Source: a bacterium (GTDB lineage: Bacteria > Zhuqueibacterota > Zhuqueibacteria > Residuimicrobiales > Krinioviventaceae). Taken from it: a stretch of 64,000 nt of DNA. The notes beneath the pieces are model-generated. The model did not search any database. It was not told the DNA's origin and saw only the letters and a program-made list of their open reading frames with translations. Each line of letters starts with the position of its first letter. Position 1 is the stretch's first letter. The stretch lies in the NCBI GenBank assembly GCA_963693055.1, contig OY843751.1, positions 3,168,001 to 3,232,000 on the forward strand. The letters are read 5' to 3'. The position numbers and the translations under genes were made by a program. Of this stretch, positions 1-64,000 are shown piece by piece.

Positions 1-1
1 T

Positions 2-214
2 TTCATAATTTAATTCAATAAATCTTTTAATATCAGTATCGGCACGAACAACCATAACTTGAGTTTTTTTTATTGAATTAAACAATGAATTTAAACTTTT
101 TAAATTCTCAGTACCCAAACAAACCATCAACTGATCATTTAAATTCAAGAGTTGTTTAATATTTCTCAATTGTCCTTCAAGCAACAAGGACAACTGTTGA
201 TCATGTACAGACAT
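2..214 (-). CDS. Partial (runs off window edge) helical protein, FliT/FlgN-like export chaperone candidate
   Basis: Not in ORF track. Hand translation from ATG at 214 (GCGGA upstream): MSVHDQQLSLLLEGQLRNIKQLLNLNDQLMVCLGTENLKSLNSLFNSIKKTQVMVVRADTDIKRFIELNYE..., open to the edge. Leu-rich heptads; position after fliS-fliD-flaG. Confidence 0.6.
   Translation of the reverse strand, partial: MSVHDQQLSLLLEGQLRNIKQLLNLNDQLMVCLGTENLKSLNSLFNSIKKTQVMVVRADTDIKRFIELNYE
36..62 (-). promoter_or_regulatory. Possible internal sigma28 promoter
   Basis: TCAA-N15-GCCGATAC on minus strand, matching FliA consensus TAAA-N15-GCCGATAA, but inside the partial CDS; target would lie outside the window. Confidence 0.4.
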
Positions 215-241
215 ATCTAGTCCGCTTTTTTTAATTATTAC

Positions 242-646
242 CTAGTATTCCTTGTCAAACAAGACACCAATAACATCCTGCATTTTAGAAGCAATTCTCA
301 AAATCTCTTCACTTGGAATCTGTCTTACAACTTCATCCGTTTCAGAATTGATAATTTTGACAATCGTATCACCCGTTGATTCATCTTTTGAGAAATTCAA
401 ATGGGTTTCAAAATGCCGATTCAAATCTTCCAGTGCAACGATAGCTGCATCTATCTCATCTTGAGATACAGCAGAATCAGTTTCTTCTTCCGGTGGAGAT
501 TGAAGTTTTTGATCTTCTTTTTTGGTACTTTTGGTCAAATCCTTTGTTTCTTTAACCGCCGGCACCGGGTTTTTCTCCACGGATGGCACAGAAATTTGAC
601 TATAGGTGCTGAAATAACTAGCATTGTCAATACTTTCTACCATCAT
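242..646 (-). CDS. flaG: Flagellar protein FlaG
   Basis: LNFSKDESTG..IVKII...T.EVVRQIPSEEIL..A......GVLFD FlaG signature; adjacent to fliD. Confidence 0.92.
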   Translation of the reverse strand: MMVESIDNASYFSTYSQISVPSVEKNPVPAVKETKDLTKSTKKEDQKLQSPPEEETDSAVSQDEIDAAIVALEDLNRHFETHLNFSKDESTGDTIVKIINSETDEVVRQIPSEEILRIASKMQDVIGVLFDKEY

Positions 647-676
647 TGCTTACTCCTGTCAATTAGACAGTCTTTC

Positions 677-2473
677 TTAACTTGTATAGGAAGCAACTGA
701 AGCAAGGATACTATCCATTAAAGATTGCTGCTGAATAACTGCATTGTATGTATTTTGTAAAGCAGCATATTTTTCGATATAGTATTCTTGCAACCGCTCT
801 AAACGTTCTTCCTGTCGTTCAATGTTATTATCAATTGATTCAATTTGACTTTCGATACCCTCTTTACTGACATCAATAATACCATCAGTTTCAAGATACG
901 GATCGATCAACTCTGCGACTCTGGTTGCAATACCATCAGTTGAATTAAATAGATTTTGAACAGCCTGACTATCGTTTACCAAAAAATCTTCAAGCAAATC
1001 CGAATCAGCAATAGTCAAATTCATATCTTCATCAAACTCGATACCAATTCCTATTAAAGTTGATGGATCTCCCTCAGTTATGTCCGTTATTGTACTTGTA
1101 GCAATATTTAAAAGTGAGAAACGAACATCCCGAAAAACAGTTTCTCCGGTCAATGCACCGCGGGTATAAGTATCCATATCAATTTCAGAATTTGTTTTCA
1201 CAAATTCAAGGATACCATTAAACTTTGAAATAAAATTTTCAATATTCTTTTTAACCTGGGACGTATTCTTTGTTGATGAGATTTGAACTGAGGTTGTATC
1301 TGAATCTGTATAATCACCATTAGCAACCGTAACATCATTCAAGTTTATCTCAAGGCCATTCAATTCAAAGGTGTTACTGGATTTTGTAATCTCATTTGCA
1401 GAATCAGTACTATTGATTGTAAAAATCGCATCTTGTCCCAAATTTTGTACAACACCGTTAAATTTTAGCGATTCTGACAGAAAAGTACCCTCAACATCTT
1501 CAAACTGAATTTCACCACTTCCTTGTGTGTTCGAAGTGATCATTACTTTATCCAATGAATCATCATAAAAAGCTGTAACACCCGCTTCAGATGAATTGAT
1601 ACGGGAAATAATTTCATTTAACGTATCTTCGCCAGCATTCCAATCAATGGAAATTCCATTAATTTTAAAGCTGCCGGTATCTGACTCATCGAGTTCAGTA
1701 TCAAAATTCACTTTATGCAATAATACATCTGTCTGTAAACCAGTGGAAACAGGTGAATTCTGAGATGGCAAGTTACCATATTCACCAGTTTCCATATTAA
1801 TCGCTGTAAAAAATCCTACACCACTAGCACCTGCTGTTTCGGATATTGAAAGTTTTGTTGCAGAAGGATCATCATTTTCAATAAAAATTTTATCAAGCGT
1901 TTCATTATAATATATATTAACATTCGCAGTGCTATCGTTTCGAATATCTGTCAGCATGTCATTTACAGTTTCATAATCAGCCAGATTAAATTCTTTACCA
2001 TTGATAGTGATGGTTCCTGTGGCCTCTGTTTCAAAGCCAGCATCAGCGAAACTTTCATAAATATCCAGTTCGTCAGAACCGGCAACAACCTGAAAAGCAC
2101 TTGCTGCAGCAATAGAAGAATTCAATTGCGAGGTACTAATCATTGAAGTAGATGTTGCCAGTTGTTTAACACGAATGTTAAATGTTCCGACAGCAGCATC
2201 ATCATTGGCCTTGACAGATACGGTGTCACTGTCACTGGAAGATACAGATACAGCATTAAAGATAGTATTATCTTCAGTATCTGTAAAATCCTCAGCCAAA
2301 TCCTGCAAGTCTTCCAGGTATGTTGCCAGTTTGTCATAATAAGCTGTCTTGGCGTTTACTCTGTCTTTACGGTCTTCCAACTCGTAAATAGGTTCGCGCT
2401 CAAGAGACATTAGCTGACTAACATAACTCGTCAAACTACCGCTGGAATAAGATGATGTACTAATACTGGGCAT
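677..2473 (-). CDS. fliD: Flagellar filament cap FliD
   Basis: N-terminal LMSLERxP and VKQLAT; GQDAIFTIN, SNTF; C-terminal KYAALQ helix. Confidence 0.93.
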   Translation of the reverse strand: MPSISTSSYSSGSLTSYVSQLMSLEREPIYELEDRKDRVNAKTAYYDKLATYLEDLQDLAEDFTDTEDNTIFNAVSVSSSDSDTVSVKANDDAAVGTFNIRVKQLATSTSMISTSQLNSSIAAASAFQVVAGSDELDIYESFADAGFETEATGTITINGKEFNLADYETVNDMLTDIRNDSTANVNIYYNETLDKIFIENDDPSATKLSISETAGASGVGFFTAINMETGEYGNLPSQNSPVSTGLQTDVLLHKVNFDTELDESDTGSFKINGISIDWNAGEDTLNEIISRINSSEAGVTAFYDDSLDKVMITSNTQGSGEIQFEDVEGTFLSESLKFNGVVQNLGQDAIFTINSTDSANEITKSSNTFELNGLEINLNDVTVANGDYTDSDTTSVQISSTKNTSQVKKNIENFISKFNGILEFVKTNSEIDMDTYTRGALTGETVFRDVRFSLLNIATSTITDITEGDPSTLIGIGIEFDEDMNLTIADSDLLEDFLVNDSQAVQNLFNSTDGIATRVAELIDPYLETDGIIDVSKEGIESQIESIDNNIERQEERLERLQEYYIEKYAALQNTYNAVIQQQSLMDSILASVASYTS

Positions 2474-2489
2474 GGTTCATCTCCAAAAC

Positions 2490-2831
2490 TCAGGCAGCTT
2501 TTTGCTGCCGTAAAGCCTCTATCCAGGTATTTCGCAAGTCCGATAAAATTATTTGGGCTTTGCTGTATTCCTGTTTTTGAATTAATTGCATTGAATATTC
2601 ATATAATCTAAACAGACCAGTAGCGATCTCATTATATTTAAAATCAAGTGAATCTATTAATTGAGCAACAGCTTTGGAAGCTTTACGGTTATCATTCGCT
2701 TTGCAACCAACTATTGCCTGATCATATAAAAACAATACTAATTTCTCAGGTGATGAAGACATTACTTCATTTTCCTGATATGTATTTATTTTCCTCAACG
2801 TGGTACGTTGTGACACGTCTGAATATAGCAT
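2490..2831 (-). CDS. fliS: Flagellin chaperone FliS
   Basis: YQENEV.SSSPEKLVLFLYD, L..SLD...EIA..L..LYEY, LR.TW. Confidence 0.92.
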   Translation of the reverse strand: MLYSDVSQRTTLRKINTYQENEVMSSSPEKLVLFLYDQAIVGCKANDNRKASKAVAQLIDSLDFKYNEIATGLFRLYEYSMQLIQKQEYSKAQIILSDLRNTWIEALRQQKAA

Positions 2832-2865
2832 CTTATAACTCCCATAACGAAAATCATCCCATCAA

Positions 2866-2899
2866 TTTTGGCACGTCCACAATAAAAGACGTGCCAAAA
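2866..2899 (-). terminator. 12-bp perfect inverted repeat after fliC (leaky terminator or mRNA 3' stabiliser)
   Basis: TTTTGGCACGTC-N10-GACGTGCCAAAA; no long U tract follows on the mRNA strand. Confidence 0.65.
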
Positions 2900-2913
2900 A
2901 TTATACCAAACTA

Positions 2914-4140
2914 TTAACCAAACAGTGACAATACAGCTTGTGGCTGAGTATTTGCCTGAGCCAACATTGCTGTAGCAGTCTGTTGTAAGATCTGGAATTT
3001 AGTAGCTTCTAACTGCTCTTCTGCCATATCAGCGTCCATAATACGACTGTATGAAGATTGAGTGTTGATTTGAGCTACTGACAATGATTCTTCCTGGAAG
3101 CTGAGTCGGTTGAACTGACCACCAAGATAAGCCAATGCTTCCTGAACACCATCAATTGCAGAGTCTACTTTGGCCATAAATGCCTGAGATGACTCTTGGT
3201 CAGAAACACTGCTACCACCTTTTGCATAGTCAAAACCGATAGATAAGGATTGTTCTGTTGCTGTTGAAATTGCACCCAAGTCAATTGAAACACCTACTCC
3301 GAGATCAATTACTGCAGGATCTCCACCACCAGCAACTGTTGTTGTAAGGGTGTTGCCCACGTAATTTGTAGCACCATCAGTATCAGAATTGATATCCATC
3401 AGATTTCCTTCATCATCACGGATTTCAATACTGATTGTACCATTTGTAGTTACGCTAGCATTCATTGTATAGTGGCCTGTTCCCAATTCATCTGTTAAAG
3501 TATTGAATGTTGAGGAAGCAGCAAGTGATCCACTAATGCCGCCACTGGCACTATTATTTGATTCAGTTACAGAACCGGTAGCTGTTGCAGCTGCAACAAC
3601 ATCAAGACCTGAAGAATCCAACCCGGTAACACTAACATTACTCAATACATCCATTACCAGTTCGTCTTTAACAGAATCATTTCCTACACCAATCTGGAAA
3701 TTCATAGTGCCGGTAAGCATATTGGTACCAAACCAGTCAGCTTGTCCTACTTCTGCGTCAATCTGGGAGTTAAATTTTTGCAATTCTTGTAAAATTGCGG
3801 TTCTTTCACTTGTTCCAAGTGTATCGTTTGCAGCCTGAACAGCTTTGGTTTTCATCTGGTTCAAGATCTCCAAAACATTATTCAAGTGACCTTCAGCGGT
3901 CGTCATAACGTTTTTAGCATCACCAATGTTATCAATAGCCTGTCCAAGACCACGGGCCTTTGTATCAAGACCACCTGCGATGGCGAGACCAGCCGCATCA
4001 TCAGCTGCAGAGTTGATGCGTTTACCGGTAGCCAAACGTAACTGATGTGTACCCAGTTTTGAATTGATCGATTTTAACGAATTGAGTGCGCTCATCGCGC
4101 CTATATTCGTATTAATACGACTAAAATCTGCAGTTGCCAT
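2914..4140 (-). CDS. fliC: Flagellin
   Basis: RINTNIGA, RLATGKRINSAADDAAGLAI; C-terminal SRIMDADMAEE...QILQQ..AMLAQAN..PQ.VLSLF. Confidence 0.98.
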   Translation of the reverse strand: MATADFSRINTNIGAMSALNSLKSINSKLGTHQLRLATGKRINSAADDAAGLAIAGGLDTKARGLGQAIDNIGDAKNVMTTAEGHLNNVLEILNQMKTKAVQAANDTLGTSERTAILQELQKFNSQIDAEVGQADWFGTNMLTGTMNFQIGVGNDSVKDELVMDVLSNVSVTGLDSSGLDVVAAATATGSVTESNNSASGGISGSLAASSTFNTLTDELGTGHYTMNASVTTNGTISIEIRDDEGNLMDINSDTDGATNYVGNTLTTTVAGGGDPAVIDLGVGVSIDLGAISTATEQSLSIGFDYAKGGSSVSDQESSQAFMAKVDSAIDGVQEALAYLGGQFNRLSFQEESLSVAQINTQSSYSRIMDADMAEEQLEATKFQILQQTATAMLAQANTQPQAVLSLFG

Positions 4141-4146
4141 AATATA

Positions 4147-4182
4147 CCTCCTTGTTAATATTATTTAGGCGTCCATGCCTAA
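4147..4182 (-). promoter_or_regulatory. CsrA binding sites in the fliC leader
   Basis: mRNA hairpin UUAGGC-AUGGAC-GCCUAA (4165-4182) with ANGGA in a hexaloop, plus AAGGAGG SD (4147-4153); csrA and fliW are in the cluster. Confidence 0.8.
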
Positions 4183-4235
4183 TGGTCTAAATTGTTCACT
4201 GCATCATGAATAATTATTTGTCCTTTCAATAATAT

Positions 4236-4262
4236 TTATCGACTGGACGCATTAAAACTTTA
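4236..4262 (-). promoter_or_regulatory. sigma28 (FliA) promoter of fliC
   Basis: TAAAGTTT-N11-GTCGATAA, about 95 nt upstream of the fliC ATG. Confidence 0.9.
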
Positions 4263-4302
4263 ATTTATTACTTAAAAAAAGTAACAAATTAATGGAGGTA
4301 TA

Positions 4303-6030
4303 TTAAGAAGATTGTAGTTGTTCCAGGATATTTTGCAAAACCTGGAGGTTTTGCAAGACGCGGGAATTGTTAGGATCGAGTTTTAATACATTCTTGTACC
4401 CTGTTAATGCAACATCATATCTTCCGGATTTTGCATAACAAGTAGCAACATCTATTAAAACGTCAATATTTTGAGGATCATATTGTAAATATTTTGTATA
4501 ACATTCTATTGCTAGGTCAAATAATTCAAATTTTATTGCTGAACCCGCAATTTTTTTCATAATTTGATAATCATCCGAATATCTGATAATATATTCCGCA
4601 TGGTGAACAAAATTACCCTTTTCATTATTAACCGCACTAATTGTAGCAATTCCAACATGAGCGCCTTGATGATGCGGTTGAAGCAACAAAATACGCTTCC
4701 ATAATTCAACAGCTTGACTCTGATCTTTATTTACCAATTGAGTTGCAACTAAATTCATAATATGAACATCATTAGGGAATTTATCCAATCCCCTTTTCAA
4801 AATATCAATTGGATTACCAAAACCATTATACTTTAGTGCAATTCCAGCCCATTTTTCATAAAAAACGGGTTCAAGCGGTTTATTTTTCTCATAGTCTACT
4901 AACAAATTTTTGGCGTTATGGGGATCGTCCAGTTCTAATAAAAGACGAGCAAAAGCCGTATAATAAACGGGTATATCATCACGTAAATCAATGGCTTTTT
5001 CTAGTGCCGTTCGGGCGTTTTCAAATTCACCCAGGTAATAATAACAGTCAGAAATATTCCCCAAAGCTCGGTGATCAAAATCAAAAGAGTCAATTAATAC
5101 CAGAGTATGTTGAGGATTTTTCTTTTGTTCCCTGCTCAATTTAATAAATCGATTAAATTCTTCAATTGCTTCCCTGTACTTATGCAGGCCCTGCAATACC
5201 AGAGCATGTGCAAAAACCACATCAAGATTACGAGGATTTTTTTGCAACACCTTGTGTATCAACACTTCTGCTTTATCAAACTGCTTTAAACTTATCAGAC
5301 TATAAGCCGTATCGTTTGCAATCATTTGAAAGTGTAAATCATTCATAGTTTCACTACAGACTTTGAATGCTCTGGTTCCAAATTCAACTGCTTTTCTGTA
5401 TTTATGCTGAACACGTAAAATCCTAATATAGTTCTGATATGCAAAGGCATTGTCCGGTTTTTCTTCGAGTTGCTTTAATAACAGTGCAGACGTTCTTTTA
5501 AACTTGGCTTGCATTTGCTCATCTGTTAAATTATACCCATGATGGTAAATGCGTATATTGGTATGCAGCCAGGCAGAATTATGTACCAATTGGTTATGTA
5601 CAATGCCTTCATAATGCGCTTTCCCCTTCCGAAAAACCCGATGAGAATAATTTTTAGAAACACCATGAGGGCTGGAGCTTAACACCGCACAAAAAATAAC
5701 ATCATAAGAATCAGATTTGAGTGCATTTTTTAATAAAATTTTATCATTGGGATCTAATTCTTCATCTGCATCAATTACCATGATCCAATCACAGGTAGCA
5801 TATTGCAGGCTTTGATTTCTTGCCTTACTAAAATCCCCTTCCCAGGGATGATGATATACTTTAGCACCAAAGGATTCCGCAATTTCTACTGTTTTATCTT
5901 CTGAACCTGTATCTACAATAATAATTTCATCTACAACATCTTTAACACTTTTTAAGCATTTGGGTAAAAAGTGTTCCTCGTTTTTAACAATCATACATAG
6001 AGATAATGTGGGGTTGTCACTAACTGCCAT
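4303..6030 (-). CDS. GT2 glycosyltransferase with TPR repeats (likely flagellin glycosylation)
   Basis: SLCMIVKNEE, VDTGSEDKT, DFSKARN, IDADE, GIVHNQ, HHGY; C-terminal TPRs; adjacent to fliC. Confidence 0.88.
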   Translation of the reverse strand: MAVSDNPTLSLCMIVKNEEHFLPKCLKSVKDVVDEIIIVDTGSEDKTVEIAESFGAKVYHHPWEGDFSKARNQSLQYATCDWIMVIDADEELDPNDKILLKNALKSDSYDVIFCAVLSSSPHGVSKNYSHRVFRKGKAHYEGIVHNQLVHNSAWLHTNIRIYHHGYNLTDEQMQAKFKRTSALLLKQLEEKPDNAFAYQNYIRILRVQHKYRKAVEFGTRAFKVCSETMNDLHFQMIANDTAYSLISLKQFDKAEVLIHKVLQKNPRNLDVVFAHALVLQGLHKYREAIEEFNRFIKLSREQKKNPQHTLVLIDSFDFDHRALGNISDCYYYLGEFENARTALEKAIDLRDDIPVYYTAFARLLLELDDPHNAKNLLVDYEKNKPLEPVFYEKWAGIALKYNGFGNPIDILKRGLDKFPNDVHIMNLVATQLVNKDQSQAVELWKRILLLQPHHQGAHVGIATISAVNNEKGNFVHHAEYIIRYSDDYQIMKKIAGSAIKFELFDLAIECYTKYLQYDPQNIDVLIDVATCYAKSGRYDVALTGYKNVLKLDPNNSRVLQNLQVLQNILEQLQSS

Positions 6031-6047
6031 TATTTAAACCGTCTTTT

Positions 6048-8888
6048 TTAAGAAATTCGAATATTATTTTTTATTACTGCGTCTAAAATCTGCACCAAAC
6101 CGTTTAACAATGAAGCTTGATACCTGATAAATGATGGAAAGGTATTAATAGAGATGGTATTATCATTAAAATCAAGTTCTGAAATAAAACTTCCGGATTC
6201 ATTGGTAAACAAATCAAACACAACAGGTAAGGTTTTATAAACTATGGGTATTACATCTGTTCCATTACTTGCCATTTTGCCAAGTAATTTCAAAAAAAGG
6301 CCCATACTAAAAGTATCTATCATAGGCTTTTCTGTACTATTTTCAAAAGGGAATTCAAATTGATTAAAGTATTTGTTGATAAATGCATTAAAATAATGTT
6401 GATACTCGTAGCTAATATCAACATCATTTAAAAAAGTTGAACAATTTAAAAGTGCATTCAGATGATATAAATGGTCAGTCAAGGTTGCAACTTGACTTTT
6501 CTCTTTATCTTCATAGCCGTATACATATTTTTCAAGCAAACCATTTGTTGTAATATCATTGCTGCTTGCATATAGGGCTTTTTTACCCAAGGAAATCCAA
6601 TTCTCATTTTTATTTATTTGTCCCAATTGGATGAGCAAGTCCGCACAAAAGAGGTTACTGCTGTGGAGCTTGGCATCATCAAATTGAGTTAAACCAAAAC
6701 AAACTTTATTATCCCCCAGATCAGTCTTTGATAATGTTTTTTCAATAAAAACAGCAACGTCATTACATATTTGAAGATATTGTTCATCATTAAAAAAATG
6801 ATATAAATCTAAAAATCCTTTTGTAACCCAATATGTAGTATGAATATCAGGCACTGCTGTATGTATATCTTGATGTAAAAATCTATCATAGGGATATGCC
6901 CATCCAATACCTGCCTGGGTCTTGATCGATTGTTTCGCAAGTATTTCAGAGAGATACTCCAGACGGCTGTTTATATTTATATTTTCAATATCCCTGGGAA
7001 GCTTGCAGAATGATGTAAGAAACATTCCAAATGAATCAGGAAATACAACTTTGGTAATTCCAAGTTCATTACGAGAGGTTAAGGGATTTATATTCTTATT
7101 ATCGGCATGATACTTCTGTTCTTTGGAGAGTATTTGACCATTACGTACCATTTCATTAACAATTGAATCTACATCTGCAATATCATAACCGGCAAATCCA
7201 TTAAGTTTAATCCATTTGAAATGATTAATAATAATTTTTGATAAATTGATAACCAGATTTGACTGAACCAGCGTTCTTGACGTCAAAACATCAATAGGAA
7301 TTTCAATTTTATAATTGCCTTCAGAAATTATAGTTGCCTGCTCTTCACTTTTATTCAAAACAACTTGTAGTTTCTCAGCAACATTTTTTTGATCAGCAGT
7401 ATGACTTTGCCGGACTTTGGCAGAATAGAATTCTGTCATGACTTTATCATATAATGATTCTAACCTGTAAATTTGATCTTCATAAGTAAATATATACTCC
7501 TGAGGATCAAATTTATATTCCTCAACAAATCTATTGTTTATAATTTCAAGTACATCATGAACTGAATTAAATGTTCTGCCAACTCTATTTGTTGAAAAAA
7601 AATCTTGATAGGATTTTAAATTTGAAGTTAAAACAGGCAAGCCAGCAGCTAGATATTCAAAAAGCTTGTTAGCAATTGTTGTCTCTAAAAATGCCTTATT
7701 GCCCTGCTCAAGATTGAATGGTATAATTCCAATATCATATTGAGACATTTCTTTAATAATCTCTTTAGGGCAAACCGGGTCATAAATATGAATATTGGTA
7801 TAATTGGCAAAAAGTTTATCGACAGCCTCATTTTTATATGATGGATAAATATGAATATGTAAATTATTATTTATTGCCAATTGTGAAAACAGATCAAAAA
7901 AATTACGATGAGGATTACTACCTATACCTCCCTCATACACAAGATGTATGTGGCCATCCTTTTCTGATAATTTGGGTAAAAAACGGGTGGGCAGATCTGG
8001 TTGAGATGAATAATTGAATAAAACAATTGAATGATCTTTAATTCCATATTGTTTACTGGCAGTTTGTAATTGAAATGGAGTAGTATAAACTCTTCCATGA
8101 GCACCGTAATTTGCAATACTTTCAAAATATTTTAACGTTTCATTTTCCGGATCTCTTAACGAGATCAAGTCATGTGTATCATGAATTACAGGGCGTTTAC
8201 CTGCCAATGCGGTTACTGTCAGTATATCGGGTTCATTATGACAATGTACCAGATCGAAATTTCCCATTAATTCCCAGAGTTCTTTGTTTGATTTTATATG
8301 AAAATTCTGTGTATATACAGAATCAGACAGATCTTTATACATTTGGCTCAATTTTGCTTTAGAATAAGCAAGAGAAACCTTGTGACCTCGCTGGACAAGA
8401 GCGGTTGCGATTTTATAATTTCGTATACAGGGAGACTCTTGAACAAAAAGGATATTAAATTGTTTAGCGGGTGCTCTATAGTGATCTAACATAGAGTCTA
8501 GATTATTCTCTGCAACCAGCCCCCTGAGAAAATCCAGAGATCGTTTTTTATCAGGATTCAGATTAATACTTTTTTCAGCATACTCCCTAGCAGCTTCAGT
8601 ATTACCAAGAATTGCTAATACACGGGCATAGTTATAATTTGCATCAAAATGAAATGGTTCAAGATTCAAAACGAGTTGAAAATACTTTTTTGCCTGTTGA
8701 TATTCTTTAATTTTAAAATTAATAATACCGAGTTTGTTAAGTACATCCGTATTATTATTGTTAATACCCAGAGCCTGTAAAAGATATTTTTCAGCATCTT
8801 GCAGATTACCATTACGCAATGCAATATTTGCAGACTTTATAATATCCGCAAAATAAAGTTGAGAGTTTTTTGGTAAAGCTGAAGCCAT
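6048..8888 (-). CDS. TPR + GT-B (GT4-like) glycosyltransferase + C-terminal alpha/alpha-toroid-like domain
   Basis: N-terminal TPRs; DLVHCHN, DTHD, ANKLFEYLAAGLPVL; C-terminal ~400 aa helical region with GWAYPYD. Confidence 0.75.
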   Translation of the reverse strand: MASALPKNSQLYFADIIKSANIALRNGNLQDAEKYLLQALGINNNNTDVLNKLGIINFKIKEYQQAKKYFQLVLNLEPFHFDANYNYARVLAILGNTEAAREYAEKSINLNPDKKRSLDFLRGLVAENNLDSMLDHYRAPAKQFNILFVQESPCIRNYKIATALVQRGHKVSLAYSKAKLSQMYKDLSDSVYTQNFHIKSNKELWELMGNFDLVHCHNEPDILTVTALAGKRPVIHDTHDLISLRDPENETLKYFESIANYGAHGRVYTTPFQLQTASKQYGIKDHSIVLFNYSSQPDLPTRFLPKLSEKDGHIHLVYEGGIGSNPHRNFFDLFSQLAINNNLHIHIYPSYKNEAVDKLFANYTNIHIYDPVCPKEIIKEMSQYDIGIIPFNLEQGNKAFLETTIANKLFEYLAAGLPVLTSNLKSYQDFFSTNRVGRTFNSVHDVLEIINNRFVEEYKFDPQEYIFTYEDQIYRLESLYDKVMTEFYSAKVRQSHTADQKNVAEKLQVVLNKSEEQATIISEGNYKIEIPIDVLTSRTLVQSNLVINLSKIIINHFKWIKLNGFAGYDIADVDSIVNEMVRNGQILSKEQKYHADNKNINPLTSRNELGITKVVFPDSFGMFLTSFCKLPRDIENININSRLEYLSEILAKQSIKTQAGIGWAYPYDRFLHQDIHTAVPDIHTTYWVTKGFLDLYHFFNDEQYLQICNDVAVFIEKTLSKTDLGDNKVCFGLTQFDDAKLHSSNLFCADLLIQLGQINKNENWISLGKKALYASSNDITTNGLLEKYVYGYEDKEKSQVATLTDHLYHLNALLNCSTFLNDVDISYEYQHYFNAFINKYFNQFEFPFENSTEKPMIDTFSMGLFLKLLGKMASNGTDVIPIVYKTLPVVFDLFTNESGSFISELDFNDNTISINTFPSFIRYQASLLNGLVQILDAVIKNNIRIS

Positions 8889-8909
8889 GTATTCATCCTG
8901 AAAATAAAA

Positions 8910-9962
8910 TTAATCATCATTTGAAATTACAAAATCATCCAAAGAATCCAAATCAGTTGATGTTAATAATAAATTCTTGTAATGGTTTACTTTATTATCA
9001 TTTTTTAAACGATTGAAATAATCAACAAGATATTGACATACAGTATTGAATTGTTCCTGAAACGTTTTAGATTTAATTTCTATATTTTCGGCTTCCATTG
9101 TTACCCATTGTTCATAGGCAGAGACAGCTGAATCTATATTCTTCTTTTTCTCATAAGCTTTACCCAAATAGTATAAAGGATCTGAAAAATGTTGATCAAG
9201 TTTAAATGCATTTGCAAGCAGGGGTATGGATTGATTATTTAAACCCAATTCAAAACAGCAATAACCTAACTCATAATAAGCTCTGGAATTATTTTCATCC
9301 AGCATAATAACCTTGCGGAAATGGCCAATTGCGTGTTCATATTCTTTTGTGGTTTTATAAATATCTCCTAGTGCAAAGTGTAATTCTTTTTGGTCGGAAT
9401 GTGTAACCAATGCAATTTTCAAAACCTCAATAGCATCAGTGAAATTATTATAATAAAGATACAATTGTGCAAGATTAACTGCACTATTTAAAGATTTAGG
9501 ATCAATACGTAAAGCAGTATCATAAAATACAATAGCGTCTTGAGCATTGTCCAAAGCCTGGCAACACTCTCCCAGCAATTCATAGACCTGACTATCTTGA
9601 GTATTTAACAATACTACTTTTTTATAAAAAGTGGTGGCTTTTTCAAATTCATTTTCATTTTGATACAATAGGCCCAAGTTGTAATAAGCCTCAGCAAGGG
9701 TTTCATCAATTTGAACAGACTGCATTAGCACTTTTTCAGCCTCTGCATAATTACCCTGCAATATATTTATTACACCCAACTGACAATATAAAACAGCGGG
9801 TGAAGCAAAATTATCTTCCAAGGCATCAATTATTACTTTTGTTGCCTGATCAAATGCATCATTTTGAATGTGAGCTTTGATTATTTCTAATATCTGCTTA
9901 TCTGATTCTGATTCAACATTTAATTCTCTGATTTTTTCAGATAGTTTATTTGCAGCATCCAT
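8910..9962 (-). CDS. Tetratricopeptide repeat protein
   Basis: Repeated AYYNLG / LGxxY TPR patterns throughout. Confidence 0.85.
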   Translation of the reverse strand: MDAANKLSEKIRELNVESESDKQILEIIKAHIQNDAFDQATKVIIDALEDNFASPAVLYCQLGVINILQGNYAEAEKVLMQSVQIDETLAEAYYNLGLLYQNENEFEKATTFYKKVVLLNTQDSQVYELLGECCQALDNAQDAIVFYDTALRIDPKSLNSAVNLAQLYLYYNNFTDAIEVLKIALVTHSDQKELHFALGDIYKTTKEYEHAIGHFRKVIMLDENNSRAYYELGYCCFELGLNNQSIPLLANAFKLDQHFSDPLYYLGKAYEKKKNIDSAVSAYEQWVTMEAENIEIKSKTFQEQFNTVCQYLVDYFNRLKNDNKVNHYKNLLLTSTDLDSLDDFVISNDD

Positions 9963-9980
9963 ATTACTACCCTCATTACC

Positions 9981-10220
9981 TCATTTTTTAGATTGCTGCA
10001 AAGACATAATTAAAGATGAATAATCAGCGGTTAGACTTTCATTTGCAGCAATTCGATTTTGTTCTTGTACTTTGAGATATATTTCTTCACGATGAACGGG
10101 AATATGTTTAGGAGCATGTATGCCAATACGTATACTCTTCCCATGGATTTCGAGGATGGAAATGCGTATATCATTTCCAATAGCGATCCCCTCCCCTCGC
10201 TTTCTCGTCAAAATCAACAT
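9981..10220 (-). CDS. csrA: Carbon storage regulator CsrA (FliW-type, C-terminal extension)
   Basis: MLILTRKxGExIxIG...IRIGIx[12 protein letters not shown]...QEQN. Confidence 0.97.
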
Positions 10221-10244
10221 ATGTTTGCCTTCCTTAGCTTTTGT

Positions 10245-10706
10245 TTAGTTTTGGCTTCCTGCCAGTATCGGTTGTTTTAACGAATAATTACTCTCCGATA
10301 ATATAATCTGTTTACCCAATTTCCTTGACGGATTGATAACTATAGGACCTCTTAAATTTGCACTTACATTATGTATGCTTTTACCAACAGTTACAATAAC
10401 AAACAGTTGCCCGCCATTAATATCTTCCAAACCAATACTCTGCAGTTCACGCAATCCCGACTGAGCAATATAATCTTCTTTTACCATCAATGGATCAATA
10501 ATTGGTAATTGCAATGCAGGATCATCAACACAGATTAACCATTGAAATGGTTCAAATCCCTGTTTGTTAAATATAATAAATTTAGATTTATCTTCAAAAC
10601 CTATAATGCCTTCAGGAAATAAAACAATATCAGATTCTGTATATGTCACATCTCCCAGTGTTGTTTTTACATAATACTTTTCCATCACTTGCGATGCCTC
10701 AACCAT
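10245..10706 (-). CDS. fliW: Flagellar assembly factor FliW
   Basis: FPEGIIGFE, PFQWL, SANLRGPIVIN...GKQIIL; between flgL and csrA. Confidence 0.95.
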   Translation of the reverse strand: MVEASQVMEKYYVKTTLGDVTYTESDIVLFPEGIIGFEDKSKFIIFNKQGFEPFQWLICVDDPALQLPIIDPLMVKEDYIAQSGLRELQSIGLEDINGGQLFVIVTVGKSIHNVSANLRGPIVINPSRKLGKQIILSESNYSLKQPILAGSQN

Positions 10707-10737
10707 AGAATTTCAATCTCCATAAATTTCTCGACTA

Positions 10738-11634
10738 TTAGGCCAGATAATCCATAAGACTCATTTGCAGGATACTGGAACTGAATTTCAAGTTTGCCTG
10801 ATAAATCGTGTTCATTTCTTCATAATTTATTAATGCTTCTGCAACATCCGCATCTTCAATTGAAGATTTTAGGCTTATCATTTGCAAATCAAAACCACTC
10901 AATGTTTCTTCTATATTGTTAATATGTTCATATCTTAATCCGGCAACACTTGAAAAACGGGTAATGTCAATTGTAGAATCTTTAACTTTCATATAAGCAT
11001 CTTGAATAGCATCACCATCATTTGCTTCTAATGCGTCTCTTAATTCAATCAAGCTGTCAAAAACACCGTCTTCCCCCATAAATACTTCCTCACCGGAAAA
11101 ATTGATCTGAACATCGTCTCCTTTTGATATCTCACGAAGGTGAACACCATTTATTGCAGTATCATTAGTCATAACAATAGTACCATCTTCTTGTTTTTCA
11201 AATGGAGGTTGATCTACAGCTGTACCACCATATAAATATTTTGAATCATATTCTCTGTTCGCTTCAGCCATTACCCGGTCAATGATATAATCAACCTGGT
11301 CTGCTAATATGCTTCGTGCATCTTCGCCTGTTGAATCTGACGCGCCTTTTAATGCTATTGTAACAGCTTCCTGAAGACTTTCATTAACAGCAGATAATGA
11401 AGCTTCTGTGGATGTTAGAAAACTTTTAGCGTCATCAATGTTTTGTTGATAAATCTCATTCTGTGCTAACAACTGGTTTAATTGAATAACTTTGGCTGTA
11501 CCCGCCGGATCATCTGATGGTTTTTCAATACGTTTCCCTGTAGAATATTGATTATAGTATTTTTGCCGCTGGGTATTGATTGTATTCAGATGCATCATTA
11601 CTGAATTATTTTTTACATTTTGTGTTATGCGCAT
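10738..11634 (-). CDS. flgL: Hook-associated protein FlgL
   Basis: MRITQ, STGKRIEKPSDDP, YLYGG, YQA.L...SLMDYL. Confidence 0.95.
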   Translation of the reverse strand: MRITQNVKNNSVMMHLNTINTQRQKYYNQYSTGKRIEKPSDDPAGTAKVIQLNQLLAQNEIYQQNIDDAKSFLTSTEASLSAVNESLQEAVTIALKGASDSTGEDARSILADQVDYIIDRVMAEANREYDSKYLYGGTAVDQPPFEKQEDGTIVMTNDTAINGVHLREISKGDDVQINFSGEEVFMGEDGVFDSLIELRDALEANDGDAIQDAYMKVKDSTIDITRFSSVAGLRYEHINNIEETLSGFDLQMISLKSSIEDADVAEALINYEEMNTIYQANLKFSSSILQMSLMDYLA

Positions 11635-11646
11635 TTTAGCACCTCA

Positions 11647-13017
11647 TTAAACCATATTGATCAATGTTTCAGATATTTCATCTGCCAGAGTTATCAATTT
11701 TGACGCTGCCTGATAACTACGTTGATACTTTAACAGATCAGTCATTTCTTCATCTAACGAAACACCCGTAATCGATTGTTGATAGGAATATAAATTATCT
11801 GTAAAGATTTCCTGTCCCTCATACAACGTAATGGCTTCTTCTCGTCTATTACCTTCAGTTGCTACAATCTCGGAATAATAATCGGTAAATGTTGAAGTGT
11901 TATCAGCCAGAACTTTGGAATCCTGAAGTTGTGACATTAACAGAGCATTACCACCACTACCAGCCTCTCCATCTCCGGATGCTGCAAGTAATTGATTATT
12001 TGTATAAAGGGATGAATTTAATGCTATTGTATTTGCATCTACACTGTTAACATCAAAAAAGACAACACCTGTACTGCCATCATAACCATAGCCTGCTTTA
12101 TGTTGGGTATTAATAGTATCAACAATAGCTGTTGCCAGATTATCGAGTTTTTCAATATTTTCAGGGATGATGTTTTCACGCAGTTCAATCAAAGCGCCCA
12201 ATTTACCACCTTGAGCGGTTGCACTGGTAGTACCATCAGACCAGTTCATTTCAGCCATATCGCCATCAATTTTTGACGAATCAAGCTGAATGAAATGTGT
12301 TTTTTGCAAAAAGACCTTACCATTTAATGATAAATTTACCTGTCCATCATTATTTTCTTGAATTGAAATATCAGCTATTTCATTCATATTTTCTAAAAGA
12401 ACATCACGTTCATCCAGTAAACTGGAATAGGAACCACTGCGTTTATCGACATAGAGTAATTTCGAGTTAATTTCAGTTATTTGTCGAGCATAATCATTAA
12501 ATTTTTCAATTTCATCACTGATCTCACCAGTAAATTCATTTTCCAAATCAGTCAGGCGTTCATTCAAGCTGTTAAATTTCTTTACCAGTGCATCACTCTG
12601 GTAGATTACATTTTCGCGTAAACTTGAATTTTCGGGAGCATTTGCCAACTCACTCCAGGATTCAAAAAAAGAATTCATTATATTTGAAAGACCGGTTTCA
12701 CCAGGCTCTTCATATATTTGTTCTATTAAAAGATGTTTTGATTCCATGGTAGACCAATAATTGAGAGTCTGTCTTTGCAAAGAGAGCTGACTGTCAATAA
12801 AACGGTTTCTTACACGAGCCACTTCATTAATGGTAACACCAGAACCTATCTGCAGTCCATTTCCCATATAATTAACTGAAGCTTCAAAATTTGTAACCTT
12901 TCGGGAATAGCCTTCAGTATTAGCATTGGCAATATTCTGGCCTGTAGTATTTAAAGCCGATTGACTAGCAGCCAAAGCACTTTTGCCAATTTCAAATATA
13001 TTATTCAGACCTGCCAC
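11647..13017 (-). CDS. flgK: Hook-associated protein FlgK
   Basis: NIANANTEGYSR; GVSLDEEMTDL..YQRSYQA. Confidence 0.96.
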   Translation of the reverse strand: MAGLNNIFEIGKSALAASQSALNTTGQNIANANTEGYSRKVTNFEASVNYMGNGLQIGSGVTINEVARVRNRFIDSQLSLQRQTLNYWSTMESKHLLIEQIYEEPGETGLSNIMNSFFESWSELANAPENSSLRENVIYQSDALVKKFNSLNERLTDLENEFTGEISDEIEKFNDYARQITEINSKLLYVDKRSGSYSSLLDERDVLLENMNEIADISIQENNDGQVNLSLNGKVFLQKTHFIQLDSSKIDGDMAEMNWSDGTTSATAQGGKLGALIELRENIIPENIEKLDNLATAIVDTINTQHKAGYGYDGSTGVVFFDVNSVDANTIALNSSLYTNNQLLAASGDGEAGSGGNALLMSQLQDSKVLADNTSTFTDYYSEIVATEGNRREEAITLYEGQEIFTDNLYSYQQSITGVSLDEEMTDLLKYQRSYQAASKLITLADEISETLINMV

Positions 13018-13031
13018 TCATAAACCTCAAA

Positions 13032-13565
13032 TTAGATGGTTTTTGTCAAGGTTGGTAATTTCACCTGTTTACCAAACTTGTTACTGTTACCATGATAATC
13101 GTATTGACCAAATTCACTGTATATCAGTTCCAAATTTTTATTTACAAAATCTAACGATTTGTTCAATAGATAATGATTCAGTTGATTTGTACTTTTTATT
13201 TTTTGCAATGTATCAAGCAGACTTTGTCTCAATTCCTGCAAACGATTTACATACTGTCTCTTGCAGATTGGAATGACCTGTTCTATAGATTGCAATTCTT
13301 TACTTGGCCTAATATGTTTCGAAAGTTCTGTCAACTTTTCAATCCGTTTTAAAGATGCAGTTTGTGCTTCTGCCATATATTGTTCAGCATCATCAGTTAA
13401 TTCAGTCATTTGCAAAACATCTCTATCAATAATAGCAAACTTTTGAACTTCAAGTTTATTCAATAAACTTTTATATGCACGGACCTCAACTTGAATTAAG
13501 GCAATAAACTCCTCAACCCAGGAATCTTGCAAATCATTATAAATATTTTCTACGACTGTTCCCAT
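13032..13565 (-). CDS. flgN: Export chaperone FlgN
   Basis: Helical, NQLNHYLLNKSLDFV motif; immediately upstream of flgK. Confidence 0.8.
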   Translation of the reverse strand: MGTVVENIYNDLQDSWVEEFIALIQVEVRAYKSLLNKLEVQKFAIIDRDVLQMTELTDDAEQYMAEAQTASLKRIEKLTELSKHIRPSKELQSIEQVIPICKRQYVNRLQELRQSLLDTLQKIKSTNQLNHYLLNKSLDFVNKNLELIYSEFGQYDYHGNSNKFGKQVKLPTLTKTI

Positions 13566-13580
13566 TTTTTCTATTCCTGG

Positions 13581-14393
13581 TTAAACTTCACCAAGCCGCT
13601 TATTAAATGTATCGGCATAATTTTGTACTTTTTTAATATAATTTTGTGTTTCTTTGAACGGAGGTACACCACCGTAGCGTTTTACGTTACCTGGACCCGC
13701 GTTATAAGCGGCTAATGCCAGATCTACATCTCCGTCAAACCTGTCAAGTTGCTCTTTAAGATATTTAACTCCACCTTCAATATTCTGATGCGGATCAAAA
13801 GAATTTTTAACACCCATTTCATTGGCTGTACCATCCATTAACTGCATTAATCCTTTTGCTCCGACATGAGACTCGGCATTAGGATCTCCTGCAGATTCCT
13901 GAGCTATAACACCATAAATCAAATTTTCAGGAACATCATATTTTTGAGAAGCTTTTTCAATTGTAGATTTAAATTGCTCAATCTTTTCAAAAATAGGTAA
14001 ATTGGATAACTTTTTATATTCTGCATTAATAATATTTTTTAAAGAAACGGGTTGTTTCAAGGTTAATTCATTTGAATTTTCATTATGTCCCAAATCCCTT
14101 TGAGCAAGCTCCCGATATAAAATTTCACCAATCCCCATTCCTCCCGCACTTGCCATTTCCTTAGACATCTCGGTATCAAACAAATTCTGATACATATCAG
14201 CACCAAGTCCATCACCCATCAACGAAGAATCGTCAATGGTTTCGCGCATGGATGAAAGCATTTTCTGCAAAAAGATAGATTCAAAATCAGCACAAACTTT
14301 ACGAAGATGTTTTAATTTAGCATCTGTATCATTCGCATTATTGTTTGATTCTACCGGCGAAAACAAATTATTATTAACGGGTGTAAAACTCAT
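13581..14393 (-). CDS. flgJ: FlgJ rod-binding domain fused to a lytic transglycosylase (SLT/GH23) domain
   Basis: N: LRKVCADFESIFLQKML.SMR, GGMGIGE; C: QESAG, GAKGLMQLM, ALAAYNAGPG, ETQNY. Confidence 0.88.
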   Translation of the reverse strand: MSFTPVNNNLFSPVESNNNANDTDAKLKHLRKVCADFESIFLQKMLSSMRETIDDSSLMGDGLGADMYQNLFDTEMSKEMASAGGMGIGEILYRELAQRDLGHNENSNELTLKQPVSLKNIINAEYKKLSNLPIFEKIEQFKSTIEKASQKYDVPENLIYGVIAQESAGDPNAESHVGAKGLMQLMDGTANEMGVKNSFDPHQNIEGGVKYLKEQLDRFDGDVDLALAAYNAGPGNVKRYGGVPPFKETQNYIKKVQNYADTFNKRLGEV

Positions 14394-14403
14394 ATCATTA
14401 TCT

Positions 14404-15519
14404 TTACATTATTACCAATTCTGCCTGCAATGCTCCGGCTCCTTTCAAAGCCTGAAAGATTGAAATAATATCTCTTGGTGTTACCTGTAAATTATTAAGC
14501 ATTGCTGCGAGATCATTTACATTTGCCATATTGTCTAAAACGGCTACGGTACCTGCACCGTCTTCTATCACTTGGGTTTGAGTTTGTGGAACAACTACTG
14601 TATTACCACCAGAAAACGGAGGTGGTTGAGAAACAATAGGATTCGATGCAATTCGTATCGTTAAATTTCCATGAGCAACAGCCACAGGTGATAATCTAAC
14701 ATTACTACCAACAACAACTGTACCAGTTCTTTCATTAATTACAACTTTGGCCATTTGATCGGCTTCAATATCCAATCCTTCTATTCTTGCGATTGTCGCA
14801 ACAGTCTGTGCAGGATCTTGCATACGTAATTCAACCCGACCAGGATCTTTAGCAGCTGCTTGTTGAGAACCCAATTCACTATTAATTGCTTCTGCAATTC
14901 GTGTAGCCGATGTAAAATCCGGCTCGCGCAGCAAAAGTTCAAGTACAGGTACTTGAGAAAAATCAAAACTTACTTCACGGGCAATCATTGCTCCATTGGG
15001 TACACGACCAACCAATGCAAAATTCTTACGATACTTTTCTCCACTGGCTGTTTCGATATTAAAACCACCAATACTCAAAGGTCCTTGAGCATTTGCATAA
15101 ACCTGTTTATCTGGCCCCATTAGTGGGGTTGGTAACAAAGTACCCCCTTCAAGACTGGAAGCATCTCCAATAGAAGAAACCAAAACGTCGACTTTGCTTC
15201 CATGCTGTGCAAATGGAGAAACTTTGGCTGTTACCATAACAGAAGCAACATTGCGCAGATTCAAGTTTTTATCTGGCAGATTCATACCAAATTTATTCAT
15301 CATATTTTTGACTGCCTGAATTGTCATTTCAGAACGTCGGGAGTCACCACTTCCATCGAGGCCAACAACCAGACTATAGCCAATCAACTGCTGATCCTGT
15401 AAACCCTTAATATCTACCATATCTTTAATGCGTGCAGCCAGTAAAAATGAGGGTAATAAAAGCAGTATGGCAATATAAACAAAATATGATTCAATGCTAT
15501 TTTTCAAGATCATAATCAA
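14404..15519 (-). CDS. flgI: P-ring protein FlgI
   Basis: RIKD, LIGY.LVVGL.GSGD, SSIGDA.SLEGG, INERTGTVV, GALQAEL. Confidence 0.97.
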   Translation of the reverse strand: MIMILKNSIESYFVYIAILLLLPSFLLAARIKDMVDIKGLQDQQLIGYSLVVGLDGSGDSRRSEMTIQAVKNMMNKFGMNLPDKNLNLRNVASVMVTAKVSPFAQHGSKVDVLVSSIGDASSLEGGTLLPTPLMGPDKQVYANAQGPLSIGGFNIETASGEKYRKNFALVGRVPNGAMIAREVSFDFSQVPVLELLLREPDFTSATRIAEAINSELGSQQAAAKDPGRVELRMQDPAQTVATIARIEGLDIEADQMAKVVINERTGTVVVGSNVRLSPVAVAHGNLTIRIASNPIVSQPPPFSGGNTVVVPQTQTQVIEDGAGTVAVLDNMANVNDLAAMLNNLQVTPRDIISIFQALKGAGALQAELVIM

Positions 15520-15526
15520 CTCCAGA

Positions 15527-16111
15527 TTAAAATAACCAACCTAAAAACCTACCAAAGAATCCTGGTTTTTGACCGCTATCAACCATTCCTTTTCCCTGAT
15601 ACGAAATTTTAGCATCACCAATATTTACAGATAAAATCGTATTATCACTGTTAATATCCTGGGGACGGATAATACCTGAAATGGTAATTCTTTCTTTCTC
15701 ACCATTTACAATAACTTCACGTTCACCCTTTATTATAAAATTACCATTACCGGTAACATCCGTAATGGATGCTGTAATATTACCGGTTAAACTTCCTTTA
15801 CGTGAAGTTTCAGCATCATTGTCATAATTATTTTTTGTTTGACCATTAAGGCCAAACAATGGCATATATGTCGAGGAACCGGTTCCACCGGTCATTGTCA
15901 TACCTTTGTTATTTGTTCTTTTATTAGAACTGTTGGCTTGACTTTTAGCACTTGATTGTTCAATGATCAAAACGGTTATTATGTCTCCAACTTTGTATGC
16001 CTTGTGATCAGTAAATAAGGATTGAGCCGAATAGCTATTTTGCGCCCAAACCATATTGCTAAACAGAATCAACACAGCAAATAAAACGGATATTACTTTT
16101 AAAGACTTCAT
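15527..16111 (-). CDS. flgH: L-ring protein FlgH
   Basis: SLFTDHKA.KVGDIITV.I.E, GIIRPQDI..DNTI.S; between flgA and flgI. Confidence 0.93.
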   Translation of the reverse strand: MKSLKVISVLFAVLILFSNMVWAQNSYSAQSLFTDHKAYKVGDIITVLIIEQSSAKSQANSSNKRTNNKGMTMTGGTGSSTYMPLFGLNGQTKNNYDNDAETSRKGSLTGNITASITDVTGNGNFIIKGEREVIVNGEKERITISGIIRPQDINSDNTILSVNIGDAKISYQGKGMVDSGQKPGFFGRFLGWLF

Positions 16112-16114
16112 GGC

Positions 16115-16843
16115 TTATCTCTTGTTTGTTTTAAAAATAACAATTGACGAATTCTGTATTTCAGCATAATAGTACTTGTTACTCATTGCATCTCTGACTT
16201 TAATTATATCTCCGGGTGCACCTTTACCCTGACAAATTACAGGTATAGTCAAAGAAATATTCTTGTTCACAACGCTCATATTTACCTGATCACCACGCTT
16301 TATAACGGGTACTGTTTCAACCATAGATTCCATAAGTACACGTCCTTGCGGAATATATCGTTTGGTACGTTGACCCACGGCCTTTTTTAATGAAACTGGT
16401 GAATCGTTTCCTCGCCAAGTCACCTCTACATATTGAATAGCAAGATCAGCTTTGCTTATAATATGGTATCGGTCTACAGGTTTTTTCAAAACCGGCACAT
16501 TTGTAAACCGTGAAATATCGGCAACCACTTGAAAAGATTCATCACTACTTTTTTCTTTATATGAAAAAGTAAATACTGTTTTACCGGTAATTAATCCCTG
16601 CTTTCGACACGATACTCTTACCGGAGCTTGAATTATATTATCATGAGATACTGAATTAAAATTCACTTTAATTTTACTATCTGATTCTGAAACATTCCTA
16701 CTAGATAGAAACGTGTAAATTTCAGTTTCAATCCATGCTATTGTTTTTGCATCCGGTTTTGCATATACAGTTATAGAAAATACCAGAATCAGAAACAGAT
16801 ATTTTAAAAAAAGTTTTATTTTTGTCGGCATCATATTAAGCAT
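16115..16843 (-). CDS. flgA: P-ring assembly chaperone FlgA
   Basis: Signal peptide, SAF-like region, PVIKRGDQV, G..GDIIKV; synteny. Confidence 0.85.
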   Translation of the reverse strand: MLNMMPTKIKLFLKYLFLILVFSITVYAKPDAKTIAWIETEIYTFLSSRNVSESDSKIKVNFNSVSHDNIIQAPVRVSCRKQGLITGKTVFTFSYKEKSSDESFQVVADISRFTNVPVLKKPVDRYHIISKADLAIQYVEVTWRGNDSPVSLKKAVGQRTKRYIPQGRVLMESMVETVPVIKRGDQVNMSVVNKNISLTIPVICQGKGAPGDIIKVRDAMSNKYYYAEIQNSSIVIFKTNKR

Positions 16844-16849
16844 TATAAA

Positions 16850-17638
16850 TCAAGATTTTAAATTATTCACCAGTGCCATCATATCATCACTGGTTTGAAT
16901 TGCTTTGGAATTTAATTCATACGCGCGTTGCGCAACAATCATATTTACCATTTCTTCAACAACTTCAACATTAGAACTTTCGATATAGCCTTGATTCAGT
17001 CCACCAAAACCATCAAGTTCGGGTACACCAATTATAGGTTCCCCGGAAGCACCTGTTGGCATTAAAAGGTTTCTACCAATATTTTTGAGTCCTGCAGGAT
17101 TTATAAATCTTGCAAGCTCGAGTTGACCAATCTCTTGTGATTGAGTGGAATTTGAAAGTTCAACAGAAACAATACCATCACGGCTTATACTGATACTTTG
17201 TGTATCAGATGGAATTGTAATGTTGGGTTCCAGATAGTATCCATCAGAGTTTACAAGCTGTCCATCACTCGATATTTTCAACGTTCCATCGCGAGAATAA
17301 CCAATGGTACCATCGGTCATTCTGAATTGAAAAAAACCATCGCCTTCAATTGCGAGATCCAGAGAATTGCCTGTCTGGGTAACATCACCCTGTGTAAAGA
17401 GTTTAGCAGTTGAAACAGGTTTTGTTCCACAACCAACCTGTAACTCTGTAGGATTTTGAATACCTTCACCGGTAAAGGAACCAGCAGGACGAATCGTTTG
17501 GTACAATAAATCCTGAAATTCAACTTTACTCTTTTTAAAACCGGTAGTATTCACGTTCGCCAGGTTATTGGCGATTGTATCAATATATAACTGCTGAGCA
17601 TGCATTCCCGATGCGGCAGTTCTTAGTGCTTTATCCAT
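16850..17638 (-). CDS. flgG: Distal rod protein FlgG
   Basis: IANNLANVNTTGFKK..FQDLLYQ; SNVEVVEEMVNMIVAQRAYELNSK. Confidence 0.98.
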   Translation of the reverse strand: MDKALRTAASGMHAQQLYIDTIANNLANVNTTGFKKSKVEFQDLLYQTIRPAGSFTGEGIQNPTELQVGCGTKPVSTAKLFTQGDVTQTGNSLDLAIEGDGFFQFRMTDGTIGYSRDGTLKISSDGQLVNSDGYYLEPNITIPSDTQSISISRDGIVSVELSNSTQSQEIGQLELARFINPAGLKNIGRNLLMPTGASGEPIIGVPELDGFGGLNQGYIESSNVEVVEEMVNMIVAQRAYELNSKAIQTSDDMMALVNNLKS

Positions 17639-17658
17639 AAATCAACTCCAAATCAATA

Positions 17659-18363
17659 TTATACCCTGCCAACATCATTAACTGCTTTATCAAGAGAATC
17701 ATCTTGGGTAGTTAATGCACGTTGATTGGCTTCAAAATGACGATATACCTCAATCATATTAACCATTTCTTCCAAGGTATTCACATTTGAACTTTCAACA
17801 AATCCTGCTTTTACTTTGACATCCTCATTGGTAGGACGAACAAAAGCATCTTCAGAAGCTTTGAAATAACCTTCGCCCACTCTTTTCAACATATTAGGAT
17901 CATCAACCTGAACAATAGCAAGATAATCTATAATACTATCATCTACCATTATAGCACCATCTTCTTGAACAGTAAAACCTTCATCAAGCAAAATGGGTCC
18001 GCCTTCGCCCATAACCAGATCTCCAGATGTAGTTGCAAGATACCCATCATCAGTCAAAGTAAAATTCCCTTGTCTGGTAAAATAGGTTTCAGCACCGCTT
18101 TGAACAGTAAAGAATCCATTCCCTACCAGAGCCATGGATAAGGGATTTCCGGTTTCGCGCAATTCTCCTTGAGTAAAATCAACCTGATCAAGTGGAGTTG
18201 CTTCTTGTGCAGGAAAACGACTAGCCTGCTCAAGGGTTTGACTGAAAACAACGCTTCTCTTAAAACCTACACTATTAGCGTTTGCAAGATTATTTGCAAT
18301 AACATCTAGCGATCTTGCATTTGTTTCCAAACCATTGTGGGAGTATATCATACTTTTTAACAA
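17659..18363 (-). CDS. flgF: Proximal rod protein FlgF
   Basis: IANNLANAN..GFK, TGNPL..AL.G.GFF, ESSNVN...EMV.MI; TTG start behind AGGAG. Confidence 0.9.
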   Translation of the reverse strand: MLKSMIYSHNGLETNARSLDVIANNLANANSVGFKRSVVFSQTLEQASRFPAQEATPLDQVDFTQGELRETGNPLSMALVGNGFFTVQSGAETYFTRQGNFTLTDDGYLATTSGDLVMGEGGPILLDEGFTVQEDGAIMVDDSIIDYLAIVQVDDPNMLKRVGEGYFKASEDAFVRPTNEDVKVKAGFVESSNVNTLEEMVNMIEVYRHFEANQRALTTQDDSLDKAVNDVGRV

Positions 18364-18387
18364 AACACTCTCTCCTTTACTGTCGGA

Positions 18388-18777
18388 TTAAAAAATTGCT
18401 TTTCCGGCAATTGCATTTCTTACTACTCGAATCAGATCACGTGTATCATAGGGCATGGGAAAAAAAGAATCGTAACCTGCACTTTTACATTCTTCACAAC
18501 CATATACAGTATTAAATGAGGTCATGGCAATTACTCGAGTTTTGGGATTATGCTCTTTAATAACCTGACAAATTGCTTTACCATCAACAATGTTATCTTG
18601 AATATCTAAAAAGACAGCATAATAATTATTTTTCTGCCCCAACTCTAGACCACTGTCTGTTGAAAATGCAGTATCAACAAAATACCCTTCATCACGAAAA
18701 GTTAATTGTAAAAGTTTGCATTTATCCCTGTCAGGAATTACAACAAGAATATTTTCAGCCATTTGAGTTGTCCTCAT
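18388..18777 (-). CDS. Single-domain atypical receiver protein (start probably 18762)
   Basis: REC pattern with AVFLD and IAMTS, but VVIPD instead of VVDD and PMPY instead of xKPF. Confidence 0.8.
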   Translation of the reverse strand: MRTTQMAENILVVIPDRDKCKLLQLTFRDEGYFVDTAFSTDSGLELGQKNNYYAVFLDIQDNIVDGKAICQVIKEHNPKTRVIAMTSFNTVYGCEECKSAGYDSFFPMPYDTRDLIRVVRNAIAGKAIF

Positions 18778-18812
18778 TTTTCATCATAATAAAAAATAAC
18801 TAAATGAGTCAA

Positions 18813-18828
18813 ATCAAATAGCATGCCA
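18813..18828 (-). promoter_or_regulatory. sigma54 promoter upstream of the RR-flgF operon
   Basis: TGGCATGCTATTTGAT (-24 GG, -12 TTGA variant), about 35 nt upstream of the ORF. Confidence 0.65.
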
Positions 18829-18872
18829 CTCGCCTATTTTTTTTGTTTATAAAAAACAAACACTTAGGCGAG
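18829..18872. repeat. Inverted repeat abutting the sigma54 -24 box
   Basis: CTCGCCTA...TAGGCGAG outer arms with inner TTTGTTT/AAACAAA. Confidence 0.6.
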
Positions 18873-18908
18873 CCAAAAACATTTTATTTTGGATATTATT
18901 TTAATAGA

Positions 18909-18943
18909 GGGAAATATTTACCGGTTTTGGGTTCAATCTTACC
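18909..18943. promoter_or_regulatory. Candidate enhancer (UAS) pair for the sigma54 activator
   Basis: GGGAAATATTTACC and GGTTCAATCTTACC, 21 bp apart, starting 81 bp upstream of the promoter. Confidence 0.55.
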
Positions 18944-18960
18944 TTTAACCTAATTAATAT

Positions 18961-18987
18961 ATATCGGCAGAAATTATAAAAACTTAA
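18961..18987 (-). promoter_or_regulatory. sigma28 promoter upstream of the RR-flgF...flgKL-fliW-csrA operon
   Basis: TTAAGTTT-N11-GCCGATAT; -35 overlaps the cheB stop codon. Confidence 0.75.
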
Positions 18988-20036
18988 ACTTCTTTTTGCA
19001 AATGTTCAATTAAAGCTGAAGCACATTGATCAAGGGGAATAATTTTATCAACTGCACCCATTTTAATAGCTTCTTTTGGCATACCAAAAACAACACAGCT
19101 TTTTTCATCCTGGGCAAAGGTATAAGCGCCATTATCATGCATTGCCTGTAAGCCTTTAGCTCCATCTGCCCCCATCCCGGTAAGAATCATTCCAAGGGCA
19201 TTAGAGCCGGCATTTCGGGCAACAGAATGGAATAAAACATCTACACTGGGACGCTGATGATGTACGGGAGGACCATCTTTTAAAGAAACATAATATTTTG
19301 CGCCGCTTCTTTGTAACAGCATATGACTGTTACCCGGAGCAACCAATACCATTCCAGGAACAACATAATCATTATCCCGGGCTTCTCGTACTTCGAGTTC
19401 ACAGATACTGTTTAATCTGGCAGCAAAAGATGCTGTAAACACTTCAGGCATATGTTGTACAATAACAATACCCGGCATTACTGATGGCAAATTCTGTAAT
19501 ACAACCTCAACAGCTTTGGTTCCACCAGTTGAAGCACCAATAGCAATTACTTTGTGGGTTGTTTTAAGTTCAAATGATTTGGATTTTGATGCAGCAACGG
19601 CAGGCGATTGAACTGTAGCTGTTTTATCCTTTGGTAAAGACACTTTAGTATTAGCAGCAGCAGCTGTTCTAACTGCACGCACCATTCTATTTATATCAGG
19701 TGTAGAAAAGCCTGAACCTGGTTTGCTGACAACATCAATAGCACCAAGTTCAAGTGCTCGGAGGGCAGTTTCGCTATTTTCAGGTGTTAATGAGCTAACA
19801 ATAACCACCGGCATGGGATAATGTTTCATCAATTTCTCCAGAAATGACAAACCATCCATTCGTGGCATTTCTATATCAAGAGTTAACACATCAGGCTGCA
19901 GTTTAACAATTTTCTCCCGCGCCATATATGGATCAGTTGCAGAACCTACAACATCAAAATCATCAATTTTACTTAATTCTTCGGATAATATTTTTCGAAC
20001 CAAAGCCGAATCATCTACAACTAGTATTTTAATCAC
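18984..20036 (-). CDS. cheB: Chemotaxis methylesterase CheB
   Basis: REC plus IGASTGG, VQHMP, RPSVDVLF, LTGMGADG. Confidence 0.98.
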   Translation of the reverse strand: MIKILVVDDSALVRKILSEELSKIDDFDVVGSATDPYMAREKIVKLQPDVLTLDIEMPRMDGLSFLEKLMKHYPMPVVIVSSLTPENSETALRALELGAIDVVSKPGSGFSTPDINRMVRAVRTAAAANTKVSLPKDKTATVQSPAVAASKSKSFELKTTHKVIAIGASTGGTKAVEVVLQNLPSVMPGIVIVQHMPEVFTASFAARLNSICELEVREARDNDYVVPGMVLVAPGNSHMLLQRSGAKYYVSLKDGPPVHHQRPSVDVLFHSVARNAGSNALGMILTGMGADGAKGLQAMHDNGAYTFAQDEKSCVVFGMPKEAIKMGAVDKIIPLDQCASALIEHLQKEV

Positions 20037-20050
20037 TGCTATACCTCAAG

Positions 20051-20503
20051 TTAAATACTATTTTTATTATAATGCCAATAAACATTTACCAGCCCTTCAT
20101 CAAAGGGAATCTTGACTTTGACACGTTCATATTCACTACCAGAATAATCACTAATAAAATCATCTACAATTTCAGGGGCACTAAGGCGATATTGCTTATC
20201 CTTACCGGCCAGTTGTGGCAAGATGTTGCCACAAATCACATTAGCAACTTCTTTTAATGCGTCTAATTGTTGTTCTATTGGAATATCATCTTCAGCCAAA
20301 ATATTTTGCGCCAATACAGGTAACGCGCTATCAGGCAGCTTTATATAAAATCCACCATCAGTAAACCCGGAAAATCTTACCAGTGTCATTTTAGTACTAA
20401 CATCTGCATCTTCAGGCTCATCCGGAACGGGCATAAAAAAAGCCAATTCTTCAAAAGTTTTAACTGAAAAATCAAACAAAACCTGTTCTAACTTATCCAT
20501 CAA
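20051..20503 (-). CDS. cheX: CheX-family phosphatase
   Basis: DALKEVANVICGN (E-x-x-N), V.FSG...G; coupled to cheY. Confidence 0.8.
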   Translation of the reverse strand: MMDKLEQVLFDFSVKTFEELAFFMPVPDEPEDADVSTKMTLVRFSGFTDGGFYIKLPDSALPVLAQNILAEDDIPIEQQLDALKEVANVICGNILPQLAGKDKQYRLSAPEIVDDFISDYSGSEYERVKVKIPFDEGLVNVYWHYNKNSI

Positions 20504-20876
20504 TATCTCCTAATAAATCCATAACAACCTGTTCAAGTTCTTCAGGTTGGAATGGTTTATGAATAAACAACGCACCTTTACTTTTTAATATATCAATTGT
20601 TGCTTCACTACTTTCCGAAGAAATTACAACAACAGCCATATCTTCAGTATCCGGATTATTACGAATTTTGTCTATCATTACATCACCGCTCATAACCGGC
20701 ATATTAATATCTACTAAAATGAGGTCTACCCAATTGTCATCTATAATATTAAGCCCTTCTTGCCCATTACTTGCTTCAAAAATGTTACGAATCGGGATGT
20801 CGCAAATGTTCAAAACGCGCTTTATCATTGCCCGCATTACTGAACTATCATCCACTATCAAAACATTCAACGACAT
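20493..20876 (-). CDS. cheY: CheY-like response regulator
   Basis: VLIVDDS, LVDINMP, ISSE, IHKPF. Confidence 0.88.
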   Translation of the reverse strand: MSLNVLIVDDSSVMRAMIKRVLNICDIPIRNIFEASNGQEGLNIIDDNWVDLILVDINMPVMSGDVMIDKIRNNPDTEDMAVVVISSESSEATIDILKSKGALFIHKPFQPEELEQVVMDLLGDIDG

Positions 20877-20895
20877 TTATATACCTCCATTGGTA

Positions 20896-21378
20896 TTACA
20901 ATTCTTTATCTACACCTTGAGATTTTACAATCACACTTCCAGTATTGATATCTATTGAAATATTTCTGGTAATATTTGAACCAACATCAAAAGATTTTAA
21001 CATGATTCCTTTTTTCCATAACAGCTTGCGAAACATTGTAAAGTTTCGTTTACCAATTTCAAAAATATCATTTTCACCGGGCTTTTTAAAACTCGCTCCA
21101 CCTGCAACCTTGACTACCAGTGATCTTGGATTTGCACCCAATTTCACACACTCGTTTAACATAGCTTCTACCCCGGTATCAACAAACATATAAGGGTTCT
21201 TTTTAGCTTTTTCAACATCAATTGAAGATTGCGGCAACATAACATGCAACAATGCTCCAATCTTTGTTCTGGGATCATAAACAGTGATCCCCAAACAGCT
21301 TCCAAGTGCATATGTTATTAGTGTATCAGCAGGGTCTGTTGAAATTATCATTTCAGCGATACCCACAATCCGTTTCAA
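20896..21378 (-). CDS. cheD: Chemoreceptor deamidase CheD
   Basis: TYALGSCLG, LLHVMLP, KVAGGA, IGKRN, DVG. Confidence 0.96.
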   Translation of the reverse strand: MKRIVGIAEMIISTDPADTLITYALGSCLGITVYDPRTKIGALLHVMLPQSSIDVEKAKKNPYMFVDTGVEAMLNECVKLGANPRSLVVKVAGGASFKKPGENDIFEIGKRNFTMFRKLLWKKGIMLKSFDVGSNITRNISIDINTGSVIVKSQGVDKEL

Positions 21379-21397
21379 TACTTACTCCTCGGGTATT

Positions 21398-22237
21398 TCA
21401 AACACGTTTTTGATAAACCGCCGGTTGAATATAGGTAAACTTGTGCTCCGACGATGTTAAACTTTCAGAATGCCCAACAAACAAATAACCATTGTTAGCA
21501 ATTAACGAATAAAAACGATTGATTAAACGTTGACGGGTTTCTTTATCAAAATAAATCATAACATTACGACAAAAAATAATATCAAAGGGACCTTTCATTG
21601 GCCAATCTCCCATTAAATTCAAATAAGCATATTTAACAAGAGATTTAATATTGTTTTGCGCTTGGTAAACAACCTTGTCTTGATTTTTCGTTTTCGTAAA
21701 ATATTTATTCAACCTTCCCGCGGAAACTTCGGTTGCAATATTTTCACTAAATTGGCCCAACTTGGCAATTTCCAACATTTCATTAGAAATATCAGTCGCC
21801 AATATTTTGAAATCACGCTTTGCAATATCCGGGAATTCATCATGAAGAACCATTGAGATAGTATAAGGTTCAGCTCCCGATGAACAACCCGCACTCCATA
21901 TTCGCATCGCTTTATTATTATTTTTAAATTCGGGCAAAAAAGTATTTGTCATATAATCAAAATGCTGTTGCTCACGAAAAAAATTGGTTTTATTAGTTGT
22001 AATGATATCTATCATTTGTTCTAATTCTTTAGAATTTGCTTCCTCTGAAACAAAATCAATATAACTTTCAAACGAATCTAAATTTAACAAACGTAAGCGT
22101 TTGAGCAATCGTGACTTTACGAGTCCCAATTTATTAGGCGGTAAATAAATTCCAGCAATATCATAAACAATTTTACTTATACGCTCAAACGAAGAACGTT
22201 TTAAATCAAGTGACAATAAATCTAATGCCATATTCAA
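21398..22237 (-). CDS. cheR: Chemotaxis methyltransferase CheR
   Basis: TTNKTNFFRE, IWSAGCSSG.EPY, ATDIS, IFCRNVMIYF, GHSESL. Confidence 0.98.
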   Translation of the reverse strand: MNMALDLLSLDLKRSSFERISKIVYDIAGIYLPPNKLGLVKSRLLKRLRLLNLDSFESYIDFVSEEANSKELEQMIDIITTNKTNFFREQQHFDYMTNTFLPEFKNNNKAMRIWSAGCSSGAEPYTISMVLHDEFPDIAKRDFKILATDISNEMLEIAKLGQFSENIATEVSAGRLNKYFTKTKNQDKVVYQAQNNIKSLVKYAYLNLMGDWPMKGPFDIIFCRNVMIYFDKETRQRLINRFYSLIANNGYLFVGHSESLTSSEHKFTYIQPAVYQKRV

Positions 22238-22259
22238 TTTCCTTTTGATACTACAAAGG

Positions 22260-22943
22260 TTACAATCGTTTTTGTGTTTCTAAGCTTATATTTTCAACCA
22301 GATTAAATAATGGACTATCTGGAGGCATTTCTTCCTTGAGTTGTTCTGCATAAACCGCAATCTTGCCCAAAGCCTCTCGCTGCTCTATAATTGCACGTTC
22401 CCACTTTTTTTGAGCTTGAAAAAAATGATCAATTTTTGCATCAATTGATTTCAAATATGGATGAAGATCAGGATCATCAAGCATATCTCGTTTCTCAATC
22501 AAGTCCAGGATTTCATTATGCAGTGTTTTATATATATTTATAGTATTTATCGGATTAATAAAACTCTTGTAATCCAATACACGTTTAATTTTCTCGCGCA
22601 AATCTTTGATTGAAAATGGTTTGTAAAAATAATCAAAAGCGCCTAATTTCATAGCTTCAATAGCTGTTTCAATAGTAGCATAACCAGTTACCATAATCAC
22701 TTCTGTATCTATTGCTTCTTTTTTCACATATCGAAGCAAATCCATACCCCCTTCCTGATTATTTTCCAATCCTGGCATGTTTTTATCAGTAACCACAATA
22801 TCATATTTATTTTCTTTAAGATATTTGATTGCATTTTGAACTGTTGCAGAACTATCAACTGTATATCCTGAATCTACAAGAATACCAGCAATTAAAGATC
22901 TGGAGTCATCTTCATCATCTACAACAAGAATTCTTATTTCCAT
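22260..22943 (-). CDS. Response regulator (REC + uncharacterised helical C-terminus)
   Basis: ILVVDDE, VTDKNMP, VTGYA, GAFDYFYKPF; C-terminal ~100 aa helical. Confidence 0.85.
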   Translation of the reverse strand: MEIRILVVDDEDDSRSLIAGILVDSGYTVDSSATVQNAIKYLKENKYDIVVTDKNMPGLENNQEGGMDLLRYVKKEAIDTEVIMVTGYATIETAIEAMKLGAFDYFYKPFSIKDLREKIKRVLDYKSFINPINTINIYKTLHNEILDLIEKRDMLDDPDLHPYLKSIDAKIDHFFQAQKKWERAIIEQREALGKIAVYAEQLKEEMPPDSPLFNLVENISLETQKRL

Positions 22944-22983
22944 TTTTACACCTTACAAGCTTGTGGATCGGTTAATAATTTAA

Positions 22984-23802
22984 TCAGGCTGTTTGCACAT
23001 CAATGGTTTTATTTACATTTGACAGTATCTTTTCAATATCTAAAAGTATTTTAACACTACTGTCAACCTTTGCCATACCTAATATATAGTCTGTATCAAT
23101 ATTAGTACCAAAAGCGGGTACAGATTCAATATCATCAGCAGAAATATTTAAAACCTCTGAAACCTTGTCAACAATAATACCTTTTTCACCTAATCGGGTC
23201 TGCACTACAATTATACAGGTTTCCTGAGTAGCTTCAATTTCTTCCATTAAAAACTTTGAGCGCATATCAACAACCGATACAATTTTTCCGCGCAAATTAA
23301 TTACGCCTTTAATAAAACGTTTTGTGCGGGGTACGCGGGTTATGGGTAATAAGCCCATAATTTCTTTTACTTTGGTAATTTCTATACCATAATCTTCACC
23401 AGCTAGAACAAATGTAAGATATTTGCCTTCGAGTTCCAGGTTCTTTTTAACAGCAGAACCTTTTGCATCTTGCTTCACATCCCGGTTCTTTTGTAATAAA
23501 GCTTTTGATGCACTTTGTAAACCTGTTTCTACTTTAGGGGCAGATTTTTGATTACTTGGTTTCTCCGGTTCAGACTTAACAGCTTGTGGTTCAGGCTGTT
23601 TTGGGCTTTCGGCTTTTGGCTCCTGTTTGACAGGTTCTGTCTTGACATTAGCTTTTGATTCGGATTTGACAGGTTCTGCAGCCTTTGGCTCAACTTTTTG
23701 AGCTGGTTTACTCTCTGTTTTTTCTTCACTTGGTTTTGGATCTTGACTGCTGTCACCAATCCAGCTTAGCGGATCAGCACCTAATCTATCTTTCTTTGCC
23801 AT
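22984..23802 (-). CDS. cheW: CheW with long N-terminal disordered extension (ParP-like)
   Basis: C-terminal GKYLTF.L..EDYGI, GVINLRGKI; N-terminal KKDRLGADPLSWI then P/K/E/Q-rich linker. Confidence 0.9.
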   Translation of the reverse strand: MAKKDRLGADPLSWIGDSSQDPKPSEEKTESKPAQKVEPKAAEPVKSESKANVKTEPVKQEPKAESPKQPEPQAVKSEPEKPSNQKSAPKVETGLQSASKALLQKNRDVKQDAKGSAVKKNLELEGKYLTFVLAGEDYGIEITKVKEIMGLLPITRVPRTKRFIKGVINLRGKIVSVVDMRSKFLMEEIEATQETCIIVVQTRLGEKGIIVDKVSEVLNISADDIESVPAFGTNIDTDYILGMAKVDSSVKILLDIEKILSNVNKTIDVQTA

Positions 23803-23806
23803 GAAA

Positions 23807-24559
23807 TTATCCTCTGTTAATAATTTCCTCGGTTAATTTTCTATAATCTTCTGCTCCCCTGCTTTTGGGCTTGTAATCAAAAATTGACATTCCAAAACTT
23901 GGGGCTTCTGCAAGGCTTATATTTTCACGAATTACAGTATTAAACATTTTTTCACCAAAATGAGATTGTATTCGCTCTGCTACCTCATTATGAAGACGTT
24001 TACGTTTATCAAATTGAGTACAAATGATACCGGTAATATCTAATTGAGAGTTTAATCGTTTTTTTACAATTTCTACAGTTTCCAGGAGTTTTGCCAGGCC
24101 CTGCATAGGTAAAAATTCTGTTTGCAGGGTAATATATACTTGTTGAACTGTTGTTAAAGCATTTAATGTGAGTAAGCCTAACGATGGTGAACAATCAATT
24201 ATCAAATAATCATAATTTTGAAATTCTTCCAACTTTTCTTTAAGAATAAACTCTCTGCCAGGCATAGTAGAAAATTCAATATCCGCACCACTTAGACTAA
24301 GATTTGAAGGTACAATATCTAAATTCTCTCTTTGAATCAATATATCAGATAGAGGAATATCTTGTTTTAAAACATCGTATATAGTATAATCAAGATCATG
24401 GGCCATTACACCTAAAGAATAGGTCAAATTTGCCTGGGGATCAAGATCAACCAGCAATACTTTTTTTCCATACATTGCCAAGCCGGCACCAATATTTACT
24501 GCTGTTGTGGTTTTACCAACTCCACCTTTTTGATTTAATATTGCAATTGAATGCATCAA
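23807..24559 (-). CDS. parA: ParA/Soj-family ATPase (ParC/PpfA-like)
   Basis: NQKGGVGKTTT, DLDPQANLT, IDCSPSLG, IRENI.LAEAPS. Confidence 0.93.
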   Translation of the reverse strand: MMHSIAILNQKGGVGKTTTAVNIGAGLAMYGKKVLLVDLDPQANLTYSLGVMAHDLDYTIYDVLKQDIPLSDILIQRENLDIVPSNLSLSGADIEFSTMPGREFILKEKLEEFQNYDYLIIDCSPSLGLLTLNALTTVQQVYITLQTEFLPMQGLAKLLETVEIVKKRLNSQLDITGIICTQFDKRKRLHNEVAERIQSHFGEKMFNTVIRENISLAEAPSFGMSIFDYKPKSRGAEDYRKLTEEIINRG

Positions 24560-24577
24560 TATTCCTTTAATGATAAT

Positions 24578-26338
24578 TTAAAACTCTTTCAAAGTGCTTT
24601 CGTCAGTTCCATTTTGGGATCTTGGTAAATCTTCATCAAATGGAATAAGATTTTTGGGATCATCTTCATCTACTGATTTAACTTTTTTTCTATTATTATT
24701 GGAAAAGGATGATTGATCTATAAAAAAATCATCTCTATCAATTCTTGAACTTGAATCACTAAAAACTTTAGAGTTTTGTGAGGTCAAATTAAACTGTTCA
24801 ACCATACTTTTAATCTCTTCAGTCTGGCTGGACAACTCTTCAGCAGTACTTGCAGATTCTTCAGAATTGGCAGCATTTTGCTGGGTTAATTGGTTCATTT
24901 GTTCAACTGCCGTTGCTATTTGACCAATACCTTCATTTTGTTGGTCAGAAGCTATTGTAATTTCTGCCATAACTTCATTTACTTTATTAACGCTTTCATG
25001 AATTTCATGCAAACTGGTTAATACGTTATCATTCAGTTGAACACCTTGTTCTGCACTCTTGACAGAATCTTCAATCATCATAGCTGTATTTTTTGCAGCT
25101 TCGGCACTATGCATGGCAAGATTTCTTACCTCTTCGGCAACTACTGCAAAACCTTTACCTGCCTCGCCTGCTCTTGCAGCTTCAACCGCAGCATTTAAAG
25201 CTAAAAGGTTCGTTTGAAATGCAATTTCATCTATGGTTTTAATAATTTTAAAGGTTTCATCAGACTTTGACTTGATCATTGTCATAGCATTTGTTAAATC
25301 GTTCATACCAGACATTCCATTAGAAGTACTTGTCTGAGCGTTTTCGGTTAAACTTTTGGCTTCTTTGGCGTTTGCCGTATTCTGATTAGTCATTGACTTC
25401 ATTTCCTGCAAATTACTGGAAACTTCCTCAAGAGAACTTGCCTGTTCTGATGCACCTTGCGCAATTACCTGACTACCCGTACTGATTTGAGTAGTTGCGT
25501 TTGCAATTTGCTGCACACCTAATGAAACCTGTCCCAAGCCATCATCAAGGTTATTCAAAGCTTTATTTAAAGATTCTTTGATGGCAGCAAAATCACCACT
25601 ATAATCACCATCCATACGAATACTAAGATCTTGTTCTGCAACTTTTTGCAAAATATTGGATGCCTTTATTACCGGTTCAGAAATAGCATTTAAAAGACCA
25701 TTTATACCTTTAACAATCTCTTGAAATTGTCCGTTGTGCTGCAATTCATCAGCTCTGGCGCTCAAATTACCTTTTTGACCCTCATTTAACAGAATCTTTA
25801 TTTCATCAACCAGCTTCTGGATATTTATTTTCAATTGTTGCATGGAAATACCCAAATAATCATTTTCAGATAAAATATGCGTATCAACCTGCAGATTCCC
25901 TGCTGATAGCTGTTTGGCAATATTTTCTTTTGCACTCAGCGTTTCACTGATAACATTGAAAACTTGAGCAAGGTCACCCAATTCATCATTACCCGATTTT
26001 TCAAATGTAACATTAAAATCGCCTTTGGATATTTTCTCAGCTTTGCTCAACAAATTTGTTACAGGAAACACAAAGCTACGAACCATCAACAACATTGTAA
26101 GAACCACAACAGCTATACCCAAACCAAATGAAAGGATATAACTTGTAACATGCATTGATCTTGTGATACCAAAGAAATATGAATCTACAGCAACAATGGC
26201 TATAGCACTAAAAAGAAATATGAACAATTTAAAGATTAAACTATTCTTCCAGATAATACGGCTGGCGATTGCCAAACTTGTCCATGATATTACTACAAGT
26301 AAAACATGAATCAAAACAGGTTTAAAAAAAGATTCCAA
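24578..26338 (-). CDS. mcp: Methyl-accepting chemotaxis protein (3 TM, poly-HAMP, C-terminal tether)
   Basis: [37 protein letters not shown]; ends ...TLKEF. Confidence 0.96.
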
Positions 26339-26357
26339 ACTACTACTCTCTTATTTT

Positions 26358-26837
26358 TTAGGCAATTAATTGTTCAACATTTGACATTAAAGCATCAATT
26401 TCCTGAGTAATCACATTTTCAATATCGAGAAGTATTGTAACTCTGTGCTGCATTTTTCCTAAAGCAAGAATAAAATCTGTATTAAGCGCGGTTCCAAAAT
26501 CGGGTGTACTTTCAATATTTTCATCGTGAATATCAATTACTTCTTTAACCTGATCAACCAAAAGTCCCATTCTAACTTTGGACGTTTGAATGATTATGAT
26601 AACGGATTCTTCATCAACAGGTTTAGTAGATATGCCAAAACGACTACGGAGATCCATTATAGGAATTACCTGATCACGCAAATTAATCAAACCCAGAATA
26701 AAATCCGGTGTTTGCGGTATTTCACGTATCTCCATATATTTGATGATTTCAACAATTTTTAATATTTCTATACCATATTCTTCTTTTTCGATTTGAAAAG
26801 TTAAATATTTTCCGCTTAAAGATTCTTTATTTTCCAT
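26358..26837 (-). CDS. cheW: Chemotaxis coupling protein CheW
   Basis: GKYLTF, EYGIEI, GLINLR.QVIPIMDLR, GLLVD.V. Confidence 0.96.
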   Translation of the reverse strand: MENKESLSGKYLTFQIEKEEYGIEILKIVEIIKYMEIREIPQTPDFILGLINLRDQVIPIMDLRSRFGISTKPVDEESVIIIIQTSKVRMGLLVDQVKEVIDIHDENIESTPDFGTALNTDFILALGKMQHRVTILLDIENVITQEIDALMSNVEQLIA

Positions 26838-26980
26838 AACAAAACTCCATATATATTAGTTAATTGGTAGATGTTCTTTCCACCTTAAAATTTTTCTCAA
26901 TTCCCAATAATTTCAAAAAATGTTATATTTTTCAATTAACCAATAAAAATAAACTTTTCCACCAATAAACTAAATTCTCA

Positions 26981-28819
26981 TCATTGTGGTGTTAATTTAA
27001 ATTTTTCAATCATATTACGCATATCGGCAGATTGACTTGCCAATTCTTCAGCAGAGCTTGCAGACTCTTCAGAATTAGCCGCTGTTTGTTGCGTAACCTG
27101 GTTCATCTGTTCAACCGCAGAGTTTACCTGATCAATGCCCTGGTTCTGTTCATTAGATGCAGCAGCAATTTCTGCCATCACTTCACCAACCTTGATCACC
27201 CGTTCATTGATTTCCATCAAATTACTAAGTACTTTTTCATTCAGTTCTACACCACTATTGGCATTTTTAACAGATTCTTCAATCAAATTAGAAGTATCTT
27301 TGGCTGCTTCAGCACTTCGCATTGCCAAATTTCTAACTTCTTCAGCAACTACCGCAAAGCCTTTACCTGCTTCACCGGCTCGAGCCGCTTCTACTGCAGC
27401 ATTTAAGGCCAGCAAATTGGTTTGGAAAGCAATTTCGTCAATTGTTTGAACAATTTTAGACGTTTCATCTGACGAATCTTTAATCTTTTCAATGGCAATT
27501 GACAAATCATTCATACTGTCAACACCAGTTGATGTACTATCCTGTGCACTTTGGGCAAGATTTTTTGCTTCATTTGCATTGGCAGTAGTCCGACTAATGC
27601 TGGATGACATTTCCTGTAAACTGCTTGATACTTCTTCTAGAGAACTTGCCTGATCTGAAGCGCCATTAGCAACAGATTGACTGCCATTGCTAATTTCACG
27701 CGATGCTACGGAAACCTGACCTACCATATTTGCAACTTTACCAAGACTGTCATCAAGATGATCAAGCGCAACATTCAGGGTGTTTATTATTTCGGCATGC
27801 TTTCCTTTAAAATCACCTTTAACACGAACACAAAGGTCATGGTTTGCTACCTGGTTCAATACTTTAACCAATTCATTAATAGGACCTAATAATGCATCAA
27901 GGGTATCATTAAAGCCATGGATAATTTTTGCAAAATCACCACCATGTTTACTTGCATCAGCACGATAATCAAGATCGCCACGAACAGCAGCATCTGCAAG
28001 TGTATTGGCATCGCTGACAACCGCTTGCACGCTGGCTTTCATTGTGTTCATGGCAATACCCAATGTATCATCGTCCGATAATACATGTACATCAACATTG
28101 AGATTACCTTGTGAAATCTGATATGCAACATCAGCCCGTTGTTTCTGAGACGAGATCATTTCTGAAAAAGAATCTGCCAATTCACCAATTTCATCACTTC
28201 GATTGATGTTAATTTCTGTGTCCAACTTGCCCAAGGCAAATTCCTTGGCAATTTTGGTAATTTTTTTAATTGGATTCACTATCATATTAGAAACAATGAT
28301 TGTAATTGCTACAAATATAGCAATCATAATAATTGCTAAAATAATTGTTGTTCCCTGAGCAGCTGCCAAAGCCTTATTTCGTTCCTCAAGATGAATACCA
28401 ATTGTCATTTTACCCAATTCAGAACCTTCTTCACCAACTGCACGTTGATAAAAGATTTCATTCTTTATTTTTTTCAGTCCTTCTTCTGTCTTGTCTGTAA
28501 TTTCAGGTACACCTTCATCTCGATATTCAAAAATTTCTGTTCCTGCTTTATTCGAAACTGAAACATAAGAAATATTTTTTTGAGCGGTAAACGCTGTCAT
28601 TGAATTTCCTACTTCATCAGCATCATCAAATTCTAAACCCAAAGTAACTGCTTCACTGGCGATATCAGTCATCACTTGAAGTGATGATTTCAAATTTTTG
28701 TCTAATGCAGTTTTGGTAATATTTGAATTAATAAAAATAACTCCCAGCATCAATACAATAATCGTCGCTATAAAGTACACCATCATCTTTGACCGTAATC
28801 CAAGAGCATTTAAATTCAT
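26981..28819 (-). CDS. mcp: Methyl-accepting chemotaxis protein (2 TM, periplasmic sensor, poly-HAMP)
   Basis: MCP hairpin signature; start moved from 28906 to ATG 28819, which follows GGAGGA and avoids overlap with cheA. Confidence 0.95.
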
Positions 28820-28853
28820 TAATCGTCCTCCATCCTTTTTGGTAATAATAAAA

Positions 28854-31397
28854 TTATTCCTGCAATATTTTTGTATTAACAACCTTTGTGTCAACTTCAC
28901 GCGCAAGAGTAGTCAATTCAGATGTATCAAGAATCAACCCAACTTGTCCATCACCTAAAATTGCACCTCCTGAAATTCCTTTACTTCCGCCCATTTCTTC
29001 ACCCAAAGACTTTGTAACTACCTGCTGTTGACCCAATAGTTGATCAACCAACAAGGCACAACGTCTATCACCATCACCAACAATAACCAACAAGCCTTCT
29101 GTTGGATCGTGTATAGCATCAGGTATATCAAACAAATTATATAATCGGAAAATAGGAATAAGTTCATCCTGGAACATTACCATTTCCCCTTTTTCCGCAA
29201 CTGTAAAAATAGCATCTTTTGCGGGTCTAAAACTCATATGAATATTAATTATAGGCACAATATATCTTTCAACACCAATCTTTACAAGCATGCCGTCAAT
29301 TATTGCAATGGTTAATGGGAATATCATTGTAAATGTTGTGCTTTTTCCCTGAATGGTATCAATGTCAATTCTTCCACGTAATTCTTCAATATTCTTTTTT
29401 ACGACATCAAGGCCTACACCCCGACCAGAAACATTAGTAATCTTTTCTGCAGTAGAAAAACCAGGTGCAAATATCAGGTTATAAACATCGCTTTCAGTCA
29501 AGTTTTTATCATTTTCAATAATACCTTTTTCAATAGCTTTGTTTAAAATTTTAACGCGATCAAGACCTCGGCCATCATCCTGGATCCTGATCATAACATT
29601 ACCACCTGAATGGAATGCAGACATAACAAGCGTACCCACACGAGATTTTCCCAGGTTTTCTCTTTCATCTGCATGTTCAATACCATGATCAACAGCGTTT
29701 CTGATCATATGAACCAACGGATCTTTGATCAGCTCAACCATTTTACGATCAATTTCTGTATCTTCTCCCTGTATTACAAGATTAACTTTTTTCCCGGTTT
29801 TTGTAGCAGTATCTCTTACAAGACGAGACATTTTTTGAAATGTACCAGCCAGAGGAATCATACGCATAGACATACTAAGATCTTGAAGGTCTCTTACAAT
29901 TTTTCCAGCATGAATGACTTTGCGTGTAAATTCGGCTTGCTTTTCGTCTATAACAATTTCATCTTGTGAAATCATGGAATGTGCAATGACCAATTCTCCA
30001 ATCATTTCAATCAAACCATCCAACCGCTCAGTTCGCACCCGAACAAAATTATCTTTGGCTGTTGAAGTTGAAGCCGTATCTTGAATTGGGGTTGGCAATT
30101 CAACTTTGGGTGGAGCTCCATTACTCTTTGGTGTTGCCGCAACTGGTGCAGCAGCGTTTGGAGTTGCCTGAACTTTTTCCGGACCGGCTGAAGGTGACGC
30201 AGCTTCAACTTTGGGTTGTGGCTGAGCAGCAGGCGCTTCTTCACTATCAGATGCCTTAGCATTCGCCAATTCATCTAAAAGCTCATCATACCCCTGAGGC
30301 TTGACTAGTGGATTACCATCAAGGGCCATCTCAACCGATTGTACCAATATTTTAACCATATCTATACCACGTAAAGAAAGGTCTGCATTAGCACCGGTAC
30401 AGGCAATTTCTCCATCACGAATTCTGCTAAAAAAAGATTCCGCAACATGTGCAAAATGTGATGAAAGTTCAAGCTGCAAAAATCCTGAAGTGCCTTTGAT
30501 TGTATGAAAAGCCCGAAACACAATATTTATGGCTTCAGAATCATGCGGATTATTTTCAAGCTGCAACAATGCGGATTCAGCATCTTCAAGATATTCATTT
30601 GATTCAGCAATGAATTCATTTATAATATCGCTATCAAAATCACTTGGTAATTCATATACTTGTTGTGTAACCATTTCTTGCTCGGTAGATTGTTCTTTTT
30701 GTGATGTTTTCTTTTTCTTTGTTGGCTGTACTTCTTCCAATACTTCAAGTGTATTACCTAGCAAATCATTTATTTCTATCAATTCTTCATCAGTTGTTTC
30801 ATGCTTTCCATCAAGCATTAAATCTAATTTTCCCAGTACAGCATTAATATCTATTGTTACCTGTTCAGGAACAGAAGAATCTTCTTTTACTTTGACCAAC
30901 GATTCATGAATATTTTCAAACTCTTTACGATCATTGGGTCCTAGTTGCATTAGTAATGCTGCAACATCATTCAAAATCATTTCTGAAGTTTGATTGCTGA
31001 GTAACTTTTCAGTTTCAGATAAATAAGGTGAATGCTCAGGATTACGGCCTAAGACAATCCATAATTCATGACCTGATTGAAAGATAGAATTTTTAATTTT
31101 TTCTTCATCATCCGAATCCAAAGCCTTAGCAATTGCGTGTATTGAAGAACCTGCTTTCGTTTTAAATGCATCAGGATCTTTATGCTCATTATTATATAAA
31201 TCTTGCAACCCTTCAAGACACATGAGAAAAATTGCAATCAATTCAACAAAATCATCAGGAATTTGAGATTTTATTGTTTCAAGCTCCATTCCAACAGTAA
31301 CAATATCCTGCTGGTTTCCTGGATCAATACTTTCAAGTTGATCAGCATATTTGGAAATATCACTAACTAATTTTTCATCAAGCCGTACAATATCCAA
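28854..31397 (-). CDS. cheA: Chemotaxis histidine kinase CheA
   Basis: FRAFHTIKG (Hpt), [34 protein letters not shown]-terminal CheW domain. Confidence 0.97.
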
Positions 31398-31406
31398 AAT
31401 AAACTC

Positions 31407-31913
31407 CTATTTTCTTTTACCATGAAACTTGCCAGAGGTCAGGTTCAATGCAAACCCACCCAGGCTGGATTCATAGTGTAATTGTATACGTGGTAAACGG
31501 TCAGGAACATGTACTTCCATTTGACTGCCGCGTGCAACAGTAGGCAAAGACATATCTACAGAAGCACCAATTGCATCCAGTTGAGCTACAATATCACCAG
31601 CTAACACATTAATTAATTCACCGGTAACATCATCCATATCGACAGAATCATAATCTATATCAAAGCCTGCAAATCTTTTTGCAAAATTGATAGCAGTATC
31701 TTTGGGCATTCCAAGTGAAACAGACCATGACAGGTCACCAATCAATGAAATAATACCTACAATACCCTCAGACATCCACAAGCCATCACCTTGTTTTTCA
31801 CCGGCAAACTTTAATGAGCCATCGTCAATAAAGAAAAAAGAAATATCGATTGATTTTTTCAAACATTCGATATGCACAGCAGAAAAATCTTCAGAGTTAT
31901 AATTATCAGACAT
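31407..31913 (-). CDS. cheX: CheX-family phosphatase
   Basis: GIISLIGD, DVTGELINVLAG, MSLPTVARG. Confidence 0.85.
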   Translation of the reverse strand: MSDNYNSEDFSAVHIECLKKSIDISFFFIDDGSLKFAGEKQGDGLWMSEGIVGIISLIGDLSWSVSLGMPKDTAINFAKRFAGFDIDYDSVDMDDVTGELINVLAGDIVAQLDAIGASVDMSLPTVARGSQMEVHVPDRLPRIQLHYESSLGGFALNLTSGKFHGKRK

Positions 31914-31946
31914 TTTTATCCTCTTTACTTATTTTTTTCAATTCAA

Positions 31947-32372
31947 CTAACCCAAGTTATGAAAAAAGCCTGCTGCTTTGCTGCCTTTATTCAATTTATC
32001 AACAATAGGTACTAATTTTTTACGTAATTCAAGTGTGGTAAAGGGTTTACATATATAACTGTTTGCACCTGCATCAGAAGCATCAGTCATTTTCCCCATT
32101 GTCTTTTCACTGGTGATCATAATAAATGGGATGGATTCAGTACCACCTTTTTCTCTCGCCCTGTTTACAAACTCAATTCCATCCATATTGGGCATATGGA
32201 TATCTACAAAAGCAATATCAAACTTTTTGGGACTAAACTTTCTTAAAGCATCTTTACCATCTGAAGCTTCAGTGAAGATAAATTCAGCAAGCCCAGTTCG
32301 TTTCAGATTTTCCATCACCATATTTCTCATTACTCGTGAGTCATCAACCACCAGAGCTCTTAGTTTAAGCAT
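31947..32372 (-). CDS. cheY: Chemotaxis response regulator CheY
   Basis: ALVVDDS, FVDIHMPNMDG, MITSE, YICKPF; short C-terminal extension. Confidence 0.92.
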   Translation of the reverse strand: MLKLRALVVDDSRVMRNMVMENLKRTGLAEFIFTEASDGKDALRKFSPKKFDIAFVDIHMPNMDGIEFVNRAREKGGTESIPFIMITSEKTMGKMTDASDAGANSYICKPFTTLELRKKLVPIVDKLNKGSKAAGFFHNLG

Positions 32373-32408
32373 ATTAAAAGTCTCCTATATTTATTTTTAT
32401 TTTTTATT

Positions 32409-32738
32409 TTATACAGAAAAATCCACCTTATTGCCAACATCTAAATCATCCGGTTTTCTATTTTGACTTTGCAAAGATTGTTCCTTTTCATCGTTTTCAC
32501 TGAAATCTTTTTCTTCTGAATCATCATTTTTTTTACTTTTTTCGTAATGATCCTGAAATTTTTTATCTTTGTTTCTTTTTAAAATTTGTTTCTTCTGATC
32601 AGGACCCTTGTTGGTAAATTCCAAGGAAGAATGGTCCGCAGAATTATCAGCCACATTGGTTTTAGGTGCTTCTACTACCTTTTCCAGATGTGAAACATGT
32701 ATATTGATATTTTGAGGTATGTCCACAGGTGTTGACAT
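32409..32738 (-). CDS. Hypothetical charged, disordered protein downstream of fliA
   Basis: Fills the gap with AAGGTG SD; K/D/E rich; ends VGNKVDFSV. Confidence 0.7.
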   Translation of the reverse strand: MSTPVDIPQNINIHVSHLEKVVEAPKTNVADNSADHSSLEFTNKGPDQKKQILKRNKDKKFQDHYEKSKKNDDSEEKDFSENDEKEQSLQSQNRKPDDLDVGNKVDFSV

Positions 32739-32765
32739 ACAGTCACCTTTAAATCAATTAAAACG

Positions 32766-33542
32766 TTATACATGATGTAAATCACGCTTTATTATCTTTG
32801 TTTTTAAAAGCAATAAAGATTGTGCGTGAATTTGACAAACACGAGACTCTGTAACATCAAGAACAGATGCAATATCAGCCAAATTCAAACCTTCATAATA
32901 ATAAAGTGTTAAAACCAGTCTTTCCTTAGTGGGCAGATCCTTTAAAATACCTTTTATCTGCTTTTCCAGTTCTTCAGTAGATTGGCGCCAATAATCATCA
33001 TCCTGATGATTTTCAACAAAGTTGTCAAGACTGGCGTTACCCTCTTCATGCTGAAAAACAATATCTTGCAAAGAAACAAATCTGTCGGTATATACAGATT
33101 CTAAAATTTTTCGATACTCATCAACAGATATATCAAGCTTTTCTGCAACTTCATCTTCAGTTGGGTTTCGGACCAATTTATTCTGAAGCTCAGCAATTGC
33201 TTTATATACTGATTTTACATTACTGCGAACCTTGCGGGGCGCCCAGTCAATTTCTCTCAATACATCAAGTATTGCACCTCGTATCCTGAATGTAGCAAAT
33301 GTAGTAAATTTAATATTTCGATCAGGATCAAAACGATCAATCGCTTCAATAAGTCCTATAGTGCCAGCGCTTACCAGATCTTCCCAATCGATAACACCGG
33401 AATTATATGACTGAAATCCTTTTGCTACATACCCTACAAGATGTTGGTAATGATAAACCAACTTGTCCCGTAATGAACGGTTTTTTGTTTCAACATATTC
33501 TTGCCATAAATTATTTAAATTTTCTTCTGACATTACATTCAA
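32766..33542 (-). CDS. fliA: Flagellar sigma factor FliA (sigma28)
   Basis: DLVSAGTIGLIEAIDRFD, RIRGAILD.LR..DW.PR, LYYYE.L....IA.VL.VTESRVCQIH. Confidence 0.97.
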   Translation of the reverse strand: MNVMSEENLNNLWQEYVETKNRSLRDKLVYHYQHLVGYVAKGFQSYNSGVIDWEDLVSAGTIGLIEAIDRFDPDRNIKFTTFATFRIRGAILDVLREIDWAPRKVRSNVKSVYKAIAELQNKLVRNPTEDEVAEKLDISVDEYRKILESVYTDRFVSLQDIVFQHEEGNASLDNFVENHQDDDYWRQSTEELEKQIKGILKDLPTKERLVLTLYYYEGLNLADIASVLDVTESRVCQIHAQSLLLLKTKIIKRDLHHV

Positions 33543-33566
33543 ATCCGGTTTTCAAGCATCCCGTAA

Positions 33567-33833
33567 TTATACATTCATTGCAGCCTTTTCAGACTTTACA
33601 TTTTCAGTTTCCATAGATTCATAATTTTCTTCAGAATCCGGTACTTCGTCATCATCCGCAGTTTTCATGGTTACTGAAGTTAAACCCATTGCTGCATAAC
33701 CTATTAAATTTGTAGCAACAAAAATGACAACGGTCTTCCAAATGGTTGCTTCAAAATCAGCACCAGTAAACATGCAATACACTAAAATGAGTAATGCAAT
33801 CAATCCGCTTAACGATGTAATAATATCTTTCAT
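33567..33833 (-). CDS. Small two-TM membrane protein with acidic tail
   Basis: Two hydrophobic helices, GAGG SD, between flhG and fliA. Confidence 0.75.
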   Translation of the reverse strand: MKDIITSLSGLIALLILVYCMFTGADFEATIWKTVVIFVATNLIGYAAMGLTSVTMKTADDDEVPDSEENYESMETENVKSEKAAMNV

Positions 33834-33848
33834 GACTGTTCCTCAATT

Positions 33849-34664
33849 TTATACGGTTTGATTGTTTTCGACAGTATTTCCAATTAATATTTTTGCAACA
33901 TTTATCATATTTTGACTAGCAACAGAATTTTTATTTAGAAATAAAAAGGGCTCTTGTTTGATTACCGCTTGTCTGACAGCCTGGTCAAATAACAGATAAC
34001 CGGCAATACCTACACTTGTATCGAGAAAATGTTCCAAAACAAGAGACAACCTTTGGTACACATCGGTAACTTCTGAAGGTGATGTGACCATATTCAACAA
34101 GAGATCAATTGATATATTCTTTTTCATCGAATTTAAAATTTTAATCATAGCATAAGTATCATTAATAGCCGTTGGTTCCGATGTAGTTATCAAAATAACC
34201 TTGTCAGCTTTGATAGATATTTCTAAAGATATAGGCGACAATCCGCCAGCAGTATCTATAATGATATAATCATATTTATGGCGTAACTTGAAAAACAACT
34301 CGAATATTCTTGAATTTAAACTTTTATCAAGATCAAGCCAATTGCGATTACCAGAACTATTGGGAAGTATAGATATTCCACTTGAATGTTTAATGATAAT
34401 TTTCTCAACGTCAATGTCATCAAGTATATAGTTTAAAAAATTAAACTTTGGGTTCATACCTAACAAAATGTCAATATTTGCAAGATTTGTATCTGCATCT
34501 ATTACCAACACGTTTTTTCCCAGTCTGGCTAATGCAATTGCCAAGTTGACAGATACATTTGATTTTCCTACTCCACCTTTTCCACTTGTAACAGCAATAG
34601 TCTTAGCCTGAGACTTGGAACTAGAGTTGATCATTTCCTTTATATGTTTCAACTGGTCTTGCAT
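33849..34664 (-). CDS. flhG: MinD-like ATPase FlhG/FleN
   Basis: VTSGKGGVGKSN, DADTNLANID, IDTAGG, EPTAINDTYA.IK; follows flhF. Confidence 0.93.
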   Translation of the reverse strand: MQDQLKHIKEMINSSSKSQAKTIAVTSGKGGVGKSNVSVNLAIALARLGKNVLVIDADTNLANIDILLGMNPKFNFLNYILDDIDVEKIIIKHSSGISILPNSSGNRNWLDLDKSLNSRIFELFFKLRHKYDYIIIDTAGGLSPISLEISIKADKVILITTSEPTAINDTYAMIKILNSMKKNISIDLLLNMVTSPSEVTDVYQRLSLVLEHFLDTSVGIAGYLLFDQAVRQAVIKQEPFLFLNKNSVASQNMINVAKILIGNTVENNQTV

Positions 34665-34667
34665 GTT

Positions 34668-36125
34668 TTACCCTTTAAGAATCATGTGAGATAATTTACT
34701 TTCATTCGCATAATCAACATCATCAGGTATAATTGAACCATTGCCCAAATAAGAGAGGGGCTTTTGCATCAAATTTGATATACCAATTACCGTACCAATT
34801 TTTTTAATTTTATCCAGATGAGTTAAAATAATTGCATTAAAATCAGTTTTTGCGTATTGCTTTGAAATGCTCTTAAATTCATCAACAGCCATTACCATAG
34901 ACAATGTTAAATATACCTGAGATTTTTTTATTTCTTTTAAATAAGTTTTTAAAACCTCAATATCTGAAACAGCAAAATCAATCACTACCTGGTCCTTGTC
35001 AGAATGGATCTTGAGCGCATTTTTCAGGTCATCAACCCCTGATATTATTGCAATTGGGAGCTTTGTAGCCAAAGAAAGTTGATTTAAATGCTGAATTGAC
35101 TTTTCCTGCTTATCACTTACCAGTATCAGGGCAACTTTTTTATTCTCAAATAAAGCTGTTTTTAAAGCTATCTTCATACTGGTCAAAGTTTTTCCGCTTT
35201 TTTCAGGACCAATTAAGGATATAATTTGTGCCCCTTCATTTTTAGGATTATAAACTTTGATATTTTTTTTCAACTCTTCAATAATCAGAGTTTTTAGCTC
35301 TTGAATTTCCAAAGAAGAATCAAAATTCCACTTGTTATCGGTACATTTTTTCTCAACAGTGGCAACAATTTCTTCTGCAGTTGCTTTATCTACTCCCCTG
35401 TCAATCAAGCGTTTGTTGATATTTTTATAAAAAATTTTCAACGATTCATCATTCTGTATCGTTTGCGGGGCAGAATTTTGTTCCTGCTTTTGTTTTTTCA
35501 ACTCATCAGCGCGTTTTTTAAGTTCACTCAATTCCTGGCGCAATATAGATTCTTTTAAATCTACCAATTGTTTTTTAAGCGAATCCAATTGTTTTTCATG
35601 CTCAATCCATATCTTGCGCTGCTCATGTGTGGTTTTCAATTCTTCTTTTAACAATTGAGAAAATTCTTTTGCTGTTTGAGTTGCTTCTTCAATCTGCTGA
35701 ATGCGTTGTTTTTCAAGTTCTTTGATAAAAGCATCATCAACCTTTGGTTCAACTTTAACTTTTTCCGGCTCTTTTACAGATTTCACCTCAGGAGCTGGTT
35801 TTTCTTCGCTTTCCTTAACAAGACTGTTAATATCAAATGAACCCGCTCTGCTATAAGATTCGATCTCTCCAAGTGTTGGAGATGATTTCCGGGGTTTAGT
35901 TTGAGGTTTGGGTTGCAATTTTGATCGCAACTCTTGATCTTTTTGGATAACTTCATCAAGCCAGGAGTTCCCGGTCTTTTGTTGTTCCTGATCACGGGCA
36001 GCAATAACCTCAATGCCCTCTTTGGTTGTTCGGGTATTTAAAATCACTGCATCATCACCTAATTTTAGTTTAATTTTATCTAATGCTTCACGCATTGTTG
36101 CAGCTTTAATTCTCTCAACTCTCAT
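34668..36125 (-). CDS. flhF: FlhF-like SRP-family protein with degenerate GTPase motifs
   Basis: N-terminal EAL.KIK..LG.DAVIL.T; C-terminal NG domain with PLSYLGNG..IPDD; between flhA and flhG. Confidence 0.87.
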   Translation of the reverse strand: MRVERIKAATMREALDKIKLKLGDDAVILNTRTTKEGIEVIAARDQEQQKTGNSWLDEVIQKDQELRSKLQPKPQTKPRKSSPTLGEIESYSRAGSFDINSLVKESEEKPAPEVKSVKEPEKVKVEPKVDDAFIKELEKQRIQQIEEATQTAKEFSQLLKEELKTTHEQRKIWIEHEKQLDSLKKQLVDLKESILRQELSELKKRADELKKQKQEQNSAPQTIQNDESLKIFYKNINKRLIDRGVDKATAEEIVATVEKKCTDNKWNFDSSLEIQELKTLIIEELKKNIKVYNPKNEGAQIISLIGPEKSGKTLTSMKIALKTALFENKKVALILVSDKQEKSIQHLNQLSLATKLPIAIISGVDDLKNALKIHSDKDQVVIDFAVSDIEVLKTYLKEIKKSQVYLTLSMVMAVDEFKSISKQYAKTDFNAIILTHLDKIKKIGTVIGISNLMQKPLSYLGNGSIIPDDVDYANESKLSHMILKG

Positions 36126-38193
36126 TATTCAGACTCACAGTTCCTAGTGATTGAATTTCCACCTGAGCTGGTATTTCAGCAAAGGACAAAATAATTAAAG
36201 ATTTAAAAATTGGTTCTATCAAACGTCTCAAATAAGGCCTAAGGGTTGGTGACGTAATTACGATTGGCTGCTGGCCTTCATCTTCAAGCTTGTTAATGGC
36301 TCCAGATAAAACTGTCAACAAACGTTGCAAAACTTCTGTAGACAGTGCAAATCCCAATCCCTGCGTATTCATAACACCTGCTTTTTTAGCTTCCTGAATT
36401 GCATTATTTAATGTCATTTCAAGTCTTTGATCAAGTGTTAACGCACTAATTTTCCCTTCTATATCCAGATATTGCGAAACAATACTTCTTCCCAATGCCT
36501 GTCTGACATGTTCTGTCAATAAATCAAGATCTTTGACAGTAGTAATATTATCTGCAATGGTTGTAAGAATAGTTGCAAGATCACGGATAGAAACGCGTTC
36601 ACTTAGCAGGTTCTTTAATATGCGTTCAATTGAACCCATGCTAACAAGACCAGGAATCACTTCGTTAACCAGAGAGGCCTGGTCACGTTTCAAATTTTCA
36701 ATCAGTTCATGCACATCCTGTCTTGTTAAAATTAAATCAGAATGTGATTTTAATACTTCAGCAAGATGTGTGCCCAATACTGCACCCGGGGCCACCAGGG
36801 TGTAACCGGCAATTTCTGCTTTATCTTTTTCCTCTCCCCTAACCCATACTGCAGGCAAACCAAAGGCAGGTTCTTTAACTTTAACGCCACCCAGATCATC
36901 AATATCGCCACCAGGATTCAATGCAAGGTAATGACCCAGTTTAAGTGTATTGCTTGCAACTTCGTTGCCTCGAATTAATATCATGTATTCATTTGGTTTT
37001 AGCTGCATATTGTCACGAATTCGTATAGGGGGAATAACAATACCCAAATCCATTGCGCATTGCTTTCGTATTTGCGTAATACGAGCCAATAAATCGCCAT
37101 GTTGTTCAACGTCAACAAGTGGTATCAAATTATATCCAATTTCCAGTTCAACAGCATCTACATGCAAATAGTCTTGAATTTCTGCTTCTTTATCCACTTC
37201 AACAGGAGGTTCTTCTTCAACAACTTCTTCCTGTGGACGGGTTTTAATTACCCAGCCAATAGCCCCCAAACTTGCAGACATTAACGAAAATGGCAGAAAA
37301 GGCAAGCCTGGTGTAATTGCAAGAAACAACAAAACGCCTGAAGCAATAAAAGCAACACGTGGATTAATAAACAACTGAGATGAAAGATCAACACCCAAGC
37401 TTTCTTCAGAGGCTGAGCGGGTAACAATCATACCGGCTGCGGTTGAAATAATCAATGCGGGAATTTGAGAAACCAAACCATCACCAACGGTAAGCATGGT
37501 ATAAGTAGCTAGTGATTCAGTAAAACTCATATTCAGTTGAACAATACCAACAATAAATCCACCAACAATGTTTAACGCGGTAATAATAATACCCGCAATT
37601 GCATCACCTCGAACAAATTTGCTGGCACCATCCATAGCTCCATAAAAATCAGCTTCTCTTGAAATATCTTCTCTTCGTTTGCGAGCTTCAGATTCTTCAA
37701 TCATACCCGCGTTTAGATCAGCATCAATACTCATCTGCTTGCCTGGCATAGAATCAAGAGTAAATCTTGCTGCAACTTCGGCTACACGTCCCGCACCTTT
37801 GGTGATAACAATAAAATTGATCAATACAAGAATCAGAAAGATAATAAAACCAACAACATAATTCCCTTTTACAACAAAATCACCAAATGCGGTAATAATT
37901 TTACCGGCATATCCGTCACCCAAAATCAAACGAGTGGTTGCCACATTTAAAGACAATCGGAATATAGTTATGATCAATAATAAACCCGGAAAAACTGAAA
38001 ACTGTAAAGGCTTGGTGATATACATTGAAACAAGCAAAATGACAATTGCTAATGTAATATTTAAAGCAAGCATCAAATCCATTAAAACCGTGGGTATTGG
38101 CATCAACATAACAATCAGAATACCAATAACACTGATTGCCATTGCAACATCACTATTTTTTGCTAAAAATGTTAAATTAAAACCCTTGGGCAT
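36115..38193 (-). CDS. flhA: Export gate protein FlhA
   Basis: RVAEVAARFTLDSMPGKQMSIDADL, FYGAMDGASKFVRGDA. Confidence 0.99.
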   Translation of the reverse strand: MPKGFNLTFLAKNSDVAMAISVIGILIVMLMPIPTVLMDLMLALNITLAIVILLVSMYITKPLQFSVFPGLLLIITIFRLSLNVATTRLILGDGYAGKIITAFGDFVVKGNYVVGFIIFLILVLINFIVITKGAGRVAEVAARFTLDSMPGKQMSIDADLNAGMIEESEARKRREDISREADFYGAMDGASKFVRGDAIAGIIITALNIVGGFIVGIVQLNMSFTESLATYTMLTVGDGLVSQIPALIISTAAGMIVTRSASEESLGVDLSSQLFINPRVAFIASGVLLFLAITPGLPFLPFSLMSASLGAIGWVIKTRPQEEVVEEEPPVEVDKEAEIQDYLHVDAVELEIGYNLIPLVDVEQHGDLLARITQIRKQCAMDLGIVIPPIRIRDNMQLKPNEYMILIRGNEVASNTLKLGHYLALNPGGDIDDLGGVKVKEPAFGLPAVWVRGEEKDKAEIAGYTLVAPGAVLGTHLAEVLKSHSDLILTRQDVHELIENLKRDQASLVNEVIPGLVSMGSIERILKNLLSERVSIRDLATILTTIADNITTVKDLDLLTEHVRQALGRSIVSQYLDIEGKISALTLDQRLEMTLNNAIQEAKKAGVMNTQGLGFALSTEVLQRLLTVLSGAINKLEDEGQQPIVITSPTLRPYLRRLIEPIFKSLIILSFAEIPAQVEIQSLGTVSLNNES

Positions 38194-38205
38194 ATATTAC
38201 TCCGT

Positions 38206-39270
38206 TCAAGCCTTTTTCTTCATTTGATATACTTGTGCCAGGATCTCAGCAACGACCTGATACAATTCTACAGGTATTTCATGACCAACTTCTGCGGTCT
38301 TGTACAATAACCGAGCTACAATCGGTTTTTCAATTATAGGAATGTCATTTTCTTTAGCAATTTCTCTAATCTTTAATGCAATCTTGCGCATACCTTTAGC
38401 AACAACTATTGGCGCAGACATTTTATTTGAATCAAATTTAAGTGCAACAGCATAATGTGTTGGGTTGGTTATAACGACATCCGCAGTGGGCACATCACTC
38501 ATCATACGATTTCTGGCCTGTTCTCGTTGTATTGCACGTATTCTGGATTTGACAAGCGGATCACCTTCAGACTGCTTCATTTCTTCTTTAATTTCCTGCT
38601 TGGTCATTCTCAGGTTTTTCTCATATTCATATTTCTGATATGCAAAATCCAGAATGGCAAGAAGAATAAAAACCATACCCACTCTAAAAATCAATTTTAA
38701 ACTGAGACTGCCAATAAAAGCTGTAATCTGGCTGATATCCTGATTTACAAGTTTAAAAAATTCATCCATTTCGCCTTTAATTGTTATATAACCCACAATG
38801 ACGATAACTGTCATCTTTAACACATTCTTTATCAATTCAACAAATGATCTTAGAGAAAAAAGACGTTTAAAACCAGATATGGGTGAAATTTTTTCCAATT
38901 TGGGTTCAATAGATTGTGTAGAGATGGTAACTCCAGATTGAATGACATTTGCAGCAACACCCGCCACCATAATGGTTAACAAAAATGGTCCCAATATAAA
39001 AGCGAATGCTATACCAGCGTCCTGAGCCAGTTGAGGCATATTATTAACTGTCAATTCAATTGTACCAAAATCTCTAAATATACTAGAAATAAAAACTTTG
39101 ATACCATTAAACATATGCTTGCCAAAGATGACAAAACCCAAGCCCGAGATCAACAAAATCACTGCCGAGTTGACCTCGTTACTTCGGGGAATGTTACCTT
39201 TTTCTCGCGCCTCCTGCTTTTTCTTAGGAGTCGCCTGCTCTGTACGTTCCTGAAAGGATTCTTCTGGCAT
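38206..39270 (-). CDS. flhB: Export switch protein FlhB
   Basis: RTEQATPKK...AREKG, EGDP, ITNPTHYAVAL autocleavage site. Confidence 0.99.
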   Translation of the reverse strand: MPEESFQERTEQATPKKKQEAREKGNIPRSNEVNSAVILLISGLGFVIFGKHMFNGIKVFISSIFRDFGTIELTVNNMPQLAQDAGIAFAFILGPFLLTIMVAGVAANVIQSGVTISTQSIEPKLEKISPISGFKRLFSLRSFVELIKNVLKMTVIVIVGYITIKGEMDEFFKLVNQDISQITAFIGSLSLKLIFRVGMVFILLAILDFAYQKYEYEKNLRMTKQEIKEEMKQSEGDPLVKSRIRAIQREQARNRMMSDVPTADVVITNPTHYAVALKFDSNKMSAPIVVAKGMRKIALKIREIAKENDIPIIEKPIVARLLYKTAEVGHEIPVELYQVVAEILAQVYQMKKKA

Positions 39271-39283
39271 TTACAGTCTCTAC

Positions 39284-40063
39284 TTAGTTTTGCATCAATC
39301 GCATTAATTGAAAAAAATCAGTTTGAAATTTATGAAAAACACTGGCAAAAAAGTAAGCAAACAATGGTAATGAAATTGCCATTGCGGCCAGCCCCATAGC
39401 AATTTTTAAGGGCATACCTACAAAGAACACATTCATTTGAGGTACCGCACGGGCAACCAGACCCAAGGCTACACTTGTTAATAATAAAGATACAATAATA
39501 GGTGCACCAATTTTAATAGCTGCAACAAATATATCTGCAGCTACTGACATGTGAAGATCAACAATACCTACTCTAAAAGTTGCTGTTGAAGGAGGAATTA
39601 CCTGAAAACTTTTATACAGCCCTTCAACCAGAAAATGATGTCCGTCAATTGCTAAAAAAACCATCATAGCCAGATACAGATAAAATTGACCAACTATGGG
39701 AATTTGTCTGCTGGTTTGGGGATCATAAACATTTACAATACCAAATCCCATTTGCATAGACACCAATTGTCCCGCCAGTTCAACACATGCAAAAATCATA
39801 GACGCTAAAAATCCCAATACCAGTCCTACCAGTACCTCTTTAACAAGTACAAAAATGATTTGTGCAACAATTTCGGGAACAACCATTTGTGAAGAAATAA
39901 CCAATGGCGACATAATTAATGACAATACCAGGCTGATACCTATTTTAGCCTGAGTTGGAATATACAAGGAATTGAATACAGGAAATACGATCATTGCTGA
40001 AGATATTCTCAGCAATATCATCAAAAAGACAACGATTTCATTTTGTGTAATTCCTAATAACAT
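39284..40063 (-). CDS. fliR: Export protein FliR
   Basis: AGQLVSMQMG, DGHH, RAVPQMNVFFVGMPLK. Confidence 0.97.
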   Translation of the reverse strand: MLLGITQNEIVVFLMILLRISSAMIVFPVFNSLYIPTQAKIGISLVLSLIMSPLVISSQMVVPEIVAQIIFVLVKEVLVGLVLGFLASMIFACVELAGQLVSMQMGFGIVNVYDPQTSRQIPIVGQFYLYLAMMVFLAIDGHHFLVEGLYKSFQVIPPSTATFRVGIVDLHMSVAADIFVAAIKIGAPIIVSLLLTSVALGLVARAVPQMNVFFVGMPLKIAMGLAAMAISLPLFAYFFASVFHKFQTDFFQLMRLMQN

Positions 40064-40071
40064 TGATATTC

Positions 40072-40341
40072 CTATTTACTTATCATGGGTATTGTTTTAA
40101 ATAAATTGCTGGTAAAACCTACAAACTTGCCAATCATCCAGGGCAACAAGATCATCATGGTAAATACAATTGCCAAGATCTTGGGGATGAATGTAAGGGT
40201 CATTTCATGAATTTGAGTTACAGCTTGTAAAATTGAAACAGCAAGTCCTACCAGCAACCCTGCGAGCAACATGGGGGCCGCTATTATCAAAGTTGTCATA
40301 ATGGCCTGATTGGCCAATTCCAATACCATTTCCTGGGTCAT
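40072..40341 (-). CDS. fliQ: Export protein FliQ
   Basis: SILQAVTQIHEMTLTFIPKI. Confidence 0.98.
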   Translation of the reverse strand: MTQEMVLELANQAIMTTLIIAAPMLLAGLLVGLAVSILQAVTQIHEMTLTFIPKILAIVFTMMILLPWMIGKFVGFTSNLFKTIPMISK

Positions 40342-40353
40342 TGTATATTCCTA

Positions 40354-41106
40354 TTATTTAAATCCCGTAATGATTGATTCTACTATTAAATACCATCCAT
40401 CCACAAGTACAAAAAGCAATAACTTGAATGGTAAAGAGATGGATATAGGTGGTAACATCATCATACCCATTGACATTAGCACACTAGCTACAATCATATC
40501 CAGCATAAGAAAAGGTATGAATAACAGAAAACCAATCTGAAAAGCAATTCTAAATTCACTGATAATAAATGAGGGTATCAAAACTTGTGTGGGTACATCC
40601 TCAAAATCTTCAGGTTTTGATAAATTTGCCATTTTCATAAACAAACCTAAATCTTTTTCACGGGTTTGTTTAAACATGAACAACCGCAAGGGTTCCATAG
40701 CTTTTTGATAGGCTTCACCTTGACTTATTTGCTGATCAAGATAAGGCTGCAAAGCATTTGTGTTAATATCCTGCCAAACGGGTGCCATAATAAAAATGGT
40801 CAAAAACACTGCAAGACCAATCATCACCTGCGTTGGCGGAGCTTGTTGAGTACCCAATGCCTGTCTTAAAAAGGAAAAGACAATCATAACACGGGTGAAT
40901 GATGTAACCATGATCAATAATGCAGGAGCAAGTGAAAGCACAGTCAACAACAGAATAATCTGCAATGTTACAGCAACATCACCCGGATTTTGTGTCTGAT
41001 CTAATCCAATAGTAACCTTGGGAAGAGGTTGTGCATTGGCAAGTACCGGCAAGAAAAACAAAGTAATCAATACCAGTACAAAAATATGTTTATTCGTAAT
41101 TCGCAT
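40354..41106 (-). CDS. fliP: Export protein FliP
   Basis: TSFTR, ALGTQQAPP, GMMMLPP..ISLPFKLLLFVLVDGW. Confidence 0.99.
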   Translation of the reverse strand: MRITNKHIFVLVLITLFFLPVLANAQPLPKVTIGLDQTQNPGDVAVTLQIILLLTVLSLAPALLIMVTSFTRVMIVFSFLRQALGTQQAPPTQVMIGLAVFLTIFIMAPVWQDINTNALQPYLDQQISQGEAYQKAMEPLRLFMFKQTREKDLGLFMKMANLSKPEDFEDVPTQVLIPSFIISEFRIAFQIGFLLFIPFLMLDMIVASVLMSMGMMMLPPISISLPFKLLLFVLVDGWYLIVESIITGFK

Positions 41107-41107
41107 T

Positions 41108-41605
41108 TTAATGTTTTACCGATCCGCCAAGTTTCGACATTTGTTCTGAAAGGGATTTAGAAAATGGTTTGGCCTTTTCTTTTTTTTCTGCCAGTTCTTT
41201 TTTTTCATCTTCATCCAGTTCAAGCAAAAGGTTAATACCTGTTTCTGAAGCACCAATTAGTATTACACGGTTCATTACCTGTACAAGATGAATTTGACGT
41301 TTGGGGCCAACGGAAAGAGAATCTTGAATTGACATATTGTGGTATTTGTAATATCCGGATTGGGTTTTAGACTGTAGCCATTTTAAACCATAAACAAACA
41401 ACACAAGCAATACAATAACAACTGCTAATGATAAAATGGTTTTAAACAGTAATGCTGCAAAATTGAAATTCCCGGTAACCGGGGCAGATAGGACTTTAGT
41501 ACTGTCAGCTTTAACTTGCGCCAAACTAACAGAATTCACCAAAACCAGTAATATAGAAATAAAACTGGTCAAAAAGTATTTGACTCGTATTTTCATGTTT
41601 CCCAA
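41108..41605 (-). CDS. fliO: FliO/FliZ family protein (start possibly ATG 41596)
   Basis: Signal peptide, TM, LSVGPKRQIHLVQV...ILIG.SE.GINLL. Confidence 0.88.
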   Translation of the reverse strand: MGNMKIRVKYFLTSFISILLVLVNSVSLAQVKADSTKVLSAPVTGNFNFAALLFKTILSLAVVIVLLVLFVYGLKWLQSKTQSGYYKYHNMSIQDSLSVGPKRQIHLVQVMNRVILIGASETGINLLLELDEDEKKELAEKKEKAKPFSKSLSEQMSKLGGSVKH

Positions 41606-41624
41606 AAAGTTGTATTAATAAAAA

Positions 41625-42503
41625 TCAAACGCGCAAAGAAGCAAACCTGTCTCGTTTGGCAACCAGCGACGTAATTCGAACAGCAAAGTTTTGATCAATA
41701 ACCACAACTTCGCCTTCAGCAAATTTTTTGTTGTTCACATACACTTCAACCGGCTCACCTGCAAATTTGTTCAGCTCCACAATACTTCCAGGTCCTAATG
41801 CCAGCATATCTTTAAGTGTCATCGTTACACGACCCAACTCTACAGTTACCAGCAGTTCAAGGTCATGTATAAAATCAATAGATTGTTGTGCGTCAATATG
41901 TTCTTCCGCATCAGAAAAATCTTCAAACTCGTCGTTTTCAACTCCACCATGCTCACCGGCTTGATCCTGATCGAAATATTCAGCCACTATGTCGGCAGGA
42001 ATCATGCGGACCAGAGTAATGTTGCTTTTTTCTCCAACCTGCATTTTGTAAAACGTGAGAACGCTTTCACTGAAAATCAAATCAATTGAACCATCCCATG
42101 CTGATAAAGCTGGACTATCAAAGTCTACACCCTTTGAAAGGACTTCATCAAAACATTGTTTTTTGATCATAGATAATTGCTCAGATACATCCATAATCAT
42201 TTGCATGGAATCCGGAATATTGGGTGTATTATCCCCTTCATCAGACAAATATCCCGTTAAATCAGGTAAAAGCTTACCATTAGCAAAATATGTGAGTCCT
42301 TTATCTTTACCGGGAATATTAAAATCCAGCCGTAGCGAAGGAACGCCTACAGTGTTTTTTAACAACTCGGGATTAAATACTTTGGAATTTTCAACAACAA
42401 TGTTAACTTTTTCATTAAAAATCGTTTCAAGCAGGTTTGATGCCTGATTGATAAATGCATTGTCGAAATTTTCCAATGTTGTAAAAACAGCTTCCTGATT
42501 CAA
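41625..42503 (-). CDS. fliN: Switch protein FliN with degenerate FliY/CheC-like N-terminal domain
   Basis: C-terminal VTVELGR, GSIVELNK.AGEPV, AEGEVVVID..FAVRIT. Confidence 0.92.
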   Translation of the reverse strand: MNQEAVFTTLENFDNAFINQASNLLETIFNEKVNIVVENSKVFNPELLKNTVGVPSLRLDFNIPGKDKGLTYFANGKLLPDLTGYLSDEGDNTPNIPDSMQMIMDVSEQLSMIKKQCFDEVLSKGVDFDSPALSAWDGSIDLIFSESVLTFYKMQVGEKSNITLVRMIPADIVAEYFDQDQAGEHGGVENDEFEDFSDAEEHIDAQQSIDFIHDLELLVTVELGRVTMTLKDMLALGPGSIVELNKFAGEPVEVYVNNKKFAEGEVVVIDQNFAVRITSLVAKRDRFASLRV

Positions 42504-42542
42504 AACAGTCTCCTCAAAATTTGTTGCTAGTTCTATTTGATA

Positions 42543-43442
42543 TTACTGCTGGGTAATATCAGTAACCACATCAGTTATTTTAATAGACTTGTGCTTGCTG
42601 CGTACACCTGGCACACCTCTAAATCTGACAGAGCCATCAACTAAAATATCCAGTGGTTTTTTTACCCATTGATTCAATACCATCAAGTCACCTTCATCAA
42701 GTTCCATCAACTCTTTGAATTTCAATTTGGTTTTGCCAAGGTTAACAATTACCGGAAAATCAGTTCGCAGAATCGTTTCCCGCATCTGCTCACGCTGGTA
42801 AACGGCTGCTTCCTGACTTTTAATTGAAATAGACCACTCTTTGATAGCTTTGAAAAAGGGACCCATCATAGGAATAGGTAAACAAATACTGATCTGATGT
42901 CTGTCATTCTGCATGGTTACATCATATACAACCAATATTGTTGGCTCACTTCGTCCAACAACCTGCGCCATGTATGGATTGGTTTCAAAAGATTTAACTG
43001 TAGATTCAACTGCTATCATGTTATACCATGCACGATCTAACATTTGCAGCATTCGGTCCAGAACACGCGTAATAATATTTTTCTCAATGGCAGTGTTGGG
43101 TCTTTCAAGTACTTTGGGAATTCCCAAACCACCGAATAAACGGTCAATTATCAAAAAAATAAAAGTTGGTGGAAGTTCAAAAATACCAGGTTGATCAGAT
43201 TTGTTGGTTGTAAATATACAAAGACCATCTGGCTCTGTACGTGAACCAATAAAATCACCAAACATTACTTCATCAATTCTTGACAATTGCACATCTGTTA
43301 AAGTTCTTAACAAGGTCGTAAAATATGCACCCAGCAGCTTGGCATATGCTTCATAAACCAAAGATAATGCAGACCGCTGCTCCTTTGTTAAGCGTCTGGG
43401 ATGACGAAAATCATATAACGATACCTTGACATTTTTACGCAT
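42543..43442 (-). CDS. fliM: Switch protein FliM, lacking the N-terminal LSQxEIDALL peptide
   Basis: YDFRHP.RL.KEQ, IDRLFGG.G, ETNP, SPOA C-terminus. Confidence 0.93.
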   Translation of the reverse strand: MRKNVKVSLYDFRHPRRLTKEQRSALSLVYEAYAKLLGAYFTTLLRTLTDVQLSRIDEVMFGDFIGSRTEPDGLCIFTTNKSDQPGIFELPPTFIFLIIDRLFGGLGIPKVLERPNTAIEKNIITRVLDRMLQMLDRAWYNMIAVESTVKSFETNPYMAQVVGRSEPTILVVYDVTMQNDRHQISICLPIPMMGPFFKAIKEWSISIKSQEAAVYQREQMRETILRTDFPVIVNLGKTKLKFKELMELDEGDLMVLNQWVKKPLDILVDGSVRFRGVPGVRSKHKSIKITDVVTDITQQ

Positions 43443-43492
43443 AGTTTTTCAGATCCTATATTTATACAGTTGCATAGAAACACTTGAATCTT

Positions 43493-43508
43493 TACAAACT
43501 ATGTGCCA
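43493..43508 (-). promoter_or_regulatory. sigma54 promoter of the fliM operon
   Basis: TGGCACATAGTTTGTA, 50 nt upstream of fliM. Confidence 0.78.
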
Positions 43509-43590
43509 GTAAATCAACATAGAAAAAAATATCATAAATTCATAATTTACAACAAGAAAGATCTAGGCAGGTTGTTATAGAAAAGAAACA

Positions 43591-43626
43591 GGGTAAAAAT
43601 TTACCCAATTCTTGGGATTTCTTTCC
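43591..43626. promoter_or_regulatory. Candidate enhancer (UAS) for the fliM promoter
   Basis: Palindrome GGGTAAA-AA-TTTACCC about 84 bp upstream, and a weaker TGGGATTTCTTTCC 21 bp further. Confidence 0.6.
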
Positions 43627-43666
43627 TATAATAATTTAATTTGTTATCCCCCTAATAAACAATTAA

Positions 43667-44269
43667 TTATTGGAACAGATATTTCGTAAAATAAACACGC
43701 AAAACCTTGACATCACCCATAACAGATTCAATTAACAATTTTATTTCTTCACGCAAATAAGGGCGGTTATCAATATCTGATAGCCAAAGCACTGTTTTAC
43801 GAGAAATAAGAGTATTAACCGCATCATTAATTGCTGGCAATTTTGCATCCCATTTACTTTGCACATCTTTACCATTAATTACAAGGTTCATAGACATAAC
43901 AATATATCGTGTACCCCGCGTTTGAGCAGGATTGATAATCAAATCATCAAGTGTTAAAGTGATTGCGCCTTTTAATTCTTTTTCCGGTATTTCTTCTTCC
44001 AGATAATCAGATAATTCATTATAAAACTCGGCTTCTTTAATAGAATCCGCTTCCGCAAGAGCAGCATCCTCTCCATTTTCAATTGCTTCTCCAGAATCCT
44101 CACCCTCTTCTCCATCCTGTACATTTGAAACAACCAAGCCACCATTGTCTGGAACGGGTTGAGCAGGTTTATTGGGAGGTAATATATAAGTAACCAGACC
44201 ATAAGCCAGTCCTATCTGCAATATTATAATTGCAGCAAAAATACCAATTTTGGGCAGATGTTCTTTCAT
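43667..44269 (-). CDS. fliL: Basal body protein FliL
   Basis: N-terminal TM, acidic linker, IINPA...RYI, PAINDA, V..VYFTKYLFQ. Confidence 0.9.
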   Translation of the reverse strand: MKEHLPKIGIFAAIIILQIGLAYGLVTYILPPNKPAQPVPDNGGLVVSNVQDGEEGEDSGEAIENGEDAALAEADSIKEAEFYNELSDYLEEEIPEKELKGAITLTLDDLIINPAQTRGTRYIVMSMNLVINGKDVQSKWDAKLPAINDAVNTLISRKTVLWLSDIDNRPYLREEIKLLIESVMGDVKVLRVYFTKYLFQ

Positions 44270-44294
44270 TTAAAAAACTCCAATATTACAAAAA

Positions 44295-45065
44295 CTATTT
44301 TAAATAGTTTCTAGATTCTATCAATTCTTGTCCACTTAGATACATATAATTCAAATATATTTCTACTCGACGATTTTTTGCCCGATGTTCCGGAGAATCA
44401 TTCGGGGCCACCGGTTTATACTCACTTCTACCAATTGCAATAATTGTTTTGGGATTAACTCCCATCTTGTCTACAAAAAAACGCAATACATTCAGTGCTC
44501 TTGCGGATGAAAGTTCCCAATTTGATCCATATTGCGTAGTGTTAATAGGTACATTGTCCGAATGACCTTCAACAACAACATGATAATCATACAAAACTAT
44601 CATTTTTCCTATTCTTGCCAATAAATCAAGCGCACGCCCTTTTAACTCTGCTTGTCCAGGTTCAAATAGCATGGTATTACCCAAACGAATAATTAAACCA
44701 TCATCAACTTTTTCAACAGCTATTTGATCGCTATCAGCCTCTTCCATATAACTGTTTTCGACTTGCTCGAGAAACTCGTCAATAGCATCGTGAGCTGATA
44801 TAGTTTCTTTCATATCCGGACGCGGGATCTGTTTGGGCATAATGCTTGAACCGGGTGCGTCTGTCAATGCACCTGTTGATCCTTGCAATGCTCCCATAGC
44901 CTGACGAAATTTTATAAGTTCAGTATTTGAAAATGACACAATCAGGATAAAAAAGGTTAACAAAAGTGTCATCAAATCTGCAAAACTTGCCATCCAACCA
45001 GGTGCACCTTCTTCAGCTGCTTTTTGCTTTTTAGGCGGTGGACATTTTGGGGCTTCGTCACTCAT
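44295..45065 (-). CDS. motB: Stator B subunit (PomB/MotS-like)
   Basis: WMASFADLMTLLLTFFILIVSFS; OmpA-like EGHSDN, SNWELSSARA, NRRVEI. Confidence 0.96.
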   Translation of the reverse strand: MSDEAPKCPPPKKQKAAEEGAPGWMASFADLMTLLLTFFILIVSFSNTELIKFRQAMGALQGSTGALTDAPGSSIMPKQIPRPDMKETISAHDAIDEFLEQVENSYMEEADSDQIAVEKVDDGLIIRLGNTMLFEPGQAELKGRALDLLARIGKMIVLYDYHVVVEGHSDNVPINTTQYGSNWELSSARALNVLRFFVDKMGVNPKTIIAIGRSEYKPVAPNDSPEHRAKNRRVEIYLNYMYLSGQELIESRNYLK

Positions 45066-45846
45066 CTAATTGGTTCTCATCTACACCTGCGGCCTGCTCT
45101 CTCTGACTCGGTGAGAGAATAGACAACAATTTATCGTTCAGTAATCTCGGGTTATCGCCAGCCTGAATAGAATAAATTGCATTCACAATTAATTGTTTAA
45201 CAGCAATTTCTTGTTCAGACCTGGCTTCTAATTTTGATGCCATGGGTAAAAATATCAAGTTTGCAAATATACTTCCGTAAAAGGTAGTTACCAGTGCCGT
45301 TGCCATACCTACACCAATCTGTGAAGGATCACTCAAAGAAGAAAGCATCTGAATCAAACCAATCAGCGTTCCAACCATACCAAAAGCAGGACATAAACCG
45401 CCCATCGTCTTGAACATTTTTTGTCCTATTTCATGACGATCTTCAATATGGTTCATTTCCATTACAAGTATATCATTAATAACTTCTTTTTTGATACCGT
45501 CAACCATTAATTGAATACCTTTTCGGGTAAAATTGTCATTGGTTGCGTATATATCTTCTTCCAAAGCAAGTAAACCATCTTTTCTGGCTTTACGTGAAAG
45601 AACATACCAAAACTCGACAGTTTCCTGAATTGAATCTAATTTTTCAGTAAAAGCATTTCTTGATACTTTTATGACTTTGACAACATCACTCACCGGATGG
45701 CTTACAAAAGTTGCCGCCACTGTTCCACCCATCACAATAATAAATGAAGGTAAATTAAAGAAAAATTGCCATCCCTGACCCAAAAAGATCATTGCAAAGA
45801 TCAAAACAAAACCGGATGACATTCCAATGACTGTACCTTTGTCCAT
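45058..45846 (-). CDS. motA: Stator A subunit (PomA/MotP-like)
   Basis: ARKDGLLALE, PAFGMVGTLIGL, ALVTTFYG, G.NPR. Confidence 0.96.
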   Translation of the reverse strand: MDKGTVIGMSSGFVLIFAMIFLGQGWQFFFNLPSFIIVMGGTVAATFVSHPVSDVVKVIKVSRNAFTEKLDSIQETVEFWYVLSRKARKDGLLALEEDIYATNDNFTRKGIQLMVDGIKKEVINDILVMEMNHIEDRHEIGQKMFKTMGGLCPAFGMVGTLIGLIQMLSSLSDPSQIGVGMATALVTTFYGSIFANLIFLPMASKLEARSEQEIAVKQLIVNAIYSIQAGDNPRLLNDKLLSILSPSQREQAAGVDENQLDE

Positions 45847-45904
45847 AACTAACCATTACTTTTTTTAATATTCAGTGCTATATACAAATTTTTATACATT
45901 ATTA

Positions 45905-45931
45905 TTATCGGTTAAATCTGTACAAACTTGA
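45905..45931 (-). promoter_or_regulatory. sigma28 promoter of motAB-fliL
   Basis: TCAAGTTT-N11-ACCGATAA, 58 nt upstream of motA. Confidence 0.85.
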
Positions 45932-45934
45932 ATT

Positions 45935-45969
45935 AAAAGAAAATTGGGGTGAGTTTGTCTACTCACCCC
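45935..45969 (-). terminator. Intrinsic terminator after flgE
   Basis: GGGGUGAGU-AGACAA-ACUCACCCC followed by AAUUUUCUUUU. Confidence 0.8.
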
Positions 45970-45978
45970 CTATTTATA

Positions 45979-48009
45979 TTACCTTGTTTTTAACTGAACA
46001 ATTTCATTCAACAGGGTATCACTTGTTGTAATGATACGTGAATTTGCCTGAAAACCTCTTTGTGAGATAATCATATTTGCAAATTCTTCAGCAAGGTCAA
46101 CATTAGACATTTCAAGATTTTCAGGTGCAATTTCAGCTTGAATAGTTGAACCTGCCCAACCGCGGACAGGCATACCACTATTTGCGCCAACCTGAAAAAC
46201 ATTTTCACCAACCTGGTCAAAACCCTGAGGATTATTAACAGTTGCTACTGCAACCTGGGCAATTGTCTGACTTACACCATTGGTGAAATGACCGGTAATT
46301 GTACCAGTTTCATCAAATGAAAAGTCATAAAGTTCACCCATGCCGTAACCATCTTGCATACTGGGTACTGCAGAAGTTGTACTATTAAATTGTGTTAAAC
46401 CATTAAAATAACCCGCTTCACCAGGATCAAGAACAACTTCCATTGTGGCAGAACCATCACCCGGTTCAAAAGTCAATGGATTACCATCTTCAATCTCAAT
46501 TGCAGATAAACTACCATCAGGATTAAACTTGCAATAGCCTCTGTTACCGGCTGTTGGTTCAATTGTACCATCATCAATCGTACATTCCCATTTCCACAAA
46601 TCAGGATCAGTTAATGTTGAAATATTGGTAAATTCAATTTCCAATGTATGTGGTGTACCTTTAGAGTCATAAATCAAAATACTTGTAGTATGTACACCGG
46701 CATCCTGACCTTCAATTTGAGTATTGAATGTAGGAGTTGAAACAGAGTTGAAATTCTGGTCGGTCATACTGATAGCACATGTACGTTCAGAAACACCAGC
46801 TTCAGAATCTGATACTGTTACATTACCAGCAGAATCTATAGTAACTTCGGCTCCTGGAAAAACGGAATCAATAGCAGCTAACAAATCACCAACTGTACTG
46901 GGGTTACCCATACCGTCAGCATCTGCCTGGTAAACAAATACACCGGATTTACCATAACCTTCTTTATCAGCTCCGTTGATGTTGATTTCGTCACCATCTA
47001 CAAGTACGCCATCAAAAAATGGAACATCATTCAACGATGTTGATGAAGTTGTTCCATATTCAGTACCTGTGATACCCAAAGTTGAACCTGTATCTGAAAA
47101 AGTACCACCAATAGTTATAAAAGTATCGGCACCGCCTGTGTCAGTAGTACGGATTCTGAGATAATCCATATTATTTTCTGTTATAGATTCAGCAACAATT
47201 TCACTGGTCAACTGGCGGGTTGAATCTATCTGTTTATTGATTTCCGCTACCAACTCTTTCAATGTACCATAGGTACCATTTGTTAGTGTCAATGTGGCTG
47301 TTAAACTTTCATCAGCATCATCATCAATAGAAATCTCTATCTGATTATTGGTATCATCAATCAAAATACCATTGGGATCAGCAGCCAAAACATCTGACCA
47401 GGAATTCATACTGGTAACTGCTGCATTTTTAGAATAATCAGCAGCGAGTACTTTGGAAACTTTACTGGTATCAGAATTTAAATTACCTGTCAATTGAACT
47501 TGTGAAGTGGCCTGTGCAGGCGCTTTTTGGCCAAAAGGTAAAGCGATACTCGAAATATCTGTAGAATTGGTAAGATCGCCAGTAGCATCGGCTGTACGTC
47601 CCTGTACACGAAGACCGGTATTTCCATATACCAAATAACCGCTACTGTCTATGGTAAAATTACCTGCACGGGTAAAGTATTCCTGTTCGCCATCGCTGAG
47701 CAAAAAGAATGCATCGCCATCAATAGCGAGATCCAGGCTGCTGCCTGTACTTTGAAAATCTCCCTGGGTAAAGAGTTTATCAATACTACCGATTGACATA
47801 CCAATACCAACATATTGGGGATTCACACCACCTGTAGCTGTAGAAGGTTGAGAACCAATGGTAAGAGCTTGAGAAAGGTTTTCTTGAAAATTTACACGAG
47901 CTGCCTTGTATGCAGTTGTGTTAACATTTGCAATATTATTACCAATTACGTCTAACTGGACTTGATGATTACGAAGTCCAGAGACCCCTGCGTATAATGA
48001 ACGTAACAT
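45979..48009 (-). CDS. flgE: Hook protein FlgE (large, with central insertion)
   Basis: MLRSLYAGVSGL, IGNNIANVNT, TRAGNF, LEMSNVDLAEEF.NMI..QRGFQANSR. Confidence 0.97.
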   Translation of the reverse strand: MLRSLYAGVSGLRNHQVQLDVIGNNIANVNTTAYKAARVNFQENLSQALTIGSQPSTATGGVNPQYVGIGMSIGSIDKLFTQGDFQSTGSSLDLAIDGDAFFLLSDGEQEYFTRAGNFTIDSSGYLVYGNTGLRVQGRTADATGDLTNSTDISSIALPFGQKAPAQATSQVQLTGNLNSDTSKVSKVLAADYSKNAAVTSMNSWSDVLAADPNGILIDDTNNQIEISIDDDADESLTATLTLTNGTYGTLKELVAEINKQIDSTRQLTSEIVAESITENNMDYLRIRTTDTGGADTFITIGGTFSDTGSTLGITGTEYGTTSSTSLNDVPFFDGVLVDGDEININGADKEGYGKSGVFVYQADADGMGNPSTVGDLLAAIDSVFPGAEVTIDSAGNVTVSDSEAGVSERTCAISMTDQNFNSVSTPTFNTQIEGQDAGVHTTSILIYDSKGTPHTLEIEFTNISTLTDPDLWKWECTIDDGTIEPTAGNRGYCKFNPDGSLSAIEIEDGNPLTFEPGDGSATMEVVLDPGEAGYFNGLTQFNSTTSAVPSMQDGYGMGELYDFSFDETGTITGHFTNGVSQTIAQVAVATVNNPQGFDQVGENVFQVGANSGMPVRGWAGSTIQAEIAPENLEMSNVDLAEEFANMIISQRGFQANSRIITTSDTLLNEIVQLKTR

Positions 48010-48017
48010 TGTTATAT

Positions 48018-48100
48018 CTCCTTAAATAGAGTTCTAAAACCGCGTCTGTCATTCGGCGGTTTAGAGCCTCCCACTTGGGGTCCGGCCCTTTGAATTCAAA
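48018..48100 (-). ncRNA. Putative cis-regulatory structured RNA (flgE leader)
   Basis: GC-rich island: hairpin GGGCC-GGAC-CCC-AAGU-GGG-A-GGCUC (48064-48088), hairpin UAAACCGC-CGAAUGACAGAC-GCGGUUUUA (48035-48063), then SD AAGGAG. Confidence 0.6.
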
Positions 48101-48496
48101 TTAATTAATTACTAGTGCACTATCGATATTAGTGAACACATTTTCACGTAAACCTTCACTGTCCATGGCAGTGATCACAGTTCGATTCGCAGCACTGACA
48201 ACAAAAGCATTATTATCCATAAGAATCAGAGATTCATTTCCGCCTTTTTCAAGAATTTTGTCAATGCCGTTTTGCAATCGTATTCGGTCTTCATCAGATA
48301 ATTGAATATTTCTTTCCTGAATACGATTTTGCGCGTGTACGGAAAACTTTAGATCATCAGTTTGTTGACTGGTTTGCTGATCTAGAATTTCCTGAAAACT
48401 GGTTCCGATTTGTGCCTGAGCATTAATACTTTTCTTGATTCGCTCAGCACCTGATGGCCCTCGGATGCCAGAAATATTGTTTATGTTCTCAGGCAA
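48101..48496 (-). CDS. Flagellar operon protein of TIGR02530/Flagellar_put type
   Basis: SFQEIL, LKFSVHAQNRIQERNI, KGG.ESLILM, VVS..NRTVITAMD, NVFTNIDSA; between flgD and flgE. Start moved to TTG 48496 because the GTG at 48505 is part of the SD AGGAGGTG. Confidence 0.88.
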   Translation of the reverse strand: MPENINNISGIRGPSGAERIKKSINAQAQIGTSFQEILDQQTSQQTDDLKFSVHAQNRIQERNIQLSDEDRIRLQNGIDKILEKGGNESLILMDNNAFVVSAANRTVITAMDSEGLRENVFTNIDSALVIN

Positions 48497-48523
48497 AAAA
48501 CTCACCTCCTTTCATAATTTTTT

Positions 48524-49231
48524 TTATGCTTCAGTATCTGTATTTTCTTCACTATTTTCTGCACCACTTTCTGCTGCAGCAATTTCTAGAACTTCACTGA
48601 TAGATATTTCTGCATCGCCTACCATAAAAGTTGGGGTACCATCATTATAACGTAAACCGGTTACTGTTCCACGGAATACAGGAACAAAATTAACCTTTTC
48701 ACCATTGTCGTTATATGCTGCAACATCCATATGATACACACCTTCGCTAACTGTACCACCACCCAGGTTTGAACCATCCCAGGTTGCGGTTACTTTACCG
48801 GCATTCTGGTAATCCATATCTATTGTTTTAACCAAAGTACCATCTTCAGTGTATATGGATACAGTCACATCTGAGGCATCTTCAGCAAGTGTAAATTCGA
48901 CTTCTTTTTCACCACTTCCTGAATATATAACAGAATCTGACTGGGCAAGAATATCTTTACCAATAACCGAAGACACAATAGAGTTGTGCATTGATTGTGT
49001 GAGGTATGCGTCTGTCTCCAGTTGCTCGTTAACTGTGTATAATTGTTCTAGTGAACTAAACTGTGCTAATTGGGCTACATACTCTGTATTGTCCATGGGA
49101 TCTAGGGGATCCTGATATTTTAATTCAGTAACCATCAGGTTCAAAAAGGCATCTTTATCCATCTCACGGGATGCCGAGTTGTCTGAATTAACACTGTATT
49201 CGTAATATGTACCAACCGATGAAATTGGCAT
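48524..49231 (-). CDS. flgD: Hook cap protein FlgD
   Basis: FLNLMVTELKYQDPLDPMDN..YVAQLAQFSSLEQ, WDG. Confidence 0.97.
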   Translation of the reverse strand: MPISSVGTYYEYSVNSDNSASREMDKDAFLNLMVTELKYQDPLDPMDNTEYVAQLAQFSSLEQLYTVNEQLETDAYLTQSMHNSIVSSVIGKDILAQSDSVIYSGSGEKEVEFTLAEDASDVTVSIYTEDGTLVKTIDMDYQNAGKVTATWDGSNLGGGTVSEGVYHMDVAAYNDNGEKVNFVPVFRGTVTGLRYNDGTPTFMVGDAEISISEVLEIAAAESGAENSEENTDTEA

Positions 49232-49246
49232 AATTAACTCCTAATT

Positions 49247-52200
49247 TTATGCAAGTGTTTCATATACAGATTGAAACTCTGTATACTGTTTGTCTTGGGT
49301 TCTGCTTTTTGAAATAGCAGAATTGTTTTGATTATTTTGTTGTTCCTGTCGTTGTCTGTTAAATGCATGTTGTCTTGACATGTCTTGTTGATCCGAATTC
49401 TCTGAAGATACAATACGTAATTCCTGCACCTGAACCTGGGACTTTGATAATGATTGTCGTAATTCAGGCATTGCCTGCTCAAGCATACGTTGAGACTGTT
49501 CAGACTGTACTTTTAATACAATCTGTACATCATTGTCTTGTTTAGTTAATTCTATTCTTAACAAACCCAACTCTGCTGTTCGAGCGCTTAGAGCCAATTT
49601 CTCGTCAGTGCTACGATTTAACAACATCTCATATCCTTCATGGATCTGCTGACTGAGATATGATATTTCAGATTTGGAAGCAACAATATTTGCATTCATC
49701 TGACTTGAAAATGTAGCATTATTAACTGCTGAATTTGAAAATACTGTCTGACCTTTGAAATTTGATTGCTCAGATAGGTTCTGTTCATTAGAGCCCATAT
49801 CTTTTTGAAACTCCTCTGTCACAGCTTTTTCAGTAACCAGAGTAACCGGTTTTGCTGTCTGGGTTTGGTTAGAGTTTGATTGTGTTTTATTAACTGTTGC
49901 AGGTTTATTCTCTGAAGCTGCAACAAATACATGTTTATTTTCTACATTGTCTGCATCACCAAAAGATTTTGCTTGCGATACCGATTGTGCAAGTACCTGT
50001 TTTTGATTTGTGCTCACTTTGGGCTGTTCAACAGTCTCGGATGCAATATTTGAATTCTTTTCGTTTTTAGCTATCATACTTTCTGATATAGCTGTCTTGC
50101 CTGGGGTATCTTTGGTTTGCAACCTACTATCATCATCCTTGAGTTCTGTTTTATCAACTTCCATATTACTGGTATTGGGTACGACAGTTTTTGATTGATA
50201 CTTTTTATTCGAATCAGATTTGATTTCAGTATCACTACCTGTTTTAGCTTGAAAAGTATTTTCATCAAACTTTGTATCATCCAGTTCGTATTCAGTAACT
50301 TTTGGGTTCTGCAAAGTTGGATTACTTCCCTGACTTTTGTTCACACTAAATTTATTTACAACCTGTTGCTTGTTTGTGTTGTCTTGTTTTTCATCAACAA
50401 TAGCTGTTGATTTTTCTGCAATAACATCAGCTTTAACCTTAGATACTGGTTTGATAGCTTTATCACTTTTTTCTGATTCTACTGAAACTCTGGACTCTAA
50501 ACTCGAATTCAAATCAGTATTAATTTTTGAATTTACAAATTTATCTTTATTGGAATTGACAGTTACCGTTGTTTCTTTCTTTTGATCGACTGTATTGTTA
50601 ACAATTCCAAAAGTTTGGTTTTGAACAATATTTTTTTCAGCAGATGCAGTTGCTATGTATTCATTTCGAATTGAATCCATTAATGGTTTTGTGCTTTTGA
50701 TGGCATTATTTTTTTCTGTATGCATCTCTGGCAAAGGTTCAATAACTTTTTGATTACTTTTTTCAGTTACAACTCTTTCCGTGTTTTTATTTAAGGCTAA
50801 TATCGTTTGCTTTTCATCAAGTTGCACCTTTTCATCAACAAGCGAAATTTGACTATCATTGTTTGCAGTATTAATTTTGTCCGAAACTGTCAAAGAATTC
50901 TGAGTATCAACTATTTTATCAGAAACACGAACAGCATCAACAACAACTTTGTTTTCATTTACTTTGGCAGCAGGTTCATTCAAAGATGTTTTAATAACTG
51001 CATCATCTTTCACCTGTTTGGATTCGGTTTTAGAAACTGATGGTCCCGGTGTGGAAACTGTCTTTATTTTATTACCATCCTTAACAGTGGAATCAGTTTC
51101 AATGTTAACTGATCCATTTTTATTTTCTGCCAGGGGTGTATCAGATTGTTTCTGAGCAGCATTGTCAGACTGATTAGATTTTACAATAAATTGTTTGATT
51201 TTTGTGATCACATTCTTGGTATCAACTCCTTGATCTGCTTTTGCAACAGATTTTGCATCTGTATTTTGGGAATCAGTTTTAGCAATCTCTGGCTCTGATA
51301 AAGTCATCAGTTTCATTTCTCTTTTGGCTGTCAGCTTGTTAATTTCTGTATCGGCAAAAGTATTGGACTTGATTTCTTTAGGTATTGATTCAACTTTTTT
51401 TGAATTATTAGATGTAACAGTATCTATCTTGTTATTTTCTACTGATGCTTGTTGTTTTGCAGCTGGTTTTGTGTTCTCTGACTTTACATCATTCACAATC
51501 ACACTGGCTGTTGTATTTTTAACAGATGCAGATTGTTTTGCTGTACTCGCAGATTGTACGGATGCTTTGGTTTCAGCAACAACCTTATTTTGTACAGATC
51601 CGGATTCTTTTATAGATGGAGCGGCAATATCTGTTTTATTTTTTTTTGTATTAATAACAGTTGGTTCTAAATTCACACTATTAACAGACTTTGTTGATTT
51701 TGAATTATCAGGAACCAGAGTTTCATTTGGTTTTTCCATTTTAGCATTCCGAGTAATTGACTCGGAATTTGTCACAGTCTCTTTTTCAGTCTTTGAGGAT
51801 ACAGCTTTAGTTTCAACTTTAAAATTTTCATGGGTTTTTGCATGATTCGTAACTGTCGGGTTAACGTTTACATTTTCTGATTTACTATAGCTTACCGATT
51901 CAATAGCAGGATCGGTCATTCTTAAAGATTCTGCTTTGATCGAATTCTGACTATTATTTTGCAAACTGGTTATCAACTCATTTTTAGCAGTATCTTTAAT
52001 CTCATTTGTTGCATGCTCACCCCGAATCAGAGGTTTATTTGATGTTTGATAATCTGCTTTATTTTCAACTTTGGGAGTTGATTGCAAATTGTTTTTTACT
52101 GTGATATTATCTTGAACGGGTTTACTCTCTGCCACAGTTGTGTTTTTAGTATCGCTTGTTTTGGGGGTTTCAATTTCCGTACGTGTAACATTATCATTAT

Positions 52201-53455
52201 TTTGAACAATTGGCTTAGCGTTGTTATGGATGCGGTCAACAGCTGAAACCGTGGAAGGTTTTGCCGCTTGGTCTATTTTTTCAGGTGCCTGGGTTTGCAC
52301 AGGAGATTTTTCTGCTGTATTCTTTTCTGTCTTGACGACTTTAGCAGAAAGATCTGTTTTCTGATTATCTATTGCACTAGTCCCATTATCAAAAGATACC
52401 GGGACTTTATCCGCGTTTAAATTGCCATTCGAATTGGCTGCTTTAGCAATTGTCGCACTGGTTCGCAGAGTTTCTTGAGCTATACTGGTACGAGTGTCAG
52501 AATTTGAATCGGCTTTTACCTGGGCAATATTAGCATCACTGTGCTCTGTCACAACAGACGGATTTTTTATAGCGTTTTTTTCAGATTTTGCTTCAACATT
52601 AACTTTATTATTAGTGGCAGTAATAACATTTTCATTATTTTGCTTTTCCTGCTTTATTACAGGTATTAGATCGGATGTGTCAATATTAACTTTGGCATTT
52701 TCATGAACCAAAGTTTTACTGGTGCTCACAGCAGCATGTTTAACATGTGTATGTTTAGATTCAAGTGGTTTATCACTTTTTTCAACAGAATTCAACATTG
52801 ATACAGTTTCGACAGCTTGAGCTTTGAATTCCTCTTGTGGTTTTTCAACAATTGACACTGTATTCTTTTTAATTTCTACATTTGAATTAACTTGATGAGG
52901 CATCCCGATTATGGGTTGCGTTTCAGCGGAATTCGCATCAATTTTTGTTTTTTGATATTTTTTTACTTTTACAATATCATCAGTTACATTTTCAGTTGTA
53001 TTAGTAACTGGTTGTTCTTTACTGCTTGCCTGGTTAATGTTAGATACAGATTTCTTTTTAACATCAGTTATCGCGTTTTTTGTCGTGTTTTTTTCAACGG
53101 TACCTGTAACATCTTTGTCCATTTTTACAGATACAGATGGATTGATAATAAACTGTCTTACACGATCCTTATTTTTTGCTCCAAGCGTATGGATATTGAT
53201 GGGAGAGTCAGTATTTTTCTTGTTGTTTGTTGGTACACTAGTATCTTTAATTTTTGAGCTATCTACATTATCACCAAAAGGAGAGATATTAGATTTCTGA
53301 AAAGATTGAGTACTATTAACATTACCCAATATCTGTTTAAATATAGATTGACCGGCAGATTCAGCTTTTGCCTGTTGTTTACCGGAAAACATTTGCATCA
53401 ATCCACTGTTTTTGAATTTGCTAAATAATTTCCCGATGTTTGTCATTTGTTTCAT
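49247..53455 (-). CDS. fliK: Very long hook-length control protein FliK
   Basis: ~1270 aa K/T/S/N-rich low complexity, then C-terminal ELG.LRIEL...LEQAMPELRQSL (T3S4-like); sits upstream of flgD. Confidence 0.8.
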   Translation of the reverse strand: MKQMTNIGKLFSKFKNSGLMQMFSGKQQAKAESAGQSIFKQILGNVNSTQSFQKSNISPFGDNVDSSKIKDTSVPTNNKKNTDSPINIHTLGAKNKDRVRQFIINPSVSVKMDKDVTGTVEKNTTKNAITDVKKKSVSNINQASSKEQPVTNTTENVTDDIVKVKKYQKTKIDANSAETQPIIGMPHQVNSNVEIKKNTVSIVEKPQEEFKAQAVETVSMLNSVEKSDKPLESKHTHVKHAAVSTSKTLVHENAKVNIDTSDLIPVIKQEKQNNENVITATNNKVNVEAKSEKNAIKNPSVVTEHSDANIAQVKADSNSDTRTSIAQETLRTSATIAKAANSNGNLNADKVPVSFDNGTSAIDNQKTDLSAKVVKTEKNTAEKSPVQTQAPEKIDQAAKPSTVSAVDRIHNNAKPIVQNNDNVTRTEIETPKTSDTKNTTVAESKPVQDNITVKNNLQSTPKVENKADYQTSNKPLIRGEHATNEIKDTAKNELITSLQNNSQNSIKAESLRMTDPAIESVSYSKSENVNVNPTVTNHAKTHENFKVETKAVSSKTEKETVTNSESITRNAKMEKPNETLVPDNSKSTKSVNSVNLEPTVINTKKNKTDIAAPSIKESGSVQNKVVAETKASVQSASTAKQSASVKNTTASVIVNDVKSENTKPAAKQQASVENNKIDTVTSNNSKKVESIPKEIKSNTFADTEINKLTAKREMKLMTLSEPEIAKTDSQNTDAKSVAKADQGVDTKNVITKIKQFIVKSNQSDNAAQKQSDTPLAENKNGSVNIETDSTVKDGNKIKTVSTPGPSVSKTESKQVKDDAVIKTSLNEPAAKVNENKVVVDAVRVSDKIVDTQNSLTVSDKINTANNDSQISLVDEKVQLDEKQTILALNKNTERVVTEKSNQKVIEPLPEMHTEKNNAIKSTKPLMDSIRNEYIATASAEKNIVQNQTFGIVNNTVDQKKETTVTVNSNKDKFVNSKINTDLNSSLESRVSVESEKSDKAIKPVSKVKADVIAEKSTAIVDEKQDNTNKQQVVNKFSVNKSQGSNPTLQNPKVTEYELDDTKFDENTFQAKTGSDTEIKSDSNKKYQSKTVVPNTSNMEVDKTELKDDDSRLQTKDTPGKTAISESMIAKNEKNSNIASETVEQPKVSTNQKQVLAQSVSQAKSFGDADNVENKHVFVAASENKPATVNKTQSNSNQTQTAKPVTLVTEKAVTEEFQKDMGSNEQNLSEQSNFKGQTVFSNSAVNNATFSSQMNANIVASKSEISYLSQQIHEGYEMLLNRSTDEKLALSARTAELGLLRIELTKQDNDVQIVLKVQSEQSQRMLEQAMPELRQSLSKSQVQVQELRIVSSENSDQQDMSRQHAFNRQRQEQQNNQNNSAISKSRTQDKQYTEFQSVYETLA

Positions 53456-53466
53456 GCCAGTCTCCT

Positions 53467-54312
53467 CTACTGCACCATATACTTACAAATCTGTGTAGCT
53501 TTTCCAGGCTCCATAGCTTCAAGAATTTTGGCTGCCTGTCTCTCACGTATTTTCATCAACATTTGCGCTGCGGTTTCAGAATCAAAATCAGCAAGTATTG
53601 TTGCAGCTTGTTTGGGTTTCATTGAACTGTAAATCTTGGCACTATTTGCCAGGGCCTTTTCACGTTCTAGTCTTTCCTGTTCGAGTTTAGCCAACCTGGC
53701 CTGTTCTTTTTTTGCCTCAAGTTCCTGCTCAAACTTTTTTTCTTCAATACTGGGTGTTGTATCTTGAACAACAATGGTTTTAGGCTCTACCAATTTTAAT
53801 GAATCAATTTCCAGAGACATCTGCTCAATATCTGCAGCCTGTTTTTTCAGATTTCTCAATTCACTCCACAGAAAATCAATTTCACGCTTTCTGCGGCCAT
53901 TCTCCATTTTGAGTATTTGCATATGATCTTCAACTGTTAAAAACCCTTCCGGTGGTACATAATACCCGTCACCTTTAACAGTATCACCCAAAGACATTGC
54001 ATGTATCGAGTTTGAATCCACTTGTGACAAGGCCAAAGAATCAGCATTCATTGTGGAATCCACATCAACAACTGATTGATTTTGAAAAATATCAAATGAA
54101 TTTTGGTTCCGTTTATGAACAATAAAATACATAAATACAAATACAATAAAGAATGACCACATGAGTGCAATTCCCCACATGAGTAAATTCTTGGGGAGCC
54201 ATTTTTTACCGCCTTCATCGTAATCATCAAAATCGGTAGGACCAAAATCCTCTGCCTCTTCATTTAGATCACTGGATTCATCATCTAATTGATTTTCTAA
54301 TTCTTCATCCAT
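53467..54312 (-). CDS. MotE/YlxF/FlbB-like protein (TM, coiled coil, MgtE_N-like C-terminus)
   Basis: AKIYSSMKPKQAA.IL...AAKILEAMEPGKA; between fliJ and fliK. Confidence 0.85.
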   Translation of the reverse strand: MDEELENQLDDESSDLNEEAEDFGPTDFDDYDEGGKKWLPKNLLMWGIALMWSFFIVFVFMYFIVHKRNQNSFDIFQNQSVVDVDSTMNADSLALSQVDSNSIHAMSLGDTVKGDGYYVPPEGFLTVEDHMQILKMENGRRKREIDFLWSELRNLKKQAADIEQMSLEIDSLKLVEPKTIVVQDTTPSIEEKKFEQELEAKKEQARLAKLEQERLEREKALANSAKIYSSMKPKQAATILADFDSETAAQMLMKIRERQAAKILEAMEPGKATQICKYMVQ

Positions 54313-54315
54313 ATT

Positions 54316-54768
54316 CTATACTCTGGTACGTTTTCTAATTGAATCGATTACCGCGACCTCGTCCAGGAACTTTTGTTCTTCAGCTTCGGCCAACTTTAAA
54401 TAATTCTCATATTGTTTTTCATCAAGCTTTTCAAGTATCTTTTTATCTTTTTGTGCCGATATTGCTTGAATTACTTTTTCATTTACTACTTTTTGTGCTT
54501 TTTGTATATTTTCAACTTGTAATTGCTTGAGTATTAATTTTCCTTCAATATTTCTATAAACCGTATTTAATAAAACAGATGACTGATGCTGTTCTTTCAA
54601 TAGTTGAATTAATGCATTAGCTTCCATTTCTTCAGCTTTGAGTTTCTCCAGCTTTTCCATTTCCAGATTTAATTGTTGAAAAGCCTCAGCCAATTCTTTT
54701 TGTTTTTCCTTTTCTCTTATCTTTCTTACTTTTAAGACCTGTTCAAGTGAAAATTTATATCGTTTCAA
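54316..54768 (-). CDS. fliJ: Export chaperone FliJ
   Basis: YKFSLEQVLKVR..RE, K.LEKL.EK, EQKFLDEVA. Confidence 0.92.
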   Translation of the reverse strand: MKRYKFSLEQVLKVRKIREKEKQKELAEAFQQLNLEMEKLEKLKAEEMEANALIQLLKEQHQSSVLLNTVYRNIEGKLILKQLQVENIQKAQKVVNEKVIQAISAQKDKKILEKLDEKQYENYLKLAEAEEQKFLDEVAVIDSIRKRTRV

Positions 54769-54785
54769 TATAGTATCCAGTCTGC

Positions 54786-56114
54786 TTATTTAAATATAGT
54801 CAACAGTTGTTCTATCGTTTGATTAAATACCGCTTTTTCATATTGTCGCTGTTTTAAAAAGGTTCGTATAGTTTCTATATGATTAATAGCAAAATCAATT
54901 TTAGGATTATTACCTTTAATATATGCTCCTATATTGATCAAATCTTCAGCTTCCTGAAAAGTTGCAAGTGCATCTCTTAATTTTAATGCAGATAATAGAT
55001 GTTCCTCCGGGATAATATCATTCATCACACGGCTAACACTTTGCAATACATCAATTGCAGGATAGTGGTTCTGTTCCGCCAACCGTCTTGACAAGACCAT
55101 ATGACCATCCAGGATAGATCGCACGGTATCTGCAACCGGATCATTCATATCATCACTTTCTACTAAAACTGTATAAAATCCGGTAATACTGCCTTTATCA
55201 GACATGCCGGCACGTTCCAGCAATCTTGGCATCAAAGCAAATACAGATGGTGTATACCCCTTTGTTGTTGGAGGTTCACCTACTGCAAGACCAATTTCAC
55301 GCTGGGCCATTGCAACACGAGTAACCGAATCCATCATCAATACAACACGGTTTCCCTGATCTCTAAAATACTCTGCAATAGAAGTGGCTATTTGCGCACC
55401 TCGAATTCTTAAAACTGCAGCCTGGTCGGAAGTTACTACAACTATGACAGATTTCTTTAATCCTTCTTCGCCCAGACTGTTTTCAATAAATTCATTAACT
55501 TCCCGGCCACGTTCTCCAATCAAAGCAATTACATTAACATCCGCATTACTGCTGCGGGCAATCATACCCAGCAATACACTCTTGCCAACACCACTACCTG
55601 CAAAAATCCCCATTCTCTGCCCTTCACCACAAGTGATCATGCTGTCAATTGATCGTATACCTGTGGTTAATGGCTCTGTGATTCTGGGACGTGACAATGC
55701 AGATGGTGGCTCCTGATTGATATTGGCTTTTTCTGTTGTAATAATGGGGCCTTTGCCGTCAATAGGATTTCCATAACCATCCAGCACACGTCCTAACAGA
55801 CTGTTACCAACCTGAAGTGTCAACGTTTGTTTCTCGGTTGAAACTTTACAACCCGCACTTATACCATTTGTATCTGAAAATGGCATAAGCAGTACATGAT
55901 CTCCATCAAGCCCAACAACTTCTGCTGCTTTCTTTTCATCAGACGTTGTTGTTTCAATCCAGCAGATATTTCCAACCGATACATTCGGACCACGAGATTC
56001 AACCAAAAGGCCCTTAACCCGAGACACCTGACCTCTGAACTGAATGGCATTGCATTCTTCAAGAGCTTTGATAGCATTATTCATCATTAAATTGTTATAT
56101 TCAATCATTGCCAT
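54786..56114 (-). CDS. fliI: Export ATPase FliI
   Basis: GIFAGSGVGKS, LIGERGREV, MMDSVTR, GEPPTTKGY; start set to ATG 56114 behind GGAGA. Confidence 0.97.
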   Translation of the reverse strand: MAMIEYNNLMMNNAIKALEECNAIQFRGQVSRVKGLLVESRGPNVSVGNICWIETTTSDEKKAAEVVGLDGDHVLLMPFSDTNGISAGCKVSTEKQTLTLQVGNSLLGRVLDGYGNPIDGKGPIITTEKANINQEPPSALSRPRITEPLTTGIRSIDSMITCGEGQRMGIFAGSGVGKSVLLGMIARSSNADVNVIALIGERGREVNEFIENSLGEEGLKKSVIVVVTSDQAAVLRIRGAQIATSIAEYFRDQGNRVVLMMDSVTRVAMAQREIGLAVGEPPTTKGYTPSVFALMPRLLERAGMSDKGSITGFYTVLVESDDMNDPVADTVRSILDGHMVLSRRLAEQNHYPAIDVLQSVSRVMNDIIPEEHLLSALKLRDALATFQEAEDLINIGAYIKGNNPKIDFAINHIETIRTFLKQRQYEKAVFNQTIEQLLTIFK

Positions 56115-56754
56115 CAGTATCTCCGAGAAAACTTTCAAAGAGCGATTTTTGTAATATTTCCAATTGCTTATCTATGCGAGCATCAATATCACCACTTTCA
56201 GTAGCAATTATGCAACTACCTTTATCAATATCCGCATGTTCTTCAAGCTTTATTTTTTTGTCGAAATAATCTTTTTTAATAGCAGGCAAATATTTTTCAA
56301 GAATCTTTTTATCTTCAGGATTCACCTGGATTAAAAGCTCATCATCATTACCGCTTGAATGAATAGCATTATTTACAATATTTAGTATAAATGTGTCATC
56401 AATTTCTATTTTATCATAAATCACTTTTTGTGCAACTGCCATTGCAAGCGTAGCAACCTTTGTATTAAATTCATCATAAAAGATAGCGCGACTGTTCATA
56501 AAGTGGTTCACTTCATTAGATAAAGCAGTCAACAAAGCATTCACATGAGCCAGTTCTTGCACTTTATTCTTTTCAACCTGCAGATTCTCATATTTTAATT
56601 TAATTTCCTGAGCTGCAAGATCCAGTTCTTGTTGTCTTGCCTCCATTTCGGCTTTTTTGATAATGGTTTGTTTCGGTTTGAGTTGTTCTGCAACTCGCCT
56701 TACATCTTTCATTTCACGAACCGGGAATGGCATATTTAATTTAAGATTATACAT
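56101..56754 (-). CDS. fliH: Export protein FliH
   Basis: IQVNPED, GSCIIATESGDIDARID.QL; start moved to ATG 56754 overlapping the fliG stop. Confidence 0.9.
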   Translation of the reverse strand: MYNLKLNMPFPVREMKDVRRVAEQLKPKQTIIKKAEMEARQQELDLAAQEIKLKYENLQVEKNKVQELAHVNALLTALSNEVNHFMNSRAIFYDEFNTKVATLAMAVAQKVIYDKIEIDDTFILNIVNNAIHSSGNDDELLIQVNPEDKKILEKYLPAIKKDYFDKKIKLEEHADIDKGSCIIATESGDIDARIDKQLEILQKSLFESFLGDTDGND

Positions 56755-57760
56755 AAACTTCACGATCCGATGTTGGCAATGCAACTTCACCAGCTTCAAC
56801 AAGCTTTTTAATTTGCTGTGCAATTTGTTGTTGTACAGCTTCCACTTCAGACAATCTAACTTTACCAAGATATTCAACTTCTTCGTTAAGAATATTTTTA
56901 GCACGTTCAGACATATTGTCAAAAATTCTGTTTTTCAATTCATCTGGTGATACCTTGAGAGCAAGTGCTAGATCTTTCATTTCAATATCACGCATGAGAC
57001 GTTGAATCGCATTGTCATCCAATTGGATAATGATATCGAATACAAACATACGTTTTTCAACTTCTTTAGCCAGATCATCGTCATAATCTTCAAGGGCTTT
57101 AAGAGCACTTTTCTCAGCTTTCTGACCGATAAAGTTAAGGATAGCAGCAACCTTGTCAGCACCACCCGCTTTTTCATGTCTAATCCTCAGATCCATACTG
57201 GATGAAAGTGCATGCTCAACTTCACCAACAAGACTACTGTCAATAGATTTCATAAGAGTAAGACGAATAATAATCTCGTTCCGCATATTTTCATCAAATT
57301 TTGACAAAATTGAACCCGCTTGTTCAGAATCCAACTGTGATAAAATAAATGCAACAGTTTGTGGATGTTCTTCAGAAAGCATCTGAATAAATTGTTCCGG
57401 ATGCAACTTTCCAATAACTCCAATATCATGTACATCATTGGTTCGACGGAGCTTGTCGATAATTTTCATAGCACGGCCAGAATCGAGAGCTTCAACAAGA
57501 ACGTCACGTGCATAATCAATACCACCCGCGACCATATATTTTTGACCCATGATCAGATTCTGAAATTCTTCAATTACCTGTTCAAACTGGTCAGAGGGAA
57601 CGTTTTCTAGAATTGCCATTTCCCTGGTTATTAATTCGATTTCCTGGTCATTGAGTTCTTTAAAAACAGCAGCTGCAGCTTTTGAACCTAAACCGATAAG
57701 CAAAATGGCTGATTTACGAATACCGACGCCATGACTACTAATTTTGTTTTCACCATCCAT
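56747..57760 (-). CDS. fliG: Rotor protein FliG
   Basis: KSAILLIGLG, GGIDYA, EEHPQTVA.IL, MFVFD, NMSERA, VRLSEVE. Confidence 0.97.
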   Translation of the reverse strand: MDGENKISSHGVGIRKSAILLIGLGSKAAAAVFKELNDQEIELITREMAILENVPSDQFEQVIEEFQNLIMGQKYMVAGGIDYARDVLVEALDSGRAMKIIDKLRRTNDVHDIGVIGKLHPEQFIQMLSEEHPQTVAFILSQLDSEQAGSILSKFDENMRNEIIIRLTLMKSIDSSLVGEVEHALSSSMDLRIRHEKAGGADKVAAILNFIGQKAEKSALKALEDYDDDLAKEVEKRMFVFDIIIQLDDNAIQRLMRDIEMKDLALALKVSPDELKNRIFDNMSERAKNILNEEVEYLGKVRLSEVEAVQQQIAQQIKKLVEAGEVALPTSDREVYV

Positions 57761-57763
57761 ATT

Positions 57764-59329
57764 TTAACCTTCCGACAACCAGGCACGAATCAATTGTGCC
57801 GTCATACTTGGATTATTAACAATATAATTTGAGATGTCTTCATTACGCTGCAATGGACCAGCTGTAGCTTTTTCAATTTCTTCCAAAAAGTCTATATCAT
57901 CTTCCTCAGGCGCTTCAAGTGATCCTGCCATTTCAGAATCATAATCACCACCTTCAAGTTGATGAGTAGTATCTCCAAAAATCTCTCTTCTACCTTTATT
58001 CATTCTAGCTCTGAATATTATAAATCCTACAATTAGCAGTAAAACTGTTGCTGCTTTTTGAATAAGATCTCCCCATTTTTCCCAGAAGGTTATCTGTTTG
58101 TTCAATTCTTCAAGGGTTAACCAGGTTTGACCTTCAAACGCAAGATTGTGTACAACCAGCTGATCGCCACGATCTTCACTAATACCAATTGCATTGCGTG
58201 TTAATGTTTCAATTTGAGAAATTTCTTCAGGTGTACGGGGGCTGTATTCAATAACCGTTTCACCATCTTCATTGGTTGTTTTTACCTGACGGTCATTTAA
58301 TGTTACAGCAACTGAAAGACGTTTAATGCTACCAATATCTTCAATGATATGTTCAACAGATTTTGCCAATTGGTAATTTGTTACAATATGTTCTACATTA
58401 TTTTCACCATAATTGGCAGAATCAGAAGCAGTCTGAGTTTCAGTTTCTTCTGACAATACAACAGTATTTTCAGGATCATAAATTTCATTTGTCTTTTCAA
58501 TACGACGAAAATCAAGTTCAGCAGTAGCTCTTACAATAGAATTCCCCTGACCCAAAAATTGGTCAAGCATAGTTTGAGCTTTATCTTCAAGGTATGATTC
58601 CAGTTGAGATTGCAGTTGTAACTGACTTTCATTTAATGCTGCAATTGAATCAGACTTGCGATTTTTGGTAAGAATATTACCTTTATCATCAACAATGGTA
58701 ACATTTTCATTATCAAGTCCTTCAACACTACCTGCAACCAGTTGAGCAATACCTCGTATATGTTCTTCACTTAAACGGGCTCGGCCTTTTAAAAGCAAAA
58801 AGATAGATGCGGAAGGATCTTCCTGGTCTTCTTTGAAAACACGTTCTTTGGGGAAAACGAGGTGTACGCGTGCTTTTTCAACTTCTTCCATAGACTGGAT
58901 AGTTCGGCATAATTCGCCTTCAATAGCACGTCGATAGTTTAATTGTTGAACAAATTCAGATACGCCAATATCGTTTTTATCGAAAAGCTCATATCCGAAT
59001 CCGGTTGAATTTGCAGGTAAACCATTTGAGGCCAGCTTCATTCTGGCTTCATAAAGTTCTTTCCGGGGGATCATTAATCCCCGGCCACCCTGGGTAATTT
59101 TATAAGATATATTTTCAGCTTCAAGTTGATCTATTACAGCCTGTGCATCGGAAGGTTCTAGTTCAGTCATCAATAAAGCATAATCTGGCTTAACAGCCCA
59201 ATTGATCACTCCACCCAGCAACACAAAAGCCATAACAAACACAAGAATAATAGTTGCGCGCTGTGCCATTGTCAAATTAACAAACGGCTCCGCAAAGCGC
59301 TCCCGTAGAACACTCAATAATTCAGCCAT
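57764..59329 (-). CDS. fliF: MS-ring protein FliF
   Basis: GYELFD, YRRAIEGEL.RTI, ARVHLV.P, PSASI, RLSVAV, RGDQL.V, IRAWL. Confidence 0.97.
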   Translation of the reverse strand: MAELLSVLRERFAEPFVNLTMAQRATIILVFVMAFVLLGGVINWAVKPDYALLMTELEPSDAQAVIDQLEAENISYKITQGGRGLMIPRKELYEARMKLASNGLPANSTGFGYELFDKNDIGVSEFVQQLNYRRAIEGELCRTIQSMEEVEKARVHLVFPKERVFKEDQEDPSASIFLLLKGRARLSEEHIRGIAQLVAGSVEGLDNENVTIVDDKGNILTKNRKSDSIAALNESQLQLQSQLESYLEDKAQTMLDQFLGQGNSIVRATAELDFRRIEKTNEIYDPENTVVLSEETETQTASDSANYGENNVEHIVTNYQLAKSVEHIIEDIGSIKRLSVAVTLNDRQVKTTNEDGETVIEYSPRTPEEISQIETLTRNAIGISEDRGDQLVVHNLAFEGQTWLTLEELNKQITFWEKWGDLIQKAATVLLLIVGFIIFRARMNKGRREIFGDTTHQLEGGDYDSEMAGSLEAPEEDDIDFLEEIEKATAGPLQRNEDISNYIVNNPSMTAQLIRAWLSEG

Positions 59330-59370
59330 GTTTCCCTTTTCAATATTAAACTACAAAAACTCACTTATTC

Positions 59371-59676
59371 TTACATTTGCATTCGTGTGACCTCACGATA
59401 TGCTTCTATCAATCTGTTTCTTACCTCAAGTACCAATTCCAATCCAACACCGGCTTTTTCAGCAGCAATCATTACATCATGCACGTCCTCAATTTCCCCA
59501 GAAGCAAACTGCTCAGCTATTTCCCCTGCCTCTAATTGAGAATCATTGATCTCACCCAAAATCTGTTTAACCCGTGAACCAAAACTGCTCACATCTTGGT
59601 TCGGATTATTATTTCCCTTTTGGGGATTAATTTCGGGAAGTAATGAACTTCCTGTGATTGAATTAATGGAACTCAT
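59371..59676 (-). CDS. fliE: Basal body protein FliE
   Basis: DVHDVMIAAEKA...L...VRNRLIEAYREV.RMQM. Confidence 0.97.
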   Translation of the reverse strand: MSSINSITGSSLLPEINPQKGNNNPNQDVSSFGSRVKQILGEINDSQLEAGEIAEQFASGEIEDVHDVMIAAEKAGVGLELVLEVRNRLIEAYREVTRMQM

Positions 59677-59686
59677 ACATAAACTC

Positions 59687-60034
59687 TTATGTTGTTAAAT
59701 CCAGTTTTGTACCGATAGAGTAACTGTTAGATGCGGTGTTGTTCATCTTGTATGCATCTACTCCCCAATTACTGGAATTACCGGGGAACAGTTCTTGAAG
59801 CATTGATTTTTCTTCAGGCTCTATCACTTCATCCAATGTCTTTGGTAAATTTTGTAAACTAATATCAACATTTGCAGCTTTGGTAGTGGACTGTGCAGTC
59901 TGTGCTTTTGTTTGTGACTGCTGTGTTTGTACCTGATTCTGCTTTTGCACTTCAGCACCAGTACCCTTTTGGGCCTGCTGTTGAGGCATGCTTGATATCA
60001 TATTACGTGAATATGCACTGGATTCAATTCTCAT
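59687..60034 (-). CDS. Hypothetical Q/T-rich protein between flgC and fliE
   Basis: GAGG SD, fills the gap; disordered N-half; ends IGTKLDLTT. Confidence 0.75.
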   Translation of the reverse strand: MRIESSAYSRNMISSMPQQQAQKGTGAEVQKQNQVQTQQSQTKAQTAQSTTKAANVDISLQNLPKTLDEVIEPEEKSMLQELFPGNSSNWGVDAYKMNNTASNSYSIGTKLDLTT

Positions 60035-60054
60035 TATTTACCTCAAATTTATAA

Positions 60055-60552
60055 TTAAATTTCGAGTGCTTTTTTAAACATATCTTTGGCTGCATTAATT
60101 ACTGTAGCATTGGCTTCATAAGCTCTTGCCGCAGACATTAATTTCACCATTTCTTCAATTGAATTTATATCTGCAACTTCAACATATCCTTCTTCATTTG
60201 CATGAGGATGCTCAGGCGCATAAATCAATTTCGTATCACTGTTTTCAAGTTCATATGCTTCTGCACGCACACCTGTTTCTGTTTCGTTTGCGTTCAGCTT
60301 TTTTTGTATACCTTTCATATGCTGAGCATAAGAACGTACCAATCGGGTTTGAGACCGTTGCAAAGAGCCTTTAAATGAATCCTCTTCCCTTGCAATAAAC
60401 TCTAAATCTTTGGGTTTATAAGGTTCACCGGTCTTGCTATCTATACTTTCGGCATTTGCAATATTTTCAGCACGTACTTCGAGATTTTTGCGCTGTGCGC
60501 TTAAACCACTTCCGCTTATACCAAATACACCAAATATTTTTCCGATTGCCAT
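60055..60552 (-). CDS. flgC: Rod protein FlgC
   Basis: ISGSGLSAQR...AENIANA, Y.PEHPHAN.EGYV, EMV.LM.A.RAYEAN. Confidence 0.96.
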   Translation of the reverse strand: MAIGKIFGVFGISGSGLSAQRKNLEVRAENIANAESIDSKTGEPYKPKDLEFIAREEDSFKGSLQRSQTRLVRSYAQHMKGIQKKLNANETETGVRAEAYELENSDTKLIYAPEHPHANEEGYVEVADINSIEEMVKLMSAARAYEANATVINAAKDMFKKALEI

Positions 60553-60568
60553 AATTAAAACTCCCTGC

Positions 60569-60970
60569 TTATTTTCCGGTAATTGCTTTATGCAAAGATT
60601 TAAATTTTGCCGCAGTAATACGGGAAGTAGCAGAATAATACAACTGGTTTTCAGCTGTTTTTACCATTTCTTTATCAATATCAACATTGTTAACGCCACT
60701 TTCCAAAATCTTGGAATTATCTCTTTCAATTACAATATTTTCCGATGAACTGGAACCACCAATAGGAATATGTCTATAATCAGAACGGAGCGTTTCCAGT
60801 TTGCTTGTTTTGGCATTTAACAATTCCGTAAAATCCACATCTTTGGTTTGGTAACCAGGTGTATTAATATTTGAAATATTTTCTGCAATAGTACGTTGTC
60901 TAGCCGCAGAACCATCCAGCATGCGGTCGAACAGGGGTACATTTACTTTGTCAAATATGGCTTTAAACAT
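60569..60970 (-). CDS. flgB: Rod protein FlgB
   Basis: RQ..IAENISNINTPGY..KDV.F, NNVDIDKEM. Confidence 0.96.
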   Translation of the reverse strand: MFKAIFDKVNVPLFDRMLDGSAARQRTIAENISNINTPGYQTKDVDFTELLNAKTSKLETLRSDYRHIPIGGSSSSENIVIERDNSKILESGVNNVDIDKEMVKTAENQLYYSATSRITAAKFKSLHKAITGK

Positions 60971-61009
60971 GTTTACACCTAATAAAATTTATACCTACAG
61001 TGCAAAACT

Positions 61010-61025
61010 AGCAAGGCCTGTGCCA
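61010..61025 (-). promoter_or_regulatory. sigma54 promoter of the flgB operon
   Basis: TGGCACAGGCCTTGCT, canonical -24/-12, 39 nt upstream of flgB. Confidence 0.92.
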
Positions 61026-61046
61026 AATTGTTTGACACAGGCCTTG
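61012..61046 (-). terminator. 16-bp hairpin downstream of the activator gene, overlapping the flgB promoter
   Basis: mRNA CAAGGCCUGUGUCAAA-CAA-UUUGGCACAGGCCUUG; the single DNA mismatch is a U-G wobble on this strand; weak U tract. Confidence 0.6.
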
Positions 61047-61135
61047 TGTTTAAATTCATTGATTTTATTTAACTTATAACAGGATGGGTAAAATCAGAGG
61101 AAAAAATGGAGATTTTAAAGAGAAAAAAGTTACAG

Positions 61136-62506
61136 TTATTGGGAATTTTCTTCCCAAACCTGTTCGCCATAACTTTTTAATTTATTACGAAGTGTTTTAA
61201 CCGTTATACCCAAAGCGTGGGCTGCTTTTGTTTTATTATTACTAACCTTTTTAAGGGTCTTGAGAATCAAACGCCTTTCCGCTTCATAGATTGTCAAATC
61301 TTCATCAGCATTGAACAGATAATCAAAAAGATCACCATATTCATCAATAAATTCAAGGTCTTCGGCGGTAATTGTATTATCTTCTGCTATTACAGATACT
61401 TTTTCAATGGTATTTTGTAATTCACGAACATTTCCAGGCCAATCATATTCTGTCATTCTTTTCAAGGCATCTGAAGAGAAGGATTTTTCGAGGCCATGTT
61501 CGTCATTAACTCTATTAATAAAAAAGTCAACAAGCAATGGAATATCATCCTTGCGCTGTCTAAGAGACGGAACATTGATCTTTATAACATTTAATCTAAA
61601 ATACAAGTCTTTACGGAAACGACCCTCTTTAACTTCTTCACGCAGATCACGGTTTGTTGTTGCAATAACACGTGTATTAACTTTAATACTTTTAGCATCT
61701 CCCAAGCGTTCAAACTGTTTGGTTTGTAAAACACGTAACAATTTTGCTTGTAAGGTAAGCGGCATTTCACCAATTTCATCTAATAAAATGGTTCCGCCAT
61801 CCGCCTGCTCAAAGCGTCCCTTACGTCTCATATGTGCTCCTGTAAAAGCACCTTTCTCGTGACCAAACAATTCGCTTTCAATCAATGTTTCGGGTAGTGC
61901 TGCACAATTTACTTTAATATAAGGTTTATCTCTGCAAGTGCTAGCTTTATGAATAGCATCAGCAATTACCTCTTTACCAGCACCTGTTTCTCCTTCAATC
62001 AAAACACTGGCCTGGGTAGGAGCAACCCGACGAATCAAAGCCATAATATTCATCATGGTTTCAGATTTTCCAATTACCAGATCACTAAAGTCCTGGTTTG
62101 CAGGTTCTTGTTGTGCAGTAGCACGGGTTGCGGTATTTCTCTGTTTTAAAACACGACGGATGAGTTGCTGAATATCTTTTTTAGAATACGGTTTTGTAAG
62201 ATAATCAAATGCCCCTTTTCGCATGGCTTCAACAGCATTTTCTATTGAACCATAAGCAGTTCCAATTACAACATCAATTTCTGGTTTTACTTTTTTGATA
62301 TGTTCCAGTACTTTGATACCGCTTAATTCGGGGATTCGCAAATCCGTAAACACAATATCAAAATCTTTATCTTCTATTGCATTAATTGCTGCTTTTCCGT
62401 CACCTACACTGACTGTTGCACAATCAATATCTTTGATAACAACTTCTAAAAACTGTCTTACTGTAGGATCATCTTCAACAACAAGGACATTTGGGATTCC
62501 CTGCAT
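61136..62506 (-). CDS. NtrC-family sigma54 activator (FlrC/FlgR/FlbD-like): REC-AAA+-Fis HTH
   Basis: VVEDD, FTD, LTKP; GETGAGKE, ESELFGHEKGAFTGA, LDEIGE, WPGNVREL; NKTKAA..LGIT.KTLRNKL. Confidence 0.95.
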   Translation of the reverse strand: MQGIPNVLVVEDDPTVRQFLEVVIKDIDCATVSVGDGKAAINAIEDKDFDIVFTDLRIPELSGIKVLEHIKKVKPEIDVVIGTAYGSIENAVEAMRKGAFDYLTKPYSKKDIQQLIRRVLKQRNTATRATAQQEPANQDFSDLVIGKSETMMNIMALIRRVAPTQASVLIEGETGAGKEVIADAIHKASTCRDKPYIKVNCAALPETLIESELFGHEKGAFTGAHMRRKGRFEQADGGTILLDEIGEMPLTLQAKLLRVLQTKQFERLGDAKSIKVNTRVIATTNRDLREEVKEGRFRKDLYFRLNVIKINVPSLRQRKDDIPLLVDFFINRVNDEHGLEKSFSSDALKRMTEYDWPGNVRELQNTIEKVSVIAEDNTITAEDLEFIDEYGDLFDYLFNADEDLTIYEAERRLILKTLKKVSNNKTKAAHALGITVKTLRNKLKSYGEQVWEENSQ

Positions 62507-63237
62507 TATTCTCTCCCAGGTAATTTAGGTATAATTATACTCACTTTTGTTCCAATTTTATCTTTACTTTCGATAGATATATCACCTTTATGTAACATAA
62601 TATAATTTCTTGAAATAACCAAACCTAAACCACGTCCATTATGTTTGGTAGTGAAAAATGGTGTAAAAAGTTTACCAAAGTTTTGTTTTTTTATGCCAGT
62701 ACCAGTATCTTGAATTACAAGTGCAATTGCTTCTCGATTTTCATGGTTAATAATTTCAGAAGTAATATAAATTAAACCATGATTTTTTACCGCATCAACC
62801 GCATTATCAAGTATATTTACTATTGTACTTTGCAATAAAATCAAATCAGCCCAAATATAAACATTATTATCTAAAAAATCTAATTTATAATCAATTTCTT
62901 TATCAATAAAATATTGCCGAACGACTTGTTCAACAAAAGATGCAAAATGCAATTTGATAAATGACGGATTAATGGGCCGCGTCAACAAATAAAGATCTTC
63001 AATAAAGCTATCAATTCGTTGAATACAAGTATCAATCGTCTCAACTTTGGCTTCATCTATATGATCTTTCAACTCCTCTTTCAGGATCGAAACAGTACCT
63101 GCAATACCTGCAAGCGGATTTCTTATCTCATCGGCTATTGAATCAGCCATTTGAGATAAAAAATTATAAAATGCCGGATTTAGATGATTCACCTGATCGG
63201 AAACAATGATATCATCAAAAGTCTCAATTTTTTTCAT
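62506..63237 (-). CDS. Sensor-less HisKA/HATPase_c protein with His-to-Asp in the H box (pseudokinase)
   Basis: IADEIRNPL (canonical IAHEIRNPL), NILDNA.DA, DTGTGI, LFTPFFTTK, GRGLGL. Confidence 0.88.
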   Translation of the reverse strand: MKKIETFDDIIVSDQVNHLNPAFYNFLSQMADSIADEIRNPLAGIAGTVSILKEELKDHIDEAKVETIDTCIQRIDSFIEDLYLLTRPINPSFIKLHFASFVEQVVRQYFIDKEIDYKLDFLDNNVYIWADLILLQSTIVNILDNAVDAVKNHGLIYITSEIINHENREAIALVIQDTGTGIKKQNFGKLFTPFFTTKHNGRGLGLVISRNYIMLHKGDISIESKDKIGTKVSIIIPKLPGRE

Positions 63238-63263
63238 AAATAATAGTCAGTCAATGTGTAAAT

Positions 63264-63590
63264 TTATTTATCAATAACCAATGATTGGGTGTCATCGTGG
63301 TAATCCAAATCAATATTAATGACTTGGCCACATACACAGGTTACTTTGATAGCAGAAATAGAGTCTCCATCCTTTACCAGTTCAATTTCTGGTTGAACAT
63401 CTCCATGCGACATGTGGTTTCCTTGAAATGTCGTTATCGGTGGAGTATTACCATTCTTATTATTACTGGCAGGAATTTCTTCCTTTTTCACAATTTTGTT
63501 TCCACTTTTGGAAAAATCATTTCCATTGGAATTTTGATTTAACCAATCCGTTAAATCCTGAAAAGAGACTTTGTCATTCTGTTTCTTCAA
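63264..63590 (-). CDS. Hypothetical protein with C-terminal CxCG beta domain
   Basis: TTG start behind AAGG; IELVKDGD.ISAIKVTCVCGQVINIDLDY. Confidence 0.7.
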   Translation of the reverse strand: MKKQNDKVSFQDLTDWLNQNSNGNDFSKSGNKIVKKEEIPASNNKNGNTPPITTFQGNHMSHGDVQPEIELVKDGDSISAIKVTCVCGQVINIDLDYHDDTQSLVIDK

Positions 63591-63629
63591 AGCTAACCTT
63601 GTACTTTAGACAGTCCACTAGACTCTTTC

Positions 63630-63645
63630 ACCAAAGAATGTGCCA
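63630..63645 (-). promoter_or_regulatory. sigma54 promoter of the orphan-kinase-activator operon
   Basis: TGGCACATTCTTTGGT (-12 TTGG variant), 39 nt upstream of the start, same distance as at flgB. Confidence 0.65.
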
Positions 63646-63678
63646 AAAAAAATGCCGCGCTGGCAAATAGAACGCGGC
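63645..63678 (-). terminator. Intrinsic terminator insulating the cluster from the upstream gene
   Basis: GCCGCGUU-N9-AGCGCGGC followed by AUUUUUUUU. Confidence 0.65.
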
Positions 63679-63892
63679 GTATAAGAAGGCCATCTTGATA
63701 TTGTGTTGGATTAAGCCAGCCAGTAAAAAATTCAACACATAAACTATTATTTACATTACAATATAGTCTATTTTAGTTTTATTTGCAAATAAAAACATAA
63801 TTTTTAATTTGATGAATATTATTTTAATTCAACAAATTTTATTTCACTAGAGTTACCGGGTATATTTTACCCATTCCTATACAAAACGAATT

Positions 63893-64000
63893 TTACAGTA
63901 ATGTAACAGGTTTGTGTTTTGCTAGAAAATCGGGATCAATAGTAATACCTAATCCCGGGCCTGTGGGTACTGTAACTTTTCCATTTTCACTTTTTAGTGA
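63893..64000 (-). CDS. 3' end of a mandelate racemase/muconate lactonising enzyme (enolase superfamily) gene, partial
   Basis: Hand translation: SLKSENGKVTVPTGPGLGITIDPDFLAKHKPVTLL*; VPxGPGLG is the typical MR/MLE C-terminal motif. Confidence 0.75.
   Translation of the reverse strand, partial: SLKSENGKVTVPTGPGLGITIDPDFLAKHKPVTLL

What the first reader, a model, noticed from the sequence alone, without database searches (positions are those of the whole stretch)
48010..48505. Candidate protein-RNA switch for hook synthesis: structured flgE leader behind a small RelE/DUF4258-like protein
Seen: the 91-nt spacer before flgE has a GC island (33 of 49 nt G+C at 48040-48088, hand count, in otherwise AT-rich DNA). 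It folds into hairpin 1 (GGGCC-GGAC-CCC-AAGU-GGG-A-GGCUC, purine internal loop) and hairpin 2 with a 12-nt loop C-GA-AU-GA-CA-GA-C (three GA at period 4), about 12 nt before the SD. There is no U tract, so it is not a plain terminator. An alternative longer stem (GAG..UCUAAA / UUUUAGA..CUC) excludes hairpin 1, which is switch-like. A perfect TTTGAATTCAAA palindrome follows the upstream stop. The upstream TIGR02530-type protein has no function known to me; its FSxHAxxRxxERxI...VV....TVITA pattern resembles the RelE-like/DUF4258 RNA-binding or RNase fold, behind a low-complexity N-terminus like those of flagellar export substrates. Inference: the protein binds or cuts this leader to set FlgE translation, and may be removed by export once the rod is complete, as a hook-level analogue of FlgM or FliW-CsrA. 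I recall similar GGAC/GAnnGAnnGA leaders at this locus in Firmicutes, but that is unverified memory.
Basis: partly seen in the sequence, partly recalled or inferred. Interest (0 to 1): 0.85.

Follow-up and report, generated by a model that had tools for sequence, protein, structure and literature searches.

The report
RNA tag on flagellar export mRNAs
A small two-hairpin RNA fold, absent from the RNA-family catalogue, sits in front of the flagellar hook gene in many bacterial phyla, is kept or lost together with a small neighbouring gene whose protein is predicted to be an RNA-cutting enzyme, and recurs before or behind genes for other likely exported proteins, so it likely marks these messages for control by that protein during flagellum building.

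Summary
The element is real. Window 48037-48088 (minus strand) holds hairpin 1 with a GGH/R 3x1 internal loop and hairpin 2 with a GA-nn-GA-nn-GA loop, 13 nt before the flgE Shine-Dalgarno. Stems covary strongly; Rfam has no match. It tracks the TIGR02530 gene: 72 of 72 gene-positive versus 0 of 41 gene-negative flagellated Bacilli genomes; 65 of 71 versus 0 of 30 in the Geomonas class; one orphan copy is a counter-example. Second copies lie before flagellin, rod/hook paralogues and sigma28-type genes, and 10-37 nt behind the stop of Ser-rich, often EF-hand proteins, so simple ribosome-site blocking is unlikely. The protein's model resembles RelE/ParE (Z 5-6, middling) with invariant His54 and Thr109; a 2012 paper predicted a flagellar-operon RNase of this fold. 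Best reading: the protein binds the tag and likely cuts there, setting mRNA fate (0.45); an export zip-code is the bold rival (0.25). Binding, cutting and export are untested. This scan noted the motif before on other genomes (7 notes); the 3-prime and flagellin copies were not in the notes shown.

The parts
48064..48088 (-). Hairpin 1: 5-bp lower stem, GGA/A 3x1 internal loop, 3-bp upper stem, variable apical loop
   Evidence: Fold; G-G of the loop 100/100 and flanking C-G pairs 95-100/100 in alignment A4; covariation
48037..48062 (-). Hairpin 2: 7-bp stem of free sequence with a 12-nt loop carrying three GA at period 4 (48044-48055)
   Evidence: All 8 stem pairs show changes on both sides; each G and A of the loop 97-99/100 in A4 (model-selected set)
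48018..48023 (-). Shine-Dalgarno site of flgE, 13 nt behind hairpin 2
   Evidence: Sequence
48101..48496 (-). TIGR02530 (PF12611) gene, 131 aa from TTG; predicted RelE/BECR-like fold; invariant F34, S52, H54, A55, R58, T109, N119-D125
45979..48009 (-). flgE, flagellar hook protein, 676 aa
48524..49231 (-). flgD, hook cap, 235 aa (context)
48089..48100 (.).
   Evidence: Broken in L018, absent from the other spacers; 8 copies in the genome

Best explanation
The two-hairpin element is a conserved RNA structure on the hook-gene message that likely serves as the recognition site of the neighbouring TIGR02530 protein, a predicted RelE/BECR-fold ribonuclease, which likely cuts at or beside it and so would set the processing or decay of messages for flagellar export substrates. 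Shown: structure, covariation on this strand, co-occurrence with the gene, placement 5-prime or 3-prime of coding regions. Inferred: hairpin 1 (invariant GGH/R loop) is the docking site and the open GA-repeat loop of hairpin 2 the cut or second contact; a cut in a leader would split flgE from the long operon message, a cut behind a stop would strip the protective 3-prime end.
For: Covariation: 88.3% of cells paired vs 71.3 shuffled, 208 double changes vs 72 (A2, 59 sequences); 89.7 vs 64.8 and 248 vs 75 in 51 sequences outside the seed but fitted to the model; in 50 disjoint nearest pairs 161 of 175 changes on the 5-prime side keep the pair (control 80 +/- 5), G-U 74 vs A-C 21. Co-occurrence: Bacilli 72 of 72 vs 0 of 41; Geomonas class 65 of 71 vs 0 of 30; own phylum 52 of 52 vs 0 of 3 with adjacent flgD-flgE; motif-first metagenome hits 60 of 63 with the gene upstream. 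Co-decay: four short or divergent gene copies have no motif, three others a degenerate one. Protein: the top 13 rows of the wide fold search are RelE/ParE-type toxins or Cami1, Z 4.9-5.8; invariant H54, R58, T109 (18) fit the N-terminal His and strand S/T that PMC3482391 names for BECR RNases, and that paper predicts a BECR RNase tied to flagellar operons. Placement on both sides of coding regions fits cleavage.
Against: Fold scores are middling and tied with type III pantothenate kinase (Z 5.8); Foldseek finds nothing at E<=0.001 in PDB or BFVD; RelE-fold proteins such as ParE are not RNases (established knowledge). No RNA data were available. G325 keeps a motif copy without the gene (71, 84, 85). 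Co-occurrence counts are among kin and gene and motif are usually adjacent, so one deletion could remove both. The 3-prime copies could be relics of 5-prime sites: 4 of 9 have a same-strand ORF of 100 aa or more within 250 nt, one of them a Ser-rich gene, and a fifth has a 79-aa ORF (135, 136).
Confidence: 0.45

Rival explanations
1. Export zip-code: the protein binds the tag without cutting and brings messages of export substrates (hook, rod paralogues, flagellin, Ser-rich EF-hand proteins, sigma28-type Lachnospiraceae proteins) to the flagellar export gate for coupled translation and secretion.
For: All 18 second placements examined sit beside known or plausible export substrates, on either side of the gene: flagellin (L395), hook/rod family (L210, L224, L403), EF-hand or Ser-rich genes (L392-L394, L396-L402), five Lachnospiraceae genes, three behind sigma28-like -10 boxes. 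Eleven such proteins have S/T/N/Q/G-rich N-termini and no 19-residue hydrophobic stretch above 1.3. PMC4894983 passages describe RNA signals for type III export as open.
Against: That these proteins are exported is inferred, with no control set. Most substrates lack the tag: none in 32 loci around flgF/flgG-type genes, a single copy in the own genome. Many flagellated bacteria lack both parts (41 of 113 Bacilli). Invariant His/Thr suggest catalysis.
Confidence: 0.25
2. Translational repressor: the protein binds the leader and blocks ribosome loading on flgE until it is exported or titrated, like CsrA on flagellin leaders.
For: Median 13 nt from hairpin 2 to the Shine-Dalgarno, 2 nt in four Lachnospiraceae second copies. 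In some Bacilli the upstream stop codon lies inside hairpin 1, which would allow translational coupling.
Against: Gap up to 72 nt; no conserved pairing with the Shine-Dalgarno (paired with the motif above 0.3 in 19 of 100) and no conserved alternative fold (above 0.1 in 24 of 100); copies behind stop codons, five without a 100-aa ORF within 250 nt.
Confidence: 0.17
3. The RNA acts with another factor (CsrA on the GGA, a general RNase, or a metabolite) and merely travels with the gene.
For: Invariant GG(A) in hairpin 1 recalls CsrA and RegB sites (abstracts of PMC4894983 and PMC1702504); orphan copy in G325; physical linkage can fake co-occurrence.
Against: The third base is A in 85, U in 8, C in 7 of 100 and lies in an internal loop; the motif stays with the hook gene when the TIGR02530 gene lies downstream (L210); distant second copies occur in gene-positive genomes in 15 of 16 cases checked (11 in the Geomonas class, 4 of 5 Lachnospiraceae) and in none of 71 gene-negative Bacilli-flagellated or Geomonas-class genomes.
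Confidence: 0.1

Closest known systems
Flagellar-operon BECR-fold RNase predicted by Zhang et al. 2012 (PMC3482391; passages seen)
   Same: A colicin E5/D-related BECR protein consistently found with the flagellar operon in Firmicutes, proposed there to be exported or to process RNA; fits TIGR02530 in place and fold.
   Different: No RNA target was named in the passages seen; that it is TIGR02530 could not be confirmed (the held supplement, 1,214 characters, has no hit).
FliW-CsrA-flagellin control (PMC4894983 passages; PMC6529632 search listing only)
   Same: Protein-RNA control of a flagellar structural gene, tied to export and mRNA localisation; GGA in the RNA.
   Different: Different protein fold, hook rather than filament stage, structured bipartite site with GG in an internal loop plus a GA-repeat loop, also found 3-prime of genes.
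T4 RegB endoribonuclease (PMC1702504 abstract)
   Same: Small site-specific mRNA RNase that recognises GGA; a BFVD entry named site-specific RNA endonuclease is a weak structural hit (E 0.051).
   Different: RegB cuts single-stranded GGAG with S1 help; here the site is a paired two-hairpin fold.
Termite-flg (RF01729) and flg-Rhizobiales (RF01736) motifs (PMC2864571 table and supplement passages)
   Same: Cis RNA motifs before flagellar genes.
   Different: Termite-flg is a 106-nt multi-stem fold with another consensus and does not match the locus; flg-Rhizobiales gave no Rfam match.

Membership tests
TIGR02530 / PF12611 protein family | Score over the curated cut-off; place between flgD and flgE | tested here: met
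   108.1 bits vs 83.2; PF12611 46.1 vs 21.1
BECR (barnase-EndoU-colicin-RelE) fold RNases | N-terminal helical segment followed by a beta meander | tested here: inconclusive
   Model has helices 53-61, 68-83 then strands 88-93, 96-101, 106-112; RelE/ParE best hits Z 4.9-5.9, rmsd 2.3-3.9 over 59-77 residues, tied with pantothenate kinase
BECR (barnase-EndoU-colicin-RelE) fold RNases | Conserved N-terminal His and S/T in the last meander strand | tested here: met
   H54 and T109 invariant in 110 of 110; feature as worded in PMC3482391; structural equivalence not checked residue by residue
BECR (barnase-EndoU-colicin-RelE) fold RNases | Metal-independent RNA cleavage | not testable with these tools
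   Needs an in vitro assay
Type II toxin-antitoxin RelE/ParE toxins | Adjacent antitoxin gene | tested here: not met
   Neighbours are flgD and flgE in the window and in nearly all loci
Any Rfam 15 family | Score at the gathering cut-off | tested here: not met
   0 in the window, 0 in 20 loci, best E 4.9 at the spacer
Termite-flg RF01729 | Consensus sequence and multi-stem structure | tested here: not met
   No match at the locus in 5 genomes; alignment rows differ
CsrA-bound leader | Several GGA sites in apical loops or over the Shine-Dalgarno | tested here: not met
   One GG(A/U/C) in an internal loop; apical loop carries GA repeats; CsrA site description from PMC4894983 abstract and recall
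Riboswitch or conformational switch | Conserved alternative fold that controls the Shine-Dalgarno or a terminator | tested here: not met
   Alternative pairing median 0.005, above 0.1 in 24 of 100; no U tract
Early flagellar export substrate | Disordered N-terminus plus FxxxPhi gate-recognition motif (motif recalled, from no call) | tested here: inconclusive
   Low pLDDT over residues 1-30, F34 110/110, position 38 L or F 109/110, weak FliE match in 4 of 110; export itself untested

The most novel reading that the evidence does not exclude
A dedicated RNA zip-code for flagellar type III export: a portable two-hairpin tag, active 5-prime or 3-prime of a gene, read by a RelE-fold adaptor that couples translation of tagged messages (hook, flagellin, hitherto unrecognised Ser-rich EF-hand cargo) to the export gate and is itself exported. 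This would give the long-debated RNA-signal idea a defined RNA and reader and predict a hidden flagellar secretome.
Probability: 0.25. Interest if true: 0.95.

Novelty: new variant of a known kind. Interest (0 to 1): 0.84.

Why it matters
Hook synthesis has no known dedicated RNA-level regulator in the papers searched here, and TIGR02530 is a widespread orphan (2,393 clusters at 50% identity). A defined 52-nt site and a 131-aa candidate reader make an easy in vitro test. If the protein cuts, it is a domesticated toxin-fold RNase with a structured target in flagellar assembly; if it tethers, it opens a direct test of RNA signals in type III export. The tag also points to candidate flagellar cargo proteins in Geobacter-like and gut bacteria.

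Tried and rejected
Single-sequence folding is not significant (z -1.39). DNA-level hairpin rejected by G-U over A-C bias. Promoter or terminator in the spacer: none. General flgG/flgF leader copy: 0 of 32 loci with filters off, own flgG spacer about 20 nt; only L224 had one. Weak model hits in G112, G025 and L186 lie in coding sequence and were dropped as chance; two weak Bacilli hits (G189, G219, E 0.001-0.002, other contigs than flgD) were not examined. Viral contigs: 12 pattern matches, none confirmed; one weak protein hit L111 and one unannotated phage record not followed. No PDB sequence relative; Foldseek no hit at E<=0.001; ESM Atlas gave only the family itself. A second fold of residues 47-131 without alignment was poor (pLDDT 60) and not used. 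The heuristic count (144 of 164 hairpin 1, 106 with hairpin 2) mis-picked some sites and was replaced by model counts. No RNA holder listed. Complex prediction with the FlhA cytoplasmic domain: no answer. Processed-site table of PMC4423207: no row for tags Ccel_204x or 205x, but the tags were not verified as flgE and the method may miss 5-prime-OH ends: inconclusive. Literature: TIGR02530 2 papers (1 listed, a megaphage preprint, passages seen); DUF3766/PF12611/flagellar operon protein 13 papers, listings only; flgE+RNA motif+noncoding RNA+covariation+flagell 0; flgE+UTR terms 18, listings; Termite-flg etc. 2; BECR+flagellar operon+RNase 1; listings. Main texts of PMC5737381 and PMC11109978 have no flg hit; their supplements could not be read and could hold this motif; bioRxiv supplements and most subscription papers are not covered.

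Full report
Observation. On the minus strand the window reads flgD (48524-49231), a TIGR02530 gene (48101-48496), a 91-nt spacer and flgE (45979-48009). The lone fold is not above shuffles (z -1.39). The register of hairpin 1 needs a one-base correction, the alternative stem costs 4.2 kcal/mol, and the palindrome is broken in the same genus.

Family. Gene-first, all 30 loci fetched from the own phylum showed the two hairpins by eye, and 67 of 77 loci from many phyla (record titles include Bacillota, Bacteroidota, Geobacteraceae, Cloacimonadota, Actinomycetota, Eremiobacteraeota, Fibrobacterota, Bdellovibrionota, Spirochaetia, Calditrichia) matched the model at E<0.001, 72 of 77 at E<0.1 in the spacer; five missed (36 of the 77 were in the training set of model R2). 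The seed A2 (59 sequences chosen for a short hairpin 1 and the full GA loop) has 88.3% paired cells against 71.3 shuffled, 208 double changes against 72, and covariation 0.549 against 0.08-0.21 for slid registers. A3, 51 sequences outside the seed but fitted to the model and including one chance hit, gives 89.7 against 64.8 and 248 against 75. In 50 disjoint nearest pairs of A4, 161 of 175 changes on the 5-prime side keep the pair, 151 by a change on both sides (control 80 +/- 5, maximum 96); G-U outnumbers A-C 74 to 21, so the structure is RNA on the coding strand. Conserved letters are the GG of a 3x1 internal loop with its flanking C-G pairs and the three GA; stem 2 is free in sequence. That is the anatomy of a protein-binding site. 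Rfam has no match and Termite-flg differs.

Co-occurrence. Class of a Brevibacillus genome, 151 genomes: FlgD in 113, the gene in 72, model R1 beside the gene in 68; the other four carry a divergent motif in place by R2 (E 9e-7 to 2e-3). None of the 41 FlgD-positive, gene-negative genomes has a hit at E<0.001; 12 of them fetched show nothing at E<=1. Class of a Geomonas genome, 101 genomes: motif in 65, all among the 71 with the gene, none in the 30 without (FlgD not searched there). Of the six gene-positive misses one is a fragment, three have a degenerate motif, and two have short divergent proteins and no motif, as do two divergent second paralogues. Own phylum: 50 hits beside the gene among 151 genomes searched, the last two of 52 gene-positive genomes confirmed on loci (21 seed sequences came from this phylum); three genomes with flgD next to flgE lack both. 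Motif-first, a metagenome pattern scan stopped at 119 stretches; 80 were scored, 63 confirmed (53 distinct); 60 have the gene upstream and all face a hook/rod-family gene, four seen only at its start. Kin are not independent and adjacency inflates such counts. One counter-example: Lachnospiraceae genome G325 has flagellar genes, no gene hit, no flgE leader motif, but a distant copy.

Second placements. L210 and L403 read flgD, motif, hook-family gene, TIGR02530 (L403 then a second motif), so the motif does not need the gene directly upstream. L224 has it before a 397-aa FlgG-like gene, but 32 loci around flgF/flgG-type genes had none. Five Lachnospiraceae copies abut the Shine-Dalgarno of genes outside the operon, four scanned without Pfam match, three behind sigma28-like boxes (consensus recalled). 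In the Geomonas class 12 of 65 genomes have two copies: one before flagellin behind a sigma28-like box, one before an EF-hand gene, one in the doubled hook locus, and nine 10-37 nt behind the stop of proteins with 18-29% serine; three of six scanned are EF-hand proteins. Five of the nine have no same-strand ORF of 100 aa within 250 nt; four do, so some may be relics of 5-prime sites. Stricter filters lose copies (the G168 copy was missed), so second copies are undercounted.

Protein. 110 homologues keep F34, S52, H54, A55, R58, G85, T109 and the C-terminal N-x-F-T-N-I-D. The model (pLDDT 78.5) has a disordered N-terminus, two helices and a beta meander. The wide structural search ranks RelE/ParE-type chains and Cami1 in the top 13 (Z 4.9-5.8); a second look ties RelE (5.9) with pantothenate kinase (5.8); Foldseek finds nothing significant; DUF4258 matches weakly in 43 of 110. 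PMC3482391 (passages) defines the BECR fold by these elements and a strand S/T, and notes a colicin E5/D-related RNase consistently found with Firmicutes flagellar operons, possibly exported or processing RNA; identity with TIGR02530 is likely but unconfirmed.

Mechanism. A site that works 2 to 72 nt before a Shine-Dalgarno and also behind stop codons, with no conserved alternative fold, is better read as a tag than as a switch. A toxin-fold protein with invariant His and Thr that is lost with the tag most simply binds and cuts it (0.45), changing processing or decay of messages for export substrates; binding without cutting for delivery to the export gate (0.25) or for repression (0.17) are rivals; another factor 0.10. 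That the protein binds the RNA at all I put near 0.85. Export of the protein is suggested by its N-terminus and a recalled FxxxPhi gate motif, untested. No RNA reads were available.

Novelty. No paper describing the RNA was found in the searches; two large motif supplements could not be read. The scan's own notes show the motif was seen on other genomes at least seven times; they are unchecked and not support. My tests agree with them on conservation and co-occurrence, do not support a general flgG copy, and add the 3-prime, flagellin and Lachnospiraceae copies and the 2012 RNase prediction. I class it as a new variant of protein-RNA control of flagellar genes, with a categorically new reading still open.

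Noticed in passing
window 49247-53455 (-): FliK-position ORF of 1402 aa with a long low-complexity N-terminal part, beside a 676-aa FlgE; may mean an unusually long hook. Family not scanned.
   Followed up: no
L392-L394, L396-L402: Families of Ser-rich (18-29%), often EF-hand proteins with MSIS/MISS-type N-termini in Geomonas-class genomes; candidate flagellar-secreted proteins.
   Followed up: partly
L125:528-1748, L171:1530-2324, L183:3-2042, L319: Lachnospiraceae proteins without Pfam match that share a module beginning DWR-x-M; several behind sigma28-like promoters; L168 lies in a cluster of similar unknown genes.
   Followed up: partly
L321-L327: In a divergent Bacilli group the TIGR02530 stop codon lies in the loop of hairpin 1, and the protein ends in P-I-V-T-Q-I-D instead of N-V-F-T-N-I-D; L322 (G235) has an internal TAG in the gene while the motif is intact.
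   Followed up: partly
L139, L143, L144, L146, L147, L154: In some Bacilli the TIGR02530-motif-flgE block lies away from flgD.
   Followed up: partly
L391 (G169): A spirochaete genome has a second flgD-flgE pair without gene or motif, besides the gene-linked pair with a degenerate motif (L092).
   Followed up: partly
window 48018-48031 (-): A small local hairpin (CUCU with GGAG) can cover part of the flgE Shine-Dalgarno in this genome; not a family feature.
   Followed up: partly
H1 (MT835480.1) and L111: A TIGR02530 relative in an unannotated 75-kb record of the phage collection and a weak one in a viral contig; the megaphage preprint also names one in phage G.
   Followed up: no
L125:1794-2162: ORF made of about 22-residue tandem repeats behind the second-copy gene.
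   Followed up: no
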